A DNA stretch of 63,758 nucleotides, counting the filler, from Stramenopiles sp. TOSAG23-3 (taxonomy: Eukaryota), in NCBI GenBank assembly GCA_900128585.1. It is 9 parts of 9 records of this genome, joined end to end, with 100 filler letters (N's around TTAATTAATTAA, not from the genome) between each part and the next. Parts side by side here need not be neighbours in the genome. Positions count along the whole stretch, not along the records: positions 43,324 to 51,861 come from LT643007.1; 8 more parts are not named here. One strand, given 5' to 3'. This document shows, piece after piece, positions 1 to 63,758 of this stretch. Both the position numbers and the translations under genes were made by a program. The notes under the pieces are model-generated. The model had not been told where the DNA came from. It worked only from the letters and a program-made list of their open reading frames with translations, and searched no databases. Position 1 is the first letter of the stretch. The number at the start of each line of letters is the position of its first letter.

Positions 1-290
1 GTGAAAAACACGTGGGCATATCTGATAATCACAGGTTTGTCGTTGAAATATGAGGTGCGGCTACCGTGCAATTGCATTAGCCGTGTACCGTAATATAATA
101 CGAGCAAAGTTACAAGCGCGCGAGACTGCGTCTCATTTTCGTCTAGGAGGAACGGAAAGACAAGGGTTCCTAAAACAAGAGCGATATATACTAAGCTGGG
201 CACATAGTGTTGGATGAGGACGCAGAAACCCCCCACCCCATACACCAAGCCAAAAACTAACGGAGGCGACAAAATTGGAAGAAACTCCAT
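1..290 (-). CDS. Multi-pass membrane protein, N-terminal fragment running off the window (possibly MBOAT/wax-synthase-like)
   Basis: Not in the ORF track. ATG at 290 opens a stop-free frame to the window edge (MEFLPILSPPLVFGLVYGVGGFCVLIQHYVPSLVYIALVLGTLVFPFLL...RALVTLLVLYYGTRLMQLH) with three hydrophobic segments. Divergent from the gene at 1385. The family guess is weak. Confidence 0.6.
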   Translation of the reverse strand, partial: MEFLPILSPPLVFGLVYGVGGFCVLIQHYVPSLVYIALVLGTLVFPFLLDENETQSRALVTLLVLYYGTRLMQLHGSRTSYFNDKPVIIRYAHVFF

Positions 291-1384
291 CCAGCTCTTA
301 ATTTAATCTTCTAGGCACGATTCATAACTCAATCTTAGGTAATTGCCAATACCTCAAAACTACAGTTAAACTTTACTTTGAATATCGAACAACAAGGTAG
401 TAGTACTAACATTGATTCAGTCGTCATAGTATTATTATGTAATCTCTCATCTTCTACTAACTAGATATAATACCAAGTAAGTAGAAGAAGAAACATTAGA
501 CTATTATTATAATAATAAAAAAAAAATAATAATAAAAAAAGAAGTAGTAGAATAGTGAAGAATAATAAATAATAACGGCAGAGTTGTTGTTAGTGATAAC
601 TAATGACCAACAAAATATAATAATAATATGTGAAAAGGCAAAAATATTATATGAAAAACAATACATAGTTACCACGACTTCCGTGGATAAATCTAGTAGA
701 GAGAGTCTAGAAGAAATTTTTATGAAAGTAATTTAAGAACGGTGTCTGCAATAAGAGGCCAAGGGATTGACTGACGAGGAATACGAGGATATGAGAATTT
801 CGTTATAAATAATGGTACGAATATAATTATAATTATAAGTAAACTAATTAAGTAGGATAAATATATGAGAATTCCGTACAATACGCGTATTAGTCTATTT
901 AGTCAAGAGAGAGATTAAGATAAAAGATAGACTGTATTAGGTATATGATATATTTTAGTTATAAAGAAAGAAAGAAAGAAAGACTGAGGGGCTCTGAAAG
1001 GACTGTTGTCTCGTGGTGTGTGGTGTATTTTTATTATTGATTACTTAATTCTACGACGGTGGTGCGGCGGTATGAAAAAATGAAATTGATGATTAAAAAA
1101 AAAATATTTATTTTTAATAATTATTATTTTAGTAGTCGGTTCTATGTTGAATGCCAAAAGTTCGGGGGTGATGATAATAATAGAGACGATCTGTGTGTTT
1201 GTCCTGTACGGTTTAAAATGAAATGGAACAACGGTGTTCGCCAGGCAAGATTATGTTTCTTGCAAAGCTTGATTGATTCTTTTGCCTTTTCTTCTTTTGT
1301 GCAGGATTTTTTTCTTTTTCCTGCAACATTTCGAATTTATTTTTCCGTCCGGCGGCAGTATCGACGCGTGGCCGTTAAAAAGGG

Positions 1385-2608
1385 ATGGTGTGTCGATTTC
1401 GTACGACCGGGCAATTTTTGATGGTGGCGGTGGCCACGCTGGTGCTTTGCAGTTCTATCGGTCCCGCGCAGGGCTCGTCGCGGGAAGAATCGTTCCCGGC
1501 GGTGCCAAAGGCAACCGAGATTCAGAACCAGGCCATGTTTTTGGCAGCGGCCCTCGGAAAGCACAGTATCATGAATGATGCAATTGAAGGCAAAGTTGTA
1601 TACTGGAAGCATGGGAAAGCGCACATACAGCAGGGGACGCAGATCAAGTACAATATTTCGTGGACGGATCCAAACCGGTATACAGCCCTGCACATTGCGG
1701 CTTTAAACGATCATTTAGAAACTTGCCAAAAGCTTGTAGAATACGGCTGGAGAATGGACGCCACGGACCTGCGGGGGCTTACCCCCGGTAAGCTGGCTTT
1801 TCAACACGGCAATTACGAGACGGCGAAAACATTGGGGTTTCAAGGGAAGGCTGGAGGAAACTCGCTCGAAACGAACGGTGCGGCGAGCAAGGGCGAGAGA
1901 GAACAAATGAAAGCTGAGTACGAAAACAACAATGCCCTCTTTATCGCCGTGACGAGGAGCGACGAGGAGATGGTCCACCATGCGGTAATCAACGGGAAAT
2001 CCATAGAGGTGGACTGGGACACGCACTACAAACTTGGAATTACCCCGGGGAGCAGTCGCGCGAACGTGTTCATGCAATACGACCCGAGATGGAGCAAGGC
2101 GGGGAATAAAAAGCACGACCGCATGACGGGCTGGACCGCGCTGCACATGGCCGCTTACAAAAACAACCTTGAAATCATCAAAGACCTTCTGGATGCGGGG
2201 TGGGACAAGACGCAAAGAAATGGACAAGGTCAAACCCCTTTAGATATTTCTGAAGAATGGGAAACCATAGAAGTTCTCAAAACGTACTACCCTCGCTCGC
2301 GTTTGGAAACAAAGGGTCAGGAGGTGGACGACGACGGCAGTGGCCCCCCAGAGCGTAGCATGGCCTACGAGCCTGGGGGTGTGGTAACGCCGGAAAGTGC
2401 TGCGAAGCAAGATCTTGACGAGGCAGACAAAGCATTCATTGCCGGCCGGATGGAGGAGTACAAGAAGAATGGCCCTCAGTACTTTTCGCCGCCGAAGCCG
2501 TCCGAAGACAGCACCAGCGACGAAGACACCCCGCCGAGCGAAGGGGCTGGTATCCTGCTCTGGGACGAGCAGCAAGAGTTTCAGCAGCGCCAGCACCAGG
2601 GTCTCTGA
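1385..2608 (+). CDS. Ankyrin-repeat protein with signal-peptide-like N-terminus
   Basis: Two ankyrin clusters (YTALHIAALNDHLETCQKLVEYG...GLTP; GWTALHMAAYKNNLEIIKDLLDAG...GQTPLD). Hydrophobic LMVAVATLVLCSSIGPAQG at the N-terminus; alternative start 1421. Confidence 0.85.
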   Translation: MVCRFRTTGQFLMVAVATLVLCSSIGPAQGSSREESFPAVPKATEIQNQAMFLAAALGKHSIMNDAIEGKVVYWKHGKAHIQQGTQIKYNISWTDPNRYTALHIAALNDHLETCQKLVEYGWRMDATDLRGLTPGKLAFQHGNYETAKTLGFQGKAGGNSLETNGAASKGEREQMKAEYENNNALFIAVTRSDEEMVHHAVINGKSIEVDWDTHYKLGITPGSSRANVFMQYDPRWSKAGNKKHDRMTGWTALHMAAYKNNLEIIKDLLDAGWDKTQRNGQGQTPLDISEEWETIEVLKTYYPRSRLETKGQEVDDDGSGPPERSMAYEPGGVVTPESAAKQDLDEADKAFIAGRMEEYKKNGPQYFSPPKPSEDSTSDEDTPPSEGAGILLWDEQQEFQQRQHQGL

Positions 2609-2846
2609 TTGGGCATGCGGCACCGATACGTACACTAATCGTGCATTCGTACGAATTCATGATATTTATATTCTTTGTTTTTTATATTGTTTTCGTTTAG
2701 TACTCTTAATATTTTTCTGCTCTCTGTTGCCTTAGGGTTGTACGCCCACGTCTGTGTCAGATGAGGAAATGGCGTATATCAACACAACAAAACTTTTAAA
2801 AGGTTTAAATTTTTTTATGGTTTACAGTAAAACTCTCTTGCCCTCG

Positions 2847-3632
2847 CTAACGTCTGTGGAAGAGAAGTGTGAGGTGCATGCACCTTACACATAAATGACA
2901 CGCCAACAACATTTACCTGGCTTTCATCGGGGGCCACATGGAATTTGAGCCGCTTCCAGAGACGCTCAAGAAGGAATTCTTTCCGAATCGAAGGGTGTCG
3001 CTCCTCATGTTTGAATAAGTTCTGGGGGACCTTTTTACTTTTTGAATTGTCGTCAAATACCGTGCGGTCGACGTGTCCGGGTGAATGCGACGGTAACTTC
3101 CAGGGCCCAGGTGCTGGCCGTGCCCTTGTTGTTCTGGCTCTTTTGGGAAGCGAGGGCGTGGGGACCGCAGGGAAGCGTACTTACGAGGGGTGTGGTTCAG
3201 GGAGGATGCCATGGAGCGCTTGTGGCCAGTGTCGGTGTTGTACTGAAGTTTGCTCAAACTCTCGACCATATCCTTATCTACGTACGACTGAAGGAACCCG
3301 ACTTTGGGGAACCGGGGCTTCTTAGATCTCTCTCAAATTGCTGTACTTGATGGGCGTGTACTCCAGGGCACTCTTGAAGGAAGCCGACGTCCCCGTCTTT
3401 GTGAATGCTGTGTCGTAAAATGGCAGATGCTTGGATGCACTCCGTCGCTTTCTGGGGGAATAAAACCGGTCTTTGGTGCCCCTCATGTTGGAATACTTTC
3501 GTGGCGTGAGCTCCACGGATTCCCATATTCTGTAACGATGAAAAGAAACGACGTTGTGTTAGAAGCAATTGGCGAACGGAGGGGGAGGAGGGTAATCGAA
3601 ACTTACGATTTGCTCAAGGACGTGCCGTACAT
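2847..3632 (-). CDS. Spliced repeat protein (TPRKYSNMRS..RF repeats, LGPGSY motif; SHIPPO/ODF3-like), with one frameshift
   Basis: Exon 1 is 3632-3607 (MYGTSLSKS). Intron 3606-3530 (GTAAGT...CTAAC...TTACAG) splices in frame to IWESVELTPRKY. Frameshift at GAGA near 3327-3334. Probable second intron 2916-2854 (GTAAAT...CTTCTCTTCCACAG), stop TAG 2849-2847. This joins track ORFs 3322-3516 and 2913-3269. Confidence 0.7.
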
Positions 3633-4354
3633 GATGATGACTTAGTAATATACACAAGTCAGTCAAATGGTTGCTCGTTCGTGACCAGTCAATCAATGTA
3701 CGCACGGGATCGTTGAATTTTATACTAAAAGCGTTCCCAATGAATGAAAACAGGGGGATGTGGACGGGGTGGGTAGAAAAGATAAATTTTACTTCCCATC
3801 TGTCTGTACATCTATAATTATACATCTATAATTATACATGAATGAAATGTAAGTAATGTGAACAAATATTGTGATGAAGTCGTCGTACTTGTTAATATTA
3901 ATACCGTACTACTGATACCTGCTGTGATTATGATTAATTTCTACCGATAATATATTTGTCGTTCTATTCTATCACTATAATAATATACGTAGATGATGAT
4001 GATGGGTATTTTTTTCCTACTAATTATATGTTACAAAGTATAACGAAGCACTTGTTGCTTGATACAATTATTTCTTCTGACTAATAAAAAAGATTCGAAT
4101 GATTATTAAAATTATATAAAAAATGTAATTATAATATAATAGTATCCTCGTACAGTACTCCTATTTAAATATTTACAAGTGGAATAATAACTCCTTGTAT
4201 TATTTACATCATTAGTCTTTATACAAGTGAGTATTATAAGTAATATTAAACTCCATCATATTTTATTTAGATTTAATCTAACATACCATCATTTATTATA
4301 ATAGTCAGTCTAGAGTATAGAGAGAAACAAAGGACGGTGGTGTAACAGCCGATG

Positions 4355-4585
4355 TAAAGAAGGAAAAGAAGAAAAGAAGAAGAAAAGAAGAAAAGAAGAA
4401 AAGAAGAAAAGAAGAAAAGAAGAAAAGAAAAAAAGAAGAAAAGAAGAAAAGAAAAAAAAGTAAAAAAAAAAGTAAAAAATAATAAAAAAGGAAGGAAGGA
4501 AGAATAGTAAGAAGAAGGAAGGAAGTAAACAAGGAAAGAACGAAGGAAGGAACAAAGGAAGGAACTCATAAAGGAAGGAAGAAAC
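4355..4585 (+). repeat. Purine-rich low-complexity tract, (AAGAAAAG)n and (GGAA)n
   Basis: Visible tandem AAGAAAAG and GAAG units in the divergent intergenic region. Confidence 0.9.
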
Positions 4586-4662
4586 ATCGTCGTTCCTCGT
4601 ACGTATTCTATTCTAAATAAATCAGTTGAGTGATTTGAGGTCAGGGGTCAGGTAGGTATTAA

Positions 4663-4687
4663 TAGGTAGGTAGGTAGGTAGGTAGGT
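4663..4687 (+). repeat. (TAGG)n microsatellite
   Basis: taggtaggtaggtaggtaggtaggt. Confidence 0.9.
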
Positions 4688-5293
4688 GATGAAGAAGTTG
4701 TTGAGTCGATCTTAGATTTTTTATTTTAGTGATTTAGATAGAAATACTATTTAGTATTTAATAGTTGTCTCTATATTTGGACTATTGTAAGTATATATAA
4801 AGAGGGTTGAGGTTATTAAGAAGTCTATTTATGATGTGCCATTATATATTTTATCCGTGAGTTTATTTATATGAGTAAATGAACAAAAGAATTGTTCGTT
4901 TCAATTATTATATGCTGTTTCTATATATAAATATAGTGTTTGTTTCCTTCATTTTTTCTTTACAATTAACTCATATTATCGTTACTACTATACTTTTATA
5001 TAATATGTAGTAGACTATATATAGTCAGTCATCATCATCCTTAAGAAAATGTGGTTCGTTGGTCAATGATCATTTTTATTTCTATATATTTTACTTATAG
5101 TACTACTATTCGCTCATGTTCCATTAAGATATGGGGGAAATGTATATGCATCTTTTAGCTTTCCTTCAATTTGGTTTGTATTCCTGGCATCTATCGATTT
5201 TACCTCAAAGGCATAATATAAACGCCTTCCCTCTTCTTCTTTTTTGAGCTCTCAGACAACATTTGGTTCTTTCCGCAGAGCTCTTGTCTTAGC

Positions 5294-7477
5294 ATGTCGT
5301 TCTCGGCGTCGAAATCGCACCGGCTCGTGCGGGGTGGGGGAAAGCATTCGGCGAAACGGCGGAACGGTGACAAGCAGAAAAGTCCTGTTGGCGCGGAATT
5401 GGGTGATCAAGAAACAAAAAAAAGGGTGAAAACGCTCGGCATAAGCTACCTTCGCAACTCCAGAAACACCCCTAGTCCGAAAAAACAAGGCCCCATGCCG
5501 GTCGGGCGATTGGCGCTGCACGTCATGGAGCGAATACGAAGGATTGCGCTCCGGAACCAAAATGGTGGCAAGAAAAAAATAGACTTGAAGGACATCTTTT
5601 CAAAGTTAGACGAAGACAAAAGTGGACAATTAGACAGGAAAGAGTTTTACTCCGCTTTGAAAACCCTCGGGCTAGAAATTACTAGGGAAGAATTCAACGA
5701 CGTCTTCCTCGTTTTTGACCCGAACAATACTGGTGGCATAGATTACGACGAGTTTGTGTGGGCGTTTTACAACCGGAGGTCGTTCAAATCTACGGCTGTG
5801 TCCAAACCTCCAGTCCCGGTGCCGGCCCCAGAGCCAAAGAAAACCCCGCCCCCTCCGCCGCCACCGGAAGAGCCAAAGCGCCCGAAGAACATGAGCGCGC
5901 GAGGGTGGGCGGCCGTTAGAAAACACGTGCGAAGAACATCCACGGCAAACGCGGAAACAACGGTGAACGCGGGAAGTCCAGTAGACTCGGGCGCTCCTTC
6001 GCCGGCATCGAGTGGGTGGAGCACCATCCAAAAGTACGTCCGAGAAGAGGAAGGCCTATCGCTACAGTCTGCCTTGGGGAGTTCCGGGCTCGTGTCGGTC
6101 GCGGAAGAGGACGACGCGTTCGACGAATCCTTGCCTCTGAGCGCGCCCTACGCGGACGATAGACGGTCCAGCAGGAGGGGGTGGGACATTATCCGGCGGG
6201 AATCTTTCATGGCAAAGCCGCTGATGCAAAAGATCAGCACCGTTTTAAAGACTCCGTCGGAAGAGAAAAAGAAGGCCCTGGTCCCAGCGCTGCCGCCGCC
6301 CCTGGAAACTGCCGCTTCCCCTTTGGCGAAAGAAATTCGCGATCTTGCGGCCCTGAAAAACGACGGAATCCTGACTGAAAAGGAATTCCTGGTGGCAAAG
6401 AGCAAGGTTTTAGGCGTTATCCCCAGCAACGAGGATTTGGAGGGGGCGGCCAAGGAGAGGGAAATGGCCGGAATAGAGGATGAGAAAGCAAGGATTGAGG
6501 ACGAAAAGGCCAGGCTGGTGGAAGAGAAGGCGGAGCTGGAACGCGCCAAGCAGCGAGAAATACAAGACCAAGCGCTGTATGACCGAGAGCGACAAAAGAT
6601 CGAAGAGATGGAGCGGAGGGAAGAAGAACGGCGCGCCGTTCTGGAAGAACAACGGCACCTGGACGAGTTGCGGCGTAGAGAAGAGACTGAACGGAAAAGC
6701 TCTGAAGCGAAAGTGTTCAAAGAAAAACTAGACGAAACCCGCAAGCAGCTGCGACAAGCATTTTTGGACAAGGCCAAAATGGCCCGAAGTATTCGCCAAT
6801 TGCAGGCTAGGGTGGCGGCGGACGAAGCAAAACTGTCCCACGCTCGCAAGGAAGAGGAGGACAAGATAAGTGCAATCAAGAAGCACATTATCATTAACGG
6901 GCAGGAAACGCTCGATGACTTCGATAACAAAATCGATGAGAGTGCCGTGGTGGTGCACGTTGTGAAAAAAACGGCGAGTCCCAGAAAGGACGAAAAAATT
7001 AACACATCCCAGACCAGAGAACGGCCAGAATCGAAAGATCCTGAGACGGAAATTATGGACGTCGTGTGGGAAAACTTTGGGCCAAGCGGGCGTGCCCGAG
7101 GGGAGCAAAGCCCTTTTCGTGTTGCGGCCAAAGACGGGCAAGACAACCGTACTCTTGCAATGTTAGAGTGCCCGGGCGGTCAGCTTTCAGCCATAGGGAT
7201 TGCAGATATAGATGGAAAAGGGAAGCGGCTGTCATTGATCCGGCTGACGGAAGAGATTATGCTCATCGATGAAATCGAAAACATTGGAAGAGTTGATAAG
7301 ATGGCAAAGCTGGTGCGGGCCCGGCACATCGTTGTGGTGAATGTGAAAGGAAAGCAAGTGCAGATTGTTCTTGAGACGAAAAATGACATGATAGACATGG
7401 TAATGCCGGACGAGGAGAGCGCAGTTCGATTTGCACAGCACCTACATGGGATGATAAAGAGGGATGTGAAGTCTTAA
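5294..7477 (+). CDS. EF-hand pair + Pro-rich + SHOCT-like + coiled-coil protein with possible C-terminal PH-like domain
   Basis: EF loops DEDKSGQLDRKEF and DPNNTGGIDYDEF; SHOCT-like LAKEIRDLAALKNDGILTEKEFLVAKSKVL; E/K/R-rich coil; 727 aa, uninterrupted. Confidence 0.85.
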   Translation: MSFSASKSHRLVRGGGKHSAKRRNGDKQKSPVGAELGDQETKKRVKTLGISYLRNSRNTPSPKKQGPMPVGRLALHVMERIRRIALRNQNGGKKKIDLKDIFSKLDEDKSGQLDRKEFYSALKTLGLEITREEFNDVFLVFDPNNTGGIDYDEFVWAFYNRRSFKSTAVSKPPVPVPAPEPKKTPPPPPPPEEPKRPKNMSARGWAAVRKHVRRTSTANAETTVNAGSPVDSGAPSPASSGWSTIQKYVREEEGLSLQSALGSSGLVSVAEEDDAFDESLPLSAPYADDRRSSRRGWDIIRRESFMAKPLMQKISTVLKTPSEEKKKALVPALPPPLETAASPLAKEIRDLAALKNDGILTEKEFLVAKSKVLGVIPSNEDLEGAAKEREMAGIEDEKARIEDEKARLVEEKAELERAKQREIQDQALYDRERQKIEEMERREEERRAVLEEQRHLDELRRREETERKSSEAKVFKEKLDETRKQLRQAFLDKAKMARSIRQLQARVAADEAKLSHARKEEEDKISAIKKHIIINGQETLDDFDNKIDESAVVVHVVKKTASPRKDEKINTSQTRERPESKDPETEIMDVVWENFGPSGRARGEQSPFRVAAKDGQDNRTLAMLECPGGQLSAIGIADIDGKGKRLSLIRLTEEIMLIDEIENIGRVDKMAKLVRARHIVVVNVKGKQVQIVLETKNDMIDMVMPDEESAVRFAQHLHGMIKRDVKS

Positions 7478-7756
7478 ATCCAAAGGGGTGCAATGATGAC
7501 GTACTTTCTCTGGGAGAGAGAAATAGGGTTCACTGTGTGGAGTGTCGAATACCCATATATGTTAGATTTTTAAATGTACAAAAATTAAGATTTTATGATA
7601 TTTTTACGATTCGAGAGAAATTGCAAAATTTTTATAACAGCCAATTTTATTGTTTTTAGTTAAGTGCCTAAAACCTGTAAAAATAAAAATCCTGATTGAG
7701 TACTCCGAACCCCGCTTAAAGTTTTCCTCGCCGCCCGCCATCCCCGCCACGCGCTC

Positions 7757-8574
7757 CTACCAGAAAATATCTTGTTCGGCATCGAATTCCTCGTCGTCAC
7801 TGTCGAATTCAAGTGCTGGGTCGAGTAACCACTCGTCGCAGCAAGAGACTGATGCAGCACAGCATGTACGGTATTTCACCCACTCTTGAGACAACTCCCA
7901 GCCCCAGTCGTCTTTGCGCCTGGAGATTTCTAAAGAAGGCCAATTGTTGATTTTTATGAATTGGCCCTTCTTGCCATATCTAGACTTTGTAAACCTCCAT
8001 TTAATCGTTGGAATAAACGCTTGGACTTCTGGGTCGTCGTACAGAAAGTCGTGTTTCGCCGACATTGATGCTAGCTCTGAATTCCTACAGCCGTCCTCGT
8101 TCCCACTCTTGTTATTTTGTTGAAAACCAGAAACCCCTCCACCTTTCAAGAAGCAGCGATACAAAGGCCTCGGATCGATTCGTCTAAACGACGAGTCTTT
8201 GTTGCACCAGTACGGTCCAGCCTGGCGGCGGAACCTGAAATGAAAATGCTGCGCTGCGAGCTCATCCACGCTTTCAAAGAACATTCGCTTTGAATCCTTT
8301 ATAGAACCAAAGTAAGACTGAAGAGATGGCGACGTCGCAAAGCGCCATGGGACATACACTTTATTTTCCCATAATGTAGAGCAATGCTTCGTCCACAGCC
8401 ACCAGCTTGTGGCGCCTTCTGTAACATTGCAAGGCATTGCTCGAGTCAGCGTCGCAAAATACCTGCTCGCTGTTCCTACCAAAACAAGGTCGATGGGGGC
8501 GAGAAATTCCAACAGTAGCTCGGAAACACTTAAATTTATAGATCCAAACAATGACGAACAAACATGTGCTACAC
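7757..8574 (-). CDS. F-box-like protein, 5'-truncated at contig end
   Basis: F-box-like LLLEFLAPIDLVLVGTASRYF..L followed by W..HC..LW; aromatic C-terminal block INNWPSLEISRRKDDWGWELSQEWVKY. Frame is open to the spacer. Confidence 0.6.
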
Positions 8575-8674
8575 NNNNNNNNNNNNNNNNNNNNNNNNNN
8601 NNNNNNNNNNNNNNNNNNTTAATTAATTAANNNNNNNNNNNNNNNNNNNNNNNNNNNNNNNNNNNNNNNNNNNN
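8575..8674. other. Artificial contig spacer N44-TTAATTAATTAA-N44
   Basis: 100-bp linker with stops in all six frames. Confidence 0.98.
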
Positions 8675-8675
8675 C

Positions 8676-9962
8676 CATGAGCAAAAACGCTTAACGTTGG
8701 AAACGGAAGAGCACATCGATGAAGGCGAATTAGGAGAGTCTGATCAGAGGATAAAGCTGCACCGCCTACAAGCTGAGCAAGGAAACGTTGATTCAATGCT
8801 TGCACTAGGTAACCTGTACTACTATGGTGGACGCGGTTTGCCGCGCGACCAAGTTCAGGCCTTGAGGTATTTTCGTATGGCAGGAAGTGCGCCCAATTTT
8901 CACGCATCGGGACAAATGGGGGTCGCCAACATGTTGTTGAAAGGAGAAGGCACGGAAAAGAACACAACCGCAGCAGTAGAGTGGTATGAAAAGTCGGCCG
9001 CGCAAAATCACACCCGGGCCCTCAATGGCTTGGGTTATTTATATTTTTTTGGGAACTCTTTGCCAAAGAATGATACGAAGGCGTTTGAGTACTTTAACAG
9101 GGCAGCAAAAAAAGGAACAGATGGCGACAGTCTTTTCAATGCCGGTTTCTGTTTGTACGACGGCACGGGTACGAAGAAGGATGTGCCGGCAGCTATAGCC
9201 CTTTTCAAGAGAGCAGGAAGAGACTTTGGACACTTCCCAGCGGTGCATAAAATGGGCGGAATCTCTCTCCGGGGTGAGGATGCTGGCGGCCGTGTCTGCT
9301 CGGCAGCTCTGGAGTACTTGCGCCCATCTGCGCAGCATGGGTCTTGGGGAAATGTTGTGCGCCGGGGCTTCAACAGGTTTTTATCAAACGATCCAACACG
9401 GGCTGCAATACGCTATTTGGAAGGTGCGGAACTTGGGTACGAAGTTGCCCAAAGTAACGCTGCATACATTTTTGATCGTGGTTACATTAATGAGGCAGAA
9501 TTTGCCGGTCGGCAACAAGATCGTGCGGTCGCAACGGCCACAACCCAGCGTGCAGATAGAGAGAAGAAAGTAAACGGTGATAAACTAGCCCTGAGGCTGT
9601 ATTTAATGGCACGAAAAGAAGGAAACAAGGAGCATGATCTGCGTATTGGTGATTTTTACTACTATGGTAAAGGGGGGATTTCTAAAAACTTTACTATGGC
9701 TGCAACATATTACCGGCAAGCATCTGCTTACGGAGTCGCACAGGCAGCCTATTCGCTGGGCACTATGTACGAAAAAGGGGAAATTAATGCTGGCGGAAAG
9801 GAAGTGCTTCCGTGTGATGGTAGAGCGGGGGGGGAATGCATTTCCGATAATGACGATTCTGCCAGAGGAACAGGCGCTGTGGAGAGGGCACTGGCGAAGA
9901 AATACTTCCAACGAACGTTGGAGCTTAATCCAGCACCGGAGGTAGAAGTTGTTATCAACCTG
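8676..9962 (+). CDS. Sel1-repeat region of a SEL1L/HRD3-like protein (partial; ends at an inversion junction)
   Basis: Multiple Sel1 repeats (AEQGNVDSMLALGNLYYYGGRGLPRDQVQALRYF; AELGYEVAQSNAAYI; RIGDFYYYGKGG; AAYSLGTMYEKG). Residues after about VINL are the antisense of the neighbouring ORF. Confidence 0.85.
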
Positions 9963-11446
9963 GTGCCGGCAAACCAGGGATCTTTCCCAACGTGTAAAAA
10001 CCCGTTATTTGCCACGATATTTTGTTTAAATTTCAGCGTGATATCGATCTTTCCGTTTATAAACACATCAATCTCGTACTTTATCGTTTTGTGACCCGGG
10101 TAGAGGCGCTCCGACGAGGGCGCAACAATGTCGGTGAGCAATAGGGCCTTTTCCAGGGCGGCAGACTCCGATGGAGCCGACTGCGAGTGGTTTCGGAATA
10201 CAAATGTTAGATGCGTCCAAACCCGTACAGGCAGTTCCGACCGGGACTCTTGACCCATGTCCGTGTTCTCGTTGCTGCTGACACGGACACTCAAGTGTCG
10301 AGAATGTGGCATCAACCATATCGAGGGTGTCCTGTGGCCATCCGAGGGATTTGGCCCTTTAAATATTAACGACCTATGTTTCCCTGTCGAGTCTTCCATC
10401 AAGTACACCCACATGCTAAAAGACCAGGACTTTTCCCCGTTTCTGGGCAAAACTTCACGGGGTAATGTTAACCCCCGCGTTCCATCCATAGACAAGACCC
10501 CGTCTACCGAATAATATTTATCCGCACCTGTCATATCGAAAGAAATGTCTTCGTTTGCCTTTTCGACAATAACATCGTCGCAAAGCTTCACGTTTATTGA
10601 GGAGTTGCTTTTAGCGAAAACATTACTACTGCTCGTGCGGCCGTATTGCTTCGCAACCACCCGGACATCGTACGGCCCATCTTCCCCAAGCCGGACCGAC
10701 ACGCTGTCCTTTTTCCCTACCGTAGCTTTCGTTTTGTTTAGCTCAAAGATTTTCTGGTCCTTCTCTTCTTTCGAAAGTTCGAAGATCTTTTTGCGCAGTC
10801 GAACTTGCAACTTGCCGATACTGAGTTCTTCACGAGGCGCTGCCCCTGTTTGGTTTGTCACCGTTACTTTCAGGTTCGTCTCGTCGAGCCATACCCCGCT
10901 ATAATTGGCTCCAATATTTCTGGAAAATATAAACACGTTATCGACTCCTTCCTTTGTACTTATGTTTGGGGTATTAGTTGCTTGGTTAAATGTGATCGTT
11001 AAGGTGGTATCACTATCGTCATCCAGTTCGCCAAAGAACCCAGTTGCGATTGCGTTAGAGACCGAAGGTTCAGAGCACAAGTCTTGGTCCAGCTTGCACC
11101 AAACCACTTGGCGGGGCTCAGGTTTTCGGTAAACCATCGCCTCAGCCGCCATCAAATCAGAGACGTCTTTTGTGCACAGGGAAAAATGAGTCACACAATG
11201 ACCGGAGTCCTTTTCGTATACGCAAACTTGTGGTCCGTTGACAGGGTCATCACAATGTTGCTTCAGGAAAGATTCGTAAGGGACATGCCAATCCAGGGCA
11301 ACGCGGTCAAAAACACAGGAAGAGGGAGACGAAGTGATGTTCAACTGAATTCCGGCGCCATCTTTACTGCTCTTCGCACCAAGCACTTCCTGCCAAGGAA
11401 AAAAGCGACATAAAAAACCCAGCAGAAATACTCCACGGCAGCGCAT
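9958..11446 (-). CDS. Signal peptide + LamG/concanavalin-A-like domain; probable N-terminal half of the same Sel1 gene
   Basis: ATG 11446 MRCRGVFLLGFLCRFFPWQEVLG. LamG motifs SWSFSMWVYL, RTPSIWL, WTHLTFVF, DVFINGK, LHVGKDPW. The domain breaks off before its usual last strands. Confidence 0.75.
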
Positions 11447-12284
11447 TCTTCTCGTTCTCTGATCCACCAGCCTGAAAAGACGCGGGCGTGGACTGATCCC
11501 AAAAGCCCCCCGCAGTTGCAAAAACTGTACGTTCGAGACTGTATTAATCCGGTCGTCAGTCTCAGAAAACCCAACTCTGCCAAAAAACTATCCAAATAGA
11601 ACAACTAAACCTACGCGCCCAAATCGTCTATTTACTTACATGATCAACAAATTAAATTACACAGGAGTTTCTTGTCCGTCGTACCCCATCCAACAAAAAA
11701 TAGAATTATAATAACACTCCACCACCCTACCTCCCTTGGGGGACTGGGGATGGACGCTAATTGGCGCAATTTTAAAACTATAGTTAATTATTATAATCCA
11801 TATTCATCACATTAATTAAATAATAAATATTTCATTGTCAAATTGTATATTAATACTTTTTATTGCTGATAGGTAAAATCAACAATTAATTATGTGATTT
11901 AATATTAATATTTTATCTATGAATACAATTGAAGTTTGAAATCAGTATAGTTTATCTTTTTTCATACATAGACTAAATATGTATACATTTTATAATACAA
12001 GTATAGTAAGATAAAATATCGAATAATTATTAAAAAAAATGGAAGAAGAGAAGAAAAAATAAACAACACCACACACCACTATTTCCTCCTTACCTATTAT
12101 AACATCCTCATACTACTACCAGAAGAGTACAATAAAATTGAATGACGAAACATTAGAAGTAATTAATTCATTTTCTAACGTCACATATAAGAAATTTTTG
12201 ATGTTTGTTTGCGCGTTGAGTCATAAAAATCGATAGAAAGTGGAGTGATTGTGCGTGCGTGCGTGTGTGTATATATATATTGCA

Positions 12285-13427
12285 ATGGCGTCCTTGGCAA
12301 CGGTTGACGATTCAGGTGTAAGTGGACCTGCCCCGGAGGCGGCCTCGGGGGAAGGTGTAACTGGCGAGGTGGAAGGAGGGGACGGGGTGGAACCGAGCGT
12401 AGCCGAAACATCAAGTACTGGAGAGGCAAAGTTGGAAGCTTTCTTTAAAAGTTACGGGTTTTCCGGGCTTGGAAAAGCGGCAGCAACGCACTGGGTCAAA
12501 AAAGCGTTCGAGGGAAACGACAAAGACTTAGAGCGAGTCCGACCGTATTTGCTGACTGTGCTGAACGGGAGGAGGTGTACGAAGCCGATCTCCGTTCACC
12601 AGAAAGGGTGCCCAGAGATAATCCCAAAGCTGCGTGCAACTGGAAGATGGGAAACAGAATTGTTTTCATTCGTGCAAAGATTGGAAGGGGCATTCCCTGA
12701 CATAAAGAACGAGCTACTTTCCTTGAGAGGTTTGGAAGCCTCAAGGACCGAGCATGGTTTCCAACCATACCGGGCCCCGTCGTGGAACTCAGACCGCATT
12801 GCGGCGGACGGGGTGGGCACTGTTGGCCACGAAGGGGGGAACTGGAACGTATATTATCTTCATTTGCATAATGTGGATTTTGCAGCAAACCGCGCCAGGT
12901 GCCCTAAGACAATGGAACTGTTGGATAGCATCGAACGCACTTACGGCCATGCCTTTTTTTCAACCCTAGCCCCTGGCACACACATCACTCCCCACCACGG
13001 CCCAACGAACAAGAAGCTTCGTGTTCATCTGCCGCTGATCGTGCCCGAGGGCGATGATTATTGCCGCCTACGGGTGGGTGACGATGTCATAGTTGCAAAA
13101 GAAGGCATTTGCTACATATTCGACGACTCCCTAAAGCACGAGGCGTTCAACGATCACCCATCCCAGACACGGATCGTGCTGATATTCGACATATGGCACC
13201 CCGACTTGAGTGACAAAGAAATAAAGTTCTTGAGTTTTTTGAGAAAGGCCAAAATGAAGTTAGAAAAGAGAATATGCGATCGAGCACAGAAAATGGCAGA
13301 TGCTGCAAAAGTCGAGGCAAAATCAGATGGAGGGGAAGATGCTTACAACGAGAACGAAAATTTCTTTCATGTTATCGATGCAGCGAGAGGGCTTCACCCG
13401 TCATCAAAAGATTTGTGGGGCATGTGA
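12285..13427 (+). CDS. Aspartyl/asparaginyl beta-hydroxylase-domain 2OG-Fe(II) oxygenase
   Basis: FSTLAPGTHITPHHGPTNKKLRVHLPL, FDDSLKHEAFN, RIVLIFDIWHPDL. First ATG is 12285. Confidence 0.92.
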   Translation: MASLATVDDSGVSGPAPEAASGEGVTGEVEGGDGVEPSVAETSSTGEAKLEAFFKSYGFSGLGKAAATHWVKKAFEGNDKDLERVRPYLLTVLNGRRCTKPISVHQKGCPEIIPKLRATGRWETELFSFVQRLEGAFPDIKNELLSLRGLEASRTEHGFQPYRAPSWNSDRIAADGVGTVGHEGGNWNVYYLHLHNVDFAANRARCPKTMELLDSIERTYGHAFFSTLAPGTHITPHHGPTNKKLRVHLPLIVPEGDDYCRLRVGDDVIVAKEGICYIFDDSLKHEAFNDHPSQTRIVLIFDIWHPDLSDKEIKFLSFLRKAKMKLEKRICDRAQKMADAAKVEAKSDGGEDAYNENENFFHVIDAARGLHPSSKDLWGM

Positions 13428-13643
13428 GAAAAAAGCATGCACACGCACGAAGTAAACTTCATGATCTTATCATATTTGGGTTTTATAAAAAACAAAACGT
13501 CGAATTGAAACATTTACTTATGATATCATATGATAAAAAACCAAACACTGGGGCGGTTATTTAAATAGTTATAATTAGATTAAGCCAAGTTAGGTTTTTT
13601 TATCACAGCCTCCATTGTTTTTGTTTTAAATTCATACTTGGTT

Positions 13644-16526
13644 TTAATTGTTGTACGGTTTACCAAGATACCTTTCCCTTGCCGTCCTTAGCCCCGCTTC
13701 CGTTCTCGGGGTTGCCTCTACTACAGACTCCAGGGTAGATTCTTGAACCACAACCCCGGGGGTTGAACCGCGGCTTGCCAACCGCCGTAACCTTGCTGGG
13801 GATTGTGACCGTCGGCCTCCCGGGGATCTGGATCTTCGTCCGGGTGAAGGAGAACGACCACCAGGGGATTTCGATCTGCGCCTGCCTCGACTGCGGGCTG
13901 GGGAGAACAATCGGCCTCGGACGACTTCTTCGCCGATTACTGGCCGTTCTCTTGCCGCTCTAATGTGTGCTGGGGTGGAAGGAAGTATTTTCTCTGTTGA
14001 TGGGGTCCGTAACTCTGGAAAGTCTCGAAGCAAAATACTGTAGTTTCTCTTTACACCATTGTGCATGGGATCCATCTCTAATGCCTTAAGATAAAGTTCT
14101 TGGGCAAGTGCAGGGTTTCCTTTGACCCTCTGCTGAAAGTTGGCAAAGTTTCCAATTGCTGTTGCCGAGCGTGGTGCCAGCATCATCGCGTCCTTGTACA
14201 TCCTCTCTGCCCGAGGATAATCCCCTCGAACTTTCATAAGGAAGTTGGCGTAGGAGCTAAGGAGTTTGGGTTGGCATGGGTCCAAGTCTAGCGCTTCTTT
14301 ATACAGTTTCTCGGCCCCGTTGTAGTTTCCTCTTTTTTTTTGCAGAAATCGTGCATAGTGTTTAATGTATTGAACATTTTTTGGCTGGTGGCGTCTCGCT
14401 TGCTTGAAACACCGCTCGGCGGCCTCGAAGTCCATTCGTTTCGAAGAAAGCAGGAGAGCGTAGCTGACGAGACATTCCGCGTGGGTGGGTGCAATCTCCA
14501 GGCACTTCAAGATCATGTTCTCGGCTTCGTCAGTCGCCCCCATGACCGTGTGAAGGATGTGCCCATACAGTGCGTAAGTGTCGGCGTGGCGGTTGTCCAA
14601 ACTAATACCCTTTTGCAGCATTTTGGCGCTCTGTACATGGTCACGCTTTTGCTTGTGCAAAAACTCTGCATACGCATGAAGAATATTAACATTTTCTGGG
14701 GCCCTGCTCAACGCCTGCACAAAGACTCGCTGGGCGGTGCCGTCCTCCCCCCTCACGTGCCACAAAAACTGTGCGTTTTGGCACAACTTCCAGGGGTCTT
14801 TCACAGCCTCGGGGCCACTAAAAGGCGGCCGGGCAGACCTTCGCTCAAGTTCTTCATCCAGTCGCTTCTTCGCACGCTTGTCTACTTCTCCGTACTGCTT
14901 CCTCTCTTTTTCCGCAATTTCTAGTTTCCGTTTTGCCCTGTCCATGGCCCTGACGAGCTCCTTTTCGCACGCAACCCCGTGCTCGGCACTGGACTCCTCT
15001 TCCTTCACAATCTTGGTGCAAAAATTGTCGATTTCATTGTCTATTTTTCGCTCCATGCTCTCCAATTTTTCGAACGCTACCCGCGTCGGAAACCGTTGCA
15101 TCACGTTTCCATGGATCAGGGAGGTGTCGAAGTTCGCGCCCTTGTGCGTGTTGATGCGTTCCAGCTCTTGCCGGACTTTTCCCAACCGGTCGACCATGGA
15201 GGCAAGCTTGGGGCTACACGCTGGGTCCGACCGTTCCGCACAGGTAGCGTCCCGGGTAGCACGCACCCCGGCAACCTGCTCTTTGAGCTGTTGAATATCT
15301 TCCTTTATGTCCCTCACAGTGTTGGCTTTCGTTTGGTACTCTTGGGACGCTTGCCCGTGGGCGTCGGACAACGCCTCCAGTCGAGAATTTAGCCGGGCGG
15401 AAGTTGGTGGCTGGGCTGCGTTCCCTGGGACTTTGTGGACTCGTCCACGCCCCCCACGCCCCCCTCGGCCTCTACTTGATCCTCGAGTGAAGCCACCCCC
15501 ACGGCGCCTAGCGCCTCCACGGGCATGCGGACGGTTTTTTGACCCCCAGGACGACCCCATATGCGCTGAAATGCTTGGGGCGGAGGCACTGTTTTGAAGG
15601 TGCGTGACTGCCGGCACGGCCCCGTTCCTGCGATTTTCATTGTTGACCTCTTCGGGCACTGTGTGGAGCTTGCTTCCTTTTGTTGGCTCGCTTGCAGGCG
15701 GCGGCGAATTGGAAGCAATAGCACCGGTGCTGCTACTCTTCTTGAACTGTTTTGCGTACGCCTGTTCGTACGTTTGAATGTTGCTTTCTGTAGCATCTAC
15801 ACCGGCGGCAGGACTTTTGACATTTGCGCCCTCCTCGTCGCTGGAGGACTCATTCCAACCAGACCAGTACATGGCCGACTGTTTGTTTCCTCTTTTTGGA
15901 GGGCTCGGAGGCGGGGCGTACGACGGCGGCTTGGGCGATGATGGCGGAGAGTGCGCTGGGGGCAGTACGTTCTCTTCCCACCTGCTCTGCTTTTTGTACC
16001 CAAGCGGGGCCTTCTTCGAGGTTGCCCCTTGCTGTAGCACACTTGCCAGGCTCACAACTTTGAACTTTCCAGGGTCACTCCTACTGCTCGACAACCCACC
16101 GTCGTGGCCATCTACTAAACGCTGTTTCAAAATCTTCACACGATCATCCCCTCGAACGCCTGGGGTCCTTGTGCTTAACCCAAGCTCGTTTAACTTGTCT
16201 CGTATTTCAGCAATGGTTTTAATGCCTTGGACGTCTCGTGGGGTGTACGACACGGAGGCGGTGGACCTCGCAGTGTTCGGGGCACTTTCGTCCTCGTCGT
16301 ACAGGGACGAACGGGACGTCCCAGGGTCCGTATCATCGGACCCCAGGGATCGCGCAGAGTTCATAATGACATCCTGTTTCTGAAGGGTCTGCAACAAACG
16401 TCTCTGCAGTTCAGCAACACGTTCCCCACCCCTTAGACCAGGTGTCCGTGTGTTCAAATTCCTGGCAACCAAAGCTTTTTTCAGCCCCAACGCCGACTTC
16501 CAGTCGATATTCTTGTACTGCTCCAT
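13644..16526 (-). CDS. TPR/HAT-repeat protein with two SAP/LEM-like N-terminal motifs, RGG box and RS-rich tail
   Basis: Repeats of the type AEKLYKEALDLDPCQPKLLSSYANFL; duplicated L.TRTPG.RG..R...L..RL; RGGRGGRGR; RSKSPGGRSPSPGRRSRSP. First ATG is 16526. Confidence 0.85.
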   Translation of the reverse strand: MEQYKNIDWKSALGLKKALVARNLNTRTPGLRGGERVAELQRRLLQTLQKQDVIMNSARSLGSDDTDPGTSRSSLYDEDESAPNTARSTASVSYTPRDVQGIKTIAEIRDKLNELGLSTRTPGVRGDDRVKILKQRLVDGHDGGLSSSRSDPGKFKVVSLASVLQQGATSKKAPLGYKKQSRWEENVLPPAHSPPSSPKPPSYAPPPSPPKRGNKQSAMYWSGWNESSSDEEGANVKSPAAGVDATESNIQTYEQAYAKQFKKSSSTGAIASNSPPPASEPTKGSKLHTVPEEVNNENRRNGAVPAVTHLQNSASAPSISAHMGSSWGSKNRPHARGGARRRGGGFTRGSSRGRGGRGGRGRVHKVPGNAAQPPTSARLNSRLEALSDAHGQASQEYQTKANTVRDIKEDIQQLKEQVAGVRATRDATCAERSDPACSPKLASMVDRLGKVRQELERINTHKGANFDTSLIHGNVMQRFPTRVAFEKLESMERKIDNEIDNFCTKIVKEEESSAEHGVACEKELVRAMDRAKRKLEIAEKERKQYGEVDKRAKKRLDEELERRSARPPFSGPEAVKDPWKLCQNAQFLWHVRGEDGTAQRVFVQALSRAPENVNILHAYAEFLHKQKRDHVQSAKMLQKGISLDNRHADTYALYGHILHTVMGATDEAENMILKCLEIAPTHAECLVSYALLLSSKRMDFEAAERCFKQARRHQPKNVQYIKHYARFLQKKRGNYNGAEKLYKEALDLDPCQPKLLSSYANFLMKVRGDYPRAERMYKDAMMLAPRSATAIGNFANFQQRVKGNPALAQELYLKALEMDPMHNGVKRNYSILLRDFPELRTPSTEKILPSTPAHIRAARERPVIGEEVVRGRLFSPARSRGRRRSKSPGGRSPSPGRRSRSPGGRRSQSPARLRRLASRGSTPGVVVQESTLESVVEATPRTEAGLRTARERYLGKPYNN

Positions 16527-17248
16527 AGTTCGTTGTTCACCACCCACTTACTTTATTGCGTGTATGTGTGTGTGTGGTACTTGTATATATAACATCAACG
16601 TAAACAGACAACTGGCAGAAATGTTGCTGCAATTTGAACAATCGTTCTATTCAAATTCTTTCCTATATACCATTGAAAACTTCTTGGCATAATAAATGGT
16701 TCCTAATTGGTCACTTTTCATTTTAATAATTAATAATAATAATAATATACTACTCGCTCTCCTCCTTACTTCCTCAAAAAAAAGACACAATCAACAATCA
16801 AAAAAAAAAAATCAATTTTCTTCTTCCTTCTTCTTTCTCTGTTTATTTATTAGCCTATGGTGTGACTATATTAATTATATATGATCACCCATAATAATAT
16901 TACATACAATCTATTACTTATCTATTACTATTAGAATACAACGTATTATACTAAGTGATACAAATGTTTTACTTTAAAATAGAAATAGCGTGGGCGTAGA
17001 AGAAGAAATATGTTAGAACACGACGACCGTTATAAATTTTATTATAATATCCAAATAGCATTGAATGTGTATCTAAATTATATCGAAGATACGGTAGAAA
17101 TATATAGTTAGGGAATTGAAAGTTTGTAATTATAGTTAAAAAGAATATAGAATACGATAATTGTGCGTTATTAAAAAAAAATAATAGAAAAAAAACAAAG
17201 AAAGAAAAAGAAGCAAGAAGCAACAACATCTTTCTTTCTTCTTTCTTC

Positions 17249-17348
17249 NNNNNNNNNNNNNNNNNNNNNNNNNNNNNNNNNNNNNNNNNNNNTTAATTAA
17301 TTAANNNNNNNNNNNNNNNNNNNNNNNNNNNNNNNNNNNNNNNNNNNN
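17249..17348. other. Artificial contig spacer
   Basis: N44-TTAATTAATTAA-N44. Confidence 0.98.
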
Positions 17349-18275
17349 TCGAACGCACGCCAAAATCCTACTTGTACGAAAATTTTCTCCCTTCTTCGTC
17401 GTCACTACTACTGTCATCATCGGAGTAGTAGTATTATTTTTTTTTAATCGTCTTCTCATTATTAGAGTATATAATGCATAACATGAATATAGTATAGAGT
17501 ATAATAATAAAAATTGAAGAAGTATTTAAATTATTTTTAATTTTTTTTTTAGCGAATTATTTATTATAATAATTTTTGCGCGAATTTATAATGAAAACAA
17601 CAAGCAACGATCGAATAAAACCAATGTTAAATATATGTATTGAACTTATCGCATTTATGTATAAAACACATTATATATCATCCACCACAATTGGGTAATA
17701 TATACTTACAATTATTTATTAATACAATATTTATATAGGAAATATAATGAATGATAAATGTATATGTAAATGTATTTATATTGGTATTTATAATTATTAT
17801 ACAGAAAGTATCTCGAATGACGAGGCAACTTGAAATTGATTACATCATCGTTAATTTATATATAAATAGCATTAATATAATACAGATGGAAGAAGAAGAA
17901 AGAAAGAAAGAAGAAAAAATCATCATTATTTTTTTTTACGACGAAGAGAAAAAAATCATTAAATAAGAAGGAGACAGCATTGACAACATTGGATAAATGA
18001 GAGATGTAAAAAATAAGAAGAAGAAGAAGAGAAAAGAAAAAAAAGAAGAAGAAGAAGAAGAAAGAAAAAAAGAAGATGTGGTGGTGTGTAGTCTGGACGG
18101 GAAGAAGAATGGTTGTCCTGTCTAGTTAATGGGGAACAAATGTAAGATAATTTCTTGTGAGATTCATTGTTTCTCTATGTATGTAGATGCATATAGAGAT
18201 ATATTTTCTTAATTTTGGAATCAATAAAGGTTGTTGCAACTCATTTTTGTTGTCGTTCTTCTTCGTCGTCACGAT

Positions 18276-19676
18276 ATGAGCGGAAACTCTTCTTCTTTGA
18301 CGCACAGTCTGGGCTGCGCGGCTCTTGGTGCAGTTGCGGGGGTGGCAGTATACACTCTATTGAAAGAGAAAAAAACGTCGGACCCCTCCTTCATTACCGA
18401 GGACCAACTGAACAATGACCCTGTGAAATTCCGGTACAAACCACCGACGGTATCGAAGAGGCCAAAAGTTATTCCGTCGAGCGACCCCATCCTTGAAAAG
18501 GACGCTGTCAAAAAGACTGTGTACGGGAAGCCCGTGGCGGGCTCCGTGACCGTAGACTTTGACTTCCTTCAAGGCTTCATGAAAGACACATTTGTCGCCT
18601 ACGGCGTAAAACCAACCGACGCAGACATATGCTCGGACGTTTTGATCGCTTCCGACAAACGGGGCATCGACTCTCACGGCATTGGGCGCCTAAAGGGGAT
18701 CTACTGCGAGCGCATGGACGCTGGCATCCTCGAAGCCCAGTCCACTTTGAAAATTTTGAAACAGACAAAGACGACTGCTGTTGTCGATGGCGGCGGCGGC
18801 ATTGGCCTGTGCATCGGCCCCAAATGCATGCAACTTGCGATTAAAAAAGCGAAGCAGCACGGAATCGGCATGGTTTGCGTGAGAAACTCAACGCACTACG
18901 GATTTGCAGGGTACTACCCCCTGATGGCGGAGAACTCGGGCTGCATTGGGATCAGTGGCACCAACGCCCGACCGTCGATTGCCCCAACCTACGGAGTAGA
19001 GCCGATGATGGGGACCAACCCTATTGTGTTCGGGATGCCGTCCACGGACGCGTTTCCTTTCGTTTTAGACTGTGCGACGTCGGTAAATCAGAGGGGGAAA
19101 ATCGAAAAGTACGCCCGCGAAGGAAAATCCACTCCGAAGGGGTGCGTTATTAGTAAGAATGGGGAGGAGCTGACGGACTCGAAAGCGATATTGCAGGCGT
19201 TTATTGAAAGGACAGCGGCGTTCACGCCGTTGGGTGGGGCAGGGCACCAGATGGCGGGGTACAAAGGCTACGGCTACGCTGCCGTAGTAGAGATCCTGTG
19301 TGCCGCCTTGCAGTCGAACGGGTGGGGTGAGCAGCTCGCCGACTCCTACATTGATGAGACGGGGAAAAAGGCCCGTCGCCCCAGTCTGCTGGGACATTTC
19401 TTCATTGCGATCGATATTGAATCCTTCACTTCCTTGGACGCGTTTCGCACTACTTGTGGGAAAATATTGAACGGGTTTCGCGACTCGGCGAAAGATCCTA
19501 CCGGCCCAGGACGCATATACACGGCTGGAGAGCCGGAACACATGGCCTGGTCTCACCGAAGCAACTATGGTGGAACCACCATCCCGCCCGCACTGATGAA
19601 GGGAATGCAAACCCTGCGCGATAATTTCGAAGACGAAGAATTGAAGAAGAAGTACGCGACGCTTCCGTTTGAGTGA
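18276..19676 (+). CDS. Ldh_2-family (type-2 malate/L-lactate) dehydrogenase with N-terminal membrane anchor
   Basis: SDKRGIDSHGIGRL, VRNSTHYGFAGYY, GTNPIVFGMP, LDCATS, GYKGYG, GHFFIAID, IYTAGEPE. Hydrophobic LGCAALGAVAGVAVYTLL at the N-terminus. Confidence 0.93.
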   Translation: MSGNSSSLTHSLGCAALGAVAGVAVYTLLKEKKTSDPSFITEDQLNNDPVKFRYKPPTVSKRPKVIPSSDPILEKDAVKKTVYGKPVAGSVTVDFDFLQGFMKDTFVAYGVKPTDADICSDVLIASDKRGIDSHGIGRLKGIYCERMDAGILEAQSTLKILKQTKTTAVVDGGGGIGLCIGPKCMQLAIKKAKQHGIGMVCVRNSTHYGFAGYYPLMAENSGCIGISGTNARPSIAPTYGVEPMMGTNPIVFGMPSTDAFPFVLDCATSVNQRGKIEKYAREGKSTPKGCVISKNGEELTDSKAILQAFIERTAAFTPLGGAGHQMAGYKGYGYAAVVEILCAALQSNGWGEQLADSYIDETGKKARRPSLLGHFFIAIDIESFTSLDAFRTTCGKILNGFRDSAKDPTGPGRIYTAGEPEHMAWSHRSNYGGTTIPPALMKGMQTLRDNFEDEELKKKYATLPFE

Positions 19677-19894
19677 AGTTAAATTAAGATTAGTGTGCCG
19701 GGACCCGCGTGTTTCTCCTCCGTGGGAGACCCCCTCTCTGGGCTGTGGTGTTAGTACCTTCTTAGTTCTAATGCGTACTCGTAAGAATTATTACATTTTA
19801 CTTTACAGAAAAAAACAATATATATATATATACATTTTACTTTACATATGTTCACGCTCTTAAACCTGGTCTTCTCTCACCTTTCTGACACGCG

Positions 19895-20878
19895 CTATGA
19901 CTCACTTGTCCACGCCCGTTTGCAGCTCGTACAGCGAAAACGGACCGCCATCTCGCTCGAACCCTTCCACGTGTCGCCCTTGGAACACGTGTTGGCCTCC
20001 GCGCTAAATTGTTCGACGGTCTGTTTACCACAGCTTTTGCAGGATGTGTCAAACGCTTTCGACCACGGTGTGTTGTCTCTAAGCACGCTTGCCTTCATGG
20101 CCCTCTCTGTCATCTCCTTCCTGGCCTTCTTGAGCTCTTCCGTTGCCAACTCGGCAGATCGCATTGTCGCTACTCGCTCCGGCGTCACCCGGTTTATTAA
20201 AACCTCTTTGCACAGCTTTTGGTTTCGCTTCAAATTGTATATCAATTTTCTTACATGCCGTTTGTAATCGTCGTGCCTACAATCCCTGTACTGCTTAAAC
20301 AATGCAACCTCTATCCGACCCCCTATTATGCCCAACGTATCCACAAATCTGTCCGGCTTGCTCTTCATTCCCACACGAATAGCCTCCGCAAATTTTCCGG
20401 CGACCATGTCGCGCGTCTCTCTGACAGACATATTTTTTATTTCCTGGCGCGTTGGCTTCTTTTTCTCTTCCCGGGCTACACTGACAGCCTTTGTTGGCTG
20501 AGAGTCTTGTGCAATTTCATCAATCTCCCCGTCTTCCGTCTTATTCTTTTCCACCGACAAATCAAACAACGAAGATGGGTTTGCGCTCCTCTGACGCCGT
20601 CGCTCAAATGGGTTCAAGGTGAAGGTCCCGTCCTCGTTTCGCGACGACTGCTGCTGCAACATTTTGAACCGTTTCGACGGGGCATGTTTTGTGTTTTCTA
20701 AGTTCCTTTTGCTTTGAATTGCCCGGACACGCACGGCCTTTAAATGGTTTAACTTCCCCGTTTTTTCCTTTTTCAGCGTTTCGAGTGCCTCGTCCAGTTG
20801 TTTAAAAACAGCTTTTCGCAAACGTTTCTTCAGGGCCTCGGAAACCGCCGGGGCGGCCTCGTCGCTGATGCCAGCCAT
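19895..20878 (-). CDS. TFIIS central domain + C4 zinc-ribbon protein (TFIIS-like, non-canonical)
   Basis: IEVALF...YKRHVRKLIYNLKRN..L..EVL...VTPERVATMRSAELA (TFIIS_M); CKSC...CTSC..W ribbon. Confidence 0.85.
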   Translation of the reverse strand: MAGISDEAAPAVSEALKKRLRKAVFKQLDEALETLKKEKTGKLNHLKAVRVRAIQSKRNLENTKHAPSKRFKMLQQQSSRNEDGTFTLNPFERRRQRSANPSSLFDLSVEKNKTEDGEIDEIAQDSQPTKAVSVAREEKKKPTRQEIKNMSVRETRDMVAGKFAEAIRVGMKSKPDRFVDTLGIIGGRIEVALFKQYRDCRHDDYKRHVRKLIYNLKRNQKLCKEVLINRVTPERVATMRSAELATEELKKARKEMTERAMKASVLRDNTPWSKAFDTSCKSCGKQTVEQFSAEANTCSKGDTWKGSSEMAVRFRCTSCKRAWTSES

Positions 20879-21797
20879 GGTCGCAAAAAGAAAGCCGTTT
20901 TAGGAACTTGACCAACGAACCTTATTCTTCTATTGTATCATGGAAGTATCGTTAATATTTAATGTGTTAAAAAGTACAATCGTTCGGTTTATTTCTTCAA
21001 AATAAAAAAGGAGTCTACTACTCTTACATCATTCAATAAAAGCGTACGGTACAAAATATAGAAAAATAAAGGGTACCGGTACCGCCGTTTACTACTACAT
21101 TCTGATTTTTTTTTTCCTCCTCCTCCTCTTCTCTCCTCTCTCCTTTTTTTTTCTTTTCTTCTTCTTCATCAGCGCAGAGCGCAGAGTGCTCTGGAGGAGG
21201 TTCAATAATAATAATATTATAAGAAGTGATAATGATGATGACAGTGTTCTACTTGGTATGTTCTAATAATAAATAAAATAAGAAGAAAGAAGTATAATAA
21301 ATAATATAAAAAGGTGTGCGATCAATCAAATCAAAAATAAATAAAGTACTATTTTACCGTACACACAGGTAGGAGAGGGGAAGGAAGAATCTGTTGTTAT
21401 TCCATCAGGTTGTAGTACTACAGGAACGAACCGATCAAACCTGTACCGGTAGTACCGTAGTGAGTAAACAAAAACAAACAACAACACGCACCACCACTGA
21501 TGGCAAAGAAAAGAAGATAAAAAATTCTTCGTATTATTATTATTTATTTATTATTATATATCTTATTCATCTGTCGTGGTTGAATGCTATTATAGATTTA
21601 ATAAAATACTTTAGTATGTACTGTTCAAAAATCAACATCACTAAAAGAAGTTGTGATTAATGATAGGATGTGCAACTACAGACGGACATGGCAAGATTTT
21701 AGGGCCTCTCTTATCCTTTTAAAACAAAGCGTGTCTTTGTTCATAATCGTCTAGTCGCCTGACCCTCTCGACAGTAGTTTTTATTTCTCTTGACAGG

Positions 21798-22214
21798 ATG
21801 GTTGAATCCGGGGAAATTGTTTTTCTCGAAGAAATAGAGCAAGCTGGTGACAGTTGCTTAGGTAGATCACTACGTGTAGTCGGTAGGATTGAGCATTTTG
21901 ACGTTCGAAACAAGATGGTTCTTTTGTCAGAGTCGTTACCGTCCAGAAAGAAAAAAATATTTCTTCACATAGATACGTCCTCATTGGATCAGTCAACCAG
22001 CAACACGGGAGGCTTTCGGAAAGGGTCACTCTTCATGTTTATTGGTGAACTAAAACATCAGACGCTGGATGGTGCGGATGGTACTGCGACGGCGCCAGGA
22101 AAGGCCCTCGCTGCACGAATTGGGCGCAATTCGGACGGTTTGGACCTGCACTTGTATAGAAAAGCAGTCCTTGCGCGCCGAACGTTTTTGGCCGAGGAAA
22201 AGAATACGCCGTGA
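21798..22214 (+). CDS. TEN1: CST complex subunit Ten1 (telomere-capping OB fold)
   Basis: G.SLRVVG...IDT...FRKGSLFMFIGEL...LAARIGRNSDGLDLHLYRKA closely follows the plant-type TEN1 pattern; 138 aa. Confidence 0.88.
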   Translation: MVESGEIVFLEEIEQAGDSCLGRSLRVVGRIEHFDVRNKMVLLSESLPSRKKKIFLHIDTSSLDQSTSNTGGFRKGSLFMFIGELKHQTLDGADGTATAPGKALAARIGRNSDGLDLHLYRKAVLARRTFLAEEKNTP

Positions 22215-22427
22215 TAGCTGCTGCACGTCAGGATCAATCGGCCGCCCGCAAGGCGACGGGCCTCTATTACCCACCCGGTCCAGGTGCGTTTTGTTTTTGT
22301 TTTTGCTTTTTGTACTGTGCTGTACTTCGTAAGGTCGTATATATGTGTTTTTCATAATATTATATGTATACGGGTATATGGGTGTGTTTTTTGTTTTACT
22401 ATTTGTTTACCTCGTTCCTCGCTTCGT

Positions 22428-25400
22428 TTAAAAACTATTACCGCCGGGGGCCCCGATTTGTTGAAATGACATTACCGTGGCTTTCACTGCCTCCTTTGAT
22501 ACGGACCATATGTCCGCACCAGCATTGTTTTGGAGCCAGAACAGCAGCGTGTCATTGTTCGGTCTCCAAGGCTGGGAGGTTAATGGGTTTTGGTCCCCAT
22601 AAACTTTGTGGCGACGTGCAAGGGACATCGCGTGCTGTCCCCGTGGAAGCATCTCCGCATGGCGCACGAAGGGTCTCAGTCCGGTAATGTCGCGGACGCA
22701 ATCGAACTGCTGCGACAGGTGTGGGCACACGACCACAAACGACAACGGCTGGTCGGTGTTTGTAAGCAACTTGACCATGTGCGCATACATCGATACAATC
22801 AGGTGGTGATCCGACGGCGGATGAGCGACGAAACTTCCATTCGAAGGGAAAAAGTCGAAAAACGACCCCAGGGAACCAAAGTACATGTCCGTGTCATAGA
22901 ATTGCGAACAGTAATTCTCCAACTGACGGTCGAAAGGGGACGCGAAACACTCGTGCGATACGCCGAAGTACCGCTGCAGTGTCATCATCACATTCGGCGT
23001 AATAGCCTGTTGGTGTGGTGGAACTAGTTTGCCTGCACTCTCGTACCGCTGAGTCATGTTGAATACGCGCCCCAGAAGCTTGTTTGTGTCGTGAGTGCCG
23101 TTTCTATACGTACGAACCAAATTGTCCAAAATTGACCTTGGCAGGATCAGGGCCTTTTGCATGAAGACGACACCGGCCTCGTCCTGGGCCATGTTGAATC
23201 TTTGGGGGTCGCAAATCGATATTTGCATCAGCGCGTCGGTCCAAAACTGGCCATTAAACTGGCGCGTTTGCCATTGCTTCATGTTGTGTATTTCAAACGC
23301 CAGGCTTGTGGCGTACTGTGTAAACTGCATGGTTACGTCATTCAACATCCTTCCGTCTGCGTTCGGAAACTGGCGAGCCAATGAACTGTGTACCATTTGG
23401 GCGACTTGCGCAACTTCTTGGCTGGGAAGCAAAGGGTCGACAGCCTGGACAGAGCTTGGGTTCCACACAAACTCACACCCTGCCCGATTTCGGAAGCAAT
23501 TGGCACGAAGCATCCACCGCATGAGCACATTTGCGATGATCGGCTTGTACGTCCTGTCCATTTTAGAGATGGAGTTCACCAGCTGCGCCATTTTGTCGTC
23601 CCGGAGCAAGGCAATTTGTGGGGTTTCCTCCGAATCAACGGCAGAATGTCCACCGTTGTTCCCGCTGTTCGCAGCACTCGACGGCCCATTGGTGTTGTTT
23701 GCCCTGTTAATGCCACTGTTGTTGTTTATATCGTCAGTTGGCCAGTTATTATTCAACGTGGACATGCTGCTTCCCGTGGACATGCTGCTTCCCGTAACGT
23801 TGTTGGCATTTCCCCCAAGGCTACCCCGTCCCATGTTTGCATTCACGTCGCCCCATTTGTTGTTCATCCCGCCCCAGGAGGAGGTGGTGCCGACACTGCC
23901 GTCGTTGTGGACGCCAACTTTGCTCGCATTTCCCATAAGAGAACTGTTCGCATTCACACCGCCAAGAGCTGGTTGGGTCTGCGGTGCGCTGCCTCCCAGA
24001 AAGATTTGCTCTTCGTCGTCGTCGTCGTCGAGCATCCCCATGTCTAGAAACGACAGGTTGATCGCAAGGTCGTCACCACCCCGACTAGGACGACGCGGGT
24101 TCTTCCCCGGAATCTGTTGCTGCGTCAGGTCGATCGTCTGCTGGTCAACTGGCTTTCCATTATTCGTCTTCAGCGGGGAGAACAAAGGCATGTTACCACC
24201 GCCCACATTCCCCGAACCGCTGAACGACTGGCTGTGCCTCATGGCGTCGTGCGGCAGCTGCGGGTGGGCCATACCATCGCTCCTAAGCGCCCCTGCGTGA
24301 GGGTTCTGCTGGATCACTTTCGATCGAACGGGCATTTGCAGCCCTGGCGGCGAGCCCGGAACTTCTTGCGCTTGGTTGCCAAACGACTGTTGCATGGACC
24401 TGTTCCCGGGCACTGGCTGGTGGGCAGAGGAAGGGGACAGCGGCACTTGCAATTGCTGGCGCTGGCTCGGGGGCGCACGGATCACGTCACTCTTCTCTCG
24501 CCCCACAGCAGGGGGGGGACGGGGGGGAACGGCAGTTTTCTTAACTGCCGGGGCAAATTGCTGCTGCGCATGGGCGGGCATATTCGGCTGTTTTCGCATG
24601 GGTTGCTGCGGCATTTGCCGCATTTGCTGACGCCCAAGTTGCTGGGCCGCATTGCGCTGTTGCTGCTGCGGCGGTTGCACCACCGGGCGGCCCGGTGGAG
24701 ATGGCTGCTTCTTGAAGCCATTCGGGTTGGGCTGCATAGGCTGTTGGCGTGGGGTGTTACGGTTGAGGACAGGTATTCGCGCTTGCCCGTTTCCAGGAAC
24801 GTAGGACCGATCGTTGTATTCATCGGAGTGGCTCGAGCGAGACTTTTTCTTCTTTTTCGTCACCACCGTGTCCCACGCTTCTTCTTCCTCTACCCTCGTC
24901 TGAGCGTTCTCTTCCTCCCGCAGAACATTGAATATTTCTTGCTTGGTCATCAAAGGCATGTCGGAGGCAGCAACGGCCTGTTCCTGCTGCTTTCTAGTCA
25001 CCGCCGCGATGTCCTGCTTCGTCTTCTCCTCGATAGCCCTCATTTTCTCCTCTTGCTTTTGCTTCTTTGCAGCCTGCTTTTTCTTTTCGGCCTCTTTCTT
25101 CTTGTTTTCTGCGCGACGCTTCTCTTCGTCTTTCTTCCGCTGGAGTGCGTCGGCGGCTTCTTTTCGGCGCTGGGCCTCCTCCTTTTTCGCTTGCTTGGCC
25201 GCTTGCTTCTTGGCGTCTTCGGCCGCCTTCTTTGCCGCTTCTTCCGCTTCTTTCTTCGCCTTCGCAGCCCGCTCTCGCTCCTTCTTTGCTTTCTTTTTAG
25301 CCGCCCGCTTTTTGGCTTTCTTCGATTTCCCTGCTTCTTTCTTCTCGTCTTCGTCGGACAGCAACCCTTCCGCAATAAAGAAGTCGTCGGTCGCCGCGGC

Positions 25401-25919
25401 GTTCTTCAACGCCGTGTGCTTTTGCTTTTTTGCATCCATTTCTATCTGTCGCTTCTTGAGGGTCAACAGCAGCTTCGCCCTTTGAATTTTCTTCCGGTTT
25501 CGAGAGCACCTTTGGATAGACGCTTTGTATTCGTACGTCATCGCGTAGGCGCATTCTATTAGGCCCTGGTCAACAAGCATGGCCAACGCGGTATCCCCCT
25601 TCTCGTCGATGGCGCCAGTGTCGGCATCGTGGTGGCACAGCAACAAGACGGTCTCTTCCTTGCCCGCTTTACCAGCGCAGAGCAGGGGGGTCAGCCCGCG
25701 GTCGTCCTTCTCCTCCAACCGGGCCCCAAAGCTAAGAAGCATCTTCACCAAGTCGTTCTGGCCCCGCTCGGCGGCGGCGCACAGGAAGCTTGGGTTCGGC
25801 GCTTCCGAGGGGGCGTGCACGGAGCAGCCCGACTCGATGAGGAGTTTCGCGCAATTCCATCGCTTGTTTGCGATCGCCTCCCACAGGGGAGGGGATGTAT
25901 TCGGCGTGTCCAGCGGAGC
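22428..25919 (-). CDS. Ankyrin + coiled coil + Q/N/P-rich linker + PCIF1/CAPAM-type methyltransferase domain (5'-truncated)
   Basis: Ankyrins (LCAAAERGQNDLVKMLLSFGA; GLTPLLCA; GDTAL). PCIF1 block ECFASPFD...YCS.FYDTDMYFGSLGSFFDF.P..GSF.AHPP, PLSFVVV, H......H, TLLFWLQN.AG...W. Confidence 0.88.
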   Translation of the reverse strand, partial: APLDTPNTSPPLWEAIANKRWNCAKLLIESGCSVHAPSEAPNPSFLCAAAERGQNDLVKMLLSFGARLEEKDDRGLTPLLCAGKAGKEETVLLLCHHDADTGAIDEKGDTALAMLVDQGLIECAYAMTYEYKASIQRCSRNRKKIQRAKLLLTLKKRQIEMDAKKQKHTALKNAAATDDFFIAEGLLSDEDEKKEAGKSKKAKKRAAKKKAKKERERAAKAKKEAEEAAKKAAEDAKKQAAKQAKKEEAQRRKEAADALQRKKDEEKRRAENKKKEAEKKKQAAKKQKQEEKMRAIEEKTKQDIAAVTRKQQEQAVAASDMPLMTKQEIFNVLREEENAQTRVEEEEAWDTVVTKKKKKSRSSHSDEYNDRSYVPGNGQARIPVLNRNTPRQQPMQPNPNGFKKQPSPPGRPVVQPPQQQQRNAAQQLGRQQMRQMPQQPMRKQPNMPAHAQQQFAPAVKKTAVPPRPPPAVGREKSDVIRAPPSQRQQLQVPLSPSSAHQPVPGNRSMQQSFGNQAQEVPGSPPGLQMPVRSKVIQQNPHAGALRSDGMAHPQLPHDAMRHSQSFSGSGNVGGGNMPLFSPLKTNNGKPVDQQTIDLTQQQIPGKNPRRPSRGGDDLAINLSFLDMGMLDDDDDEEQIFLGGSAPQTQPALGGVNANSSLMGNASKVGVHNDGSVGTTSSWGGMNNKWGDVNANMGRGSLGGNANNVTGSSMSTGSSMSTLNNNWPTDDINNNSGINRANNTNGPSSAANSGNNGGHSAVDSEETPQIALLRDDKMAQLVNSISKMDRTYKPIIANVLMRWMLRANCFRNRAGCEFVWNPSSVQAVDPLLPSQEVAQVAQMVHSSLARQFPNADGRMLNDVTMQFTQYATSLAFEIHNMKQWQTRQFNGQFWTDALMQISICDPQRFNMAQDEAGVVFMQKALILPRSILDNLVRTYRNGTHDTNKLLGRVFNMTQRYESAGKLVPPHQQAITPNVMMTLQRYFGVSHECFASPFDRQLENYCSQFYDTDMYFGSLGSFFDFFPSNGSFVAHPPSDHHLIVSMYAHMVKLLTNTDQPLSFVVVCPHLSQQFDCVRDITGLRPFVRHAEMLPRGQHAMSLARRHKVYGDQNPLTSQPWRPNNDTLLFWLQNNAGADIWSVSKEAVKATVMSFQQIGAPGGNSF

Positions 25920-26019
25920 NNNNNNNNNNNNNNNNNNNNNNNNNNNNNNNNNNNNNNNNNNNNTTAATTAATTAANNNNNNNNNNNNNNNNNNNNNNNNN
26001 NNNNNNNNNNNNNNNNNNN
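25920..26019. other. Artificial contig spacer
   Basis: N44-TTAATTAATTAA-N44. Confidence 0.98.
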
Positions 26020-26020
26020 A

Positions 26021-29000
26021 GTTGCTTTGTACAGAGCTGCGCAGTCAAAGACGAATCCATTTATTGGAAAGCCATCAAAGCAGGCACCCATACAGCAGAA
26101 AAGCAGGCTACCTTTGGCAGCAGGTTCAAATTTTAACCCTGCAAAGAAAAGCATTCGTAGTGTGGGTCAAAAACCCGACAGACCCTTTTCCTCCCCCCCA
26201 CCAGCAGTTGCCCCCCGAAGTGGAAAGTCGGCACCTATTATTACAGACATAGACTCTGCTATTATTGGTACATGCAATCGCATCTGCCCTTTGGAAGAAA
26301 TTAAGCGACGCGTTGAACGGGATGAGGTGAAACTGCTTGAGCAGGAGCACCCGTCCAGGCCCGGATGGACCCTTCAAATGATGATGGTGAAAGAGAACAA
26401 AAAAGCTGCTAGTGATGGGACAGTTCACAACGTTCCTCATATTGTCCGTACTCCCGATGCGCTTTGGAGAACTTGGAGCTACATCAAGGAGCACATCATG
26501 GACATTGATGGTGATGGACCGGACCAAAGGTTTATTGAGTCCAATCTTGTTCCAGAGGGGCAAGACCGGGCCTCTGTTGTCGACATAGACGGTTTTGTAT
26601 GGAACCGGTCGAAACAAATAAACAGGGATTTTAATGTACAAGGAATCCAGTTTGGAAATTCTCACCCACTAGCAACTGCTTTCTTGGAAGAATGCGCGTC
26701 GTACCACATATGGATCGAGTATGAGCTGGGGCCGGCATTGAATAAACGTAACTTGAACGAGCGGATGAAAAATTTGAACGAGGCGTATGACGGAGATTAT
26801 AAACGGAAAAAGTGTGTCAATCCTAGGGAAGCTGAATTCCGGGCTTACTATATTTTGCAGCACATAGCAAACCCTGACAAAGTTTTGATCCCAATGTTTA
26901 TTCGACCGTTGGTGGAACGGCCCGATATCATTAATCAACCGATTATGAAACAAACGTTAGCTTTGTGGGCCGCGTACAAAATGCGGGACTATTTTTCATA
27001 TTTTCAAATTATCAAAAAAAGCAAAAATGTATTGTTTTGTTGCCAGGCTTACCAGAACGTACCAGAGATGAGGTTTCACGGACTGAGCGTGATAATGCAG
27101 ACAAACAAGAGTGCACGTAACGAATTTCCTGTCAGCGATATTGTGGGGCCACTAGGTTTTGACAATGAAGGGCAAGCAGTAGAAGTGTGCAAAGAATACG
27201 GCTTGAAAATAAAAAAATCGCAAACCGGGGAATTACAACTCGACACTGCGAACCGATCAAAGCCAATTTTCCCCGAAGAAATGTCAAAACTGCGAAGCGA
27301 GGCCCTGATTGATTCTAAACGTGGCCCACCAGGACAACGGACGCGGCGTGCAGTGATAGAAGGTGGGGCTGTCCAAGCTGGGGAAATATTAGTTCTTCAA
27401 GAGAAAGCGTCTTCTAACTCAAGGGCCGTTCTCGACAGCCAACCATCACGGGAGGCAGAAGAAGATAGAGATATGGCCGAGAAACAGGCACGCGAAAAGT
27501 TGGAGTTGCTGCGACGAAAGAAAGAGGAAAAATTACGGAAAATGGCCGAGATGCAGAAGCAATTTTCCCTGCGAAAAGAGCAGAATCGACTTCAACAAGA
27601 ACGAGAGCAGCAGATTGCAAGGGAAAAAGAGTTAAAAGTGCAGCGCGAGAAAGCCGAGGAACGGCAGCGCATGCAGAAAAAATTAAAAGAGCAGCAGATC
27701 GAGCAAAAAAACACAATGCTTGCGAAAGAACGAGAGAGGGCCGAAAAGCAAATGCTGGTGCAACTAGAAGAGGCAAGAAAAAATGCAGAGCGGAAGCAGC
27801 AAATTTTGGCAAGACAGGCAGTACTAGAAGAAAAAAGGCGGCACGAAAGGAACCGCATACAGTCGGAACGAAGGCTTTCGAGCACCAATTCGACAAAGGC
27901 GACTTTAGCAAAAGGCACGACATGTTTGCATGCTATACAAACATTCTTGAATAAAGTTTCCACGGTATGCCAGCCAAAGAAGGGTAGAAGCGTTGAGTCA
28001 GGAAAGCTGTTTCTTAAAAATCTTCAACAATTGCGCCGTGGTTTTGAAATGCATATTTCAGCGTCATTAGAGCAGGCAATCATTGAGGTGGAAGCATGTT
28101 TTGTAGTCTTAAAACACTTAAGCTTATTTGAATTACTGCAATCAGCAAAGCAGGTTCATGGAAAATTGATTACAGATTCGAAAAAATTAGTTTCCGCTTA
28201 TCAGCAATTGCAACGAAACATAGATGCAGCCGAACAGGATATAACAGAAGCGATCCAAGACAAAAGGGAATGCAATCTTGCGATTAAGTTTTTGAGGTTT
28301 TACAAGTGGAAAGTTATTGTAAAAGCAAAATTTGGGCCGATGTCACTGGAAATAAAGCGCCAGCGGATTCAGGCAGCGCTGTCTTCGCCCGTCAAGCCAA
28401 TGGCGTTTGCAATCAATAGAAGAAGTCACAATAAAACGAGTGATGTCAAAAACAACGAAGACCTGCATTTTCAGACCAAATTTGAACTATGGAAAATGTT
28501 CTCGGACTTATCCCACTTGGAACACGGCAAAGATACGCTGTGGAAATTAGTGGTGGTCGTCGATAATTTTACGGTATCGACACCTCATGTTGGCCATTTG
28601 GCCATTTTTCAACGATGGTTGCTGTCAAAATACAACCAAGGTAGTGTAAATCGTCTGTCAAAAAATAACTCAAAAAATTCCAAGTTGTTGTCTTTATACC
28701 GAGTTCCGTCGATGGTTGGGCTAGAGGATGACTCCAACGAGACCGCCGATCTATCAGATGGTAAGTTAGATAATGATTATTTACGCGTCTGCGTTAGATC
28801 TGTGTCTTTGCAGGAGAGCCAGAAGGACAAAAGACGCTTGCTTCGTGGGACGCATGCTGCAGTGTTTCCAATGGCACTTTTTAATGTTCAACGAGAACAT
28901 GGAGTACAGCTGTCAGGAGACGAGCTGAGCAGGTTTTCTGAATTTCTTGACGCCCTGGGTCAAAATGCGAGCGTGCCGGTCCTGCTGCCAATACTGTGTA

Positions 29001-30154
29001 TGGAACACTGCAGTCGCGAAGATAAAGACATTATTTTTGAAAGCATTGTTTCTGCATTGCAACGACTCGATGTAAATAGCAAAGTGATGGCATGGAAAGC
29101 TTGCTTTGTAGTTGATGTAGGTATCAAGGAAACGACTTGGGAAACGCCTCCTCACCGTATATTAGACAGATTTTATCCAGAGGAGCTTTCCCAAGGGACG
29201 CAGTGGTTGGTGGACAACCGAACAGTGTGCCCACCACTCGCGCATGCACCGCTTTCTGCAGTTCTTCAAGAATGGTTTTCTTTTATGCCACGTTACGGGC
29301 CGGGCAAGGCGGCGTCCTCCATGGTGAACGATTTTAACATAATCTTGGCAACTACAATGCATTTGCTTACACAGCCTGGCTTTCAGGATTTACCACCGGT
29401 AGCAGTAGCCCCCGAATTCTTGGGCAAGGACGATGACGTTAATGTTGATTCATCAGATATACCCAGCGATTGGAATTCTGAAGGACATTTTCAACAAATT
29501 CGTGGTATCCTACAATCGTTGTTTCTGCCCCCTTTACCAATTTACATTAGACCAGAACATACAGCTGCCGGTTTCCCAATTTTTGAAGAGTATAGAGTCG
29601 AACTGGAGGACTACGTTCGTGCGCTTAGCCCTGGTTCAGGGGATCTGGTCTTCAGTATCCACAATGTTTTTGGTCATGCCTTGGCAACTCGCGCAGCACC
29701 AGGTGGCGCCAGCGTGCCCCTTGTGTCTATACCTTGGCGCTCGATAATTGGAATGATTATTGATTCTCAAATAAAACAGCTTTCAACATTTGTTGTGTAT
29801 CCCAAAGAAGTCGGGGAGTACTTAAATGTGTGCAATGTTGTTCGCCAAGTTCGTTCTCAAATGAATTTAGCAGCCGACGCTGCAATCGACGATAGCGTTC
29901 CACATTGGTGCGTTGAAACAACAGATATACTCATACGCCAAGGAAGAAGCCAAGGAAAAAGGCGCTTTACGGAATTAGAAAACCAGTCTCCAAACAAAAT
30001 CGACGGCAGCCAAACACTCGAACAGGACGAGGAAGAGTTGCCAAGTAAAAGACGAAGGATGGAGGAATTTAACGAAGCATTTGCCAACGAGAAGGCTCAA
30101 TCAGAAGAGTACGAGAGGGCTCTGAATCGCATGTTAATGGATGGTGGCATGTAA
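26021..30154 (+). CDS. SAC3/GANP-family mRNA export (TREX-2) scaffold, 5'-truncated
   Basis: IIGTCNRICPLEE, VRTPDAL, FVWNRSKQINRDFNVQ, EAEFRAYYIL, LGFDN, then a long coiled coil and a WKLVV-containing C-terminal region as in GANP-type proteins. Confidence 0.8.
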   Translation, partial: VALYRAAQSKTNPFIGKPSKQAPIQQKSRLPLAAGSNFNPAKKSIRSVGQKPDRPFSSPPPAVAPRSGKSAPIITDIDSAIIGTCNRICPLEEIKRRVERDEVKLLEQEHPSRPGWTLQMMMVKENKKAASDGTVHNVPHIVRTPDALWRTWSYIKEHIMDIDGDGPDQRFIESNLVPEGQDRASVVDIDGFVWNRSKQINRDFNVQGIQFGNSHPLATAFLEECASYHIWIEYELGPALNKRNLNERMKNLNEAYDGDYKRKKCVNPREAEFRAYYILQHIANPDKVLIPMFIRPLVERPDIINQPIMKQTLALWAAYKMRDYFSYFQIIKKSKNVLFCCQAYQNVPEMRFHGLSVIMQTNKSARNEFPVSDIVGPLGFDNEGQAVEVCKEYGLKIKKSQTGELQLDTANRSKPIFPEEMSKLRSEALIDSKRGPPGQRTRRAVIEGGAVQAGEILVLQEKASSNSRAVLDSQPSREAEEDRDMAEKQAREKLELLRRKKEEKLRKMAEMQKQFSLRKEQNRLQQEREQQIAREKELKVQREKAEERQRMQKKLKEQQIEQKNTMLAKERERAEKQMLVQLEEARKNAERKQQILARQAVLEEKRRHERNRIQSERRLSSTNSTKATLAKGTTCLHAIQTFLNKVSTVCQPKKGRSVESGKLFLKNLQQLRRGFEMHISASLEQAIIEVEACFVVLKHLSLFELLQSAKQVHGKLITDSKKLVSAYQQLQRNIDAAEQDITEAIQDKRECNLAIKFLRFYKWKVIVKAKFGPMSLEIKRQRIQAALSSPVKPMAFAINRRSHNKTSDVKNNEDLHFQTKFELWKMFSDLSHLEHGKDTLWKLVVVVDNFTVSTPHVGHLAIFQRWLLSKYNQGSVNRLSKNNSKNSKLLSLYRVPSMVGLEDDSNETADLSDGKLDNDYLRVCVRSVSLQESQKDKRRLLRGTHAAVFPMALFNVQREHGVQLSGDELSRFSEFLDALGQNASVPVLLPILCMEHCSREDKDIIFESIVSALQRLDVNSKVMAWKACFVVDVGIKETTWETPPHRILDRFYPEELSQGTQWLVDNRTVCPPLAHAPLSAVLQEWFSFMPRYGPGKAASSMVNDFNIILATTMHLLTQPGFQDLPPVAVAPEFLGKDDDVNVDSSDIPSDWNSEGHFQQIRGILQSLFLPPLPIYIRPEHTAAGFPIFEEYRVELEDYVRALSPGSGDLVFSIHNVFGHALATRAAPGGASVPLVSIPWRSIIGMIIDSQIKQLSTFVVYPKEVGEYLNVCNVVRQVRSQMNLAADAAIDDSVPHWCVETTDILIRQGRSQGKRRFTELENQSPNKIDGSQTLEQDEEELPSKRRRMEEFNEAFANEKAQSEEYERALNRMLMDGGM

Positions 30155-30246
30155 AAAAAAGGAGTATAATTCGATCTACGTATATAAAAATACGTACGAA
30201 GCGAACGGGCGAACGGGGACAACTTATAATTCTTACTTGTACTAAA

Positions 30247-30450
30247 TTAAAAACAAGAAAATTGGCTGTTATTTAAGTAATTAAAATTAATGTACTGCGA
30301 ACTGAAATTTTTGATTTAGACATTCTAAATTAATAAACAAGAAAATTGGCTGTTATTTAAGTAATTAAATTTAGCTTCCTCATACCCTAATCCTAACTTG
30401 TTTCTGTACTTTTGTTTCGTTGTTGGTTGTCAATCACCGAGGGGATGATA
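30247..30450 (+). repeat. Two tandem copies of the dispersed repeat terminus (AAACAAGAAAATTGGCTGTTATTTAAGTAATTAAA)
   Basis: Copies start at about 30247 and 30335. The second continues TTAGCTTCCTCATACCCTAATCCTAAC...GTTGTCAATCACCGAGG, matching 54415-54540 on the minus strand. Confidence 0.9.
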
Positions 30451-30590
30451 AAACGAGTAAGAATTCTTAGGAGTTCGTCATAAGTAAGCTTAATATTTTA
30501 CGTCATGAAAGAACAAGCACATTTGTAAAACTTTGTAAAACGCGTACAAGTCTTTATTGATTCTTACGAGTAAACAGTATTTTTTAACGT

Positions 30591-33500
30591 TTATCTAGCG
30601 TTCAACAAATTTTGGCATTCAGTCAATGCCTTGCCCAGGGCAGCCTGAGACCTTTCAAACGATTTCTTGAGCTTTGCTTTTTCGTGGCGCAAGGTTTCAA
30701 CCTTTAACCTTAGGCCCCCTACTTCTGCCAAAAGAGATTGGGACTCTGAGCGCGCTTCATTCGCTTCCCGCGCCAAGGTGTCCGATTCTCGTTTGCATAT
30801 GCCAAGCTCCCTTTCCTTGTTTTTTATGATAACTTGTGCTCGTGTCAACTCTAAGTCAGCATTGCCAGAATCACTCAATGTACTGCTTGCCATGGATGCC
30901 TCGACAACAGCCTTCGCATTCATTAAAGAAGTAATTTGCTGCATTGCGCCATTCAGTTTGCTACTGACGATTTTGTCTGCACCCTGAAGCGAGGATACTC
31001 GAGCATTTAAACGATCTACATTTTTCTCAAGCTCGTGCTGTCTCATTCTTGAATGCTCTTCGCGCAGTGCTAACGCCTGCTTCTCCTGGAGCAACTGAAT
31101 GTTTTTTTGCATGTACTCATCGGCAGAGGTCTTGGCGTTGTGTAGCAGTTTTTCATTTGTAGCCATTGCCATACTCATCTTTGACTTCAATAGTTCCATC
31201 CGCTCAAACAACTCTCTTCGGCTCTCAATGGACGCTTGAAGGTCCGCTTCCTTCGATGTTATTGTCTTTTCCAGCTCAGAAATTTGGGCCTCTTTTTCGT
31301 GTACAACTTGATCTAACTGTTTATCAGATGTTTGTATCTGCTGATGGTACGTTTTCGACGCCAAGTCACTCCGTTCACGGGCGTTTTTTTCCTGTCGCAA
31401 AGCTGATTCTATGCTAATAATGCGGTCGGTCATTTCATCCCGTTCTTCATTTGCTTGAGCTAAGCGTCTGATTAAACTCTCTCGTTCTGTGTGCAGCGAA
31501 GTGACCTCTCTGCTATTTGTCACTTTGACCTCTGTCATCTCTTCGGCCCAGTTCTGCTTCGTTTCTAGCAATGAAGCCTCCGCACTTTGCAGCTTCCCTT
31601 CAGTAATCTCTAAATTTCCGATCAGGTTGCGGTTGTTTTGCTCCGTTTTCGCCAGGGCATTCGTTAACTCTTGAATTCTTGATCTTGATATTTGAAGTTG
31701 TTGCCCTAAAGATGTGTTCATTGATACCAACCTTGACGTTTCTGCAGAGTGCGCTGCTTGTAACTGATTCATCGAATCCGAAATCATCTGCCTCATTTGA
31801 GCCGAACCTAATTCTTCCGACTTTATTTTGTTTTCCAACGAAGAGCTTCGATCCGATACCAAACGTAGCTCATTGCTTGCTTTTGATAAAGCTATCCGAA
31901 GTTGTTCCATTTCTGTTTCGCGTGCCGCAGTTTCTGCAAGTTCCATTTTTCGTTGCGCTTTGTGGGTTTCTTCCATAGCTTGAAGCGATGCCTTCGTGTC
32001 CTTGGCAGATTTTCTTTCTTCTGCTAATGCACTTTGCTCTATTTTAAGTTTTCGTTCAGACGATTCTTTGCTTTCGACAGCTTGGTGAAGTTTTGTTTGT
32101 AATCCTGCAATTTCCTTTAATTGGGTTTCATTGTCCTGGGTCAAAACTTTGTTCTTTTTCTTACTTACTTCACATTTTTCGTTCAGTCTCTTATTTGCTT
32201 CCGATTGCAACTGTAAAGATTTCTCCAACCCTTCAATTTTCTCGAGTTGGGTTTTACGGTCCTCCTCAAGCTTTTCTTTATCGCCATTATCGTCTGACAT
32301 GCTTACATCTTCTGGTGCCACGCCGGTAATTTTTGCGAGCTCGATCTTCAATCCCATGTTTTCACTTACTACTTGTTGGTGCGCGATTACCATTTGCTCT
32401 AGTTTGGCCTGGAGCACACCGTTTGGGGGATTAGTCTGTTGAAAGTGTTCTAGCTGAACACGTAGTGTTGAATTCTCTTGCCATAACTTTCCTGCAGTTT
32501 CGTCTAATTCCCGATATTTTGCCATTATAAATTCTATCCTAGATTTGCTTTCGGAGGAAAACTTTGCCATTGCTGCGTCTCTCTCTGTAAGTTGGTTCAG
32601 CAAATGCGTTATTGTGTTGCTTGTGTTTTCTATTTGCGCATTATGGGCGTACGGCTCTTCCGCATTTGTCGGGATCATCACATGAGCGTACGATTGGCTA
32701 TAGGCTTTGGCTGGGCTATTCCACGAAATTCGCTTTTTTACGCTTGACCCTGGGCTGCTTCCTGTCGGACTGTCTGCGGCGGCACTCCCCTTTTCTACTC
32801 CTGTCATCGTTGGGGAGGCGCCCCCAGGGCTTCCATTTTGCTGTTTTCCAGCATCGGCTATCCCCACCCCTAATTTCAAGCCCATAATCTGGGCATTCAA
32901 CCGCGCTTCCAGTGCTGCAACTTCATCATCTTCGGGCTGCAACGAAGAAGTAAACACTTCATTCTCAACCGGTTTTGTATCTCTTTCAACGACCACATTT
33001 TGCTGGGCTACGAATCCATCTGGGCAAAGTTCTTTCTCTGTCGAGGCCGGTTGCGGGGAGCTTCTCTGTTCTGTTACAGGCGCGTTTTCTATAGGCCCTA
33101 AAGACTCTTCTAACTCGTCCATTGCATTTGCTGTTATAAGGTTTCTCAATTGATCAGGTGTGTCTAAACTTATACTCCCCCTTAGCCCATCCATTTTTAA
33201 CAACGGTCGCATCATTCTGATTGACTGCGACTGGTCGGTATTCCTAGGAGATCCCGTCTCCTCCCCCACCCCCCCCTTTCGCTCAGCACGTGATGGGCTA
33301 GTTCTTTCGTAGGTTGATACTTCTTTTACAGCTTGATCGTCCATATTGGTTCCATCTTGCACCTGCCCAGTTTCCTGAAAAGATGATACTGCGGATATAT
33401 CCATAGGCTCTCCAGTAGAATATTCGACCCATGCCCATTTTCCGGCCCCGTCACTGTTTGTCCCAAATTCTGGCTCAATTTTCGTGCTTGTCGAATCCCT

Positions 33501-34568
33501 CTTCGTCTCTCCTCCACTATGTAAAACTCTTGACGCAAGCTTAAGTGTAGGAATGACGCTTTCTGTTGCGTGATTTGTCCGCTGAGATACGTGGGCAATA
33601 AAAACATTCATGTGATGGGCCAAAAACGACGACTTTAAGACGTATGTAAGTTTCGAGTCTCTGCACGGCAATTGGTTCGTTGTACCATTCGCCCCCACGC
33701 AGCGGAGAAATCCAGACATTGTTTGGGACACATTTTCATCACTCTGGTTTATGGTCATGTCTAACAAATTCACAAATCGAATGTACGATTTATTGCATCT
33801 CCAAGGTGCATTACCAGAACCAATGGAACGCGCTGGGGTGTCTCCACCCAACGCGTTTCGTTGCGGGGCTTTGTCGTCGTCTCGGACGCTTGTCGCGGCT
33901 GGCGAGTTTGGGTTAACTCTGTTCCAGCGTTCTAGCGTATAAGTAACCACCAAATGCCCTGGTACCGCTTTCTGCTTACCCTTTTTCTTCCTAGGATAGA
34001 AGGCGCGTTTGATAATCGGTATAACTTCTTCTGGGCTGTTCAGGTACTTGAGCGACAGATCCGGCACAGCAACGTCGCCTTCGCCCGTTTCTACAGCCCT
34101 CAAATTTTTGTTGTTCGGGTGGATCATATCTACATAAACCTTGTTTGTTACTGAAAGGATCGATAGGGCAAGTTTGTATTTGACCAATGGGGATCGCTTG
34201 GAGGCGTTGATTTTTCTGAACAATTCTTGGGCGACCCTAGGCGCCAACCCTAGTCCCGACTGGAGTTCGGGCCCGGAAGTTTTGCCTAAAATAGTGTACT
34301 TTCTCCCACTCCCCTTTGCCCCGAACGCAAAGACGGTGGAGTTCTTCCCGTTCAGAACATGTTGAACAGACGGTAGTATTGACCCGTAAAGGTCGATTTG
34401 GTTTGTTTTTGGGCCAAAAATTTCGTCAAGTTCAAAACGATACCTTTCACTTTTGGACAAGGAAACCCCAATTACGCCAGTTCCATCCTCATTGGCGCTC
34501 CAAATACTATTCCCAGGGTCATGATGGGGAACAACCCGAGATATGACCTTCCACTTCAAGGAGCTCAT
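30591..34568 (-). CDS. Kinesin-like protein with degenerate motor domain and long coiled coil
   Basis: RFELDEIFGPKTNQIDLY, VLNGKNSTVFAFG, GLGLAPR, PCRDSKLTYVLKSS, TLKLASR; nucleotide-binding motifs are altered; long coiled-coil tail. Confidence 0.85.
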   Translation of the reverse strand: MSSLKWKVISRVVPHHDPGNSIWSANEDGTGVIGVSLSKSERYRFELDEIFGPKTNQIDLYGSILPSVQHVLNGKNSTVFAFGAKGSGRKYTILGKTSGPELQSGLGLAPRVAQELFRKINASKRSPLVKYKLALSILSVTNKVYVDMIHPNNKNLRAVETGEGDVAVPDLSLKYLNSPEEVIPIIKRAFYPRKKKGKQKAVPGHLVVTYTLERWNRVNPNSPAATSVRDDDKAPQRNALGGDTPARSIGSGNAPWRCNKSYIRFVNLLDMTINQSDENVSQTMSGFLRCVGANGTTNQLPCRDSKLTYVLKSSFLAHHMNVFIAHVSQRTNHATESVIPTLKLASRVLHSGGETKRDSTSTKIEPEFGTNSDGAGKWAWVEYSTGEPMDISAVSSFQETGQVQDGTNMDDQAVKEVSTYERTSPSRAERKGGVGEETGSPRNTDQSQSIRMMRPLLKMDGLRGSISLDTPDQLRNLITANAMDELEESLGPIENAPVTEQRSSPQPASTEKELCPDGFVAQQNVVVERDTKPVENEVFTSSLQPEDDEVAALEARLNAQIMGLKLGVGIADAGKQQNGSPGGASPTMTGVEKGSAAADSPTGSSPGSSVKKRISWNSPAKAYSQSYAHVMIPTNAEEPYAHNAQIENTSNTITHLLNQLTERDAAMAKFSSESKSRIEFIMAKYRELDETAGKLWQENSTLRVQLEHFQQTNPPNGVLQAKLEQMVIAHQQVVSENMGLKIELAKITGVAPEDVSMSDDNGDKEKLEEDRKTQLEKIEGLEKSLQLQSEANKRLNEKCEVSKKKNKVLTQDNETQLKEIAGLQTKLHQAVESKESSERKLKIEQSALAEERKSAKDTKASLQAMEETHKAQRKMELAETAARETEMEQLRIALSKASNELRLVSDRSSSLENKIKSEELGSAQMRQMISDSMNQLQAAHSAETSRLVSMNTSLGQQLQISRSRIQELTNALAKTEQNNRNLIGNLEITEGKLQSAEASLLETKQNWAEEMTEVKVTNSREVTSLHTERESLIRRLAQANEERDEMTDRIISIESALRQEKNARERSDLASKTYHQQIQTSDKQLDQVVHEKEAQISELEKTITSKEADLQASIESRRELFERMELLKSKMSMAMATNEKLLHNAKTSADEYMQKNIQLLQEKQALALREEHSRMRQHELEKNVDRLNARVSSLQGADKIVSSKLNGAMQQITSLMNAKAVVEASMASSTLSDSGNADLELTRAQVIIKNKERELGICKRESDTLAREANEARSESQSLLAEVGGLRLKVETLRHEKAKLKKSFERSQAALGKALTECQNLLNAR

Positions 34569-34579
34569 TTTATACGTGC

Positions 34580-34679
34580 NNNNNNNNNNNNNNNNNNNNN
34601 NNNNNNNNNNNNNNNNNNNNNNNTTAATTAATTAANNNNNNNNNNNNNNNNNNNNNNNNNNNNNNNNNNNNNNNNNNNN
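34580..34679. other. Artificial contig spacer
   Basis: N44-TTAATTAATTAA-N44. Confidence 0.98.
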
Positions 34680-34724
34680 TAGTCTATTGGCTATATAATA
34701 ATAAATATATTGTTGATGATATTA

Positions 34725-34742
34725 TTAGGGTTAGGGTTAGGG
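34725..34742 (+). repeat. (TTAGGG)3 telomere-type repeat
   Basis: ttagggttagggttaggg, 45 bp from the contig start. Confidence 0.6.
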
Positions 34743-34855
34743 TCTCTTGAGACGCAGACAACTAAAATTTTGGAGTGCTGTTGACAGGGTGGTAAATGTA
34801 CTAAATACAAAAGGCCACGATATTGTATTAAATTAATGCGATGTTCCATACTTTT

Positions 34856-35175
34856 TCCTCATGTACCGCGAAAATGAATCTGCTCCTTTTGTCCATTAAA
34901 GGTTTACGTTCCTTCATGTACTGCGAACTTATCTCTGCTCTCGTGGTTTTACTAATCAATATTCCCTTGTCACTTAGTCTTTATAATCATTCTCAGATGT
35001 ACTCCATGCATAATACGAATCGGTAGGTGGATTGGCAATGCTTTCAAATGACCCATAGTCAACTTCCTCATCCGGTGTCTCACTCATAGATGAATCAGTC
35101 CTTGTGTGGTTTTCCGAGCAGCGGAGCAGCGGCGTAATTGTTTTATAGGTGCTCGTTGTCTGTCTTGTAAATCTC
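34856..35175 (+). mobile_element. Dispersed repeat family, long internal copy
   Basis: CCTCATGTACCGCGAAAATGAATCTG...CCCTTGTCACTTAGTC...ACTCCATGCAT...GTCTTGTAAATC, shared with copies at about 47270-47515, 53440-53640 and 61165-61385. Confidence 0.85.
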
Positions 35176-35202
35176 TTAAATTAATAAACTTTATCTTGTT
35201 GT

Positions 35203-37176
35203 CTACCAGTATGAATAGGCACCGGAAAATTCAACACGCACGCTCGAGGATTCACCTGTAACTGTTTTAACTGCCAGTTTTGCATCTTGAACTAGCGAAG
35301 TTGGTCCACAAGCAGCCACTGCCAAGTCTTGGCTATTCAAACCTGCCGTCGCCGCACGTACAAGCGGTACAAGATTAGGCCTCCCCAATACTATGTCATG
35401 GGGCTGTCGTTCCTCATCATAAACTTGCATGGGCGAAGCTGTTTTAAGCATCTGCAAATACGAGTAACTATGCGTTTTACACCTGGCCACGCGAAAAATA
35501 CTGCAGGCGACAGCCCAAACAAACCATACGGATCCAATGACGCTAAGCATCGGCAATAACCGCCGCAATAAAGTGTAGCTAAACATGGTTAGCTCGTAAG
35601 ACGGTATCTTGTGTAAATGCTGAAACCATAAATATAGAACTCCGAGTGCTGTCAATGTTGCTATTAGAGGCGTCGCCATAAAAAACAAAGTGTCTTTTAA
35701 TTCAGGATGGGCGATTGGGCTATGAAAATTTTTCCGGCTATATGGTGATTCACTCGATGCATCGATGTCCCTTGCCTTGGATCGGGTGATATGTACGGTG
35801 ATCCGTATATGCGGTGATGATGGTAGTCTCTCAGCAAGTGCTCGGTAATCTGCCCAGTGTTGCACGCACCACACGAGATGGCAGGGTCGCCCGGACTCGC
35901 TAGCAGTGGCCAACCCGGGCAACCATCCATTGAGCCCTGTACCACCTGCTATGAGCAGCAAAGCCACACCGTTGTCATGCTCGAATGACCAGTGTCCCCC
36001 ACCAGTAGAGTAAGGGCCTGATACAGCTGCTTTGAAATTGCATACCTGCGATTGAGCAAGATTGGCTAGACGTTTTGACCAGTCACCAGCCTTGGCAGAG
36101 ATGATAGCGGAGAGCAACTGTTTATCCCCGTTGTCCGTCAAAACAATAGAAAGTGGATGCACTTCTCTTCCTAGTGGTACTACTCTTATCAACGCCCATT
36201 GCCCCCTTTTTGTCAAACAGTGGCTGATGGTTTTGCCACAGTCAATTGTCACTTCCACCCAAGGGCCGGAGGTGCCGGGAAGGATTCGAGCATTCCCTGA
36301 TAACAACCGTGGAGAACAGGACAAGCTTTTGTTGCCCCTGCACCACGAGAATATTCCGGCACAAAAACATGCCAAACCTGGGACTGCAAAAATCAACATC
36401 TGCAAATCATGTAGGCAAATAAAGAGAAAAAATAGCGCTGCAAGTGACAGATGAAATCGCTGAAACACGTGGTAGTAAAGTTGTCTCACCTTGGGCAAGG
36501 CAGTCGCTCCCAACAGCAACAAAATAAAAAATTTATCCAAGTTGACCGGAAAACAGTCATCCCAAAGTCGACGCCAGCCTCCCAAATACAAATAAAACAC
36601 AAAATATATACACGAGTGCAATATCGATTGAAATGCGCACCACCACCCAAATAACCGGTGTAGTGGGATTCCATCTGCGTATCCCAGGAATCCATTCGTG
36701 GCCCCTAGTAGCCACGTAGCTTCCGCACGGGCGGTAAGAAGAAGGCAGAGGCCGAAATCTAGTCGCGCAAGGCGAGCAGAGGCAACCCCAACTCCATCGA
36801 GTAGCGTATATACATAGTCACACTCCAAAGCCGAAATTGGCTCTGAACTACAATTCCAAGGCACCGTGGCGACGGGGATTATGTTCGGAACAGTATTTAG
36901 GAGCACGGGCAGCCACTGGACTATATTTCGAGTACCTACAGTTTTCCATCGGTAGTTACTGTTACCAGTGTGCCTAACGCTTGCCAGCAGAAATAAAAAA
37001 CACGAGACAGCTCCAGAAATTACGAGCTGCTGCGTTTCCCAACTCTGGAAAAGGATAGAGCCATTTAGAAAAACCCGAGGGATAAATTCTCCGAGTAAAC
37101 ACCACGCGGAAATTAGTATCGTGGCACCCTGCAAGGCCCACTCAGCGCGCGAAGCATTCTCCTTTCCAGGAAACAT
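35203..37176 (-). CDS. Ferric reductase (FRE/FRO-type flavocytochrome b)
   Basis: Heme-ligand histidines (LHRLFG, LHSCIY, RFHL, CLHD); FAD motif HPLSI; GPY; NAD motifs LLLIAGGTG and ACGP; two extra TM helices before GRPNL as in plant FROs. First ATG is 37176 (track start 37365 is TTG). Confidence 0.88.
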   Translation of the reverse strand: MFPGKENASRAEWALQGATILISAWCLLGEFIPRVFLNGSILFQSWETQQLVISGAVSCFLFLLASVRHTGNSNYRWKTVGTRNIVQWLPVLLNTVPNIIPVATVPWNCSSEPISALECDYVYTLLDGVGVASARLARLDFGLCLLLTARAEATWLLGATNGFLGYADGIPLHRLFGWWCAFQSILHSCIYFVFYLYLGGWRRLWDDCFPVNLDKFFILLLLGATALPKVRQLYYHVFQRFHLSLAALFFLFICLHDLQMLIFAVPGLACFCAGIFSWCRGNKSLSCSPRLLSGNARILPGTSGPWVEVTIDCGKTISHCLTKRGQWALIRVVPLGREVHPLSIVLTDNGDKQLLSAIISAKAGDWSKRLANLAQSQVCNFKAAVSGPYSTGGGHWSFEHDNGVALLLIAGGTGLNGWLPGLATASESGRPCHLVWCVQHWADYRALAERLPSSPHIRITVHITRSKARDIDASSESPYSRKNFHSPIAHPELKDTLFFMATPLIATLTALGVLYLWFQHLHKIPSYELTMFSYTLLRRLLPMLSVIGSVWFVWAVACSIFRVARCKTHSYSYLQMLKTASPMQVYDEERQPHDIVLGRPNLVPLVRAATAGLNSQDLAVAACGPTSLVQDAKLAVKTVTGESSSVRVEFSGAYSYW

Positions 37177-37345
37177 CACAGAATTGGCTATCAACTGCAG
37201 TAAATCTACTTCCAAACCATTACCCTGTATGCCACATCGAATGCTTCTCTCTTCTAGCCGTTGTTGACCATGCTTATAATGACTTTCTAGTTCCCTATTA
37301 AATGTATTGGTTTTCAAATGTGTGGTAACATTATTACGAAGATAC

Positions 37346-37379
37346 GGTAAACCGGGTATAAACAAAAAACAAAAGAAAA
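37346..37379 (+). repeat. Left arm of a 34-bp inverted repeat (partner 40218-40251)
   Basis: GGTAAACCGGGTATAAACAAAAAACAAAAGAAAA versus the reverse complement of 40218-40251, one mismatch. Followed by NNN. Confidence 0.9.
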
Positions 37380-37491
37380 NNNAATAACAGCATTACACCA
37401 TGATGATTGGAATCAAAGGCCTATTTTTTTATTTTTTGATGATAGTTCTTGGCTCTAACTTGGGTTGTTGCGAGTTGCGAAGCGAAAAAAT

Positions 37492-37556
37492 GACCAGCCG
37501 CTTTTTTTAATGCTATTTCCATGTTTTATTTTTTTGATGATAGTCGTCGTTTGCTA
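37492..37556 (+). repeat. 65-bp direct repeat, copy 1
   Basis: GACCAGCCGCTTTTTTTAATGCTATTTCCATG...GATAGTCGTCGTTTGCTA, identical to 39987-40051. Confidence 0.95.
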
Positions 37557-37673
37557 ACCACCCCCTTTCTTCCAACTATTATGTACCATAAGAGACCAGC
37601 CTCTTCTGCTTGTCCACACATTCTTGTATATCATATCTTAACTTCTATAATTATCAGTACCACAATAAACTTA

Positions 37674-37702
37674 TATGATTTGATTGGCCAACGCAACTCA
37701 AA
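37674..37702 (+). repeat. 29-bp direct repeat containing GATTGG (reverse CCAAT), copy 1
   Basis: TATGATTTGATTGGCCAACGCAACTCAAA versus 38471-38499, two mismatches. Confidence 0.9.
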
Positions 37703-37711
37703 CTGACCAGA

Positions 37712-38077
37712 ATGAGCGGTTTCATCTGTAGAAAGGACGGCGACTACTGCGAAGCGCACGGCGGTGCACCCCCCGGGTGCTCCACGGCACCACGGCGAGC
37801 CTGCGGCACCATTGCCAGACCAGGCGGCGGATTTCGATCGTTTACCATGATCCGTACTGCCGACACCACCGTCGCTAATAAAAAGCCAGCTGCTCCCGTC
37901 GCTACTAGTGATGACACATTTTCTGCGGCATCGGAAAACAACGTTCAAACGATTATGGGACCTGGAAGGCTTGTGAAGGAGCGCCAAGACGGTACCCATG
38001 TGGTAGAATTGTCTTGGAGGCTGGCGCACGGTGCTAAAGCATTGCTTTACACAACTAAACTTGCAAAGGCTTCATAA
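37712..38077 (+). CDS. Small protein with Cys/His N-terminus and SH3-like C-terminal module
   Basis: ATG start, GC-rich coding-like composition. CRKDGDYCEAH..C..C; VQTIMGPGRLVKERQDGTHVVELSWRLAHGAKALLY. Confidence 0.7.
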   Translation: MSGFICRKDGDYCEAHGGAPPGCSTAPRRACGTIARPGGGFRSFTMIRTADTTVANKKPAAPVATSDDTFSAASENNVQTIMGPGRLVKERQDGTHVVELSWRLAHGAKALLYTTKLAKAS

Positions 38078-38185
38078 GAGACCGGTGCGTTCAATGCCAT
38101 TCGATACAAGAAACGACTGTATATTTGGCCCGTTGAAGTGGACATCTCGTATGGACGCAGCCTTCGTCATCAACTGACTAAGGAT

Positions 38186-38449
38186 ATGCCGTGCCGGGAC
38201 GCAAAGTTAAAAGAACAAGAGTGGAACCTATACCTATTGGAAGAGAAGAAGCAAGACGCTGAAATTAACGCTATCAAAAAGGAAATTGTCCGACTGGATC
38301 GAATTGGTCGCGGCGTTGGTAAGGCATACCACCCCAATGCCTTGAAAACGAAGGACACCAAATTGAAGGAGGCGAAGCGTATGCTACGGGAATTGGAACA
38401 GAAGAAGCAGGAGAGTGGACCAGTTGCTGGTAGAACGAGGAATTATTAA
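38186..38449 (+). CDS. Short coiled-coil ORF (possible gene fragment)
   Basis: K/E-rich helical sequence from ATG 38186 (track start 38138 is GTG); no recognised domain. Confidence 0.35.
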   Translation: MPCRDAKLKEQEWNLYLLEEKKQDAEINAIKKEIVRLDRIGRGVGKAYHPNALKTKDTKLKEAKRMLRELEQKKQESGPVAGRTRNY

Positions 38450-38470
38450 AATTTAAATTTCATTAATCCT

Positions 38471-38499
38471 TATGGTTTGATTGGCCAACGCAACTTAAA
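38471..38499 (+). repeat. 29-bp direct repeat, copy 2
   Basis: TATGGTTTGATTGGCCAACGCAACTTAAA. Confidence 0.9.
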
Positions 38500-38589
38500 G
38501 CAGTCAGGATTGAACAGCAATTTTCTCACCGTGTCTCGCATCACGTACTGTTTGAGCACTCTTTTAGAGCTGTTTTCCACCCGCCGTGC

Positions 38590-39819
38590 TCAAATATCAC
38601 TTCTGACAAACACATCGTCGTCCTTGGGTCCCCAAACATTCGTTCCGTCCTCAAGTTCGATACGGTACGGGTTCCCATCGTCCCAGACCTTTATGATACG
38701 GCCGGGCGTCCACCCAGCCCCAGTTCGCGCACGTACTTTGTCGCCCACTTTGAAGCGCAATGGCTTGTCGTCGACTCGGCACGCATTTACACCAGCGATG
38801 AGAGCCTCGCGGTCCAGGTTGCGCCCGATAAAGACGAAACGACACTCGCGTGTTTCGCTCCCCCACGACAATTCCGAGAACCCGCCCTGGAAGAGCATTC
38901 CGACCCCCTGAAAGATGAACTTTAAGTCCATGCCCTTGCAGGCCAGTACACCTTTGTACCGAAATAGATCCGCGCCCTTTGTGCGCAAGAGTGTGTTTAT
39001 CCAGTCTTCCAGAGCATTTGTCAGAAGCTCGCCTTCGAACTTGACGGAGCAGCTTGTCACACTCAGGTCGTGCTGGTGTTCCTCGTCAAAGTTGGTAAGG
39101 AAGTCAGGCTCGAAGTCCAGCACACGTCGGACGTCGAAAGCGCCAACTCCAAGCAGCCTGTTCCAGTCAACCTTGCTCTGTGTCGAGCGAATGATAGACG
39201 CGGTCGGGTTGAACTCGCGGATTCGACCTTCAATCTTCTTTAACTCGGTCTCCTCGGGTACCAGATCTACCTTGTTAAGGAGAACAATGTCGGCAAACGC
39301 GAGCTGCTCCTGGGCCTCGTTTTCGACCCCTTCCGGTTTCTCGTCGTCGAGGCGGATCTCCAAATGCTTCGCATCCACAACGGTAATGATGGCGTCCAGA
39401 GCGTACATCTTCTGTATCTCCGGGTCGATCAGAAAGGTTTGCGCCACGGGCGCTGGGTCTGCAAGTCCAGTGGTTTCAATGATGATACCATCGAACTTGG
39501 AAACCTTCGCGTACAACTTCTTGAGGGTTACCACGAGGTCGCCGCGCACCGTGCAGCATATGCACCCATTCATAACCTCGATGATTTCTTCGTCAACACG
39601 TTCCTTAATTTTATCGGTGCCAAGAATCTTCTCGTCGATTCCAACTTCACCAAATTCATTTTCGATGATTGCAAAGCGCAAGCCATGGTCCTCGGATAGC
39701 AGGTGGTTGAGCAAGGTAGTCTTTCCAGCGCCAAGGAAGCCCGTCAGCACTGTTACCGGGACACGCCCTCCGAGGGAGTTCTTATACTTCGCTTTTGTAT
39801 CTGCCGCGTTAGCTGCCAT
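38590..39819 (-). CDS. COG0523/CobW-family (ZNG1-like) G3E GTPase metal chaperone with C-terminal SH3-like extension
   Basis: PVTVLTGFLGAGKTTLLN, IIENEFGE, GCICCT, IETTGLADP, NKVD, CobW_C (LFRYKG...FVFIGRNLD), then LRFKVGDKV...W..G......W..GNPYRIEL. Confidence 0.95.
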   Translation of the reverse strand: MAANAADTKAKYKNSLGGRVPVTVLTGFLGAGKTTLLNHLLSEDHGLRFAIIENEFGEVGIDEKILGTDKIKERVDEEIIEVMNGCICCTVRGDLVVTLKKLYAKVSKFDGIIIETTGLADPAPVAQTFLIDPEIQKMYALDAIITVVDAKHLEIRLDDEKPEGVENEAQEQLAFADIVLLNKVDLVPEETELKKIEGRIREFNPTASIIRSTQSKVDWNRLLGVGAFDVRRVLDFEPDFLTNFDEEHQHDLSVTSCSVKFEGELLTNALEDWINTLLRTKGADLFRYKGVLACKGMDLKFIFQGVGMLFQGGFSELSWGSETRECRFVFIGRNLDREALIAGVNACRVDDKPLRFKVGDKVRARTGAGWTPGRIIKVWDDGNPYRIELEDGTNVWGPKDDDVFVRSDI

Positions 39820-39986
39820 TGTCTGTTTTACAAATTTGTTGTTCGTACTGTGATTTAAGAGTTTCAGTTTGAATTTAGGTTTACAATTTTACACTTATCC
39901 TGGTAATTATTTTTAATCGTTGAATGAATACACATGTACAAAAGTAAAGAACACAACGAGGAGGTACCGGTACGGGTACGGGTACG

Positions 39987-40051
39987 GACCAGCCGCTTTT
40001 TTTAATGCTATTTCCATGTTTTATTTTTTTGATGATAGTCGTCGTTTGCTA
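39987..40051 (+). repeat. 65-bp direct repeat, copy 2
   Basis: Identical to 37492-37556. Confidence 0.95.
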
Positions 40052-40217
40052 GCTCTAAAAAAAGGGATTCCTCCACCATCCATCATATCCCCAGAAAAAA
40101 AAATAATAATTAAGGTTGTTTTAACTAAAAAAAAAAGATTATACTGTACCGGTAGTCTATTCTTTTTTTGTAGAAAGTGCTAGCGTGGCACATTATTGTT
40201 TTTTATTGAAAAAATTG

Positions 40218-40251
40218 TTTTCTTTTGTTATTTGTTTATACCCGGTTTACC
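40218..40251 (-). repeat. Right arm of the 34-bp inverted repeat
   Basis: Reverse complement is GGTAAACCGGGTATAAACAAATAACAAAAGAAAA. Confidence 0.9.
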
Positions 40252-40476
40252 ATATATGCGCGGGTAAAAATAAGTAAGTATAATTTTAATTATTTTTTTT
40301 ATACTCCATCCAGATAGGATTAGGGTTGGAACTGAAATAGTAATTGATTTAAAATGAGAGTCTTAAAGCATACTATATAATTTGTTTTTTTTAATACAAA
40401 ATGCTTTTTATGACACACTCTCCGGTCACTCATGAAGGTTTTAAGGACGGGGTTGCTCATGAAAGGAAGGGGTTAC

Positions 40477-42792
40477 TCATGAAAGGAAGGGGTTCGTGTC
40501 CTCCTCCCCCTCGCATTTCGTAAACGTGAGGGCCGAGAACGTCAGCTGCACGGGTCGGCCAGTTTTCATCAACATTTCAATAAGTTGAGGGTACGGCGTG
40601 CCTATGATTGCAGTTTTGTTTACCATCTTCAGCACCATCCCCGGGATCACTTGGTTTTGCTCGTTTCCAGGCTCCATGTTGTGCTTCTCTACGCCCGTCA
40701 CTTTCCCGCCTTTCGCAGCGGCCGTGTTCAAATTCCGAATCACTGTTATGTTGCTACCGGACGACAACGGGGAAAGCCCAATCCCCATGGGACCATCTTC
40801 AAAAATTACTCGTACAACCTTTCCGTCGCCGATCGTGCCCTCTGCCAACGCCCCTGCGGCCATTACCGACTGGCCCCCGCCGCTGCTGCCGGCCGTCGCC
40901 TCTTCGTACTGTGGCGGCGGGGGAACGGGCGCCATAGGGGCGCTTTCGTCGTTCTTCTTTTTCAACTCCTCGCTCAGGCGCACGATCATTTTGTTCGAGG
41001 CGGCCATTTCTGAGTCTTTTCGCTTGGATAATTCGATGGTTTTCTTCATCTGCACGTCCAATTCGGATGCTCTTCTATTGGCCCGCCGAAGTTCGACTTC
41101 AAGGTTGCCCTTTTCCATTATTTCTGCCTTGATGCGTTCCAAAAAGCTTTCCTTCTCCACAGCAAAATTAGAGGACATGGAATGCCGTTCGTTCTTTAAC
41201 TCGACGATCGCTGCTTCCAACTCCTCCTGGGCCAGCTTCAATGCCACGTTCTCGTCGACGACTTTTTGGTCGGCAAGGGTGGGCCCACTGTTCGCGGCAG
41301 CGTCGCCCGAGCTCTCTTCTGCGCCCTTTTCTAAGTTCTCTTCCGTTCCCTCCTCAACCTGCGGGTCGCCCCCCCCCTCCTGCGCTACCACATTTGTGGC
41401 TTCCTCCAAGCGGTGCGTGGCCGTCCTCGCCTCGGCCTCGGCACGCACTAGCGCTTTCTCCAGCTCCTGCACCCGCGCGTGGGCCGCAAGCAACTCCTCC
41501 GCCTTCAGCTTTTGCTGAGTTTTCAAATTCCCGCTCTCCAGCAAGTGTGTTTCGTACTCTGCTTTAATGCTGGTGTGTTCCTGCTGCAGGGCGTCCATTC
41601 GGCGAGCCTCCCCCTGCATCTTCTCCAACAGCACATTGTGCTGGTCGCCGATCGAAACGAGCTCGGCTTTCAACTTGTTTTTCTCCTCGTCCGACTCGCT
41701 CTTCGCACTCTCCAATATGCTGTGCAGCACATTTTCCGCTTCTTGCTTTTCCGATTGGGCAAGTGCCAGCTTACTCTCAAGATCGCCAATTTTCGCCTTG
41801 AAAAGGAATTCTGCGTCCATTGCCTTCGCCCTGCCAGACTCCATTTCCCCCTTCATGGACACCGCTAGGGTCCTGGAGTCGTTCAGCTCGCTGGCCAGCG
41901 CCGCCAGCTGCGACTCAAGGTCTGCTTTTGCCGCGTCCAGTGCCGTGGCGTGCTTGGATTGGGCGGCCTTGATGGCCTCTACGTGGGACTCTTTCTCTGC
42001 AATCAACGAATCTTTTGACATTTCCATGGCCGCAAGCATCTCTTTCCCCTTGTTCAACGAGGCCTCCAGGCCCCGTTTCAAGTCCTCGTTGTCCCTCACC
42101 AGCGCAGCCCCGTGCCCGTTCGCCTCCGTGAGCTTGTGCTCCAGCCCCTTGATCACTGCGTCCGATGCCTCCTTCTCCTCTGCTGAAATTTTCACTGCAA
42201 CCCGCTGCATCTTCGTCAGCTCGTCTATCTCCCGCTTCATCCCTAAAATTGTAGCGTGAAGCTTTGCCTCGTTCGACTTGAAGGAGTCTTCCATCGCCCG
42301 TGCCCCGCGTTTGGCGTTTTCAAGCTCCCCGGCCACGCGCTCGTTCCTTTCCAGCGCCTCGCGAAGCTCTTCTTGGGCCTCTTCCAGGCCCGAGGTCAGC
42401 TGTCCCTGTACATCGAGCGCGCTGTTGCGCTCGTTTTCCCTTTCTCGCTGCACATCCCTGGCTTTCATGTTCAGCGTGTCCACCTGCCCCTGCAACTGAA
42501 GTTGGAGCTCCAGGGCCTCGTTCAGTTGACCCTGCAGGGACTTGCAGTTGTCCTGGGCCTGTGACAAACGGTCGTTGTAGGCCTTCTTGACGTGAAAAAT
42601 TTCCTCTTCCAGCTCCACTTTCTGGGCTTCTAACTGGGCGTTTTCTTGAAGGACGGAGGAGACGGTCATTTGCAGTTCGTGCACGTGCAAATTCCGCTCA
42701 TTGTCGATCCGCTGCTGCTCCTCCGCCGCCTTCTGCGCCTCCAGCGCCGCCGCCTCTTCCGCCTGCTTCCGCCTGGCCGAACCGCCGAACAT
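40477..42792 (-). CDS. Long coiled-coil protein with C-terminal PDZ-like domain and NPF motif
   Basis: Long heptad-rich region; VIFEDGPMGIGL...PGMVLKMVN.......YPQLIEMLMKTGRPVQLTF; ends TNPFLS. Confidence 0.85.
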   Translation of the reverse strand: MFGGSARRKQAEEAAALEAQKAAEEQQRIDNERNLHVHELQMTVSSVLQENAQLEAQKVELEEEIFHVKKAYNDRLSQAQDNCKSLQGQLNEALELQLQLQGQVDTLNMKARDVQRERENERNSALDVQGQLTSGLEEAQEELREALERNERVAGELENAKRGARAMEDSFKSNEAKLHATILGMKREIDELTKMQRVAVKISAEEKEASDAVIKGLEHKLTEANGHGAALVRDNEDLKRGLEASLNKGKEMLAAMEMSKDSLIAEKESHVEAIKAAQSKHATALDAAKADLESQLAALASELNDSRTLAVSMKGEMESGRAKAMDAEFLFKAKIGDLESKLALAQSEKQEAENVLHSILESAKSESDEEKNKLKAELVSIGDQHNVLLEKMQGEARRMDALQQEHTSIKAEYETHLLESGNLKTQQKLKAEELLAAHARVQELEKALVRAEAEARTATHRLEEATNVVAQEGGGDPQVEEGTEENLEKGAEESSGDAAANSGPTLADQKVVDENVALKLAQEELEAAIVELKNERHSMSSNFAVEKESFLERIKAEIMEKGNLEVELRRANRRASELDVQMKKTIELSKRKDSEMAASNKMIVRLSEELKKKNDESAPMAPVPPPPQYEEATAGSSGGGQSVMAAGALAEGTIGDGKVVRVIFEDGPMGIGLSPLSSGSNITVIRNLNTAAAKGGKVTGVEKHNMEPGNEQNQVIPGMVLKMVNKTAIIGTPYPQLIEMLMKTGRPVQLTFSALTFTKCEGEEDTNPFLS

Positions 42793-43223
42793 CCCACGAC
42801 ACGAAACGAGTAGTAAATGGTCAAATTCTACCTATCCAAAACGTTCAACCTAAAATTCCTTTTTTCCCTCTTTCTCTGCTTCTCTATCTTTCTTCCTTCT
42901 CCTTCAATAATTTTAAAATGAATTTAAACTGCGTCGTCATACTCTCGTACCAACAGTATACGCCGTTCTAATGCAAAATGCAACTCACTCCTTCAACTGT
43001 ATACTATATTAATATACACTCTACTAAAAGAAGAATAACTTCTTACAAATACATTACTACTTCACCAGCAACAACCACCGCCCACTACTCATACACAACA
43101 CGACGACACGGGAGCAGCACGGGAGAGAGAAGAAGATAGAAGAAAGGAATATAATAGAAATAATAATTGCAATAAAATAATAATACTACAGTCGACAAAT
43201 AAATAGATCAAATAGATCAAATA

Positions 43224-43323
43224 NNNNNNNNNNNNNNNNNNNNNNNNNNNNNNNNNNNNNNNNNNNNTTAATTAATTAANNNNNNNNNNNNNNNNNNNNN
43301 NNNNNNNNNNNNNNNNNNNNNNN
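43224..43323. other. Artificial contig spacer
   Basis: N44-TTAATTAATTAA-N44. Confidence 0.98.
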
Positions 43324-43328
43324 AAAAG

Positions 43329-46300
43329 ATGGCACTATTAATAGGACTGCCAGGTTTTGGAAAAACTGACCTTATAAAAAACCTGCTGCTCCAACAGACA
43401 CAATTTCCGGGAGTTACAATTAAAGTGGTTAATCGTATTTCGTCGAAGATTTTGTGGGATTCAAGTAAGTTCCAACTTCATCGGCATTTCAGATATGTAA
43501 AGCCATTTATTGTAATTAATTTTCAGAACAATATGAACATGGAATCCATGTCTCATGGCCTCCTTTCACTTTTCCACTTGGTTGTAGAGCGATTCAATCT
43601 AACCGAAGAAACGGTGAACGCAGTTGATTTCGTCTACAATTCGTCAAAAAAATTCAACAGAAAAGAGTTATTGACAGAATTAAGAAGAAAGTGGAGGAAG
43701 GTTGAAAAGCAGTACATGAGTCGGGCAGGGCTACTTTCTGCGTTGGTGACTAAGTTTCATAATTCACTAGTTTCTTATAACTATTGCAAAGACAAAAAAT
43801 TCGGACTACTTTTGACGGGCAAGTTTATGGAAGTGCAGAAACTGAAGGAGATCGAAGACATTATTAGTAAGCATTTAGTACAAACAACCAAAGATATTAT
43901 AGAAAAACTTCGATCGCTTCCTGATAGCATTTTAGACATCTGTGAATGCTTGGACAACTTCAAGCATTTTGAAAGTATGGTATTTTCAGTATCGGGGAAC
44001 TTCGAAATTGGGGACATCAAAGGGCAGATTCAAGAACATTTTTTTGCGAGGGTAAACAAAAGTGCATCAAGTTTGCTTAAAGGGGGAAGTAGGAAGGAAA
44101 TATTGTTTTTGCGCAGTGACATAAATGTGCTGAGAGCTTTAGAAATGAAATTATACGAGCTTAAGATTATCGACGGCCAATCCACCGTTGAAGAAGTACT
44201 TGATAAAACATTACAAATCTACGACGACAAAACCAAAATAATGGCAAATCTTTGTGATTCAAAATTTATGCTCAAAATTTTCAACTTAAGAAAGTTTAAC
44301 GTGCGTCTGAAGGAATTATATCTCGCATCGAAGGAGAAACTGATTGAATGGTTAATTAACAATCTTCTCAAAATGCATCCTAAGACACATTACCATAACA
44401 TATTCCGTTCACTACAACTTCATGAAGATTCTACGTTCGAAGCGTTAGTAGCGACGTTGGTGTCCGCTGCTCGAAAACAGTATAATAAATGCTCTAATTT
44501 TTTGGATAATTTTCCGCTTCCAAGTGTTGAAAGTGTTGATATGCTCTTGTTACAACTCGAATATGCCAGGTGCAACCTTGGTAAATATTTTCCGAAAGAT
44601 CTGTGGCCAAAAACAATTATTCAAAATAAAATTGTTGATCCTTTGAGAAAAAGCATTTGCAAAACATCTGGCGTTGAAATTCACTTTCGTTCTCTGCAAG
44701 AACAATCAGTATATCTTGATTTTTTAGCGTGCAGTGAATACATTAGGAAGATGCAGCCGTTCCTAGTTCCAACATGGACCTCAAAAGTTGGTCATCATGT
44801 CACAGCATATTTGATAAATCCGTTGTTTAGTTGGGTGACAAAAAAACGTCTTGGTTTTGCGAAACTCAATAAATGTAGAGCGTGTTTCGAAAACAATATT
44901 TCTTCGTTTCAAAAGCGTTGCGAAAACATCATTAAATTTGTAAGATCAGTAAAGAAAATAAAGAAAACAACTCAACGCGAATATTTTATTCGACTTATTG
45001 GTAACGCTACCAATAAATGGATGAAACGTTGTGACAAACTTTCTGGTTCCATACTATTTCAATGCGACATCTATTCTCTCTTTCATGGGGCCTTTAAATC
45101 TAGTCAATATTATAATTTTTTGAAATGGTGCTTCACAACAGAAAATCTAGATACTCTTGAAAAATTTGAAAATCAGAATGCACCACAACTCCTTTGTGAA
45201 ACATATAGAAAATATTATTTACTTCAAAGGTGTGAAAAGTGTGTTGAAAATTGTCTGGCTGGAATTTTGAAAGAACTGAAAGATTGTGTTGAATTACAAA
45301 ATGCATTACTCAGTTTTCAATCGGGCCCTGTGAGACTAGACTTTGAAAAATCCATTATCCATCGCGTCAACGATTTATTGCAGCCCGTAGAGCAACAGAC
45401 TATGCATACTGCTATTTTGAAAATAGGTGAACTTCTTACTCTCTTCTGCGTATTTAAACTTTTCTGTCCACATACAAAAAATGAGTATCTTCCTAAAATC
45501 CGGGAAGGGGTTTCCATAAAATTTAAGTTTTTGAAGACTAAATACAAAGATGTTTTGACTCGAATGGACAGTATCGTTCCGACAAGAGAAGTATATACAA
45601 GTAGTACAACATATGGAGAAATGTGGTCGGCTGTTAACGAGGAAATCAACTTAGAAAAATATAGTTTAGTCAATACAAAGTTCATACGCGCAAGTGAGTT
45701 GTTTGGACTATTCATAACATCAACATTGGTTGAACAAGAAAATTGTATGTATTATGAGATTGGAGACTTTTTTGTGCACGCAAAAGCGTATAGAAAAATT
45801 AAAAAAATGGCAATTGTTTTTGCAGGAAGTTTCACGGAGGCTCTTTCCTCATACGATCTATACCGAATAGGAGTTCTGCGAAAAATTGCTTACATTATAA
45901 CAGAAAGATTAAATAGTGTATGCGCAAAACGATTTTTTGATCAATTGGATGATTGTAATTTTCATTCATATAAAATGATCCCCTGTTATTTGATCAGGAG
46001 AGCACTTCTCGACGTAGATAAATTGAAAGACGTATGGTTTAAGCTCAAAAAAATCAAGTCACTTGGCGTAAAGGAACTTGATTTGTTGGTGTATGGTTCC
46101 TATGAGTTGCAAGGTGGAATCGAAAGCCCGACAAGAATACTGATGCAGTATTTTTCTAAGTGTATAGAGGACATAAATAAGACAAAGTCCCAAATAATCT
46201 TTGAAATTATGCAAAACTGTTCTCTTCCCTCAGGATATGACGGTTGCATCGCTGATATTTCGAGATGCTTTAAGTATATTCATATTTATTCTGATCTCGA

Positions 46301-46874
46301 AGTTGAGAAAGTGAAAAGTTATGGCCATTATATTTCAGAGTTCGTGAGCACTGTCTCCAAATTTGTTCGAATGCAAATTGAAAGCAGGAACTTTTCTTGC
46401 TCGTTTTTGATCATTTCATTTCTTCGCTCTATTTTTGATATTTTGTGTCTTTTAAGTCCCGATGTTTGTGGTAAATACCATGATCAATTCAAAAATAAAT
46501 GTGATGAATTTATGGCCATACTGAATACAAAACTAGAGGAAAATCTGCCAAACACGTATATGAATGTTCAAACATGTAAAGACTTATTCGTTCACATCAA
46601 TTTTGCTGAGAAAGCAGTAAACATCCTTCCGTGTTTCCAAAAACGTTGTTTGGAGTTTAAAAAAGCATGGGATACTGCGTTGATGAATGTACTAAATCAG
46701 GCGGGAACAGTCGGGTTCAAATGCCCAGTGCTGAATGAGTTTTGTGCTGGAAAGTGGGGCAAGAACTACCCCCTTTTGGTATCTCGATTCAAAATAGAAG
46801 TTCTTAATAGTGGTGTGCCAACATCGGAGAGTCCACCCAAAAGACTCCGTCGACACACGAGTGCGCCAAGCTAA
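43329..46874 (+). CDS. Large AT-rich hypothetical protein with Walker-A-like motif and helical body (possibly 5'-truncated)
   Basis: 1181 stop-free codons in AT-rich DNA; LLIGLPGFGKT at the start; NLS-like PPKRLRRH at the end. Confidence 0.75.
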   Translation: MALLIGLPGFGKTDLIKNLLLQQTQFPGVTIKVVNRISSKILWDSSKFQLHRHFRYVKPFIVINFQNNMNMESMSHGLLSLFHLVVERFNLTEETVNAVDFVYNSSKKFNRKELLTELRRKWRKVEKQYMSRAGLLSALVTKFHNSLVSYNYCKDKKFGLLLTGKFMEVQKLKEIEDIISKHLVQTTKDIIEKLRSLPDSILDICECLDNFKHFESMVFSVSGNFEIGDIKGQIQEHFFARVNKSASSLLKGGSRKEILFLRSDINVLRALEMKLYELKIIDGQSTVEEVLDKTLQIYDDKTKIMANLCDSKFMLKIFNLRKFNVRLKELYLASKEKLIEWLINNLLKMHPKTHYHNIFRSLQLHEDSTFEALVATLVSAARKQYNKCSNFLDNFPLPSVESVDMLLLQLEYARCNLGKYFPKDLWPKTIIQNKIVDPLRKSICKTSGVEIHFRSLQEQSVYLDFLACSEYIRKMQPFLVPTWTSKVGHHVTAYLINPLFSWVTKKRLGFAKLNKCRACFENNISSFQKRCENIIKFVRSVKKIKKTTQREYFIRLIGNATNKWMKRCDKLSGSILFQCDIYSLFHGAFKSSQYYNFLKWCFTTENLDTLEKFENQNAPQLLCETYRKYYLLQRCEKCVENCLAGILKELKDCVELQNALLSFQSGPVRLDFEKSIIHRVNDLLQPVEQQTMHTAILKIGELLTLFCVFKLFCPHTKNEYLPKIREGVSIKFKFLKTKYKDVLTRMDSIVPTREVYTSSTTYGEMWSAVNEEINLEKYSLVNTKFIRASELFGLFITSTLVEQENCMYYEIGDFFVHAKAYRKIKKMAIVFAGSFTEALSSYDLYRIGVLRKIAYIITERLNSVCAKRFFDQLDDCNFHSYKMIPCYLIRRALLDVDKLKDVWFKLKKIKSLGVKELDLLVYGSYELQGGIESPTRILMQYFSKCIEDINKTKSQIIFEIMQNCSLPSGYDGCIADISRCFKYIHIYSDLEVEKVKSYGHYISEFVSTVSKFVRMQIESRNFSCSFLIISFLRSIFDILCLLSPDVCGKYHDQFKNKCDEFMAILNTKLEENLPNTYMNVQTCKDLFVHINFAEKAVNILPCFQKRCLEFKKAWDTALMNVLNQAGTVGFKCPVLNEFCAGKWGKNYPLLVSRFKIEVLNSGVPTSESPPKRLRRHTSAPS

Positions 46875-47045
46875 TGTTGTACCTATTTCCATCTGCCGCA
46901 TTTGTCTATAATCGAAGGATATATGTCTTCTCAAAGAGAGAGCCGCAAACGCAAAAAGAAACATTCTCTACATTTGCAAAGCGAGTTTGGCATGTAAAGA
47001 CTATTATATCTAGAGAAGCTCATCACTATTTTCAAAAAAAACAAA

Positions 47046-47138
47046 ATGCCTAATTCTTAGTGTGCTAAAAAGTTTTAATAAAATAAGAGAATGTCTTCTC
47101 TTAGTATGCCTAAAATTTTATAATAAAATAAGAGAATG
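47046..47138 (+). repeat. Imperfect two-unit tandem repeat
   Basis: TCTTAGT.TGC.TAAAA...TAATAAAATAAGAGAATG occurs twice. Confidence 0.75.
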
Positions 47139-47210
47139 ATCAATGAGAGCCGCGAGCTAATACGCAAACTAATGATGCTAGATATTTAAGGATTAATATG
47201 TAGCATATAA

Positions 47211-47515
47211 TTAAAAACAAAACAATTGCTGTTATTAAGGTATTTAAAATTTGTGCCCAGTAAGTTTTACTTCCTATTTGATGTACTGCGATTTATTTCT
47301 GCTCTTGTAGTTTTCTTAATCAATTTACTCATTTAGTCTTCTTTATTTCCCTCTTGTATACTCCATGCATGATCAGAAGTGATATTACGATGTCAAATAT
47401 CCCATGGTCAACTTCTTTATCCGGTATCTCGCTCATAGATGAGTCAGAACTTGTGTGATTTATCAAGCAGCGGCGTAAAAGTTTTTAAGGCGCTCGTTTT
47501 CTGTCTTGTAAATCG
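47211..47515 (+). mobile_element. Dispersed repeat family, diverged copy at the end of a longer degenerate element
   Basis: Degenerate terminus TTAAAAACAAAACAATTGCTGTTATTAAGG, then alignable to 34910-35175 (ATGTACTGCGA, ACTCCATGCATGATC, GTCAACTTC..ATCCGGT.TCTC.CTCATAGATGA.TCAG, GCAGCGGCGTAA, CTGTCTTGTAAATC). Confidence 0.85.
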
Positions 47516-48183
47516 TTCAAGGAATGGTCGTTAATGGGTTGAATTCAGGTCGGTATGCGGAACCGTCATTAGGGGGTTTTGCTGCGGTGGTAAAGGTTCG
47601 GTGTGCAGTGCTGTGGTTGTGATGTTGAGCATTAGATTAATTGCTGGCATGCGACGGCGTTGTTGTGGGCGTTATTATCTCATCCTAGTGGAGGGACCCA
47701 GATCCGCTTCCACCTCCCTTGTCACTTCGTCCAAGGGTGTAATTACTGGGGTCAGGGGGGGGAGCTTCTTGCCTGCTGTAGATGCCCAGATCCACTTCCT
47801 CCAGCATTGCCGATTCGTCCGAGGATGGCACTAGTAGAGTCAGGGCGTCCGATGGTTACGAAGGAGCTTGAACTTCACTGTCGTCCTCTGGCGTGAACCT
47901 CTGGGGTCGCGTTATCTGATGATTGCGTTGAGGGTTGTACTACTGTGTCGTGGGCCGAAGTTGACAGTAGGGGACAAGAATCTACTGTGGTAGTGGGGGG
48001 GGTTTGGGTGGGTAAATACTATACAGCTACAACACGCCTGCTAACAAAATATTGCTTATCATAGTACCTTGTACGTGAATTCACAGTATTTCTTCTTTAA
48101 CTGCTTGTCCCACTTGTACTTTTTATTGACAGAATCTTCCTGTCCTTCATACGTAGCAGCTCCCGGAAGACTGTGACGGCTTG

Positions 48184-48393
48184 TTAAGCGTTCTCGACTC
48201 CGTTTCTCACCCGCTTGCTGTTGTATTTGGAAAAGGTCTGTACAATATCGGATGAAAGAAGTTTAATCGTTGGGATGGCGGCTAGTGCTATGTCACATGT
48301 GATGATTGTGTCTCTGTCTGATGCATTCACTAGGGTGAACGACTTTGCTATTCTGTCGATGAGCAGGTCCTTTTGTTTTGATAACTTTACCAT
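48184..48393 (-). pseudogene. Short or decayed ORF with AT-rich virus-like leader
   Basis: ATG preceded by TATTTAAGTATAACAATATAAATAAA; decayed P/T/S-rich coding-like sequence continues to about 47520. Confidence 0.35.
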
Positions 48394-48698
48394 TTTATTT
48401 ATATATTGTTATACTTAAATACATATTATTAATGAGATTTATGAGATTTATGCCCCGCGGAAAAACGGAAAAAAAGAACAGGATTTTACTTTTGTTCTAC
48501 AGAGTCTGACCCACTCCTACCAACTTCCGGCACTTGGCACTTTGACTTGTGCGTATGTGGAGAAAACCTAAATAATGGATCTTTTTTCCGTTTTTCCGTA
48601 GATCTTTTTATTAAATCTGGATTTGTGTATATCCTCCCGGGCACAACCCCAGTGAGAAAGGAAAACAACATTATTTGCCGATCAACATAGAGTTCTGT

Positions 48699-49157
48699 TC
48701 AGTCAAGCCTGTCGGTAACAAACGGCACCTCTGGGACAGTTTGCACGTGATCCTCGTCCACTTTCAACCTCCAACCCTTAAGCAACTTCTTTTTTGTTGA
48801 GGAATTTGTGTACACGTCGTTCTCATAGGACATATTGGTTTCGAAAAACGCTATCATAGCCGTGGCTTTCATCTCCTTGCTGTTTTGTTTTCGTTTCGGC
48901 ATGTTTGCAAACTCTCGTGATTGACGTAGGTGTTTTACAATGGCAGCTAGGCTCCAATCGGTGTCGCTGCATCTGCCCCTAGAATCCTTATAAATATGCT
49001 TCGTTTTTCAAACAATGTGGTGAAGATATCATGGATGTCATACGAATCTTGTAAATAATCCAAGCTTCGTTCTTTCACACTGCCCGGTACATATCGTTCA
49101 GTATTGTACTTATGAATCGTTCTTGAGTATTAATAGGTACTGGATCAAAATATTAGC
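48699..49157 (-). pseudogene. Frameshifted C-terminal fragment resembling a D5-like (SF3) primase-helicase of NCLDV/Polinton-like elements
   Basis: Three frames join to give NILIQYLLILKND/KYNTERYVPGSVKERSLDYLQDSYDIHDIFTTLFEKR/..SDTDWSLAAIVKHLRQSREFANMPKRKQ...FFETN...LLKGWRLK. Family recognised from recalled motifs only. Confidence 0.55.
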
Positions 49158-49593
49158 GCCCCGACCTCCCCGATGTACGACCCCCTGACCTTCTCCCGCC
49201 TGAGCTGGCTCGGCACCCCATCACTCTCTGTGCTTCGCTCGGGCCATTTGATTGGAAACCAGTCAGGTGAATTTTCTTTTTTCTGCTTCAATTTCCTTTT
49301 ATCTTCTCGCTTTTGTGAAAGCCATCAAAAAATAATAATTGTCCTTTAATCTCCTTGACCCACCATTGTCCCCAGTTATACAAAATATAATTCATATTTT
49401 TTCTTGTAATATAACTTTAGATAAATATCTAAATATCAGCATATATTTTGTTTTAAGAATATATTATATTAAATTAAATAACGGGTTATGTTTTTTGTGC
49501 GAACCTCTTATTAAAGTTGACCCGGTCTACCGCGGTAGACTATACAGCACCACAGATTAACAAATCAACCCAGGTTTCTTTGCTGCTAGCTTG

Positions 49594-50709
49594 TTACTCC
49601 CATTCTTCATTGCAACTATCTGGAGCTGGCTGCATATACTTTCTCCGTGCCAGTATAGCTGCTTCCAGAGAGCTTAGGCTTTTTTTGCCGTCAGAATTCG
49701 ATGCATTTTGTTTGTTATTAAGCCTAGCTTCTATATCTTTTGCAGATATTTTTTTCCTTTTATGGTTACGAATCGATTCCATCAGCGGTGAATCTGTACC
49801 TTCTACATTTCTGTCCTCTGATCTGGAGTTTATCTTTACAGGTCGAAGTAATGTTTTTTCTGCCTTTGTTTTCTTGGTGGATTTGATATCATTTAGAAAA
49901 GGCAACGCCGGTCTTGAGTACTGTTCACGCGCAGATTTACGGGAGTAAAGCAGGGGTTTTGGAGATTGGCATTTGCCGACTTTTTTTTGCATGGGTAATG
50001 AAGGTTCAGGCGAACGAGTCAAACGACGGTCGGTTTCAATGTTCTTCGACACACTTTGCACTTCTTTGTCAATGCCAGCGTTGGCTACTATAGACACTTC
50101 CTTCGGGTCCAATGCATTGGCCATTGTTGTTTTCTGAGTGCGATTTCTTGCTTTAGAAAGGTTTTCCATATAATCTAACACATTTTGTGCCGTTAATACA
50201 TTGACCTCAATTCTTCCGAAAATGTCACCGGAAGCTGTGTTGGCATTGCTTGTGACAGCTTGTACAAAACCTTTCCCGTACATCGTGGCAAAGACCTCCT
50301 TAATTTCAGTTAATTCTGGTATCCTATCAGGAGTTTTTCCTGCCGAGCATATTATTGTGGAAGCAAAATCTTTCATCGTCAAAGGGCAGGGCTCATCTTC
50401 TTTAAAAAATTTCACACACCTTAGCACTCGGGTAAAGATAGATAGTAGTTTCTCGTAAACTTCGATCAGGTTCTCTTCTAGAATAACGACTTCTGTCTTT
50501 GTTCTGGCCTTTGTCTCATCACCAGAGTGCAACAAGTTGATAATGTCATCTTTTTGCAACTTCAACTTCCTTTTATAAGTTTCAATAAGCCTATGGATCC
50601 GGACACATCCTGTGCCAAGGCTTGTTTTAAGGCGGGTTGAGCAGTCAACAATATTTTCGCCCTTGATCCACTCAAAAAGAGCACTTAATGGTTGCAACAC
50701 ACCTTCCAT
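49594..50709 (-). CDS. IST1-domain (ESCRT-III-like) protein with WH2/C/A-like C-terminus
   Basis: IST1 pattern LKTSL....RI.......K.....KDDIINLL..G....ARTKTEVVILEENLIEVYE.L...CP...KDFASTII......IPELTEIKEVF...YGKGF; tail LEAAILARRKYMQPAPDSCNEEWE. Confidence 0.8.
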   Translation of the reverse strand: MEGVLQPLSALFEWIKGENIVDCSTRLKTSLGTGCVRIHRLIETYKRKLKLQKDDIINLLHSGDETKARTKTEVVILEENLIEVYEKLLSIFTRVLRCVKFFKEDEPCPLTMKDFASTIICSAGKTPDRIPELTEIKEVFATMYGKGFVQAVTSNANTASGDIFGRIEVNVLTAQNVLDYMENLSKARNRTQKTTMANALDPKEVSIVANAGIDKEVQSVSKNIETDRRLTRSPEPSLPMQKKVGKCQSPKPLLYSRKSAREQYSRPALPFLNDIKSTKKTKAEKTLLRPVKINSRSEDRNVEGTDSPLMESIRNHKRKKISAKDIEARLNNKQNASNSDGKKSLSSLEAAILARRKYMQPAPDSCNEEWE

Positions 50710-51577
50710 TCGTCAAAATCAAACACCCCAATTATTTACTAAGTGCTTGAAAGAAATACGTTTTTATCTATAAAAGCCTTCGTGCACAGAATGAACAGAA
50801 AGAACGTCTGTAATAGGGAATGTGCACACGGGTTGAGCCTGCATTTTGATGTTTACCTTGAGTACTTCTTTACGAAACTCTTACTTCGCGAAAGAAGCAT
50901 TTTTTTGGCGGAGGCTAGTTTTTCATTGGTAGGTGGTGGTGGATAATAATATAATAATAATACAGCCACACCCGTTCGGGCGAGACCCCGAGATAAGGTT
51001 TTGGTGTGATTAAATACTTTTACTTACTATACAAGCTACAAGTATTGTTAAGAATAGGGTTATTATTTATGTTAACTGTCTTCACGTCCACGAATTAATT
51101 ATTAAGGTATCAAGAGCAAACAGCTATATGCTATCATAGCTGAAGAAGACGAGAAGCAGCAGATACCGATCGATGATTGAAGAAACCGCACTGCAGTACG
51201 AAAATATACTGCAATGAGAAAAAGAATTATTTAAAACGATTGTTTTGATCTTAGAAGTTTTGGGAGTACGAGTACTCGAACGGATATTGAAAGAGCCATA
51301 GAAACGGAACGAAAAGTGCGATACTTGAAGTTTTGATTTCTAGAAACCTAACCTAAGTTTATACTATCTATACTACATAGAGAAGCGGAAGAAAAAACAG
51401 AAGGTAAGACCCCCCCCCTATAGACTATTAATTCAATCACTGACAACCAGCGTCAACACGTTCAATCTGTATACGTCACACAGAGCGACGATAGGGTATC
51501 GCCCAACCAATCTGCCCCTCAAGTGGGACAGATCGCTTGGAAGAAATCAAAGAGGGGGTCTTTTACGCTTTAAAGTA

Positions 51578-51861
51578 ATGTTTTCTTTTCTTGCAAGTTG
51601 GTGGAATTGGGCAGAAGCGCCTCAAGTATCAGATCCAAACACACCTATTGGAATGAGCCCGGACCCTCACCCTGATAATAGGCGTTTTGAACAAGTCGCA
51701 GGACAAAATCAAAATGAAAACGCATATGTCAGCATAGACAATTTGCCAGTCCCTCTGTGGACGCAAGAGGTGTCACCTGAATCGTGGGAGTTTAACTTCA
51801 AACGAGCCTATAACGCCTGTCCCGAGTATGAGTTGCTCCACATTTACGAATATCTTATTAT
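51578..51861 (+). CDS. Hypothetical protein, 3'-truncated
   Basis: ATG 51578; frame open into the spacer; no recognised domain. Confidence 0.5.
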
Positions 51862-51961
51862 NNNNNNNNNNNNNNNNNNNNNNNNNNNNNNNNNNNNNNN
51901 NNNNNTTAATTAATTAANNNNNNNNNNNNNNNNNNNNNNNNNNNNNNNNNNNNNNNNNNNN
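51862..51961. other. Artificial contig spacer
   Basis: N44-TTAATTAATTAA-N44. Confidence 0.98.
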
Positions 51962-51962
51962 T

Positions 51963-52559
51963 TCCATCTCTATCATAAGTGGATTTGGTACGGCATCGTC
52001 TTCCGGCAGCGTAATCATTCGAACCTTGAATGCTGGTGTACAAGGTGTGAGTGGCGAATTGATGCTGCAAACTGGCAATGCACAAGCAGGCAAATCACCA
52101 GGGAGCATCACGCTAAAAACTGGAACAAGTGGCTCAAATGTGAGAGGTAATATATTGTTCGATACCGGCACCGATGCCCCAAAAGGAGTTATTATCGCCA
52201 ATGGCGACATGACAGTAGAGGGAAATTTACTAGTCACAGGGACGTACCCTGGCAGTAGACGAAGATTACTTCGTAACGTGGTAAAGGTGGCAAATATTAA
52301 AACAAAAAAACGACTGTCCGTCATAGAAGGTGAAGAACTGCCGAAACTTCGGTTGGAGTTTAAAAGATTAGAATCGGAGATCGTGTATTTAAACAAGCAA
52401 TTCGAAAGAATGACCAGGCAGACGCACTATTGGATGTTTTTTTCCTCATTCATATTGTCAGCGTTAGGGATTTCAATCTCTTTTCTTCTTCTGGAAAGGA
52501 ATAAGCGTATCAAATTACCAGTCCAATTTGAGGAATTTGAAAAAACTTCTTCAGTATAA
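51963..52559 (+). CDS. C-terminal part of a Gly/Ser/Thr beta-repeat surface protein with coiled coil and TM anchor
   Basis: Open from the contig start: SISIISGFGTASSSGSVIIRTLNAGVQGVSGELMLQTG...GSITLKTG...GNILFDTG; coil LPKLRLEFKRLESEIVYLNKQF; TM WMFFSSFILSALGISISFLLL. Confidence 0.75.
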   Translation, partial: SISIISGFGTASSSGSVIIRTLNAGVQGVSGELMLQTGNAQAGKSPGSITLKTGTSGSNVRGNILFDTGTDAPKGVIIANGDMTVEGNLLVTGTYPGSRRRLLRNVVKVANIKTKKRLSVIEGEELPKLRLEFKRLESEIVYLNKQFERMTRQTHYWMFFSSFILSALGISISFLLLERNKRIKLPVQFEEFEKTSSV

Positions 52560-52908
52560 ACATTCTGGGGCAAAGATTTAAAGTATAACAATAGTATAGT
52601 GAGTGCATACCATGGAAAAGAACGGAATTTTTCGTAAATGAAAATGCTTGTTCTTCTGAGAAGAATATAGAATTGTTTTTTAAGCACCCTGAATGGTCAG
52701 CAAAAGTTGGATACACACAAATTAAAAAACAGCACCAGTCTCTTTTCAGTTTTCAGTGGACTATCTGTGGTCTGGGGTACCAGGATTATGCGAACGCTAT
52801 AATTAATGGAATACGTTCGCCCATGCCCTGAACATCAATTAATAGTCTCAACCGATTTTTGATTTTCAGAAAAGGACGTGTATCTTTACTTGTCCTCTTT
52901 TCATTTTA

Positions 52909-53700
52909 ACTAAAAACAAAAAATAGTGGCTGTTATTTAACGTAAATACTTCGTAGTTAAAATTTATCTTCTTCGAGTGTACCGTGAATGTGAATCTGCT
53001 CCTCCTTTTGTCCATTAAAGGCTATTATATAATCGAATTTAGATTTTTTAATATGTTTAGTCGTCTAATTAATATTATTCACTAGACGACTACAGGATTA
53101 CAAGATCACCTATAAAAGTTTCATTGGAATAACACTCGACAAACAACGGGGAAAAGAAAGAGAAAAAAACGTCTTCTTTATTATTAGTAGTCCTATTATT
53201 AGATAAATCTAGATTTCAGTTCACAGTACATTAATTTTAATTAGTCTACTTAAATAACAGCCAATTTTCTTGTTTTTGATTAGTTAGTTTGTCTTTCTGG
53301 GTAAGAGATGGAAGGTGCGCCTTTCTGCGCATCAAGATCTAGAGGTAAATGCTGAGCAGATTCATTTTTTTGCGGTAATATATATAAGCTAAATATGAGG
53401 AAGCTAAATTTTAATACATTACACTTCTTTAATTTTGAAATTTAGCTTCCTCATATACCGCGAAAATGAATCTACTCAGCATTTGTCCATTAGTGGCAAT
53501 TAGAGGACTACATTCCTTCATGTACTGCGAACTGATCTCAACTGTGGTGATTTTAGTAATCAATATACCCTTGTCACTTAGTCTTGACTATCATGTTCAG
53601 ATGCACTCCATGCTCCATGCGTGATCCGAATCGGTGAGTGAAAACGCGTTAACGCCATAAAACCACTTTAATTAACAGCCAATTTTTCGTTTTTATTAAT
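52909..53700. mobile_element. Cluster of nested or inverted copies of the dispersed repeat family
   Basis: + copy 52909-53021; inverted terminus 53248-53283; - fragment 53347-53411; + copy 53438-53640; inverted terminus about 53668-53700. Confidence 0.85.
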
Positions 53701-53787
53701 TACAAACAACAATTTTAGATTTCGAACAATCAATGATTGATATGAAGTGAGACTCTTTAAGCATACTAAATATAAATATGGTTTTTT

Positions 53788-54129
53788 TTAATCATAGATA
53801 TACGCGCCTTTAAAACATTTATGCCGCTGTTTACTTGCCGATTGGAATCTTGACCGGAAGTCGACCGGGACCCCGCAGTCTTCGAGGAGTGTCCTGACGG
53901 CCGGGAGGTCGTTGCTGGCGCAGGCCGAGACGTAGCGGGACGCCAGGTCTTTCTGAGACGAGGAGAAGTCCCCACGGGAGTGCCAGCCGTCCTGATCAGA
54001 CATTCTAGGCGCTCCCCGTTTATTTTTTCTCGCGTGAGATGCAGGCGAACGCCACGCAAGCGTTGGATCGGCACGTTTGGATGCGGAGCGTTGTGCAGAC
54101 AGTGTCAGACACCCCATGACCCATGGCAT
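53788..54129 (-). pseudogene. Ankyrin-like gene fragment
   Basis: GC-rich island encoding RYVSACASNDLPAVRTLLEDCGVPVDFRSRF, then loses coding character; lies between repeat copies. Confidence 0.4.
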
Positions 54130-54349
54130 CTTGAACTTCGTGGATTGTTTAGTGGTATTATAATAGTTACGGTAGGGTGTTTTATATCTCGCAACGTTTA
54201 GTGTGACTACATCATTGCACATGCTATAAAGATGCGATAATGATATTTCATATTTATTGTATCAGTAGTGTGTCTATTCTATGTACGCTGCCGCCGTCTA
54301 GCCACCTTATGGTTTCATGTAATGCCTCCTCGTGCTAAGAGCGTGTTTC

Positions 54350-54542
54350 TCAGACATGGGAATTATAGTCAAGACTAAAAGTGACAAGGGGTATATTGTT
54401 CAATATTGGAATATATCTCCTCGTTGATTGACAACTAACGAAACAAAATTACAAAACCAAAGAGTTAGGATTAGGGGAGAAAGCTAAATTTTAAATTACT
54501 TAAAAATATATAAAATAACAGCCAATTTTCTTGTTTTTAAAT
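54350..54542 (-). mobile_element. Dispersed repeat family, variant copy with CCCTAATCCTAAC segment
   Basis: Minus strand: TTAAAAACAAGAAAATTGGCTGTTATTT...AATTTAGCTTTCTCCCCTAATCCTAAC...CAATATACCCCTTGTCACT. Confidence 0.85.
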
Positions 54543-54646
54543 ATTTTGGCTTTTTATAAAAGGTTTTTAAGAGCGTGCTTAAATTAAAATTCTCAGAAGT
54601 AACGTTAAAATGTTAAGACAAAAATTATCTGGGTCTTCATTTCCCT

Positions 54647-56620
54647 TCAAACAAGCACCCGCCGTGCTTTCGAATTGCCGTCCGTTTGACGCGGATCTGG
54701 TTTACCTACATTCCTTGCGGACGCTCGGCGCATTTTTTGGAATGGGTTCTTTTTGCCTACGGCGCGCTCGGCTTCATCATCGCTATCGTCGTTCTCTTTC
54801 ATAGATTTTCGAATCTTCTTCTGCATTGCTTGGATTTCTTTTAAGTGGTCTTCACTAATTCCTAACGGACCATTAACAATGTTCTGTCTTCTTCGACTAT
54901 TTCGTTGCCGAAATTTTCCCTGTTCAATACGGTTTTGTACATCTTTCCGTAAGTTGGTGACGTCCAACGGTGCAACTCTCAGAAAGCTTCCACGGGCTCT
55001 TGATTCCCCTTCTATGGGATCGAAGTCCCCAAACGAAGGCGGGTTCGGGGCCTTGATTGATTTCTCTACTGCTTTATCAATGGGCTCTAGTCTAACTTCT
55101 TCCTCATCCTCTTTGTCACTCTCGTCTTTTTGTTGCACTGGTTTTTGTGTCAGCTTCAAGAATAAGTTTGAGATCGTAATCGCCTGCTGCTCCATAATCC
55201 CCAGTACGCTGGAGGTGTTTGAATCCGTAACGCCATTGGCAACCAACTCCCGGTTCAGCTCTACTTGATCGCATCCCATTAAACGAAACAGCTGCAGGAG
55301 AAGTGGCTGGATCACTTTTATAAGTTTTTCCATGCCTTCGCTGTTTTCCTGGTATTCCTGGACTTTTTTCTCCAGGCGTTTTCGGTCGTCATTGAGTGTC
55401 GACACTTTTCGCTGTCTGGACACGCCGGTTTTGGTGTATTCTTTGGAATAACGAGATATGTCGGTGCGCAAAACACGTACCTCAGCAACTGCTTCTTCAA
55501 TGTCCCGGTTCAACTCGTTGATGTGTTTGTATACAGAAAAATTTCTATGCTCGGAACGCAAAAATGTGTCAACCAGTTCATCAAGCGATTCTATCCCCGT
55601 TTCTTTGGTTATCGTCTCAAACGCTTCTTCCATACTGTCTATATATTGTTTTTTCTGTTCCCTTTTCTTCGACTGTTGCATTTCGTTCAATTTGTTCATC
55701 GATGCCCGTTTCCGCAAGTTTTCGAAGCCTTTCGCGTGGTGCGCGTGCCCTTTATCTTTGACAGCTGCCTTTTTCTTTTTATTTTGAGTCAAGTGGATCT
55801 CTGCCATTTTTACTTTCCATTTTAATTTAAAAGCTTTCACACCTTCGGCAATTAAAGTTGTTAGCGCGGCGTTGTTTAAGTCGACCCTGGCAATAGCTTT
55901 CAGCGTGTCGTGCTCTTCTTCCGATAATTTCAAAATTTCTTGTTTCTTTTCGTCTCTCTGGTGTGTCATCTTTGCTAATTTTTCTTTCTGTAGAGTCAAT
56001 GTAAGTCGCTGTCCGTCAATCCTTTCCTTCCGTCGTTCGTTCTTTGTTTTGATTGTGCTCCCTTGCTGCTGCCTAGTCTCTACCAAACGCTCCAACAAGT
56101 CTACATCACGTTGGAGCATGGCAGGGGTGGTTCGGTTAGCCAGGGCCCGTTTCGTACGCTCATCTATCATATCACTCAATTTTTTCTTCAATTGTTTCTC
56201 CACACGAGACAGGTGGTCGTGCTGTTCGCTCAAGAATCCATACTGCTGTTGAAAACTAGAAGCATCACCCTGGGCTTTTCTAGCTTCGTCGAATTTTGCC
56301 AGGTTTAACTCCCTCAAAATTGCCCGGTCTCTCGCGTGGGCGGCTCTTAGCTTGCGTTTCTCTTCCTTTTTCTTGGCCAAGTTTAGGGCTAGTTTCCTCC
56401 GAGCTTCCCGCGATGCCTGCACCCTCTCATCCGGCCCACGCTCCATCCTTTCGTACGTGCTTTGCTTTTGCTCCACGAAATTTCCCGCAAAACGCAGACG
56501 GTACATCAAGGCCTTTTCGGCATCATAAATTTTTTTTGTTTTCACCTTTTCAGGTGGCCGTGGGGTGGCGGCATCGTCCGAGTTGGCGTCCGACGGTTTT
56601 CGTGCGATCCAACTGTTCAT
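54647..56620 (-). CDS. Outer dynein arm docking complex coiled-coil protein (ODAD1/CCDC114, Chlamydomonas DC2-like)
   Basis: MEEAFETITKETGIESLDELVDTFLRSEHRNFSVYKHINELNRDIE and GVTDSN....LGIMEQ match the DC2 family signature. Confidence 0.85.
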   Translation of the reverse strand: MNSWIARKPSDANSDDAATPRPPEKVKTKKIYDAEKALMYRLRFAGNFVEQKQSTYERMERGPDERVQASREARRKLALNLAKKKEEKRKLRAAHARDRAILRELNLAKFDEARKAQGDASSFQQQYGFLSEQHDHLSRVEKQLKKKLSDMIDERTKRALANRTTPAMLQRDVDLLERLVETRQQQGSTIKTKNERRKERIDGQRLTLTLQKEKLAKMTHQRDEKKQEILKLSEEEHDTLKAIARVDLNNAALTTLIAEGVKAFKLKWKVKMAEIHLTQNKKKKAAVKDKGHAHHAKGFENLRKRASMNKLNEMQQSKKREQKKQYIDSMEEAFETITKETGIESLDELVDTFLRSEHRNFSVYKHINELNRDIEEAVAEVRVLRTDISRYSKEYTKTGVSRQRKVSTLNDDRKRLEKKVQEYQENSEGMEKLIKVIQPLLLQLFRLMGCDQVELNRELVANGVTDSNTSSVLGIMEQQAITISNLFLKLTQKPVQQKDESDKEDEEEVRLEPIDKAVEKSIKAPNPPSFGDFDPIEGESRARGSFLRVAPLDVTNLRKDVQNRIEQGKFRQRNSRRRQNIVNGPLGISEDHLKEIQAMQKKIRKSMKENDDSDDEAERAVGKKNPFQKMRRASARNVGKPDPRQTDGNSKARRVLV

Positions 56621-57486
56621 GGCCAGCGTTATTTTTCCGTTCAGTGCACGTAAAATGTTCTCCCAGCCAAAGGTTTTGGTGTATGAACAAGATGCATTTA
56701 AATTTGTTGACGAAAGGACTTCTTTCGTATGGAATTCCTCGCCAGTTATCCTTGCGACGTGGTGTCAACGAGCGTCATTGCTGTGTAAGAATTGAGGTAC
56801 GAGGAGCAAGGAAGGAGGAGCAAGGAGGTATAGGAAAGGAAATAATTTTTTGCCATTTTTCTCTTACTGCTGCTGCTTCTGCAAGCTATTCATAGCACGG
56901 CTTTCATTAACGTTAACAAAAAAAACGCCAGTAACTGCCGGTTTCTCTACCGTTTTATTATTTTTAAGGTCATTTTATATATAATTACTATTATAATATA
57001 TTATATACATTTGTATATAATCAATATAATTGAGGAAATATAATATAATAATTTATTGCTTTACTTAATATTTATAATATTGTATACTAATATATATTTT
57101 CATAGATTAATAAATATGAGAAAATGAAAATATTGAAAATTGATTCTATAGGCCTTATTATAATTGGTTTTTTTTTCAAAAGAAGGGCGCTATTATATAA
57201 ACACAGCATTAGAGTGATTTTGAATGGTTTGGTTGTTTCTTTTTAGTAAAATGGGAATTACAATGCTATCTTTATGTATTAAAAGATCCTTCGAGAAGAA
57301 AAAAAAAGTTGAATGAATCAGCTCACTACTGGACAGGACAGAAAAGAAGAGCCACAAACAACCGCCCGCGCAATTAATCTCCTCTATCCTCTATTGTATT
57401 GCAATGTTATTAAAAAAATATTATATTTTTTAAACAACGGAAGAAAGAAGAAGAATTTATTGGAACTAAGGTTTCAAAGAAGATGT

Positions 57487-57622
57487 GTAAGTCGTACTAT
57501 TTGGTCGTCCAGTTTGCTTTTCAAAGGTAGTTATAAATTATTGAATTCTTTACAATTTTAGAACCACATGAATGGTAACTCAATACTTAACTGGTATTCA
57601 TTTTCTAATAAGATACTTTTAG
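57487..57622 (+). other. Candidate intron just upstream of the CFAP298 start (5'UTR or micro-exon)
   Basis: GTAAGT donor at 57487, TTCTAAT branch-like site at about 57603, TTTTAG acceptor at 57622. Confidence 0.45.
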
Positions 57623-57657
57623 TACGATTTAGCTTAGCTGCTTTAAATTATTTGACC

Positions 57658-58539
57658 ATGGTTAAATTTCACTTCAAAAAGTCCGACACGGAACAGTTCC
57701 TTGCGGAAGGGAAGACCACCGAGAAGAACGAAGACGTAATTACCCGCCTTGTAAAAATTTGGAACACTCGATTAAGGGTTGAACGTCTGTGCGGGTACGC
57801 TCTTCAGCTCGCTGATTATGGGCCTGCAAAGCCGGCGAAAGAGCGTGGTCTGGATCACCTGCAAGAGGAGGCAGACCAGGCTGCGTTGGCCCACGGTGAA
57901 GCAGTTCCCGATCGTAAACGAAACGAATATTACCAAGAAGACCCGTTGGGTGGGCGCACTGGTAACCGTTGCAAACCAGAATTAGCCGCCGTCATCAAGA
58001 AAACCGTGGAAGATGCGAGGGCGGCGGTCCACGCGAACCAAGTCAAAATGAAGATCCCACTGACGCTAGAAACAATGCAAGAAAAGATCGACAACATTCG
58101 TGGCGCCGTAATGATTTGCTACCCCATGGGTTTGCCCCCGTACGACGAAGTCCGCCAAGAGATTGAGGACAACGCGGAAATACCAGGGATGGGAGGGCAA
58201 GCTGTCCTTGACCCGGAAGACGTCAGTATGTGGTGGGCCGGAAAAGAGTTTGTTCGCGGGAAATTAATCTCGGACAGGTTGGGCAGAAACGAGAAGACCA
58301 AAATTGTTATCAAGCTACAAAAGAAGGGAGCTGGCGCACCAGCTCGTGAACCAGCAGTCACGGAAGACGAAAGGAAGGCGATGATGGCCCATTATTTCAA
58401 AAAGCAAGAAGAAGCAAAAAAGTTAGCCGATGATGACGACGATGGGTACACGAACTCGTCATGGGCCGATTCAAAAGCCCTGAAAAAGGGCTTGACTGGA
58501 ACTGGCAGCGTCGCCTTTCGCCCGGGTATGCGCATGTAA
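57658..58539 (+). CDS. CFAP298: Cilia- and flagella-associated protein 298 (C21orf59/FBB18)
   Basis: MV.FHFKK....QFL, RGAVMICYPMGLPPYD, WWAGKE, GRNEKTKIVIKL.KKG.GAPAREP, MM.HYFKKQEE, NSSWAD...LK. Confidence 0.95.
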   Translation: MVKFHFKKSDTEQFLAEGKTTEKNEDVITRLVKIWNTRLRVERLCGYALQLADYGPAKPAKERGLDHLQEEADQAALAHGEAVPDRKRNEYYQEDPLGGRTGNRCKPELAAVIKKTVEDARAAVHANQVKMKIPLTLETMQEKIDNIRGAVMICYPMGLPPYDEVRQEIEDNAEIPGMGGQAVLDPEDVSMWWAGKEFVRGKLISDRLGRNEKTKIVIKLQKKGAGAPAREPAVTEDERKAMMAHYFKKQEEAKKLADDDDDGYTNSSWADSKALKKGLTGTGSVAFRPGMRM

Positions 58540-58617
58540 TGGCGACACGCGCGTACGCAAGCGGAGCGACCGGCCGCTTCTCTGAAAGTACAACTCAAGA
58601 ATGGGCCTATGATACTG

Positions 58618-58655
58618 TAATAAAAACAAGAAAATTGGCTGTTATTTAAGTAACT
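58618..58655 (+). repeat. Solo terminus of the dispersed repeat family
   Basis: TAAAAACAAGAAAATTGGCTGTTATTTAAGTAA between two convergent genes. Confidence 0.9.
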
Positions 58656-58779
58656 GTAATAAAAACCAAAAATATGTTTTGTTAAAAAAACAAATTATAT
58701 AGTATGTTTTGTTAAATAAAACAAAAATATTTAATTTGCTAACGTCCATTCACTAAACACAGACATTTATCTACAGGTC

Positions 58780-59838
58780 TTATGCGGAGTACTTTTCCTT
58801 CATGGCTTTGACAACCGCTGCGGTCTCCACCAAAAGGCGCGCACGCAGTGCAGCATCGGCTATGGATGGGGCCAGTGCCCACTTTGATTGCGGAAACCAT
58901 TCGCCGTCGCACGGCGCATTGAAGATAAATTTTCCACTTGTACCAAACGTAAGGTGGGTGCCACTAATGCCTTTAAATGCGCTTGATCCTCCTGCGCACA
59001 GCAAGGTTTTGCATCCCAGCTCGGGTTTGCGCTGTCCCATCACACGTTTTGCAAAGAATCCATATAAGCACCCCATTTTTTGCTTCAGCAGTTGGATAAC
59101 CTCGGCGTTTGTTTCCACTGAACCCGGACATACTATGTTTAATGTTACGCCTGGGGCTAAACCTCCGTCATCAACAACCTTAGCCTTTACCCATGCGTGC
59201 TGCGCCAATTTGCTCTGTGAGTACGTAAATCCATTTGGGAACGAAATTTTGTGTTTTCCATCCTTTGCAGATAGAAGTTCCATATCAAGCACCCCCTTCG
59301 ACATGTCCACAGCGGTAAAACTTCCTACTACCACAACTCTGCTTTCACTGCCAGAGGCTTTGGCAGATTCTGCCATAAGAGGAGCTAAGCCTTCCGCTAG
59401 GATAACGCACTGGAGATAATTTACTGCGTAATGGTACTCAAAATTGTCATCTTGGGTGGTCCTTTCTGTTATTGACACGCAGTTAAAAGCGCCTGCATTC
59501 AGCAATGCCACGTCAAGTACCGACTCGGATACCAGGATCTTGGAAATAGCACTTAGAACTGCCGAAGGGCGCGACAGATCAGCCAGGTACGTTGACACTT
59601 CCAATCCTTTTTCACGAATTTGTTTTGCCAAATTTTCGCTCAGCGTTTTATTTCGGTTCAAAAGAACAAGTTTCTTCGGTCTGCAATCAGCAGGCAGGGA
59701 CATAAGCTCCTGCACAGCAGCGCGTCCAATCCCGTTCGTGCAGCCAGTGACGAAGACAACTTTGGAAAAAAAGTTTGACCTGTCGAAGGCTTGGGCCTCC
59801 GCCAATTTCTGCTTTTCTCCTCCGTACTTTTTGGACAT
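58780..59838 (-). CDS. Short-chain dehydrogenase/reductase (retinol dehydrogenase/WWOX-like)
   Basis: VFVTGCTNGIG, ADLS, LLNAG, VNY, YSQSK, VCPG.V.T. Confidence 0.92.
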   Translation of the reverse strand: MSKKYGGEKQKLAEAQAFDRSNFFSKVVFVTGCTNGIGRAAVQELMSLPADCRPKKLVLLNRNKTLSENLAKQIREKGLEVSTYLADLSRPSAVLSAISKILVSESVLDVALLNAGAFNCVSITERTTQDDNFEYHYAVNYLQCVILAEGLAPLMAESAKASGSESRVVVVGSFTAVDMSKGVLDMELLSAKDGKHKISFPNGFTYSQSKLAQHAWVKAKVVDDGGLAPGVTLNIVCPGSVETNAEVIQLLKQKMGCLYGFFAKRVMGQRKPELGCKTLLCAGGSSAFKGISGTHLTFGTSGKFIFNAPCDGEWFPQSKWALAPSIADAALRARLLVETAAVVKAMKEKYSA

Positions 59839-60494
59839 TTTTTTAACCTCTATGTATTCCTGAATAAATCTATGTATGTGTTAGTTATAAAACGTTTGCT
59901 GCAGGAGCTTCATTTGCGTTCATTTCTGTAGAATTTTTCTTTTGAACTCGTCGAGAGACAAGAACAGAAGAAATGTGTAAGAAGAATTTAAGATAGAAAT
60001 ACCACGCCATAAACGCATATGAGAGAAAGAAGAAGGAAGAATGACCCTTTTTTTTCGAATTATATGAAATGCGAAATTTCGCATTTAAAAAAATGCCCTA
60101 CTGCCACCTACTATTAATCCAATACGTACGTAGTACAATAAAATAATAAAACCAATTTTAATTCTTTTTTTTTTTAGTAGTCTCTACTAGTACGAGGACG
60201 TAGTTAGTCTAGTTAAACTGGACAAGTGTTAAAATTGGAGAAACAAGGACCTGGTCTTTTCTTTTCCTAATAATAATATTACATTATTCCCGTCATAACC
60301 ACGACGAGGAGAGTCGTCTCAATTAATACGCCTCGTTATTGACAATGTACTACTGGTACAAGGAGTCCTCGTGCTTTGTATCAATAATAAAATAAAAAAA
60401 AGTTCAAAAAAATTGCCAAAAAACAGAAGAAAAATAAAAGTAACTCCACTCCTTCATCAAACAAACACAACAGGACATAACAGGGCACATTCTG

Positions 60495-60594
60495 NNNNNN
60501 NNNNNNNNNNNNNNNNNNNNNNNNNNNNNNNNNNNNNNTTAATTAATTAANNNNNNNNNNNNNNNNNNNNNNNNNNNNNNNNNNNNNNNNNNNN
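60495..60594. other. Artificial contig spacer
   Basis: N44-TTAATTAATTAA-N44. Confidence 0.98.
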
Positions 60595-60596
60595 GA

Positions 60597-61034
60597 TTGC
60601 GAGAAGAAGAAGAAAAAAGGCAAACAGAAGCAAGAGAAGCGAAAGAAAAGCAAGCCGAACTAGAAAAACAACTACAGGAAAAAGAAGAAAAAAGGCAAAC
60701 AGAAGCAAGAGAAGCGAAAGAAAAGCAAGCAGAACTAGAAAAACAACTGCTGGAAGGGATGGCAGAGGCGAAGGCTAAGGAGGACGAACTGGTGCAAAAA
60801 CGTCTGGAGTTAGAAAACGATTTGCAGAGAGCACAAAGAAAAGCACATTTATCTGAGTTCACCCTATCTGAGTTAAAAAAACAAAACGACATTGCAAACA
60901 GGTTGGTCAAAACCGGTGGGAAAATAGTACGTAGTGGTGGTGGTAGTAGTAGTATGTCTACCCGCACTAGTGGACGGAGGCAAAACTCAGCAAATATGCA
61001 AAGCGGTGCATGGGAAGGCCACATTCATTATTGA
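60597..61034 (+). CDS. C-terminal fragment of a coiled-coil protein with 25-aa tandem repeats
   Basis: EEKRQTEAREAKEKQAELEKQL occurs twice (75-bp DNA unit); frame open from the contig start. Confidence 0.75.
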   Translation: MREEEEKRQTEAREAKEKQAELEKQLQEKEEKRQTEAREAKEKQAELEKQLLEGMAEAKAKEDELVQKRLELENDLQRAQRKAHLSEFTLSELKKQNDIANRLVKTGGKIVRSGGGSSSMSTRTSGRRQNSANMQSGAWEGHIHY

Positions 61035-61069
61035 GCATTATTCTTTGTGATGCTGGAGGATGAAGAACG

Positions 61070-61417
61070 TAAAATAATTGGCTGTCATTTGTTTTTAAGT
61101 TTTTTTTACGTATATAGACTCTAAAAAGCAATATTAAGAAAACAAATTTTATATAAAGTATAAGTAATTAAAATTTATCTTACTCATGTTGTACCGCGAA
61201 AATGAATCTGTTCCTTTTGTTCATTAAATGTTTACGCTCCTTCATGTGCTGCAAACTTAACTCTTGTGGTACTGTGGTACTACGAAGTAAAAAGTAATAA
61301 ATAATACCCTTGTCACTTAGCCTTGGATGTACTCCATGCATGATCCGAATCGGTAACGTAGGTGGATTTGCGTCGATGTCAAATGCTTTTAAATAACAGC
61401 CAATATTTTGTTTTTAA
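61070..61417 (+). mobile_element. Dispersed repeat copy with inverted termini (MITE-like)
   Basis: Left AAAATAATTGGCTGTCATTT; core GTACCGCGAAAATGAATCTG...CCCTTGTCACTTAG...ACTCCATGCATGATCCGAATCGGT; right TTAAATAACAGCCAATATTTTGTTTTTAA. Confidence 0.85.
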
Positions 61418-61510
61418 ATAACTCAGCAGAAGAACTTTTATGTAATTTTTGTTTAAAATTCAAAATAAGAATCATTTTATGATGTGCGGTTTCTATATCA
61501 CAGCACCATT

Positions 61511-62032
61511 TCAACCGTTAAACCTTTCCGTTGCCATAAATTTTACCCACCCTTGCGGTCTTTCCCACTGTGTGCGGTCTTCCTTCTGGTTGTAATAGTA
61601 AGGCTTTCCGTTTTCGGAAATCAGCTCCCACCACGTCCCGAACACTTTTGTGTTTGGGGGAGGTTTACGGGCTCGGCGTTTTTTCTTCTTTTGTTTTGCT
61701 GCTTTCTTCTTTTCCAAGGCTGGGGCAGCGGGGGGGGAGGATAGGGCATTTGCCTGCGTCATATCAATGATTGAGCATTTGCGCCCCTCTCCCTCTTCTT
61801 CTGCCTTCGGGCCATCCACCATTGTTTTCACAAAACTGATTGGATTGGAAAAAAACTCAATCACAGAACCACGGGCGCTCTCCTCGTTTTCCTTCGTCGT
61901 TTCAACAATTGAGCGTTTGCGTACCTCCCCCTCTTCTTCTGCCTTCGCACCATCCACCAATGTTTTCACAAAACAAACTACCAAAAGCAAAACAGCAACA
62001 AGCAGAAAACCATTGTTACCGTGCACATCCAT
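61511..62032 (-). CDS. Small WW-domain protein with N-terminal hydrophobic segment and internal duplication
   Basis: WWELISENGKPYYYNQKEDRTQWERP; FLLVAVLLLVVCFV; FVKT.VDG.KAEEEGE.RK.SI occurs twice. Confidence 0.75.
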   Translation of the reverse strand: MDVHGNNGFLLVAVLLLVVCFVKTLVDGAKAEEEGEVRKRSIVETTKENEESARGSVIEFFSNPISFVKTMVDGPKAEEEGEGRKCSIIDMTQANALSSPPAAPALEKKKAAKQKKKKRRARKPPPNTKVFGTWWELISENGKPYYYNQKEDRTQWERPQGWVKFMATERFNG

Positions 62033-62126
62033 TGGAACAGCGCCTGAACATCCTCCCTCTCATGGTCTACAATGAGATCGGATGACACATAATTTGTCAG
62101 GGCATACGTAAATATGCAGAAAAACA

Positions 62127-62226
62127 NNNNNNNNNNNNNNNNNNNNNNNNNNNNNNNNNNNNNNNNNNNNTTAATTAATTAANNNNNNNNNNNNNNNNNN
62201 NNNNNNNNNNNNNNNNNNNNNNNNNN
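62127..62226. other. Artificial contig spacer
   Basis: N44-TTAATTAATTAA-N44. Confidence 0.98.
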
Positions 62227-63493
62227 TTAAGTGTTCGGCAAACTTTTCCCAGGCAGCGGTAGCCGTCAGGCCTGGGCTTATGCAGTTGACAGTTATGCGT
62301 CGGCTCGCTAGGTTTTTCGCGTAGTATCGTGTCATCTGTTCCATAACTGCTTTCCCGGCCATTGGCATGTCATACGTGCCTGCCCGAGGGGTCGTCATTG
62401 CATTGCAGCCGGGGGCAGTTATGCCGACAATATATCCCGCGCCGGCGGACATTCGAGATGCTGCACGTTCTGCCAACGCGCAAAACCCTTTGCCATACAT
62501 GTCCATGTAAAAGTTGAAAGGTCCGAAATTGACCGACTTTGACTTTTCATCAAATAGGGACCCATCACCGTAGCGAAGATTGTCCGACGCAGAGAGCCCA
62601 CGATTGTTTTCCGACGTGATTCCAATATACTGCCCAGCGCAATGTACTGCGGCGACTAATTTCCCACCTTGTGGAAACTTATCAACGGCAGAAAATAATA
62701 AATTAAACGTCTCGTCTTTCGCGATGTCACCCCCCGCGCAAACTACAGTCGCACCGTACCGACGGTCAAGAACCTTGCCCCAGGTCTCGCAACGGGTTCG
62801 ATTTGTGTTATATCCTAGGACTAAATTATAACCATCTCTAGCTAGCGCATCTGAAATACCAGCACCAATTCCTGAACCGCCGCCTGTTACAATTGCGATG
62901 CGCCGGCTCTCCACGTTTGTACTGCCTGCGCGAACGCCTGGCTCGTACCGACGAAGGATGACGTCGCCAGATTGTTCGCTATCTCTCACCACGACGCTAT
63001 GTTTTGAAAACAGCACACTGGAACGGGGACCACCCGCATCGTCCGAGAAACTCGCGCACACCGTTCCCTTTACAGAGTCGTGAACAAAATCAATACGGTC
63101 AAAGTCATCATCCTTTATCAAGCTACTTAAGGCCGAGTTTGGCTTGCCTTTCCAAATTGCTGTCAGCGGTGTTCCTCTTTCGCTACGGACAACTTCGTTG
63201 GTTGGAATGAGGTAGTGGCGCCCTGTTAATTCTCCAGTTGACGACTCCTGAAGAAAGACTAGCGCGGGCTTCATTTCTGTTTTATCGGTGCTACCTTCGG
63301 CTCCATCTTTTTCACTGCAGGTCTCCCAAAATAATACCCTCTGGTGTCCTTCACTAGTGCCGATACGCGGCAAATTTGATATTTCATCGGACGCCAGTTC
63401 CCGTACAACAATTCGGTGGTAACCTCCTTCGGGGTTGCGGCTGACCCTGCTCCCATTATCGAAACACCCCAGGAAAAAACTCACAGTCTGCAT
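62227..63493 (-). CDS. SDR oxidoreductase with long unknown N-terminal region, 3'-truncated
   Basis: IAIVTGGGSGIGAGI, GDI, VHCAG, ITVNCISPGLTAT; active-site region reads YDMPMAGK. Confidence 0.85.
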
Positions 63494-63758
63494 GGGGTGT
63501 TGTTAGCAACTGGCGCGCGCGAGATATCAATGTGCTCTAGTAAAAAAAAACTAATGATATAGTATGTTAGTGTGCTCTAGTAATATTCCGTGTTTAATTT
63601 TAAACTATTTTTGTTCAGGGAAAAGGCAGTATATTCTTATATGTTCATTCGATTTTGTAGTTACAGGAGGCATGTCTCCTAATAAACTAAAATACAACAC
63701 CCGTGTTGTAGACGGACGACTATTATACTTGGTAGTAAAATATTTATATTATTATTAT

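Follow-up and report, generated by a model that had tools for sequence, protein, structure and literature searches.

The locus between positions 47,211 and 49,157 raises the question of whether a stretch of decayed coding DNA in Stramenopiles sp. TOSAG23-3 is the remnant of a viral element, what kind of virus it came from, and whether the short repeats dispersed around it derive from the end of that element. The window, by which we mean the whole stretch of DNA that was analysed (63,758 nucleotides, filler included), consists of draft contigs of about 8.5 kb chained by N44-TTAATTAATTAA-N44 linkers. The locus occupies an intergenic spacer flanked by two host genes that are transcribed towards each other, a 1182-aa ORF on the plus strand that ends at 46874 and an Ist1 gene (80.7 bits) that ends at 49594. 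The 1182-aa ORF had no Pfam family above the cut-off, no PDB match below E 0.1 and no Atlas match. Genes for eukaryotic cilium, kinesin and nuclear-pore-associated proteins are found elsewhere in the window, and the host is an intron-poor flagellate.

A helicase tail in three pieces

On the minus strand, 49157-48699 encodes three peptide pieces that align with metagenomic proteins of ~890-934 aa, over the last ~149 residues of these. The initial annotation had joined this stretch into one peptide across two frameshifts, and we recovered the same peptides as three minus-strand ORFs, defined from stop to stop. These ORFs and the portions that are homologous to P0012 (934 aa) are listed below.

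49110-49220, minus strand: ORF of piece A, ...ANILIQYLLILKNDS followed by a stop
48947-49129, minus strand: ORF of piece B, ...YVPGSVKERSLDYLQDSYDIHDIFTTLFEKRS...
48699-49007, minus strand: ORF of piece C, ...DWSLAAIVKHLRQSREFANMPKRKQ...GWRLKVDEDH... followed by a stop
49119-49157, minus strand: homologous part of piece A, NILIQYLLILKN, corresponding to P0012 residues ~786-798 (ORF and alignment)
48998-49129, minus strand: homologous part of piece B, …YVPGSVKERSLDYLQDSYDIHDIFTTLFE…, corresponding to P0012 residues ~796-835 (tblastn and alignments)
48699-49007, minus strand: homologous part of piece C, corresponding to P0012 residues ~841-924, plus a 17-aa tail (phmmer and tblastn)

Because pieces A and C share one frame and piece B lies in another, the relic contains two frameshifts, which by reading of the sequence are at about 49119-49111 and 49006-48996. 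Homology begins abruptly at piece A, and the stop codon of the relic is at 48699-48701.

Piece C alone had 37 matches at E<=1e-3 among 1.84 billion representatives, the best of which by phmmer was 5.9e-43, far beyond chance. Three top-ranked matches (P0002, P0003 and P0010) were rejected as tandem-repeat artefacts consisting of 14-17 summed stretches; P0002 and P0010 are long tandem-repeat proteins and P0003 displays the same 17-stretch pattern, and all three ranked high because weak per-repeat scores sum. Once these were removed, 34 single-stretch matches were left that map to the extreme C-terminus of 887-934-aa proteins. When 25 proteins of the family were used as tblastn queries, all of them matched the window at 48702-49154 only (E 1.7e-5 to 4.9e-49). 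The order was colinear, as tblastn placed pieces B and C at P0012 residues ~797-835 and ~845-924, and alignment placed piece A at 786-798. Piece B was 47-71% identical to 17 long relatives in the tblastn comparison. Twenty-seven positions in this part of the family are invariant or nearly so; 26 are covered by the relic, with the family residue retained at 23 and a conservative change at the remaining three. Thus, our data demonstrate the homology, colinearity, truncation and lesions of the relic, as well as the viral context of its relatives that is described below.

Scans of the separate pieces with Pfam, PHROGs and NCBIfam returned nothing at or near any cut-off, since the pieces are too short for the models and Pfam has no model of the C-terminal domain. 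Similarly, a phmmer comparison of piece C with PDB gave only noise (E~0.9). The identity of the pieces instead came from their relatives. D5_N was above the Pfam cut-off in 14 of the 15 piece C matches of at least 361 aa, and the profile of the family matched C962R and D5/E5, as had been anticipated for a D5-like helicase C-terminus. These comparisons support assignment of the pieces as the C-terminus of a D5-like (superfamily 3) primase-helicase.

The remainder of the protein is missing. With the 25 family queries there was no match upstream of 49154 and no helicase sequence on the other contigs of the window, and neither these queries nor Pfam on the spacer ORFs detected a D5_N domain or a Walker A/B NTPase core at the locus. 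As only a C-terminal fragment is present, the locus is a relic of a family member and not a working member. It had been proposed that the locus is the remnant of an autonomous viral or Polinton-like element, in which case genes for capsid, packaging ATPase, integrase and pPolB might be found. None of these, and no protease, was identified at the Pfam cut-off among 30 ORF pieces from the spacer and its neighbourhood (46692-51339; integrase as rve or tyrosine recombinase), and the spacer between the two host genes has no ORF longer than 102 aa. Although the sensitivity of Pfam to such capsids is poor, the spacer has no room for capsid genes. No Pfam family of any kind passed its cut-off in these pieces. 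The proposed origin from a small virus stood, whereas the autonomy of the locus did not. Rfam and tRNA scans of the window gave 0 matches; a sigma-70 promoter and terminator scan was disregarded as irrelevant to a eukaryote.

Intact relatives of the helicase

The intact relatives (~890-934 aa) contain an N-terminal domain of ~350 aa, followed by D5_N, a superfamily 3 helicase and a helix-rich C-terminal domain. The D5_N and helicase core is shared with poxvirus D5 or monkeypox E5 and with African swine fever virus C962R (8apl, 8xj8, 8iqi and others). Residues 571-791 of P0012 matched vaccinia D5 (E 2e-7), and a profile of 12 full-length relatives matched ASFV C962R at 8.1e-22 and MPXV E5 and vaccinia D5 at about 4e-21, with Foldseek values down to 7e-19. 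However, D5, E5 and C962R carry an archaeo-eukaryotic primase at their N-terminus, and the profile match ends at position 807 of 902. Because the match does not reach the C-terminal domain, the only part kept in the window, the relic has no residues that can be aligned directly with D5. The same core is found in P4-type phage and plasmid primases, such that 228 phage records matched P0012 at E<=1e-3. Identity was only 22-25% among the matches listed, none of the 228 covered 80% of the query, and these primases lack the N- and C-terminal domains of the family.

The AlphaFold model of P0012 (pLDDT 83.4) predicts helices at 859-896 followed by three strands at 904-920, with a pLDDT of about 76-88 for this block over 860-920. 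Piece C thus represents the C-terminal domain of the family, which is rich in helices and ends in strands. Foldseek comparison of this model with BFVD identified two unnamed viral entries (3.5e-50 and 2.4e-45) and the 'DNA replication protein' of Zamilon virophage (1.5e-30), with the P0012 model aligned along its full length over 970-989 columns, albeit with low TM values of 0.37-0.43. Proteins of Yellowstone Lake virophage 5 and Qinghai Lake virophage appeared further down the list. In contrast, D5 proteins of NCLDV aligned with the helicase part only (about 470-800 columns), and those of Bodo saltans virus and klosneuvirus ranked 4th-5th.

Residues 1-370 of the relatives had no sequence match in Pfam or PDB. 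Conserved D-x-D...AQ and YE[YF]DG motifs were seen in the relatives, and these may be polymerase motifs. The full-length, low-TM alignment with virophage proteins, taken together with the literature, suggests that the N-terminal domain is a putative TVpol. TVpol-S3H fusions are typical of Sputnik-like virophages and Polinton-like viruses according to excerpts of two reports (PMC3671162, PMC12220804). The relatives resemble these proteins (Sputnik V13 and Zamilon, OLV25, YSLV) in size, at 887-934 aa versus 778-915 aa for the top three matches, in the order of N-terminal domain, D5_N, SF3 helicase and C-terminal domain, and in the whole-length alignment of the model. They differ in sequence, as identity to P0012 in the structural alignment was 12-17% for the named virophage proteins and 20-26% for the two unnamed top matches. 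The window itself differs in that it keeps only the last ~16% of such a protein.

The clusters of the closest full-length relatives reside on contigs of <=20,945 nt, and those of more distant relatives on contigs that are mostly <=25 kb. Contigs of the P0012 cluster reach 16,566 nt and those of the P0023 cluster 20,945 nt, and P0139 is carried on an environmental contig of 6,909 nt. A single locus (L001; 7,608 nt) was retrieved in which a full-length relative has at least 1 kb of flank on both sides. The 891-aa relative on L001 adjoins a Pox_A32 packaging ATPase (48 bits, cut-off 22.8), and DUF5754 and DUF5824, families also found in giant viruses, are encoded on the same contig. A second full-length relative (884 aa) has flanks of less than 350 nt on either side (L002). 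L001 is therefore a case in which a relative is encoded in a small virus genome together with a morphogenetic module. These findings support derivation of the helicase relic from a small virus-like element.

The downstream gene, the spacer and the dispersed repeat

Several further features lie around the helicase relic.

47205-47514, plus strand: local copy of the dispersed repeat, with its terminal motif at 47205-47251 and its body at 47262-47514
47515-48058, minus strand: stretch of 52% GC in which each of the three frames has short open pieces (composition and ORFs)
48059-48393, minus strand: damaged copy of a 111-aa gene, after the helicase gene (92%/95% identity to P0139)
48184-48408: small ORF with an AT-rich leader, ATG at 48393
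48458-48598: imperfect inverted repeat (hairpin) between the helicase stop and the next gene, with 36-nt arms that are 75% complementary
49158-49250: unique sequence of 67% GC immediately upstream of the truncation point (composition)
49422-49464, minus strand: inverted, degenerate copy of the repeat motif, 140 nt past the Ist1 stop (33 nt, 82% complementary)

The small ORF with an AT-rich leader that had been noted downstream of the helicase was found to be part of the 111-aa gene. A premature stop at 48184-48186 and a frameshift at about 48121-48124 interrupt this gene, and the normal stop of the family is at 48059-48061. Identity to P0139 was 92% over residues 1-91 and 95% over residues 91-111. 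The cluster has 15 members, 13 of which are 111 aa long; the intact copies come from environmental assemblies, and public assemblies contain many microvariants. A CYP38_PsbQ-like identity was rejected because the Pfam match was sub-threshold, and nothing else in Pfam was found. Language-model leads were weak (0.90, 160-164 shared features), pointing to bacterial clusters partly with DUF3987 and to a rotifer cluster, and were not used. The AlphaFold model of the protein was poor (pLDDT 55.4). The hairpin that separates this gene from the helicase has a predicted energy of -46.4 kcal/mol (z -3.4).

The stretch at 47515-48058 contains a tandem duplication with 88-nt spacing (47684-47757 and 47772-47845, 70%). 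Judged by its composition and open frames, it is possibly a third, decayed gene rich in Ser, Thr, Pro and acidic residues; no homologue was found, and 47752-48018, with its internal stop read as X, had no relative among proteins of 48-156 aa. At the other end, 49158-49250 had no repeat match in the window, ORFs across it had no Pfam match, and it may be either the remainder of the insert or junction filler. Because neither stretch has homologues, the true extent of the viral DNA is uncertain. GC and GC3 did not separate the relic from the host genes.

The initial annotation had placed a repeat terminus at 47211 and proposed that the dispersed repeats derive from the end of the viral element. 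The terminus is real but weak, as the end near 47211 was 86% identical over 44 nt to 30245-30288 and scored 10.2 bits (E 0.059) against the HMM of the repeat family. The body at 47262-47514 matched 34899-35173 (72% over 278 nt, E 9e-36). The family is short and AT-rich with a conserved end of ~30-45 nt (TAAAAACAAG...TTATTTAAG), and most copies are one-ended. All 13 copies of the motif, including the weak ones, are downstream of and in sense with the stop codon of a gene, and 6 of the 9 strong copies begin 82-107 nt after it. None of 20,000 random placements reached 6 copies in that interval, which was set after seeing the data. An inverted partner within 500 nt was present for only one or two of the 9 strong copies (52911+/53280- and, weakly, 61076+/61418-), and no target-site duplications were evident at the copies. 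We therefore rejected a MITE identity, for which paired TIRs and target-site duplications would be expected. The family is like MITE-like and gene-3′-end repeats in its short, AT-rich dispersed copies, its conserved end and its occasional inverted pairs, but unlike MITEs and viral termini, its copies are mostly one-ended and at a fixed distance after stop codons. Thus, a more unusual side product of the analysis is that the 'dispersed repeat' behaves like a positioned 3′-end element of host genes.

The copy at 47205 begins 337 nt past the stop of the upstream gene. Together with the copy at 49422-49464 it brackets the relic, as 47205-47246 and 49422-49464 form an inward-facing 43-nt match with a local score of 24 versus a maximum of 19 in 1000 shuffles, as good as true family members. 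This arrangement allows for the alternative that 47205-49464 forms one 2.26-kb unit, left by internal deletion of a Polinton-like element with TIRs at its ends, and that the repeats found behind stop codons are miniature derivatives of its termini. Consistent with this possibility, both copies lack one G of the TGGCTG core, the left copy runs on into a 250-nt body common to another locus, and excerpts of two reports describe TIRs in Polinton-like viruses (PMC12220804, PMC10120064). If the alternative were correct, a small virus would have seeded a family of miniature elements that targets, or now serves as, gene 3′ ends. However, the right copy scored just 1.7 bits (E 28) against the family HMM, the AT-rich flanks of the relic showed no clear target-site duplication, and no other repeat locus in the window was linked to helicase sequence or to the 111-aa gene, which speaks against the proposed derivation of the repeats from the element. 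Since the motif is associated with host gene 3′ ends, and the bracketing copies lie 337 and 140 nt past the stops of the flanking genes, both can be explained without a viral origin. The copy at 49422-49464 is either the Ist1 3′ element or, less likely, the inverted partner of 47205-47246. The weak HMM score and the position of the motif behind stop codons led us to downgrade the TIR alternative, which we regard as improbable. The portions of the literature searched gave no description of miniature elements derived from Polinton-like virus ends. The dispersed repeats probably mark host gene 3′ ends and do not come from the virus.

Origin and significance of the relic

Taken together, the evidence makes it very likely that the locus is a non-functional fossil, consisting of ~1.6 kb of a small dsDNA virus of the Polinton-like virus or virophage kind that became fixed between convergent host genes. 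The viral DNA would extend over 47515-49157, perhaps to 49250. What survives on its minus strand would be the last ~149 codons (about 16%) of a replication protein, the hairpin spacer, the 111-aa gene and possibly the third, decayed low-complexity gene. The viral DNA would have entered within a whole integrated element that was later reduced by deletion, rather than as a fragment, and the short repeats on either side would be the 3′-end elements of two host genes and not the termini of the element. Both recognisable genes are broken, by the two frameshifts in the helicase tail and by one stop and one frameshift in the small gene. Missing are the first ~785 helicase codons and every capsid, packaging and integration gene, so that no replication, movement or particle could arise from the locus.

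A giant virus (Nucleocytoviricota) D5 gene as the source is very improbable. Clear homology links the helicase core of the family to NCLDV D5 and C962R, the fold search ranked two giant-virus proteins 4th-5th, and L001 carries the two DUFs that occur in giant viruses, but the closest relatives (887-934 aa) aligned along their whole length with virophage replication proteins and not with NCLDV D5. In addition, these relatives have no matches to an N-terminal archaeo-eukaryotic primase, contigs carrying the nearest clusters do not exceed ~21 kb, and no D5 or C962R chain matched the C-terminal domain of the relic at the sequence level. We also considered that the viral piece is not truly integrated, or that a complete element was collapsed, with the lesions arising as consensus errors among near-identical copies. 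According to excerpts of one study, when endogenous viral genes in short-read protist assemblies show stops or frameshifts, these are often false-consensus artefacts (PMC10120064). Given this documentation, and since the window is a concatenation of draft contigs, the lesions, and conceivably the truncation, could be partly artefactual. Two of the three frameshifts are at or beside runs of A by reading of the sequence, and the 111-aa gene has its many microvariants. However, the contig is gap-free from the host gene through the relic into Ist1, and collapse would need repeats at both junctions, none of which was found at 49157. P0001, a 101-aa ORF on an independent 573-nt contig that is 78% identical and starts almost exactly at the start of piece C, also points away from an artefact, although it is suggestive only. 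As an account of the whole locus, an assembly artefact is thus unlikely. Least probable is domestication, in which the C-terminal domain or the 111-aa gene would still make a host protein. Retention of 23 of the 26 conserved residues and 92% identity of the small gene to intact copies would fit this idea, but both reading frames are interrupted, the first start codon of piece C does not occur before residue 36, and recent insertion would explain the high conservation equally well.

A viral fossil thus remains our preferred explanation, and it is of a familiar kind. In excerpts of two reports, fragments from Polinton-like viruses and from virophages are described as very common in protist genomes, with the primase-helicase as a typical marker gene (PMC10120064, PMC12220804). 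Those insertions, as described in the same excerpts, are likewise flanked by host genes and carry apparent stops and frameshifts, but they usually span 15-30 kb and include capsid genes, an integrase and, often, TIRs, whereas here just ~1.6 kb is left, containing parts of two or three genes but neither an integrase nor a capsid gene. The helicase fragment is therefore of an already known type, an ordinary viral fossil in single-celled eukaryotes, and the viral DNA has no plausible function. Its value is as a marker, clean and datable, of the past presence in the germ line of this flagellate of a small DNA virus lineage of the TVpol-S3H type, which is otherwise known here from environmental assemblies alone. 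Because intact environmental copies of the neighbouring gene still share 92-95% identity with it, the relic could provide a host assignment for an uncultured virus clade.

The helicase relic and its contig

The minus-strand peptides described in the initial annotation were present as three stop-to-stop pieces on the contig at positions 43324-51861, in a convergent spacer between a 1182-aa ORF and Ist1.

43326-46874, plus strand, unbroken 1182-aa ORF open from the edge of the contig and carrying a P-loop-like GLPGFGKT
48458-48598, long imperfect hairpin between the helicase stop and a 111-aa gene (-46.4 kcal/mol, z -3.4)
48699-48701, minus strand, helicase stop codon
48699-49007, minus strand, piece C, stop-to-stop ORF
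48947-49129, minus strand, piece B, stop-to-stop ORF
49110-49220, minus strand, piece A, stop-to-stop ORF

Because piece B is in a different frame from pieces A and C, which agree with each other, two frameshifts are required, as proposed; they lie at about 49119-49111 and 49006-48996. No internal stops were found in the helicase relic beyond these frameshifts, and the family residue is kept at 23 of the 26 conserved positions covered. Piece A aligned to residues 786-798 of a 934-aa full-length relative (P0012), piece B to about 797-835 and piece C to about 845-924. Homology starts abruptly at about 49157, and about 785 codons of the helicase gene are absent; upstream lie 93 nt of unique sequence (67% GC) and then an AT-rich stretch reaching the Ist1 stop at 49594. 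With 25 family proteins as tblastn queries, matches in the entire window were confined to 48702-49154. One protein from an independent 573-nt contig (P0001, 101 aa) shares 78% identity with piece C; the two ORFs start at almost exactly the same point and have an unusual tail in common (…VPEVPFVTD…). P0001 may represent this broken relic as carried by a related genome, in which case the second frameshift would be real and the insertion old.

The helicase stop is followed by a 305-nt spacer and then by the small ORF noted initially, which proved to be a damaged copy of the 111-aa gene. It is 92% identical to an intact environmental copy (P0139) over residues 1-91 and 95% identical over 91-111, and its frame is interrupted by a premature stop (48184-48186) and by a frameshift (near 48121-48124). 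Environmental assemblies supply the 15 near-identical members of this gene's cluster, of which 13 are full length. The hairpin in the spacer could be either a structure of the viral intergenic region or a tiny foldback element that inserted there. Beyond the small ORF, 47515-48058 (540 nt, 52% GC) contains short open pieces in every frame and an internal duplication; no homologue of this stretch was found, and it may be a third decayed gene.

The nine contigs of the 63,758-base window, seven of 8,533-8,574 nt in descending length and then two of 1,532 nt, are split by eight linkers, each N44-TTAATTAATTAA-N44 and a six-frame stop; an additional NNN is at 37380-37382.

8575-8674, 17249-17348, 25920-26019 and 34580-34679, linkers
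43224-43323, 51862-51961, 60495-60594 and 62127-62226, linkers

Since the window is a chain of separate contigs, features of different contigs have no physical linkage, and contigs side by side are not neighbours in the genome. The long ORFs are unbroken and encode eukaryotic products (ankyrin and EF-hand proteins, kinesin, SAC3/GANP, TFIIS, Ist1, ODAD1 and CFAP298), indicating that the source is a fragmentary draft assembly of an intron-poor, flagellated eukaryote. The 1182-aa ORF has an unusually low GC for the window (0.36), with no Pfam match above cut-off, no PDB match below E 0.1 and no usable Atlas match. Elsewhere, a perfect 65-nt direct repeat (37492-37556 and 39987-40051) and a 43-nt inverted repeat (91%; 37337-37379 and 40218-40260) both bracket a CobW-family gene (38590-39888) and may mark a small duplication or mobile cassette. 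At the start of a 1.5-kb contig, a Glu/Lys/Gln-rich ORF contains two tandem 75-nt units, 95% identical (60603-60752).

Relatives of the helicase tail

The separate pieces matched nothing in Pfam, PHROGs, NCBIfam or PDB sequence searches. When piece C was run with phmmer against the full set of 1.84 billion representative proteins, 37 matched at E<=1e-3, 12 of them at E<=1e-10. Three long tandem-repeat proteins (P0002, P0003 and P0010) were discarded; they ranked 2nd, 3rd and 10th, at E values as low as 4e-29, solely through the summing of 14-17 weak stretches, which is a trap in interpreting hit lists of this type. The remaining 34 matches consist of one stretch each, located in long proteins at the extreme C-terminus (e.g. 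843-924 of 934).

The tail had been likened to the C-terminus of D5-like helicases, and the relatives bear this out. A Pfam scan took in 20 piece C matches, and D5_N exceeded its cut-off in 14 of the 15 that were single-stretch proteins of at least 361 aa; several also had a sub-threshold DUF5906. P0012 matched vaccinia D5 and monkeypox E5 at 2e-7, and a profile of 12 full-length members matched ASFV C962R at 8.1e-22 and D5/E5 at about 4e-21. This match stops at position 807 of 902; the C-terminal domain retained in the window is family-specific and not alignable to D5 itself. Phage genomes matched in the D5_N/helicase core alone, at 22-25% identity among the matches listed, and none of the 228 matching phage-genome records covers 80% of the query.

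Every relative comes from an environmental assembly. Contigs carrying the nearest clusters measure no more than 20,945 nt, and those of the more distant clusters for the most part do not exceed 25 kb. Scanning prokaryotic genome bins turned up eight loci, among them two contigs with full-length relatives:

CAIUWH010000068.1, 1-7608 (L001), placed in the bin of a Bacteroidetes MAG, 891-aa full-length relative with small genes on either side
CAISUR010000554.1 (L002), second full-length relative, 884 aa

Also encoded on L001 are DUF5754, DUF5824, a 259-aa protein rich in Cys, and a packaging ATPase of the Pox_A32 type, which scored 48 bits where the cut-off is 22.8. A further protein of 166 aa has a DNPPY motif, which we take to be methyltransferase-like. 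Such a set of genes belongs to a small DNA virus of eukaryotes rather than to a bacterium, and L001 is very likely a mis-binned viral fragment.

The dispersed repeat and host gene ends

One end of the dispersed repeat, TAAAAACAAGAAAATTGGCTGTTATTTAAG, is conserved, and nine copies lie within three mismatches of its core against 0.32 expected; some copies have another 150-280 nt in common.

7630-7659, 30246-30278, 30331-30362, 52911-52942 and 53248-53280, strong copies of the end
53666-53695, 54511-54540, 58621-58651 and 61388-61418, strong copies of the end
13544-13566, 47211-47236, 49431-49454 and 61076-61090, weaker copies of the end
47205-47514, local repeat copy beside the relic, weak motif match (10.2 bits by the family HMM)

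The body of the local copy clearly matches 34899-35173. It had been proposed that the termini of a viral element seeded these repeats, which we now consider unlikely. The inverted partner at 49422-49464, which scored 24 against a maximum of 19 in 1000 shuffles and equals true family members, for a time suggested a 2.26-kb unit bounded by terminal inverted repeats around the relic. However, the family HMM gave this right-hand copy just 1.7 bits, and an inverted partner is near just one or two of the nine strong copies. Moreover, all 13 copies, weak ones included, lie downstream and in the sense of a gene's stop codon, and for six of the nine strong ones the distance from that stop to the copy's start is 82-107 nt. 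When copies were placed at random within the same spacers, the mean number at this distance was 0.6 and six was reached in none of 20,000 trials, the distance window having been chosen post hoc. Neither helicase sequence nor the 111-aa gene accompanied any other repeat locus in the window.

Given these positions, the simplest reading of the repeat is as a feature of the 3′ ends of host genes, either a signal or an element targeting them; it behaves like a positioned 3′-end element (termination, polyadenylation or UTR) or a mobile element directed at the ends of genes. The copies on either side of the relic, 337 nt past the upstream gene's stop and 140 nt past that of Ist1, are as expected for any convergent spacer of this genome. 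On this reading, the viral fragment lies between two such host copies.

Origin of the fragment

An AlphaFold model of P0012 (pLDDT 83.4) found ASFV PrimPol and D5/E5 in the PDB. Its best matches in a viral structure library were two unnamed entries (3.5e-50 and 2.4e-45), followed by the Zamilon virophage 'DNA replication protein' (1.5e-30). These three align over about 970-989 columns each, the whole length, whereas giant-virus D5 proteins align in the helicase part alone, and a giant-virus origin of the fragment appears very improbable. Fusion of an N-terminal TVpol polymerase/primase to a C-terminal superfamily 3 helicase is typical of Sputnik-like virophages and many Polinton-like viruses, according to passages in PMC3671162 and PMC12220804. 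By analogy, and on the predicted structure, the relic's replication gene is putatively of this TVpol-S3H type.

Matches to capsid, ATPase, integrase or polymerase families were absent from all 30 ORF pieces scanned in and around the spacer. We conclude that the relic is very probably a dead fragment of about 1.6 kb from the integrated genome of a Polinton-like virus or virophage-type element. This fragment would hold the 3′ end of the replication gene plus one or two genes that follow it, and would lack the capacity to replicate or move; domestication of the fragment is likewise very improbable. A whole element may have integrated and then been deleted down, or a fragment alone may have inserted. 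Two of the three frameshifts lie at or beside runs of A, and PMC10120064 shows that, in short-read assemblies of protists, many of the stops and frameshifts seen in genes of this kind are false-consensus errors; we nevertheless regard an assembly artefact as unlikely.

Among the literature results listed, no paper dealt with miniature elements from Polinton-like virus ends, which is not proof of absence. Endogenous Polinton-like viruses and virophages have been recorded at large scale in protists, as PMC10120064 and PMC12220804 report. The relic would be useful chiefly for linking an uncultured virus clade with a host.

Follow-up and report, generated by a model that had tools for sequence, protein, structure and literature searches.

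The window, by which we mean the whole 63,758-nt stretch of DNA analysed here, encodes on its minus strand a divergent IST1-family protein with a non-canonical tail. The last part of this protein had been read as a WH2-WH2-C-A tail resembling those of Arp2/3 activators. We favor a different account of it. On balance, the helices of the tail are probably diverged docking motifs, and their resemblance to WH2-WH2-C-A is probably largely coincidence.

The gene had been placed at 49594..50709, and ORF listing and translation recovered a single ORF of 371 aa there on the minus strand. All six strings that the original prediction quoted from the protein were found in the translation: PFLNDIK at aa 270-276, LLRPVK at aa 287-292, SPLMESIRNHKRKK at aa 307-320, KDIEARLNNK at aa 324-333, SLSSLEAAILARRKYM at aa 344-359, and DSCNEEWE at aa 364-371. 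The features of the gene, from the start codon to the stop, are as follows.

49594..50709, minus strand: whole ORF (P0001), ATG to TAA, 371 aa plus stop, with codon bias in frame throughout
50146..50628, minus strand: IST1 (ESCRT-III-type) core, aa 28-188, from Pfam PF03398, AlphaFold and Foldseek
49915..50145, minus strand: disordered linker, aa 189-265, pLDDT about 46-52, without secondary structure
49834..49902, minus strand: first WH2-like segment, aa 270-292 (PFLNDIK ... LLRPVK), sub-threshold for Pfam WH2 and predicted disordered
49750..49791, minus strand: second WH2-like segment, aa 307-320 (LMESIR, then KRKK), with an exact six-residue WH2 helix pattern
49711..49743, minus strand: short predicted helix, aa 323-333 (KDIEARLNNK), half MIM1-like; AlphaFold helix at 323-331, pLDDT about 75
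49633..49680, minus strand: predicted helix of amphipathic character, aa 344-359 (SLSSLEAAILARRKYM), put forward as the 'C' helix; AlphaFold helix at 345-359, pLDDT 73-80
49597..49620, minus strand: DSCNEEWE at the C terminus, acidic and with Trp as the last residue but one, as in the published acidic-Trp feature

The IST1 core

The first 175 or so residues had been assigned to IST1, and the Pfam match, the family relatives, and the AlphaFold and Foldseek results all agreed with this. Pfam Ist1 (PF03398) matched aa 28-188 over profile positions 1-161 of 164, with a score of 80.7 bits (E 1.5e-22) against a gathering cut-off of 33.6 bits. Human IST1 chains were matched by phmmer at E of about 1e-3. 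An exhaustive HMMER search of 1.84 billion representatives produced 514 relatives at E<=1e-3, every one of them through the core, and the best identity was 30%. Pfam Ist1 was carried by all 150 of the relatives listed (514 in all).

A model was built by AlphaFold from an alignment of 66 of the IST1 relatives, and its pLDDT was >90 over about aa 25-190. In Foldseek, the core was superimposed on the N-terminal domains of human and yeast IST1 (3frs, 3frr, 3ggz and 8v2q) with TM of 0.82-0.90 and rmsd of 1.8-2.3 A. Among the matches were 3frs (TM 0.90, rmsd 1.8 A) and 8v2q_B (E 8.8e-8). The N-terminal 190 aa form the closed helical core of IST1.

Two relatives for which the full result was available scored 197.8 and 176.7 bits with Ist1, more than twice the 80.7 bits of our protein, which is therefore a divergent member of the family, possibly a paralogue.

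The protein has in common with canonical IST1 (human IST1/CHMP8 and yeast Ist1) the family and fold of the core, and also the layout, in which a helical core is followed by a disordered linker and short C-terminal helices. The human IST1 chains are 364/366 aa long, versus 371 aa here. On the other hand, the core is divergent (best identity 30%), a terminal MIM1 is undetectable, and an acidic-Trp end lies beyond the last helix.

In this family the tail can be replaced or extended. Of the 150 relatives listed (514 in all), four carried FORGETTER1-type zinc ribbons, three the EDR4 zinc ribbon, one EF-hands and one DUF6824. Many of the IST1 relatives among the matches listed were 600-1300 aa long, and many were without a terminal MIM1. 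WH2 or an acidic-Trp end was present in none of the 150 IST1-domain proteins among these matches. In plants there is a named IST1-LIKE series.

The tail and the MIT-docking motif

After the core, the protein continues for about 180 aa (182), which are rich in Lys and Ser and predicted to be disordered. Within the tail AlphaFold predicted helices only at aa 323-331 and 345-359, where the pLDDT was 73-80 versus about 48 elsewhere. The linker contained 14% Pro over aa 220-270, with no poly-Pro run; this content does not discriminate between the readings, since the linkers of canonical IST1 proteins are also Pro-rich in the consensus lines.

Exhaustive HMMER over the 1.84 billion representatives gave no match to the tail, all 514 matches being through the core. 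A word-index search of the whole protein against a 5.8-billion-protein index gave 0 matches at E<=1e-3 among 2529 candidates, and a search of the same index with aa 262-371 gave 0 matches at E<=10 among 242 candidates. A scan of bacterial and archaeal contigs produced 142 pattern matches, of which 0 were confirmed. In two of the HMMER matches (P0053 and P0108) the alignment extends into the tail, but both proteins end in unrelated sequence.

A MIM1-type motif was found in the last 30 residues of 67 of the 150 relatives listed (514 in all), and was not seen by the same pattern in 83 of these 150. The consensus was of the D-F/Y-D-x-L-x-A-R-F-x-A-L-K-K type, and a profile was built from the 67 relatives. 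On the 182-aa post-core region of our protein, the best score of this profile was only -1.4 bits, at EARLNN (aa 327-332), and a score as good was reached by 249 of 5000 shuffles. This was in agreement with the view of the original prediction that the protein does not have a canonical MIT-interacting end. The original prediction had added that KDIEARLNNK may be a decayed MIM1; the best site of the profile fell within it, but with only this score.

The MIM1 profile was also run over six frames of the linked piece (43324-51861). No MIM1 was found in any of them; the best score, 4.1 bits, was on the wrong strand. A missed downstream exon carrying MIM1 was therefore considered unlikely.

When the protein was aligned with canonical IST1 proteins by MAFFT, aa 344-357 were placed beneath their MIM1 block. 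This counts for the docking-motif reading. The raised pLDDT of this last helix may simply have been carried over from MIM1 columns in the alignment on which the model was folded.

According to passages of PMC9477494, human IST1 contains a Type 2 element (316-343) followed by a helical Type 1/3 element (344-366), and at least seven binding modes of MIT domains exist. The two tail helices of our protein lie at about the place of these two MIT-interacting elements, with the canonical MIM1 consensus not kept. Since the MIM1 profile recognizes neither helix, the term 'diverged MIM' stands here for an argument from position and not for a demonstrated motif.

From what is typical of the family, the IST1 core would form membrane-bound ESCRT-III polymers with a CHMP1-type partner. 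The flexible tail would extend from the polymer and recruit cofactors. The two tail helices may dock MIT domains in a non-canonical mode, or may dock a lineage-specific partner. The likeness to WCA may owe something to the usual ending of an IST1 tail, an amphipathic helix whose own end is basic. If the tail is merely a diverged docking region, the protein would be another IST1-like paralogue from an unsampled protist lineage, and its modest value would lie in the loss of MIM1 with the core kept.

The docking-motif reading leaves the acidic-Trp end unexplained. Also weighing against it are the co-occurrence of two WASP-family features in 4 of 200,000 shuffles and the WH2-bearing neighbors in the Atlas, both described below.

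Comparison of the tail with WASP-family modules

The tail might instead be a working, highly diverged WH2-(WH2)-C-A module and a putative Arp2/3 activator. We consider this unlikely. In such a module, the WH2-like segments would supply actin monomers (one or two), the helix at aa 345-359 would bind the barbed-end groove of either Arp2 or Arp3, and Trp370 would insert into a pocket of ARPC1 or Arp3. Branched actin would in this way be nucleated directly at the membrane tubule on which IST1 has polymerized. The docking of C and A would follow the mechanism described in passages of PMC10944109.

The order of elements at the C terminus is the one found in the WASP-family class I nucleation-promoting factors (NPFs), namely WASP, WAVE, WASH, WHAMM/JMY, WAML and WAWH: one or more short hydrophobic helices, then an amphipathic helix closed by a basic triplet, and last an acidic end with Trp. 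Nevertheless, the labels given to these elements in the original prediction ('WH2-like', 'LKKT-type' and 'C-A') passed no curated threshold, and the formal tests failed.

The Pfam WH2 profile, which had been recommended as a check, remained under its cut-off of 23.1 bits everywhere on the protein. It was absent at E<=10 from the whole protein and from the 106-aa tail. On the isolated 58-aa fragment aa 266-323, a score of 14.0 bits (E 0.04) was obtained with no single stretch passing, the best sub-threshold stretch being aa 272-298, aligned to positions 9-28 of the 28 in the profile. This sub-threshold match is a point in favor of the module; the shortfall from 23.1 bits and the absence from the longer sequences are points against it. 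Pfam WH2 was also found in 0 of the 150 IST1 relatives among the matches listed (514 in all).

The WASP-family patterns of Kollmar et al. 2012 (PMC3298513, section 11) were applied to the tail. Only the helix core and the acidic-Trp end matched; there was no LKKV motif, and neither the complete WH2 pattern nor the strict C pattern was found. The first WH2-like segment deviated at two of the six helix positions and had an 11-residue linker before LRPV, the nearest approach to an LKKV-type motif; it failed the WH2 pattern. In the second segment, LMESIR at aa 309 was an exact six-residue WH2 helix core, with no L[KR][KR][VTA] after it. The two segments were not significantly similar to each other, their similarity being equalled by 225 of 1000 shuffles.

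In the published C domain pattern (PMC3298513), three VILM residues spaced by three are followed by an R/K doublet or triplet and then by a VILMY residue. Read by eye, the last helix has L345 and L353 in register, followed by RRK and Y358, and the middle hydrophobic position is occupied by E349. The strict C pattern fails because of this Glu. Four of the five features of the general C pattern were still present by eye (the first and third hydrophobic residues, the RRK triplet and the terminal Tyr/Met), which speaks for the module. A relaxed C pattern was uninformative, as it was matched by 126 of the 150 IST1 relatives listed (514 in all).

Three queries (the 106-aa tail and its parts aa 266-323 and aa 334-371) were run against the PDB by phmmer; none detected a sequence relationship to a WH2 or WCA chain at E<=10, and the results were at chance level or nil. 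This, the failed patterns and the lack of a homologue of the tail in the databases searched argue against a WCA module. The tail is further unlike those of class I NPFs in its very short acidic region and in having no poly-proline region ahead of it.

The acidic end with a penultimate Trp was as predicted: Trp is residue 370 of 371, and four D/E are found within the last 10 residues. It is a weak acidic region, however, with a net charge of -3 over the last 15 aa. The chain extends 12 residues beyond the last helix to this end. The acidic-Trp end was present in 0 of the 150 IST1 relatives listed (514 in all), in 1 of 120 CFAP298 proteins and in 2 of 61 ORFs of the window. The corresponding counts for the WH2 helix core were 2 of the 150 IST1 relatives listed (514 in all), 0 of 120 and 2 of 61. 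The set of 61 ORFs includes the IST1 ORF itself.

Other uses of such an end were also considered by eye. An LC3-interacting motif requires three residues after the aromatic, and a single residue follows it here. The ALIX-binding CHMP4-type motif and the W-acidic motif for kinesin light chain require Leu or Met at set positions, which are occupied here by Asn or Glu. All three candidates were rejected.

A further point for the module came from shuffling. When the tail was shuffled 200,000 times with its composition kept, 0.73% of the shuffles contained the helix core, 0.44% an acidic-Trp end, and 4 of them both; the true chance level is above these figures, since the patterns were picked post hoc and an IST1 tail already supplies a basic-ended amphipathic helix.

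Neighbors of the tail in the Atlas, which is based on a language model, included WH2-bearing clusters. With aa 262-371, rank 2 was a WHAMM-like cluster with WH2 on 81% of its members (0.76), and rank 3 was a 67-aa cluster with WH2 on 19%. With aa 334-371, which lacks the WH2-like segments, the same 67-aa cluster was again found at rank 3 (0.78). These neighbors favor the module, but every score was <0.8, and scores of 0.76-0.79 were taken as leads and not as evidence, because by the Atlas's own calibration shuffled proteins reach this level a third of the time.

A setting for such a protein can be found in animal cells, where, in excerpts of the papers concerned, IST1 and spastin act in the fission of endosomal recycling tubules and the WASH complex is named in the same papers. 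This makes the module plausible in terms of cell biology, and is no evidence for WCA.

The original prediction had gone further and proposed that ESCRT-III membrane remodeling and branched actin nucleation could be coupled in one protein. The IST1 half of this proposal was supported, and the half that depends on an Arp2/3-activating tail failed the formal tests, so that the coupling as a whole is improbable. It is likewise doubtful that one polypeptide is both an ESCRT-III subunit and an Arp2/3 NPF, in which the core polymerizes on a tubule and the tail activates Arp2/3.

If it were so, membrane constriction and the generation of force by branched actin would be united within a single polypeptide. 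It would be the first ESCRT-III protein with an actin-nucleating activity of its own, would join two machineries in a naturally occurring fusion, and would represent a new class of NPF. The MIM1 helix of IST1 may in that case have been converted into a C helix. According to passages of PMC3298513, the subfamilies of WASP are defined by a family-specific N-terminal domain, and by this definition of the field the protein, whose VCA would follow an N-terminal domain new to the family, would found a further WASP subfamily. Among the open-access papers listed, no title or abstract described an IST1-WH2 or IST1-VCA fusion. Those listed that name both IST1 and WH2 dealt, by their titles and abstracts, with LEM2, CHMP7 and unrelated topics.

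The basic region

More unlikely again is the possibility that the Lys/Arg-rich stretch at aa 262-343 is a basic targeting region, with the helices and the acidic end having no actin role. Such a region would serve in nuclear import, or in binding to nucleic acid, acidic membrane or microtubules.

The composition of aa 262-343 is consistent with this, with 24% K+R versus 13% D+E, KRKK included, and so is the predicted disorder of the region. The KRKK cluster presumably fits a classical monopartite import signal, and a motif of the nuclear-localization type may suit it equally well as a place in the second WH2-like segment. Among the closest structures were 6e8g and 8v2q, which by their titles are IST1-CHMP1B copolymers bound to ssDNA and ssRNA. 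The two helices and the terminal Trp, on the other hand, are left unexplained by a basic targeting region.

Reading frame and sequence context

The least probable of the alternatives is that the tail is decaying or is not expressed as read. A redundant IST1 paralogue might be drifting after the loss of MIM1, or an undetected intron or an assembly error might lie at the end of the ORF. The low Ist1 score relative to the two relatives (80.7 versus 197.8 and 176.7 bits) is in line with decay. So are the lack of an orthologue among the 1.84 billion representatives, although relatives of 79% identity exist for CFAP298, and the origin of the sequence in short assembled pieces.

The GC3 of the IST1 gene was 0.39, under the range of 0.45-0.66 in 16 other ORFs. 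This would also be expected from a decaying gene, but the low GC3 belongs to the piece, since the other ORF of 43324-51861 had a GC3 of 0.35.

Codon usage was scored in units of log2 likelihood ratio per codon, with 16 further long ORFs from the window as the training set. In frame, the Ist1 part scored +0.176, the linker +0.234 and the last 106 codons (the tail) +0.165, compared with 0.06-0.28 for the 16 training ORFs. Off frame, the tail scored -0.24 and -0.48, within a range of -0.24 to -0.56 over the parts of the gene. One antisense frame of the tail scored +0.187, so that the codon test supports the reading of the tail and does not prove it.

The frame stays open for 371 codons with this positive bias in both linker and tail, introns appear to be rare (most of the window's other genes consist of one long ORF), and there is no alternative MIM1 exon downstream, all of which argue against decay or misreading.

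The window consists of nine pieces with eight N44-TTAATTAATTAA-N44 linkers between them. The IST1 gene is on the 8,538-base piece 43324-51861, which has a GC of 0.386. As the window is made of joined pieces, physical linkage to the IST1 gene holds only within 43324-51861. The same piece carries a 5'-truncated ORF of at least 1182 aa, for which no match was found in Pfam or the PDB. It also includes 2.7 kb without a long ORF, and a short partial ORF at the far end. Scans of the whole window against Rfam and for tRNA gave no match.

The genes seen elsewhere in the window, ciliary, kinesin and TFIIS genes among them, lie on pieces other than 43324-51861. By tetranucleotide usage, the CFAP298-bearing piece was the closest to the piece with the IST1 gene (r = 0.91). 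The source is an intron-poor, flagellated eukaryote.

The relatives of CFAP298 in the searched database, in which the window's own protein is present, included unnamed (metagenomic) proteins of 65-80% identity. The best named relatives were of 48-53% identity, and came chiefly from stramenopiles, and also from a dinoflagellate and green algae.

Composition of the window

The window contained eight linkers of the form N44-TTAATTAATTAA-N44:

8575-8674, 17249-17348, 25920-26019, 34580-34679, 43224-43323, 51862-51961, 60495-60594 and 62127-62226, linkers

These showed that the window consists of nine separate assembled pieces joined end to end, the first seven of about 8.5 kb each and the last two of 1,532 bases. 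Gene order across a linker carries no meaning as neighbourhood.

The piece carrying the IST1-like gene

43326-46874, plus strand, long ORF of at least 1182 aa, its frame already open where the piece begins
46875-49593, gap of 2.7 kb between two convergent genes
49517-49948, plus strand, antisense ORF of 143 aa

The ORF at 43326-46874 was the only long one physically linked to the IST1-like gene. It begins with a P-loop-like GxxGxGKT, had a GC3 of 0.35, and gave no Pfam hit above threshold and no PDB match. The gap that follows it was unusually long for an assembly elsewhere dense in ORFs. The longest stop-to-stop frame in it was at most 102 aa, and an Rfam scan at gathering thresholds returned no match there.

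The 143-aa ORF overlaps, on the opposite strand, the tail of the IST1-like gene (its candidate WH2-WH2-C-A region). The codon bias of the tail (log2 likelihood ratio per codon) was as high in one antisense frame (+0.187), which may not be that of the 143-aa ORF, as in the sense frame (+0.165). We took the high antisense value to be the usual mirror effect, although this strand could still be coding.

CFAP298 and the source lineage

57568-58539, plus strand, CFAP298 gene

The CFAP298 protein of the window itself was present in the protein database, as a 293-aa entry starting at a downstream Met. Its identity was 65-80% to unnamed metagenomic relatives and only 48-53% to named ones, mostly stramenopiles. 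Judged from this protein, the source lineage seems to be without a named close relative in the database.

Genes on other pieces

8796-10094, plus strand, Sel1-repeat ORF
9749-11446, minus strand, Laminin_G_3 ORF
18276-19676, plus strand, Ldh_2 (malate/L-lactate dehydrogenase type 2) ORF, domain complete
22428-25742, minus strand, single 1104-aa ORF with N-terminal ankyrin repeats and a C-terminal PCIF1_WW domain

The Sel1-repeat and Laminin_G_3 ORFs share about 350 bases on opposite strands, and one of the two probably has an over-extended end. About 93 additional N-terminal residues precede the Ldh_2 domain; these may be a targeting peptide, or the start may have been called too far upstream. 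In the 1104-aa ORF, the ankyrin repeats are joined to a domain of the cap-specific adenosine methyltransferase family (PCIF1_WW).
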